From positions 1 to 14,642 of the forward strand of contig JALUCS010000059.1 of assembly GCA_027050205.1 (NCBI GenBank): a stretch of 14,642 nucleotides of DNA, given 5' to 3'. Below are positions 1 through 14,642 of the stretch, in pieces. This DNA comes from a candidate division WOR-3 bacterium. GTDB lineage: Bacteria > Hydrothermota > Hydrothermia > LBFQ01. The position numbers and the translations under genes were made by a program. Every line of letters starts with the position of its first letter. Position 1 is the first letter of the stretch. The notes under the pieces were generated by a model. It saw only the letters and a program-made list of their open reading frames with translations, was not told the origin of the DNA and did not search any database.

Positions 1-2
1 GT

Positions 3-563
3 GGTCTTACGGATAGAGACAGGGAAGCTGTTCTGAAGAGGTCCCTCCTTAGGGGCCACTTCCTCCTCTCCTCCGGTCTCCACAGCGAGTTCTACTTTGA
101 GAAGTTCAGGGTGTTAGAGGACCCGGCCCTGTTGAGGCTCTTCTCAAGGGACCTCGCCCGTTTCTTCCGGAGGTTCGGGCCGGACAGGGTGGCCGGTCCC
201 TTCACGGGTGGGGCCATACTCGCCTACGAGGTCGCCCGCGTGATGGGGATAAGGGCGGCCTACGCCGAGAAGGGGGAAGGGGGGAGGGTATTCCGCAGGG
301 GGTTCGTCCTCTCCGGTGAGAGGGTGGTGGTGGTGGACGACGACCTCACGACGGGGAGGTCCGTGATGGGGACGGTTAAGGCGGTGGAGGGGGCGGGGGG
401 TGAGGTGGTGGCCGTGGGGGTGATGGTGAAGAGGGGGGAGTACTCCGGTCCCTACCCCTTCCACTACGTGCTGGAGTTGGACTTCCCCACGTACAGGCCG
501 GAGGAGTGTCCCCTTTGCGCCTCCGGACTCCCCCTGACGTCGCCGGGGAGGGGTGGGGTATGA
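3..563 (+). CDS. pyrE: Orotate phosphoribosyltransferase (5'-truncated by window edge)
   Basis: The frame of ORF 111..563 is open back to position 3 (GLTDRDREAVLKRSLLRGHFLLSSGLHSEFYFEKF...), giving the PyrE N-terminal GHFxLSSGxHS motif. PRPP-binding loop VVVVDDDLTTGRS and C-terminal YRPEECPLC...PG tail as in a PyrE subfamily. Confidence 0.93.
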   Translation, partial: GLTDRDREAVLKRSLLRGHFLLSSGLHSEFYFEKFRVLEDPALLRLFSRDLARFFRRFGPDRVAGPFTGGAILAYEVARVMGIRAAYAEKGEGGRVFRRGFVLSGERVVVVDDDLTTGRSVMGTVKAVEGAGGEVVAVGVMVKRGEYSGPYPFHYVLELDFPTYRPEECPLCASGLPLTSPGRGGV

Positions 564-572
564 TCTCCCGCT

Positions 573-578
573 TAGAAT
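573..578 (+). promoter_or_regulatory. Putative -10 box (TAGAAT) of leaderless transcript
   Basis: TAGAAT 8 nt before ATG 587; the same arrangement recurs at 8 other sites in the window. Confidence 0.6.
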
Positions 579-586
579 AGGGGGCG

Positions 587-2674
587 ATGTTCCTACTGCT
601 CCTGTCCTATAAGGTGGAGTTCCGGATAACCGGCGAGGCCGGTCAGCCCCTTGAGGACGCCTTCATATACGTAAAGGAGCTGGGGGTGAGGGCATACACG
701 GACAGGAGCGGTAAAGCCCACCTGAACCTCAAGGGAGGGGAGTACCACGTCCTCGTCCAGGCCCTTGGCTACAGGGTGGGGAGGTTCTCCCTGAAGGTGG
801 GGAGGGATACGACGGTCATATACACCCTGAAGCCTTTGACCTTCATCCTCGGTGAGGTGGAGGTCTCCCCCAAGACCCGGAGCGCCTACGAGGCCTCGGA
901 GCCGAGGTTCCTTGAGGCCATGCCCTTCATCGGCGACCAGGACGTTGGCTACTTCATATCCGTCGCCCCCGGCGTCGTCCCTGTCTACGGGCTGGCTTAC
1001 TTCTCCGTCCGCGGCTCCTCCCCCTTTGAGAACCTCATAACCTACGACGGCATCCCCCTCTTCAACGCCTTCAGCTACTACGGGATGTACACCCCCATAA
1101 ACGTGGATATAGTGAGCAAGGTCCGGTTCCTGCGGGGGGCCTTTACGCCGGAGGTGGGGAACCTGTCGGGCGCCCTGATAGACTTTGAGAGTGCGGAGCC
1201 GGACTCCTTCTCGGCTATCTTCCGCCTCAGCCGTACCAACAGCGGCGTCGCCGTCCGGGGTAAGGGGTACGTCCTCTCCGGCAGGGTTGGCCTCTTCGCC
1301 CCCCTCAAGGGGATAAACATCCTCGGAACCGTCACGGGGGACGTCTCTGGTAAGTTCTCCTTCGGCAACTCCCTGAAGGGGCTCTCCTTCTCCTTCGTGG
1401 CTAACCGGGCCGTCAACTCCTACAAGAACGCCTACAGGGGCCTCTTCTACACCTCCTCCATCTTCAACGGCGGGGCAGCCCTCCGGGGGAGGTACGCCAC
1501 GGGCCGCGCCTTCATCAAGCCCGGCCTGATATACTCCACCTCCCTCTTCGCCAGTGAGGACCTCTCCTACCGCCTCCCCTACGTGACCGACTACTACATT
1601 TTCAACGCCCACAGCAGGTACGAGGTCGTCCGGGGGTACCTGAACGTGGACGCCGGCAGCGTTATAGCAGGGACGGAGATACAGGCCATAAACTCCAACA
1701 TCTACGGCACCGCCCTTGAGATGAACGACACCCTGATAGCCATATACCTCCTGCAACACGTCTATCCTACGAAGGTCTTCTGGGGGAACTACGCCAAATA
1801 TCACTACGAGGACGAGCATACCCTCGCCGAGGTGGGGGCGAGGGCCGATTACTTCCCCGGCATCGGCTTCCGCCTATCCCCCTCCGGCTTCTACAAGTAC
1901 TACCCCAACACCCGGTGGGCCTTCAAGGTGCAGGGGGGGCTGTACAGGCAGTTCTTTACCTCCATCTTCGCCTTCCCTCCGGACGTCTTCTACTACGTAC
2001 CCGTCAGCAGGTCGGAGATAAAATCCTACCAGGTCCTCGTCGGGGCGGAGCGCACCTTCCCGTGGGGAATATCGGAGGTTACCTTCTTCGGTAAGTACTA
2101 CCCAACCTTTACGTACATGACGACGAGGCTTGAGGAGAGGGTGGGCCAGCTTCAAGCCTTCGGGATGGACCTGTGGGTCCGGAAGGAGAGTAAGGTACCC
2201 CTGCCCATAACGGCGGACGTCTCCCTAACCTTAATGAACTCCCGGATAAGGTACGAGGGGGATACGGTCTGGTACCCCACCCCGTGGGACGTGAACGCCA
2301 CCCTGAATACGACCGTCTTCGGATACATCAGGAAGGGGGAGTGGGAGGTGGTGGTGGGAAGCAACGTAGCCTTCTACTACGGACGCCCCTTCCGCGGGAT
2401 AATAAGCCACTGGAGGGACCCCTTCCGGGGGGAGCAGTTCATCCTTGACAGCACCCACGCCCTCCGCATGCCCCCCTACGCGCGGGTGGACGTATTCTGG
2501 AGGTCCCCCATCCCCTTCAAGCTCGGCCCCTTCTCTCTTGACATCTCCTTCTCCGTCATAAACCTCTTCCCAAGGAAGGACGTGACCTTTGACCCCACCA
2601 ACCCCGACGCCGACCTCGCCAACCTGACGGCCTCCTACCCGATATCCTCAATAGTATTGCGGGCGGTCTATTGA
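587..2674 (+). CDS. TonB-dependent receptor-like outer-membrane protein (carboxypeptidase-regulatory-like N-domain, plug, beta-barrel)
   Basis: N-terminal PLEDAFIYV..TDRSG..L..GEY...ALGY (CarboxypepD_reg-like); plug-like APGVV...SVRGS...NLITYDGIP...RGAF; amphipathic beta-strands; C-terminal aromatic residue (LRAVY) typical of BAM substrates. Confidence 0.82.
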   Translation: MFLLLLSYKVEFRITGEAGQPLEDAFIYVKELGVRAYTDRSGKAHLNLKGGEYHVLVQALGYRVGRFSLKVGRDTTVIYTLKPLTFILGEVEVSPKTRSAYEASEPRFLEAMPFIGDQDVGYFISVAPGVVPVYGLAYFSVRGSSPFENLITYDGIPLFNAFSYYGMYTPINVDIVSKVRFLRGAFTPEVGNLSGALIDFESAEPDSFSAIFRLSRTNSGVAVRGKGYVLSGRVGLFAPLKGINILGTVTGDVSGKFSFGNSLKGLSFSFVANRAVNSYKNAYRGLFYTSSIFNGGAALRGRYATGRAFIKPGLIYSTSLFASEDLSYRLPYVTDYYIFNAHSRYEVVRGYLNVDAGSVIAGTEIQAINSNIYGTALEMNDTLIAIYLLQHVYPTKVFWGNYAKYHYEDEHTLAEVGARADYFPGIGFRLSPSGFYKYYPNTRWAFKVQGGLYRQFFTSIFAFPPDVFYYVPVSRSEIKSYQVLVGAERTFPWGISEVTFFGKYYPTFTYMTTRLEERVGQLQAFGMDLWVRKESKVPLPITADVSLTLMNSRIRYEGDTVWYPTPWDVNATLNTTVFGYIRKGEWEVVVGSNVAFYYGRPFRGIISHWRDPFRGEQFILDSTHALRMPPYARVDVFWRSPIPFKLGPFSLDISFSVINLFPRKDVTFDPTNPDADLANLTASYPISSIVLRAVY

Positions 2675-2678
2675 CCTT

Positions 2679-3477
2679 ATGGAAGAGGTCCTGCACTCCC
2701 TGAACCTGAAGGAGGAGAAAGTCGTAAAGGTGGCGGCTTTTAAGGGGAGGTGGTGGGTGATGGGTGAGGAGAATGGGAGATGGTTCCTCGTAGTTGATGG
2801 CAGGAGGTGGGGGCCGTACCGGGACGTATCGGCCCCGGTATTCTCCGAAGACGCCTCAATCTGGGCCTTCAGCTACAGGAGAGACGAGGGGTACTACGTC
2901 GTCTTGAACGGGGAGACCTTCGGACCTTACGAAGACGTACCCTATTACTCGCCGGCCCTTTCCCACGACGGCTCCGTCCGGGTGGTCGTAGGGAAGGAGG
3001 GGGGATGGGTACGTGGTTATAGCCAACGGTGAGAGGATGGGTCCCTTTGAGAAGGTCTGGCCCCCGTACTTCGCCGGGGAGATGCGGGGCTTCACGTACT
3101 ACTCCGATGGGATGGCCTACGTCCGTCTGAAGGATAGGATCCTGGGGCCTTACGAGAGGGTGGCCTACGGCTCCCCCTTCTTCTCCGGGGACGGCAAGAG
3201 GTGGGCGGTGGCCTACGCCGAATCCGGCCGGTGGTACGTCTCGGTGAACGGGGAGGCCTTCGGCCCGTACGAGGACGCCTGGCCGGTGTCCTTCTCCCCG
3301 GACGGGAGGCACTGGTGGATGAAGTACCCGTACGAGGGGAGGTGGTACCTGGTCCTGGATGGGGAGAGGTTCGGCCCCTTCCGGGAGTACTACCACATCT
3401 CCGGCCCATCCTTTGAGGACGGCCCCGTCTTCTATGCCTACGGGGATGGGAAGGTGGTCAGGATATCCGCCGTATAA
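2679..3477 (+). pseudogene. Beta-propeller (WD40/PD40-like) repeat protein split by a +1 frameshift near 2999-3009 (ORFs 2679..3032 and 3013..3477)
   Basis: Both ORFs carry the same ~37-aa repeat (W/Y-x-V-x-x-N/D-G-x-x-x-G-P-Y/F...FSxDG). Removing one G from GAGGGGGGATGGGTAC joins them into one ~265-aa protein with six GP[YF] repeats. A sequencing error is possible. Confidence 0.7.
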
Positions 3478-3478
3478 T
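3473..3478 (+). promoter_or_regulatory. -10 box (TATAAT) for the tRNA, overlapping the upstream stop codon
   Basis: Perfect TATAAT containing the TAA stop (3475-3477), 9 nt before tRNA position 1. Confidence 0.6.
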
Positions 3479-3487
3479 TTCCACTCC

Positions 3488-3561
<74 letters not shown>

Positions 3562-3637
3562 CCTTTTTTTGTGGGAACGGTTCTCGGAGCAACATCGTGT
3601 TCTTAGATAGGCGGAAGGGGAGGCGGTAGGCCGTCCT

Positions 3638-3643
3638 TACAAT
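3638..3643 (+). promoter_or_regulatory. Putative -10 box (TACAAT) of leaderless mdh
   Basis: 8 nt before ATG 3652; the spacer ATTCCCTC has no SD. Confidence 0.6.
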
Positions 3644-3651
3644 ATTCCCTC

Positions 3652-4581
3652 ATGAAGAAGGTAGCGATAATCGGCGCAGGAAACGTTGGAAGCGAGGCTG
3701 CAAGGTACCTCGCCCAGAAGGGCTTAGCAGAGGTCGTCCTCCTTGACATCGTTGAGGGTATAGCCAAGGGCAAGGCCCTTGACATATGGCACTCCGGCCC
3801 CATCATCCCCTCCACGACCGTTATATACGGCACCAAGGACTACGAGCTGATAAAGGACAGCGACGTCGTCATCATCACCGCTGGCCGCCCTCGCAAGCCC
3901 GGTATGAGCCGGGAGGAACTCTTGAAGGTGAACTTTGACATCGTCTCCTCCGTCGCCGAGAACGTAAAGAAGTACGCCCCCAACGCCGTCGTGATAGTCG
4001 TGACCAACCCCTTGGACGCTATGGTCTATACCGCCTACAGGGTGACGGGCTTCCCGAAGAAGAGGGTTATGGGGATGGCGGGCCTGCTTGACTCCTCCCG
4101 CTTCGCCGCCTTCATAGCGATGGAGCTGGGCGTATCCGCCGCCGACGTCAGGGCTATGGTCCTCGGAACCCACGGCGACCTGATGGTACCCGTTATGAGG
4201 TTCACGTCCATAAACGGTCTCCCCGCCACTATGTTCATAAGCGAGGAGAGGATGAAGGAGATCATCAAGCGCACACAGAAGGCGGGCGGTGAGATAGTGG
4301 GGCTGATGGGTACCAGCGCCTGGTTCGCACCCGGTGACGCCGCCGGTCTGATGGCCGAGGCCGTAATACTGGACACCAACCGCGTCCTCCCCGCCTCCGT
4401 CTATCTGGAGGGTGAGTACGGCATAAACGGCGTCTTCGTAGGCGTACCCATCGTCCTCGGTGAGGGCGGTATAAAGAAGATCCTTGAGGTAGAACTCACC
4501 GACGAGGAGCTGGAGGCCCTCAAGCGTAGCGCCGAGCATGTGAAGAAACTCCAGGAGCAGGTGGACGCCCTGCTCGGATAG
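3652..4581 (+). CDS. mdh: Malate dehydrogenase (LDH-like tetrameric type)
   Basis: Rossmann motif IIGAGNVG; substrate loop TAGRPRKPGMSR with the MDH-specific Arg; VTNPLD, LDSSRF and GTHGD catalytic motifs. Confidence 0.95.
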   Translation: MKKVAIIGAGNVGSEAARYLAQKGLAEVVLLDIVEGIAKGKALDIWHSGPIIPSTTVIYGTKDYELIKDSDVVIITAGRPRKPGMSREELLKVNFDIVSSVAENVKKYAPNAVVIVVTNPLDAMVYTAYRVTGFPKKRVMGMAGLLDSSRFAAFIAMELGVSAADVRAMVLGTHGDLMVPVMRFTSINGLPATMFISEERMKEIIKRTQKAGGEIVGLMGTSAWFAPGDAAGLMAEAVILDTNRVLPASVYLEGEYGINGVFVGVPIVLGEGGIKKILEVELTDEELEALKRSAEHVKKLQEQVDALLG

Positions 4582-4601
4582 GGATCCAACGCACCGGAGT
4601 T

Positions 4602-4628
4602 GGGGGGCCGGAAGGCCCCCCTTTTTTT
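4602..4628 (+). terminator. Rho-independent terminator after mdh
   Basis: GGGGGGCC-GGAA-GGCCCCCC (8-bp GC stem, GNRA loop) followed by TTTTTTT. Confidence 0.9.
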
Positions 4629-4632
4629 GGCT

Positions 4633-4638
4633 TAGAAT
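4633..4638 (+). promoter_or_regulatory. Putative -10 box (TAGAAT)
   Basis: Immediately after the mdh terminator and 7 nt before GTG 4646. Confidence 0.6.
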
Positions 4639-4645
4639 ATCCAAC

Positions 4646-5194
4646 GTGGATAGGAGGTTCCTGCTCCTTACCGTCGGCCTGCCGGGGGTGGGGAAGACGA
4701 CCCTCGTCAGGCACCTGTTGAGGCTGATAGACGGTGCCAAGGCGTACGAGTCGGACGTGGTGAGGAAGCGTCTACTGGGCTACCCTCCCGACCGTCCCCT
4801 ACCCCGCCACCTATACAACCCACGGGTGAACGGTAAGACCTTCGCCTTCATAAGGGAGGAGGCGAGGAGGGACCTGAAGGATGGCCTTAGCGTCATCGTC
4901 GACGCCACCTTTACCCGCAGGGAGTACAGGAGGCCCTTTCTGGATATGGGCCTGGAACTGGGGGTCCCGACCGTCGGGATACACGTCTTCGCCGAGGAGG
5001 AGGTGGTGTTGAGGAGACTGCAGAGGGCGAGGGGGGTTTCGGACGCCAACGTGGAGGTGTATCTGCTCCTTAAGAGGACAGCCGAACTTCCCCCCGACGA
5101 GATGCCCCACATCTCCGTGGACGGTACGGAGGAGCCTTTCACCGCCGCCGTAAAGGTCCTGACCTGGCTCAAGGGTCTCCTTAGGGCGCTCTGA
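4646..5194 (+). CDS. AAA_33-family P-loop kinase/ATP-binding protein
   Basis: Walker A GLPGVGKTT, SDVVRKRL, VIVDATF, lid RLQRA..SDA; typical of the gluconate/polynucleotide-kinase-like AAA_33 domain. Confidence 0.85.
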   Translation: MDRRFLLLTVGLPGVGKTTLVRHLLRLIDGAKAYESDVVRKRLLGYPPDRPLPRHLYNPRVNGKTFAFIREEARRDLKDGLSVIVDATFTRREYRRPFLDMGLELGVPTVGIHVFAEEEVVLRRLQRARGVSDANVEVYLLLKRTAELPPDEMPHISVDGTEEPFTAAVKVLTWLKGLLRAL

Positions 5195-5195
5195 C

Positions 5196-5807
5196 TTGCT
5201 AACGAAACAGCACGAGATAGTCCTTCAAGCCTTTGCCCCCTTCCCCTCCGCCGATCCTAACCTTGAGCAGTATCCCACACCTCCGGGGGTGGCCGTGAGG
5301 TTCCTGAACATAGCGGCGGGGGACGTAAGGGGTAAGAGGGTGGTGGACCTCGGATGCGGTACGGGGATCCTCACGGTGGGGGCGGCTCTACTCGGAGCCT
5401 CCATCTCCATCGGGGTGGATGTGGACGCCGAGGTCCTTAAGGTAGCCCGGAGAAACCTGCGTCTGGCCTCGGAGGTCTTCGGGAACTTGAACGTGGCCTT
5501 CGTCCGGGGCCGCATCCCGGACTTCCACTTCCGGGCGGATACGGTGGTTATGAACCCCCCTTTCGGGATGCGGAGGAAGGGGAGCGACGCCCTCTTCCTA
5601 ACTACGGCCATGGCCGGGGCGAGGGTGGTCTGGACCCTACTGGGGAGGAGGAGCGACCCCTTCGTAGCCCGGTTGGCGGAGGGGATGGGCTTCAGATGGG
5701 AGAGGGTGGCGGATATACCCTTCCCTCTGACGAGGAGCATGCCCTTCCACAGGAGGGACAGGGTCAAGATAGAGGTCAGCGTATATAGGTTGGAGAGACG
5801 ACTTTAA
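5196..5807 (+). CDS. METTL5-family (COG2263-like) SAM-dependent N6-adenine RNA methyltransferase
   Basis: LEQYPTP N-terminal signature, motif I VVDLGCGTG, motif IV MNPPFG, C-terminal PFH; TTG start separated by 1 nt from the upstream TGA. Confidence 0.87.
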   Translation: MLTKQHEIVLQAFAPFPSADPNLEQYPTPPGVAVRFLNIAAGDVRGKRVVDLGCGTGILTVGAALLGASISIGVDVDAEVLKVARRNLRLASEVFGNLNVAFVRGRIPDFHFRADTVVMNPPFGMRRKGSDALFLTTAMAGARVVWTLLGRRSDPFVARLAEGMGFRWERVADIPFPLTRSMPFHRRDRVKIEVSVYRLERRL

Positions 5808-5811
5808 TCCG

Positions 5812-5817
5812 TAGAAT
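5812..5817 (+). promoter_or_regulatory. Putative -10 box (TAGAAT)
   Basis: 8 nt before TTG 5826; the spacer has no SD. Confidence 0.5.
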
Positions 5818-5825
5818 ACTCACTC

Positions 5826-7202
5826 TTGAAGGGTCCCCTCTTCTGGACGCTCGCCTCCCGCGTCGGGATACAGGCCTTCGCCCTACTGCGGACGGTCGTC
5901 CTCGCCCGTCTCCTATCCCCTTACGATTTCGGGGTAGCCACCTCCGCCTTCATAGCGTACCAGATGTTGGATATGATGACCTTTACGGGTTTTACGACGG
6001 CCTTGACCGCCCAGAAGGGGAACTTCCGGGAGGGGTACCCCACCCTCTGGTGGAGTACGGTTATAAGGGGCCTCCTCCTCGCCGCCCTCCTCTACGTCTC
6101 CTCCGACGCCATCGGCAGGTTCTTCAACGACCCCAACGTGGCCTACACGAGCCGTTTGGTGGCCCTGGCCTTCGTACCCTACTCCCTCGTCAATCCCGTA
6201 ATGGTGGTGGAGGCCTCCCGCTTCTTCCGGTTTGAGAAGATATTCGTCGTTGAGATAGGGGAGGCGGCGGCGTACTTCCTGACCGCCCTCCTCCTCGCCC
6301 AGCACCTCCGGGACTACAGGGCGTTGGTCTTCGGCTTCATAGCCGCCGGTTTTACCAAGTTCGTCCTCTCCTACGTCGTCAGGCCCTACCTCCCCTCCCT
6401 CTCCTTCAGCCTCAAGTGGCTCAAGCGGATGTTCTCCTTCGGCATATGGGTGAACTTCACCTTCGTCCTGAACTTCGTCCTGATGTACATGGACAGGACG
6501 GTTGTCGGTAAGTTCGCTGGCCAGTCCGCCCTCGGTCACTACTCCAACGCTCAGAAGTTCGCCTTCCTCGCCCCTCCCCAGATAAGCGCTATGCTCTCCC
6601 GCGTCCTCTTCCCCTACTTCGTCACCGCACCGGATGAGGATGCTCGGAGGGTCTTCGGCATATACATGCGAACCGTTCTGCTCATAGGCTCCGTCTTCTT
6701 CGCCCCGATGTTCTTCTGGAATAAGGGGCTGATAGACCTCCTCCTAGGCCCCGGATGGGAGTACGCCGCCCGGATACTCCGTCCCCTATCCCTCGCTGGC
6801 CTCCTCGCCATGGTCTCCAACACCATCAGCCCCATCTCGCAGGGGAGGGGGATGCCCCGCCTGGACGTTATGAGGCTGGCCGTCATCCCGGTCGTCTTCG
6901 GTGCCGTGGCCTCACTCAACCTTAGGGACGGGGTCTGGATAGCCTGGAGCCTCGCGGTGGGCTACGCCTCCTCCCTCCCCCTATCCTTCTGGGGGATAAG
7001 CCTCTCCGGCGTTCCCCTACCCTACGTCCTCCGTCCTCTGATACCCTTCACCCTGGCCCTCCTGCTCTCCTCCCCCCTATACCTCCTATCCCCCATTCTC
7101 CCCGCCGTCCTCCTGCCCATCTTAACCCTCGCCCTTGAGGTAATGCTCTTCAGAAGTGTCGGGGCGGTTGAGTTCCTGAAGGTGAAGGTGCCGAAGGCTT
7201 AG
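5826..7202 (+). CDS. Wzx/WzxC-like oligosaccharide flippase (MOP superfamily)
   Basis: LARLLSPYDFG, FSFG-W, DRTVVGKF...LGHYS, LLLGPGW motifs; many hydrophobic segments. Confidence 0.88.
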   Translation: MKGPLFWTLASRVGIQAFALLRTVVLARLLSPYDFGVATSAFIAYQMLDMMTFTGFTTALTAQKGNFREGYPTLWWSTVIRGLLLAALLYVSSDAIGRFFNDPNVAYTSRLVALAFVPYSLVNPVMVVEASRFFRFEKIFVVEIGEAAAYFLTALLLAQHLRDYRALVFGFIAAGFTKFVLSYVVRPYLPSLSFSLKWLKRMFSFGIWVNFTFVLNFVLMYMDRTVVGKFAGQSALGHYSNAQKFAFLAPPQISAMLSRVLFPYFVTAPDEDARRVFGIYMRTVLLIGSVFFAPMFFWNKGLIDLLLGPGWEYAARILRPLSLAGLLAMVSNTISPISQGRGMPRLDVMRLAVIPVVFGAVASLNLRDGVWIAWSLAVGYASSLPLSFWGISLSGVPLPYVLRPLIPFTLALLLSSPLYLLSPILPAVLLPILTLALEVMLFRSVGAVEFLKVKVPKA

Positions 7203-7945
7203 AAGAGGACCACCCTGCCCTTCCTTAGGCGTCCCCTACGCCCCGTCCTTCGGCCGCTTACGTCGTAGGTCCCTCCCTCCGTTTCCCTCAAGGCTCTCCT
7301 TCTTTCTGCGACGTCAAGGGAGCGTAGGACCTTCCCCCTTCCGACGGGTACGGTGCCGGTGTAGGAGTAGGAGCCGTAGAAAACGGTGGTGGTCGTACTG
7401 TCCCACATTACCTTGGTTATGCCGAAGTTGGGTACGTAGTAGTAGGTGCGGTACTCCGTTATTAGGGTGGAGTCGGGGGAGAAGGTGGAGGTGGTTATCA
7501 TCTTGCTGTGGAGGACGAGCAGTACCTTTACGTTCCCGGTTAGGCCCCCCACTACGGCGTCGGTGCTTTCCACTACGGCCGTTGACGGGAGGTATACGAG
7601 GGTGTCGGCTACGCTGTCCATATCCACATCGGGGATAGGTACGGGGGTATTGAGGGGGATGATGCAGTCGTTCCAGGCCTCCCAGGTGTCCCCGACGTTG
7701 GCGTTGTAGCGGGCGAACCTGTGCTGGAGGTTGTGGTAGTAGTCGTTCCCGGCCCATACGAGGGAGGAGTCCCTTACGGTGTCCCGCATTACGGAGATCT
7801 TCACCAGCTTGCCGGAGAGGTCGGTACAGGAGCCGTACAGGGGGAGGGTGTAGGTGGCTTCTACGCTGTCCCTCTCCGGGTTTCCCGATGGGACGGTTAG
7901 GTAGTCCCAGAAGTTCCCGACGCTCAAACCGAGGTAGGCCAACAT
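7199..7945 (-). CDS. Secreted beta-rich hypothetical protein with short T9SS-like C-terminal tail
   Basis: Short hydrophobic N-terminus, Thr/Tyr/Val-rich body with YYVPNFGITK and a DVDMD loop, C-terminus DVAE...TYDVSGRR...KGRVVLF. Confidence 0.72.
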   Translation of the reverse strand: MLAYLGLSVGNFWDYLTVPSGNPERDSVEATYTLPLYGSCTDLSGKLVKISVMRDTVRDSSLVWAGNDYYHNLQHRFARYNANVGDTWEAWNDCIIPLNTPVPIPDVDMDSVADTLVYLPSTAVVESTDAVVGGLTGNVKVLLVLHSKMITTSTFSPDSTLITEYRTYYYVPNFGITKVMWDSTTTTVFYGSYSYTGTVPVGRGKVLRSLDVAERRRALRETEGGTYDVSGRRTGRRGRLRKGRVVLF

Positions 7946-7951
7946 AGGGCA

Positions 7952-7957
7952 ATTTTA
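7952..7957 (-). promoter_or_regulatory. Putative -10 box (TAAAAT, minus strand)
   Basis: 6 nt before the minus-strand ATG at 7945. Confidence 0.55.
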
Positions 7958-7964
7958 AGGCCGC

Positions 7965-9437
7965 TCACATAACCACCCGATGCACCTTTTGGCCAGTGCG
8001 GAGGAAGTAGACGCCCCTGCCGAGCTTGAGGGTGGTACCCCTCTCGGCTCTACCTTTCTGTAGGAGGGAGCCGTCAGCTCCGAATACGGCGTAATCCGTC
8101 GCCCTCGTGAAGGTTATCCGGCCGGAGCCTACTAGGAAGGGTTTCCCTTCTCCGTTCCCCTCATTTACGGCGAGGTCGTCGCCCCTGCCGTAGGGGCAGT
8201 TGTCGTCTATGACGGCTATCTGGGGTGGGCTTTCTCCGGTCAGGATCAGCTCAACGAAGCCGTCCCCATCGGCGTCGGCGACGGAGACGTTCCGGAGGTT
8301 CCCGACGGCATTCCCGTACCATATAGTACTGCCGTCGCTGGAGTTGAGTATATACACGTAGCCGTGGTAGGAGGCCGTGACCACTTCAAACCCCGGCGTT
8401 GAGATGTCCATATCGGCGAGGATCTCCCCCACGGGGTACTGCTGGGATAGGGAACGGCTCCACACTACCCCCCTGTCCGAGCCTCTGAACCTGTAGAGGT
8501 GGCCGAAGCGGTTCCCCTTAAAGACCTCCACGTGGCCATCGCCGTCCACGTCGTATATACCGGCCGTTGGAAAGGTGTAGGTGGCGGACGAGGTGAAGGG
8601 GGAGCCGCTCAACTCCGTACCGGAGGGGCCGTCTATGAAGTGAAACTTGGAACAGTTGGAGCCTATCACTACGTCCATATCCCCATCCTCGTCTATGTCC
8701 CCCACAGCCGGCGGGTTGGAGTAGGTGTTGCACCCGACGTCCAAGCTCCACTCTACGCTCCCCGTACATCCGTCCAGGGCGTAGACTCTGGTACCGCTAC
8801 CCCCGGCTATAACCTCCTTACAGGGGTCCCCGTCCAGTTGGGCGATGGCCGGGAAACTCCCGTCGCTGGCGTTTATGCTTCTGGACCACAGGATGGTGTT
8901 GGTGGAGGGGGTGTACGCGTAGATGTTTCCGTTGTCGCTCTGGACGATTATGTCAAGGAGGCCGTCGGCGTTCACGTCCCCTACGGAGGTGGAGGCGTCC
9001 GTACCCCCGATGTTCCGGGATACCTCAACCGTCCCCGTCGCCCCGTCAAGGACGAAGACGTCTCCGCTCCAAGTTGAGATGACGACCTCAAGGGCGCTAT
9101 CGTTGTCCATATCGGCTATGTTCGGGGTGTACTCCCCTGCCACGCTTCCGAGGTTCCGCGTCCATTCTAACGCCCCCGTCCTGCCGTCAAAGGCGTAGAT
9201 TATGTGATCGTAGGAGCCTACCACGACCTCCGGATTTCCGTCCCCGTCTATATCCGCCACTGTGGCTTGGGAGATTATCCAGTTCCCCGTTGTGTAGGTC
9301 CATACGGTGGTGGCCGAGCCGCAGTAGAAGTTCCCCCTCATAGTCTGCACGCCCGTGTGCTGGGCGTTTCCCTGATAGGTCTGCCAAGTGCCGTAGGCGA
9401 CGCTGTCGGGAAATCCTATCAGGTATATTACCAGCAT
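7965..9437 (-). CDS. FG-GAP/VCBS-repeat, PQQ-like beta-propeller protein with T9SS type A-like C-terminal domain
   Basis: Eight D-x-D-x-D-G-x-x-E/D-V/I-V/I-type repeats (ADIDGDGNPEVVVG, GDVNADGLLDII, GDIDEDGDMDVVIG, YDVDGDGHVEV, ADADGDGFVEL and others); WQTYQGNAQHTG N-terminus; C-terminal VFGADGS...GVYFLR...KVHRVV. Confidence 0.85.
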   Translation of the reverse strand: MLVIYLIGFPDSVAYGTWQTYQGNAQHTGVQTMRGNFYCGSATTVWTYTTGNWIISQATVADIDGDGNPEVVVGSYDHIIYAFDGRTGALEWTRNLGSVAGEYTPNIADMDNDSALEVVISTWSGDVFVLDGATGTVEVSRNIGGTDASTSVGDVNADGLLDIIVQSDNGNIYAYTPSTNTILWSRSINASDGSFPAIAQLDGDPCKEVIAGGSGTRVYALDGCTGSVEWSLDVGCNTYSNPPAVGDIDEDGDMDVVIGSNCSKFHFIDGPSGTELSGSPFTSSATYTFPTAGIYDVDGDGHVEVFKGNRFGHLYRFRGSDRGVVWSRSLSQQYPVGEILADMDISTPGFEVVTASYHGYVYILNSSDGSTIWYGNAVGNLRNVSVADADGDGFVELILTGESPPQIAVIDDNCPYGRGDDLAVNEGNGEGKPFLVGSGRITFTRATDYAVFGADGSLLQKGRAERGTTLKLGRGVYFLRTGQKVHRVVM

Positions 9438-9445
9438 AAGGCCAA

Positions 9446-9451
9446 ATTTTA
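9446..9451 (-). promoter_or_regulatory. Putative -10 box (TAAAAT, minus strand)
   Basis: 8 nt before the minus-strand ATG at 9437. Confidence 0.55.
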
Positions 9452-9708
9452 AGGGTGCGATGTGAGTGTTGGTTTGAGTATTCCAGAAAATGACGATTTT
9501 TCTGCATCACTTAGTATCTGACGAGGGTATCCACATCCGCGGTGATTTCAAAAATTGAAGTCCGGGTCTCAAGAATCCGCCACGGCGTTAAAGATTTTTA
9601 TTCCAACTTTAGGAAACGTTGAATGTTGTTAATGAGAACCGATTCAAAATTTTAAAATAGCGGAATTTTACGATGACCGTTAAGCGGCTATCACCTCATC
9701 CAATACGG

Positions 9709-11709
9709 TTATCCATTAAGTGGTACGTATCCCCCTACCTTCCGGACGTACTCCACGAAGTCCCTGTAGATGGGGTGGGTCCTTAGGGTCAAGGAGTCTC
9801 CGACGGTTATGAGCTTCCTCTTAGGCCGGGTTATGGCCACGTTCAGGCGGCGTACGTCGTTAAGGAAACCTATCTCCCCCCTCCGGTTGGACCTCACGAA
9901 GGATACCACTATGACCTCCTTCTCCCTTCCCTGAAACCCATCCACCGTCTTCACCTCCACCTCCTCCGGCACTCCCCCCTCGTAGAGCATCCTCCTTAAC
10001 AGGTCCACCTGATCGTCGTAGGGGGATATCACGCCAACGTCCGTAGGCTTCAGGCCGAGGTTCAGGAGGGCGCGGACGGCTTGGAAGACCACCCTCGCCT
10101 CCCCCTCGTTGTAGTAGGACGTGGAACCCCTCCGCTGTTTCTCCGGGGAACTGCCAAGGGTATCGGCGAAGACGACCGGCTTGAGGGGGTGGAGTAGGAC
10201 GGACAGGGGAGGTTGGAGGGCGGAGACCTTCTCCTCGGTTATCCCCAGATCTGCGAGGGTGTGGTGGGCGACGCTCTCGTGGGCTACGAGCTTTCCATCG
10301 TAGAAGGTACGGTTGGGGAACTCCATTATGACCTCGTGCATCCGGTACTGTATCCGCAGCATCTCCTTGATCCCGTCCCCGTAGACCTCAAGGAGGCGCT
10401 CAAAGAGGGTCCTCTGCAGGTGCTTTGCGGCCTCCTCGCTAAGGATGGTGGGAGGGAGCTGCTTGTGGTCCCCCGCCATCACCCACCTACTACCCTTGAC
10501 CATCGGGATCAGGCAGGAAGGCTCGGTGGCCTGGGTCGCCTCGTCTATGAAGACGACGTCAAACGTAAAGTGGGCGAGGACCTCGCTCCCGGCGGAGGAG
10601 TTGGTGGAGCATACGACCTCTGCGTTCCTAAGGACCCTCTCTACAGCTATGGCCTCGTACTTCTTGGCCCGGTCCATGAGGGCGTTTATCCGTTGTTGGA
10701 GTTTTATCCAAGCCGCCATCCTCCTTATGGCGTTGGGGTGGACCCCCCGGACGGGGGTACCCGTCTCGGCATACCGCATTATCTCCTCGTCGGAGAGTCC
10801 CCTCCTCCACCTCGGTGTCGGGACGAGGTACCCCTTCTGCTCCTCCCGGATCCGGTCTATCTCCTCGTAAATCTCCAACGCCCTTTTGTAGTCGGGGTCG
10901 TACTGGAGGAGGTAGTCCAAAGAGTGTTCAACCACCGCCTTGGTTATACGGGATGGGTTCCCTACCCTGACGACCTTTACGCCGTAGGAGGCGAGCCTCT
11001 CTACCATATTGTCCGTCGCTACGTTGGAGTCGGCCGTTGCCAGGACCTTCATCCCCTTCCGGACGTACTGGTAGATGGCCTCAACTACGGTCGTGGTCTT
11101 TCCCGTCCCCGGCGGCCCGTGTATCAGGAAGACGGGCGATGAGGCGACGGCCTTGCCTACCGCCCTCCTCTGGCTCTCGTTCAGTAGGGGGTTGCCGGGG
11201 GTTACCTCCGACTCCCTTATTTCGGGTTTGGACTTGCCAAGGAGGAGGTTGAGGAGGACGGGGTTGTCCTTCAGCCTCTGTAAGGCGTCCAACATCCTCT
11301 GGAAGGTTATGTCGTTGGCGAAGAGGTCCAGCCTGACACCTTTGCCGAGGGCGTAGGCCGGAGGGTGCTTGTCGTACGCTACGGTTAGCGAAAAACGGGT
11401 CTTCTCAACGACCGTCCCCTGAATCTCGTTCCCCTTGGGCCTCCCCCTGCTCGCTATTACGAGGTCCCCAACCTTTATCTCGGTGTCGGGCAATCCCCCC
11501 TGACGGACGTACTTGACGAGGTACGTACCCCCCAACCCCCTACCCACCAACTTCCCCCGTAGGTTCAAAATCGCCCTCCCGAGCTTCTCCCTCTTCCAAC
11601 CGGGGAGCCTCCTTATCTCCTGCCTGTGGAACTCCATCTCCGCCTCCCTCTCCAAGAGGACGAGGCGGCGAAAGTGAGTGTAGTACTCCCTGTAGGACCG
11701 AAATCGCAT
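9709..11709 (-). CDS. IGHMBP2/Upf1-like superfamily 1B helicase
   Basis: LNESQ Q-motif, GPPGTGKTT, SNVATDN, IDEATQ, AGDHKQLPP, QYRM, ISPY, TVDGFQGREKE, RRLNVAITR; N-terminal EREAE...RE.LGRA domain of the IGHMBP2 family. Confidence 0.93.
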   Translation of the reverse strand: MRFRSYREYYTHFRRLVLLEREAEMEFHRQEIRRLPGWKREKLGRAILNLRGKLVGRGLGGTYLVKYVRQGGLPDTEIKVGDLVIASRGRPKGNEIQGTVVEKTRFSLTVAYDKHPPAYALGKGVRLDLFANDITFQRMLDALQRLKDNPVLLNLLLGKSKPEIRESEVTPGNPLLNESQRRAVGKAVASSPVFLIHGPPGTGKTTTVVEAIYQYVRKGMKVLATADSNVATDNMVERLASYGVKVVRVGNPSRITKAVVEHSLDYLLQYDPDYKRALEIYEEIDRIREEQKGYLVPTPRWRRGLSDEEIMRYAETGTPVRGVHPNAIRRMAAWIKLQQRINALMDRAKKYEAIAVERVLRNAEVVCSTNSSAGSEVLAHFTFDVVFIDEATQATEPSCLIPMVKGSRWVMAGDHKQLPPTILSEEAAKHLQRTLFERLLEVYGDGIKEMLRIQYRMHEVIMEFPNRTFYDGKLVAHESVAHHTLADLGITEEKVSALQPPLSVLLHPLKPVVFADTLGSSPEKQRRGSTSYYNEGEARVVFQAVRALLNLGLKPTDVGVISPYDDQVDLLRRMLYEGGVPEEVEVKTVDGFQGREKEVIVVSFVRSNRRGEIGFLNDVRRLNVAITRPKRKLITVGDSLTLRTHPIYRDFVEYVRKVGGYVPLNG

Positions 11710-11757
11710 CCGGTGATTCTAAACCATGGGGATGCTTCGGGGCTATAATCCCCACCC
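11710..11757. promoter_or_regulatory. 48-bp divergent promoter region with back-to-back -10 boxes
   Basis: Minus-strand TAGAAT (11716-11721) 6 nt before helicase ATG 11709; plus-strand TATAAT (11744-11749) 8 nt before ATG 11758. Confidence 0.65.
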
Positions 11758-12090
11758 ATGAAAGGCGGAAAGGTCCTTGCTATAGTACGTCCCCAGTTCG
11801 CCCCCGGTTTCCTGCTCGCCGGTGTGGAGGTCTTTGAGACGGACGACCCCAAGAAGGCCGAGAGAAAGGCCAGGGAACTCCTCAACGACCCCCAAGACTA
11901 CTATCTGGTCGTGGTGGACGAGTATCTCGCCGAGCAGTTCTCAACCCCCACCCTCTCCCGTATGTTCTCCAGCACCGACCCCGTCTTCATCAACGTTGGC
12001 CTCACGGGGACGAGTGACGACGACATAATAAGGGAGATACAGCGGCTCGCCCAAGAGTCCCTCGGCTACGCCATAAGGATAGACGCATGA
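11758..12090 (+). CDS. V/A-type ATP synthase subunit F
   Basis: GFLLAGV motif near the N-terminus, DYYLVVVDE, PVFINV, C-terminal ..SLGY; 110 aa matches the ATP-synt_F family. Confidence 0.8.
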   Translation: MKGGKVLAIVRPQFAPGFLLAGVEVFETDDPKKAERKARELLNDPQDYYLVVVDEYLAEQFSTPTLSRMFSSTDPVFINVGLTGTSDDDIIREIQRLAQESLGYAIRIDA

Positions 12091-12842
12091 GGCGGCTCTT
12101 ACCTTTTGCCCTTCTCCTCGTCTCCTGCGGTCAGGGGATGCTTCCCTCCAAGCCGAGGATCTCCGGGGTATGGGGGAACCCCACGGGCGACAGGCTTGAG
12201 ATAAACTGGTACTACCTTGAGGGGGCTGACAGGTACGAGGTGTGGGGTATAGACTCTACGGGGGAGGCCAAGGGTTTGTATTCGGGGACGGATACGACGG
12301 TCTCCATCGGGGAGAGGTACCCGTACTACCTCGTCGTGGCCTACGCCCCATCGGACATGCAGTCCAGCGATACCGTAAAGGTGGCCCCTATCGGGGGAGA
12401 GTTCCTCCTAAGGTCTTACGGTTCCGGTTTCCGGAGTGCGATATGCTACAAGCCGGACACCACCAAGGACGCTTGGATCTTCCCGTGCGACCCCGAAAAT
12501 TCCCAAATGCAGCCCAACCTCCTCCTCATCTTGGACAGCCTGACCCTCGTCTCCCCTCTCAAGGATACGGCTAAGTTCGGCTCCCTCCACATCCTCTACT
12601 CTCCCGGCCCATCCGATATGGCTCCCCTACCCCCCTCCGGGTACGCTGACACCTTCCCCGTCGCCGTTGGCGAAACGGTGGCCGTATGGATAGACAGGGG
12701 TATAGCCGACACCTTTGACCTCACGGACAACGTCCTAAGGGTCGTATTGGACAGCGTATATCTCGGAGACGGTAGCAGGGACTCCATAAGGGTGAAGTTG
12801 GGCCTTAGGTACCAACTTGTGCCGAGGTTGAGATGGTACTGA
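12087..12842 (+). CDS. Hypothetical lipoprotein with Fn3-like N-terminal region
   Basis: MRRLLPFALLLVS-C lipobox-type signal; P..P.I....LEINW..GADRYEV...YYLVVAY resembles Fn3; ATGA overlap with the upstream stop. Confidence 0.72.
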   Translation: MRRLLPFALLLVSCGQGMLPSKPRISGVWGNPTGDRLEINWYYLEGADRYEVWGIDSTGEAKGLYSGTDTTVSIGERYPYYLVVAYAPSDMQSSDTVKVAPIGGEFLLRSYGSGFRSAICYKPDTTKDAWIFPCDPENSQMQPNLLLILDSLTLVSPLKDTAKFGSLHILYSPGPSDMAPLPPSGYADTFPVAVGETVAVWIDRGIADTFDLTDNVLRVVLDSVYLGDGSRDSIRVKLGLRYQLVPRLRWY

Positions 12843-13759
12843 CCCTACTTCTGGCCCAGACCTACAAGGTGGCCTTCATAGATATGGAGAGGGTCTATTC
12901 GGAGTACATAGACCTCCGGGATGCGAGGGAGCAGATCCTCCGTTACAAGGCCACCCTTGAGATAAGGCGGGATTCGGTCCAGCATCGTCTGGACTCCCTT
13001 CAGGAATCCCTGATGAAGCAGTGGCCTATGCTCACGGACGCCGAGAAGGTCCTAAGGTGGCAGGAGATTGAGAACACCAGAAAACGGCTGGACAGCTTGA
13101 ACCGGGCCATAATACGGCAGGTGGAGGCCAAGTCCAAGGAGGTGATGGCGCCCTACCTGAAGAAGGTCAGGGAGACGGCCAAGAAGATTGCCAAGGATAT
13201 GGGGTATGATGCCGTTGTGGATATAAGCGTCGCCCTATGGGTAGACCCCCAACACGACATAACCGGCCTCGTCCTTGACGAGTTGAACAGGGCGCACAAG
13301 GCGGCTGGCCTCGTCCTAAAGAAGGTGATAGTCTTCCCGTTCAGGGAGGAGGATACCCGCGTCCACTCGTGGGGCCTTGGGGACACGGCCCAGGTGGCCA
13401 TATACCAAGACCTCAACGGCAACCCCAAACTTGACCTGATGAACCCAGATCGGGTGAACGAAGTCCTACGCTCAAGGGGGTACAGTTGGCAGAGGTTGGA
13501 CGAGAGGGTGGTCTTCTCCGTAGCCCAAGCCTTCGCTCCTGACATCTACATCTTCGGTAAGGTGAAGTCCAAATCGGAGGACAGGGTGGATGTCTCGGTG
13601 GCCATATACGACGGTAGGACCGGAGAGGTGGTAAAGGTAGGAGATGCGGAACTGAAGGAGAGCGTGAGCGACATCCAGAGGGGAACGGAGTTCAGCAACA
13701 CCGTCACCCAAATGGCCCGCCGTCTCATAAACCGGTACCTATCCCAGTTCAGCAGGTGA
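12833..13759 (+). CDS. OmpH/Skp periplasmic chaperone fused to a CsgG/TolB-N/LpoB-like alpha/beta domain
   Basis: KVAFIDMERV start, long coiled coil, IAKDMGYDAVVD...DITGLVL end of OmpH (~aa 9-153). Then KVIVFPF...DIYIFGKV...VAIYDGRTGEVV, the pattern of the CsgG/TolB-N-like fold. Confidence 0.8.
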   Translation: MVLTLLLAQTYKVAFIDMERVYSEYIDLRDAREQILRYKATLEIRRDSVQHRLDSLQESLMKQWPMLTDAEKVLRWQEIENTRKRLDSLNRAIIRQVEAKSKEVMAPYLKKVRETAKKIAKDMGYDAVVDISVALWVDPQHDITGLVLDELNRAHKAAGLVLKKVIVFPFREEDTRVHSWGLGDTAQVAIYQDLNGNPKLDLMNPDRVNEVLRSRGYSWQRLDERVVFSVAQAFAPDIYIFGKVKSKSEDRVDVSVAIYDGRTGEVVKVGDAELKESVSDIQRGTEFSNTVTQMARRLINRYLSQFSR

Positions 13760-13760
13760 C

Positions 13761-14642
13761 CTATCGCCTCACCCGGCGGCGGAGGGCTACGATGGTCTGG
13801 TAGATGAGGTAAGAGGACAGGATGAAGAAAACGAGGGTCAGGAAGGAGTGATCCTCAAAGGAGTGCCTCTCTTTGTCGCACAGGTTCTGGGTGGGGAGGA
13901 ACTGTAGGAAGTTTGAGGCAAATTGGTTGAGATTTTCGGAGATTTTGGATATAACCTGCGCAAATTTTTCAGGAAAAACCCACCCAACGAATTCACCCCA
14001 TTTATCAACGCGGTTCTCAACGTACGTATAGGCCGAGACCGTACCGATGAGCCACATAAGGGGCCTTAGCCAACTAAGGCCGAAGTTGGCGGTCAGGCCG
14101 TAGAGGTAGTATATGACCAAGGAGTTGAGGGCGGAGATGGTACGGAGGAAGGGGAACCTGTAATGGGGAACGGCTATGAAGAAGAGGAGGAGTAAGAATA
14201 TGATGGGGGCGAGGGAGGTATGGTAGGCCAGGAGCAGGAAGATGAGGAGGACGGGGATAAGGTATAGGGATACTCCGAGGAGACGGAGAAGTGTAGCAGT
14301 GATCTGGAGGTATATTGTCCTAAGGGTATCTTGGCTATAGAGCAGCCTCCCCGAAACGTCTATGATCTTACCAAAAATCCACGATATAACCGGCAAACCG
14401 CTATCCCTAATCTCCATCTCCAACTCCCTGCCGTGAGCCTGCAGCTCAAGGGCGTAGAACTTGCGGGCGTCTATGTAGTTTTCCTGTTTGTCAAGGGCGA
14501 GTTTTATCTGGCGGTATATGTCCCTCGCAGCGCGGGGATCCTTCTCGTAAAGCTCCCGACTTATCCGTTTAGGGGAAACCTCTCCCCAGTTGACGTTGAC
14601 GAACTTTAGGTCTTCAAGATAGACGCTCTCAAAGTGTATGGT
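13761..14642 (-). CDS. Membrane protein of the pentapeptide-repeat-associated type (5' end outside window)
   Basis: The frame of ORF 13761..14423 stays open to the window end (TIHFESVYLEDLKFVNVNWGE...RDIYRQIKLALDKQENYIDARKFYALE); downstream FGLSWLRP motif and several TM helices. Confidence 0.65.
   Translation of the reverse strand, partial: TIHFESVYLEDLKFVNVNWGEVSPKRISRELYEKDPRAARDIYRQIKLALDKQENYIDARKFYALELQAHGRELEMEIRDSGLPVISWIFGKIIDVSGRLLYSQDTLRTIYLQITATLLRLLGVSLYLIPVLLIFLLLAYHTSLAPIIFLLLLFFIAVPHYRFPFLRTISALNSLVIYYLYGLTANFGLSWLRPLMWLIGTVSAYTYVENRVDKWGEFVGWVFPEKFAQVISKISENLNQFASNFLQFLPTQNLCDKERHSFEDHSFLTLVFFILSSYLIYQTIVALRRRVRR

Follow-up and report, generated by a model that had tools for sequence, protein, structure and literature searches.

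The window analysed is a stretch of 14,642 nucleotides from an uncultured candidate division WOR-3 bacterium. Four of its genes encode proteins expected to be exported that begin with an unusually short leader, and a fifth encodes a lipoprotein with an ordinary signal. The features are as follows.

573..578, plus strand: -10-like box TAGAAT, 8 nt 5' of the ATG of gene 587; likely a leaderless start
587..607, plus strand: short leader MFLLLLS of gene 587-2674, TonB-dependent-receptor-like; leader type kept in 5/5 orthologues
7922..7945, minus strand: short leader MLAYLGLS of gene 7199-7945, 248 aa, no known family; putatively exported
9414..9437, minus strand: short leader MLVIYLIG of gene 7965-9437, whose product has FG-GAP and ends in a type IX secretion-like tail
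12087..12128, plus strand: for contrast, lipoprotein signal of gene 12087-12842, with a basic n-region and lipobox Cys14
12833..12856, plus strand: short leader MVLTLLLA, followed by Gln9, of gene 12833-13759, OmpH/Skp-domain protein

Starts of the four genes and their orthologues

The starts were checked by translating each gene together with its upstream frame. Gene 587 reads MFLLLLSYKVEF, with a stop as the third codon upstream, and gene 7945 (minus strand) reads MLAYLGLSVGNF, with a stop as the fourth. Upstream of gene 9437 (minus strand; MLVIYLIGFPD) 23 codons are open and include no ATG, GTG or TTG; the 8 open codons upstream of gene 12833 (MVLTLLLAQTYKVAFID) likewise contain no start codon. 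The earlier note had described the four N-termini in this way and considered their extension impossible, and the upstream frames agree with it on both points. Its contrast with the lipoprotein of gene 12087, which keeps a normal n-region, is borne out by the translation as well (MRRLLPFALLLVSC). In all four short leaders residues 2-6 are free of Lys, Arg, Asp and Glu. The lipobox Cys of a Sec/SPII signal was sought in them and none was found; they contain no Arg at all and thus no twin-arginine (Tat) motif. A -10-like TAAAAT lies 6 nt upstream of the start of gene 7945 and 8 nt upstream of that of gene 9437, both on the minus strand; gene 12833 starts within the end of the upstream gene and the box is absent there.

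By Pfam, the 587 protein contains CarboxypepD_reg and Plug, the 9437 protein contains FG-GAP, and the OmpH match in the 12833 protein starts at residue 12. The 7945 protein has no Pfam match and is absent from the type IX tail-HMM matches, so that among the four the case for export is weakest here.

The short start of OmpH is kept in 12/12 genomes of its own family, with Gln9 invariant and residue 8 always Ala, Ser or Thr. This Gln9 aligns with the Gln that stands behind classical signals, and among the OmpH orthologues the stub takes the place of a classical signal at the identical mature start. The start of 587 is likewise short in 5/5 genomes and that of 7945 in 4/5 genomes searched, the fifth having only a distant paralogue; in these orthologues of OmpH, 587 and 7945 an in-frame stop lies 3-26 codons upstream. 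For 9437 no orthologue reaching its N-terminus was found in 5 genomes, and its alignment with a paralogue that has a classical signal is offset by 16 residues. Paralogue pairs with a stub and a classical signal generally share the same mature start, with offsets mostly of 9-16 residues. Since the orthologues of three window proteins keep the short start in other genomes, upstream assembly errors, which the earlier note had named as a case that would undo its proposal, do not account for it.

Extent of the pattern and residues at the putative cut

With leader classes assigned by our own gene caller and hand-made rules, 235/1737 scored genes of this genome show the short-leader pattern. Among 118 type IX tail proteins, 84 have only short or n-less starts and 11 only classical ones, while 16 have both kinds and 7 neither; by comparison, internal Met codons of secreted proteins yield such a short start in 10/670 cases. 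Residues 2-6 lack Lys, Arg, Asp and Glu in 80/118 tail proteins, and the hydrophobic run of these 80 leaders ends at residue 6 (median; at residues 5-8 in 68/80). The stub is present on BamA, LptD, SurA, LolA, TolC and SprA. About 80 lipoproteins retain an MRR or MKR n-region, and a lipobox-like Cys occurs in 5/235 short leaders versus these 80 lipoproteins with an n-region.

A family scan covered 105/155 soluble proteins with short leaders, at a threshold of 1e-7 versus 1e-15 for the controls. It assigned a family to 58/105 of them, which by our own reading comprise 22 hallmark envelope proteins, 7 cytoplasmic proteins and 29 not decisive; 44/60 scanned control proteins were assigned, with hallmark envelope families in 0/44. 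The stubs are restricted to exported protein families. The view that a minimal n-less signal is in wide use in this lineage, with the lipoproteins remaining classical, is supported; its confinement to the lineage is not, for the trait is scattered over the WOR-3 phylum. We found no published description of short n-less export signals, in literature whose coverage included few subscription papers and no supplements.

A motif resembling a cleavage site can be discerned in the leaders: a large hydrophobic residue, a hydrophobic one, Ser or Ala, then often Gln. Gln at residues 7-11 occurs in 55/235 short leaders versus 20.4 expected (p=9e-12), and in 67/981 control genes versus 73 expected. The residue preceding this Gln is Ser or Ala in 36/55 cases (14% in mature regions), and with the Gln as anchor, position -3 is Leu in 31/55. 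The classical signals of this genome likewise end in L-x-A/G followed by Q. However, Gln is missing from this stretch in the other 180/235 short leaders, and only about half have a small residue 7, therefore no single cut rule is visible. The textbook signal peptidase I site is AxA; position -3 of the short leaders is mostly Leu, Phe or Ile rather than Ala.

Signal peptides of Bacteroidetes are of normal length. Their Q-rule, in the cited part of PMC5837995, is an enrichment of Gln directly after the predicted signal peptidase I site, and here too Gln is enriched past the predicted cut, in short and classical signals alike. Unlike the Q-rule, Gln is found in only about a quarter of the short leaders, and glutaminyl cyclase PF05096 is found in 0/5 genomes (the animal-type enzyme lay outside this search).

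Translocon, SRP and leaderless starts

The earlier note proposed a modified Sec, SRP or signal peptidase, which is supported in part. In the class, SRP was not found rather than found modified, the single LepB looks canonical by sequence (its catalytic Ser and Lys motifs align to solved enzymes), and SecY is changed in ways that do not track the trait. Altered LepB as a cause was rejected, there being no change in the aligned active-site stretches. SecY is present in 30/30 genomes and SecA in 28/30; SecA was not detected in this assembly (93.5% complete) by profile or tblastn, but 28/29 relatives, its congeners included, have it. YidC and LspA are present in this genome, and YidC was detected in 3/5 genomes.

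An Arg at the position of E. coli S405 occurs in the SecY of 21/21 genomes of the class and in 0/24 other readable genomes. The SecY of this genome keeps five of the six pore-ring positions; Ala at pore-ring position 187 is found in some families, as well as in the SecY of PDB 3DL8. A Met in TM7 was considered as a pore-ring change at I278 and rejected, as the position count gives I275. In sequence comparisons across WOR-3 we found no change in SecY, SecA or LepB that tracks the trait; the SecA comparison consisted of 22 aligned proteins with the signal-binding groove unmapped, and the SecY tree was a quick build for orientation only. A precedent is given by the prlA (SecY) mutants of E. coli, in which, in the cited parts of PMC7530735 and PMC11494458, proteins are exported although their signals are defective or absent. 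The likeness lies in a translocon that would accept such signals, in the position of Arg405 in TM10 near the prlA sites L407 and I408, and in the Ala187 of some families; unlike prlA, the WOR-3 trait is natural and genome-wide, and the SecY changes are neither needed nor sufficient for it across WOR-3.

Ffh was found in 0/30 genomes (14/14 controls) and SRP RNA in 0/5 (12/14 controls); over the phylum, Ffh/FtsY was not found in 57/151 genomes, including every genome of the class tested. Some Elusimicrobia have also lost SRP, being without Ffh/FtsY and having a diverged SecY, according to the cited part of PMC7987157. The WOR-3 class resembles them in both respects and differs in its short signals, shortened signals being unmentioned in that part of the account. 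SRP loss as a requirement for short leaders was rejected: n-less BamA leaders occur in 9/22 SRP-bearing WOR-3 genomes, which lack the SecY Arg405, and one SRP-bearing genome (G145) has n-less leaders on LptD and Omp85. Conversely, an SRP-less genome (G029) has classical signals on 7/8 tail proteins. Here the shortening of signals is uncoupled from the loss of SRP.

A specific link to leaderless translation, also proposed earlier, was not upheld. Of the 1737 starts, 521 have a -10-like box at a distance of 6-9 nt, where the genome-wide distribution peaks. A count biased by the gene caller favoured the link (66/80 short versus 8/16 classical, p=0.009); with unbiased choice of starts, the box is no commoner on short than on classical tail genes (53/84 versus 6/11), and leaderless translation as the cause was rejected. 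The box is missing ahead of the short leaders of OmpH, SprA, SurA and LptD. Leaderless mRNA is thus common in the genome but not specific to short leaders. Loss of formylation, which would leave a charged N-terminus, is not supported either: an fmt-like match is present in 40/41 genomes (that of this genome falls below the curated cut-off), and this genome has def.

A probable minimal signal and its alternatives

We believe that the stubs are probably minimal signal peptides, passed by SecA to SecYEG and cut by signal peptidase I after residue 7 or 8. The enrichment of Gln mostly after Ser or Ala, together with a LepB of canonical appearance, points to such a minimal Sec/SPase I signal. It would consist of Met and about six hydrophobic residues without a charged n-region, and its targeting by SecA would be post-translational, presumably with the aid of hydrophobic patches further along the mature protein. 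Being too short for a membrane span, the stub would be lodged either in the lateral gate or in the outer leaflet, close to the active site of LepB, and cleavage there by an ordinary signal peptidase I is predicted; its N-terminus may still carry the formyl group and hence no charge. The n-region of lipoproteins would be retained because Lgt and LspA require an anchor that spans the membrane. Both kinds of signal occur side by side and replace one another among paralogues and orthologues, and therefore one permissive translocon likely reads both.

The classical Sec/SPase I signal has n-, h- and c-regions and 15-30 aa, the textbook h-region alone taking 7-15 residues, and export in one model system fell at 5 Leu (cited part of PMC12190922). 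The stub is similar in being N-terminal and Leu-rich, in its occurrence on proteins of the outer membrane and periplasm and on type IX cargo, in often ending in a small residue, in occupying the classical position in orthologues and paralogues, and in the presence of SecY and LepB. It differs in its total length of about 7-8 residues, the lack of a Lys/Arg n-region, the merged h- and c-regions that are too short for a membrane span, and the mostly large -3 residue.

It is tempting to go further and to propose a second class of export signal, in which (formyl)Met and six hydrophobic residues, charge-free and SRP-free, would enter SecY head-first and not as a loop, with clipping in the outer leaflet and the same tag serving N-out tails; we regard this as possible but doubtful. 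If true, no cleavable export signal of bacteria would be shorter, and standard predictors would miss such tags.

The stub may, alternatively, remain uncleaved, targeting the protein to Sec, passing head-first as short N-tails of N-out proteins do, and staying on the mature protein. Stubs do precede the first membrane domain of YajC, of PntB and of a transporter of the CitMHS_2 type, where the Pfam match begins at residues 18-22, the first domain of TonB-dependent receptors begins at about residue 8, and a clear AxA-like site is missing from most leaders. We consider this unlikely, however, since Gln enrichment after Ser/Ala fits cleavage and not retention, as do the invariant small residue and Gln9 of the 12 OmpH leaders, which line up with the Gln that follows a classical signal.

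Less likely again is a separate, undescribed factor or route that replaces SRP and reads the (formyl)Met-hydrophobic stub. The absence of Ffh/FtsY and SRP RNA and the class-specific SecY Arg would suit it, but the n-less leaders of SRP-bearing genomes without that Arg, those of G145 and the classical signals of G029 would not, and no candidate factor was identified. Rhomboids prefer large hydrophobic residues preceding a small residue at the cut, as at the putative site here, and are present in 5/5 genomes checked; a protease of this kind could clip the stub after Sec export if LepB were unable to reach it. We find this improbable: rhomboids are equally present in 14/14 control genomes, and the L-x-small-Gln ending common to short and classical signals points to one enzyme. 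Finally, true starts further upstream, hidden by assembly error, a non-standard start codon or a frameshift and giving normal signals, are very improbable: although 72/235 short-leader genes either have some in-frame start further upstream or are situated at the edge of a contig and the 7 cytoplasmic proteins passed the short-leader rule, 163/235 have no upstream in-frame ATG, GTG or TTG, in 122 a stop lies within 10 codons, independent genomes keep the identical start while the upstream sequence varies, and a -10-like box stands 6-9 nt ahead of many of these ATGs.

Should the stubs be minimal signal peptides, they would show how short a bacterial export signal can naturally be, at roughly one third of the length given in textbooks, and would function in the absence of the positive charge to which the orientation of signals is ascribed. 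As the essential BamA, LptD, SurA and LolA carry the stub, their export must be able to proceed with it. WOR-3 secretomes are likely under-called by standard tools, because 235/1737 scored genes show the pattern. Short and classical signals on paralogues of one genome would offer ready-made swaps bearing on the needs of SecA and SecY, and a cultured WOR-3 strain, sy37, exists (PMC12285271, PMC12542636).

The short N-termini in the window

The four N-termini are present in the window exactly as the earlier note gave them, and translation of the upstream frames supports its view that the starts cannot be extended: a stop closes the frame three codons ahead of 587 and four ahead of 7945, and the 23 and 8 open codons upstream of 9437 and 12833, respectively, contain no ATG, GTG or TTG. 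Pfam backs the family labels of three of the four (CarboxypepD_reg and Plug domains at 587, FG-GAP repeats at 9437, an OmpH domain from residue 12 at 12833), but it finds no family for the 7945 protein. The lipoprotein at 12087 does retain MRR as well as its lipobox. C59, the contig that forms the window, belongs to a 2.05-Mb genome (G000), 93.5% complete. Its closest Atlas clusters, together with one named homologue, indicate candidate division WOR-3; the class is probably Hydrothermia.

Other features of the window
about 1-563, + strand: phosphoribosyltransferase gene, frame open far beyond the called GTG (111), back to the contig start
2679-3032 and 3013-3477, + strand: two overlapping ORFs that share short repeats (R-x-GP-Y/F) across different frames, weak GYF_2 match
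9709-11709, divergent from the ATP-synt_F gene: UPF1-like helicase gene
11758-12090, + strand: lone ATP-synt_F (V/A-type subunit F) gene, heading the lipoprotein-OmpH run
12833-13759, + strand: OmpH gene, OmpH domain (residues 12-151) fused to a 150-aa C-terminal part

Since its frame is open to the contig start, the phosphoribosyltransferase gene is probably truncated by the contig end. A frameshift may have broken a single gene into the two overlapping ORFs. The C-terminal 150 aa of the OmpH protein have no Pfam match; its orthologues in the same class of WOR-3 (hereafter, the class) are of similar length.

Homologues were checked for longer true N-termini, and the orthologues of the OmpH, 587 and 7945 proteins keep the short start. 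In all 12 genomes of the bacterium's own family OmpH opens with Met and seven uncharged residues followed by Gln9 (residue 8 is Ala, Ser or Thr in 12/12), and the sequence upstream is variable and closed by a stop. The short leader is kept in 5/5 genomes for the 587 protein and in 4/5 genomes searched for the 7945 protein. A -10-like box precedes 587, 7945 and 9437; with a box 6-9 nt before a start, a longer N-terminus is unlikely. On this comparative evidence, the short starts are real. Most other families of the class have a classical signal on OmpH, and in one of them the mature part begins at the aligned Gln.

Extent of the short leader

Genes were taken from a custom-written caller (1836 genes, 1737 scored). 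Possession of a type IX secretion tail defined the independent exported set; an HMM seeded with 43 TIGR04183 matches yielded 124 genes, 118 of them scored. The survey of exported N-termini that the earlier note proposed shows the trait (Met and about six hydrophobic residues, no charged n-region) to be genome-wide. With all in-frame starts tested, 84 of the 118 tail genes have only a short leader or one without a basic n-region (n-less), 11 only a classical signal, 16 both and 7 neither; judged at the called start, 80 have a short leader, 16 a classical signal, 1 a lipoprotein signal and 21 something else. Internal Met codons satisfy the rule 10 times in 670. Residue 6 is the median end of the hydrophobic run. 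Of the 235 genes with a short leader and no membrane helix, 163 lack any in-frame start further upstream.

Of the 155 soluble proteins that have a short leader but no tail, 105 went through the family scan, picked by regions covering most of them, and 58 were assigned a family. We judge 22 to be hallmark envelope proteins (SprA, BamA, two other Omp85, LptD, TolC, LolA, SurA, PorV-like, two OmpA, a TonB-dependent receptor, two amidases, DsbA-like, SPOR and others) and 29 to belong to non-deciding families. The remaining seven are cytoplasmic false positives (reverse gyrase, IspDF, SurE, DUF503, RuvC, PTPS, lumazine synthase), whose first beta-strand mimics the rule. Among the controls (the first 60 of 100 randomly drawn "other" proteins, same regions), 44 were assigned a family, with no hallmark envelope protein and one ambiguous, at a threshold (1e-15) stricter than that of the short-leader set (1e-7). 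Judging by these families, the short leader marks exported proteins. A basic n-region is found in 80 lipoproteins, and a lipobox-like Cys in only 5 short leaders; the lipoprotein rule itself demanded Lys/Arg, so these 5 come from a separate search.

The same stub stands before the membrane domains of YajC, PntB and a CitMHS_2 transporter (L064:1958-2278, L230:7242-8672, L213:2787-4172). A YidD-family protein (L247:11917-12258, G000:C87) also opens with a short hydrophobic stub; YidD is not regarded as exported. G000, at 2 Mb and outside Bacteroidota, has about 120 type IX-tail proteins together with an SprA-like and a PorV-like gene. Its reverse gyrase points to a thermophile.

Proposed cleavage of the leader

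We lean towards reading the stub as a minimal Sec signal that ordinary SPase I removes. Of the 235 short leaders, 55 have a Gln within residues 7-11 against 20.4 expected (p=9e-12, peak at 8); among controls the figure is 67/981 against 73 expected. The preceding residue is Ser or Ala in 36/55 (mature-region background 14%), and Leu is at -3 to the Gln in 31/55; the 16 classical tail signals often end likewise, in L-x-A/G then Gln. In paralogue pairs, the 9437 protein included, the stub aligns with the end of a classical signal, at offsets of mostly 9-16 residues. LepB is present in G000 in a single copy.

The main rival is an uncleaved tag that enters head-first. The stub ahead of YajC, PntB and the transporter favours it; the absence of the Gln anchor from 180/235 short leaders, and of any PF05096 cyclase match from 5 genomes, also counts against cleavage.

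Seven residues are too few to cross the membrane in the way the classical loop model requires, so as a minimal cleaved signal the stub would sit in the lateral gate or the outer leaflet, possibly with the formyl group still on. Lipoproteins must remain anchored for lipidation, which would be why they keep the long form. The formyl group is retained on some membrane proteins (PMC5454389); retention there depends on SRP, whereas the class has none. In prlA mutants SecY passes proteins whose signals are poor or absent (PMC7530735). Gln after the putative cut recalls the Bacteroidetes Q-rule (PMC5837995). With no n-region and too short a length, the stub falls outside the classical Sec/SPI signal (PMC12190922), although it appears like one in position, distribution and cut-site motif. 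The literature searched, which included few subscription papers, contained no description of the trait; a word search of the main text of two WOR-3 papers (PMC12285271, PMC12542636) found neither "signal" nor "secretion".

Export machinery and putative causes

The suspicion of a modified Sec/SRP/signal peptidase system is partly supported: SecY has lineage-specific changes, none of which tracks the trait, and Ffh is not modified but was not found in the class. The active-site stretches of LepB match solved enzymes. SecY is found in 30/30 genomes and SecA in 28/30; profile search and tblastn gave no SecA match in the G000 assembly, likely an assembly gap. G000 has YidC (not found in 2/5 genomes checked, G017 and G027), LspA, def and an fmt-like gene below the curated cut-off. 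Its PurN-like formyltransferase match (G000:C97:82282-82599) lies, in the own family, in an open frame of 690-810 codons (about 190-235 in other families), which suggests a fusion.

Ffh was found in 0/30 class genomes (controls 14/14) and SRP RNA in 0/5. The SRP GTPase domain (Ffh/FtsY) is missing from 57/151 phylum genomes, which make up 14 whole families, some outside the class, and present in the other 94. Elusimicrobia are a precedent for SRP loss (PMC7987157). In SecY (G000 locus L088, G000:C95:13048-14271; E. coli numbering counted from the alignment), TM10 has Arg at the S405 position in 21/21 class genomes vs 0/24 readable other WOR-3, a position near prlA sites 407 and 408 (PMC11494458). 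Further changes in the own family are Met275, Ala358, an altered C4 loop, Ala187 (found in PDB 3DL8 too) and RAG in place of the conserved RPG loop; five of six pore-ring positions are retained.

SRP loss as a requirement is rejected: n-less BamA leaders occur in 9/22 SRP-bearing genomes, eight of the nine with two SRP-domain matches each. In SRP-bearing G055 this leader is as short as in G000, and in G145 LptD and an Omp85 protein have unextendable n-less leaders. In SRP-less G029, 7/8 tail proteins are classical. Arg405 is in none of the SRP-bearing genomes aligned (G050 and G055 were outside the alignment). Each relative was sampled over 30-160 kb, and related genomes are not independent, so these data show presence, not rates.

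The link to leaderless translation raised in the earlier note did not hold: in the unbiased start test, the box stands before 53/84 short vs 6/11 classical tail genes (caller-biased count: 66/80 vs 8/16), and OmpH, SprA, SurA and LptD have short leaders without it. None of SRP loss, Arg405 and leaderless starts is required for the trait, and this test is the new contribution. About 30-45% of G000 genes nevertheless look leaderless from their sequence: the box (TAnAAT) lies 6-9 nt before 521/1737 called starts vs 2-9 per position further out, an arrangement resembling Deinococcus deserti leaderless mRNAs (PMC4007540). In the window, such boxes lie 6-8 nt upstream of the starts at 587, 3652, 4646, 5826, 7945, 9437, 11709 and 11758.
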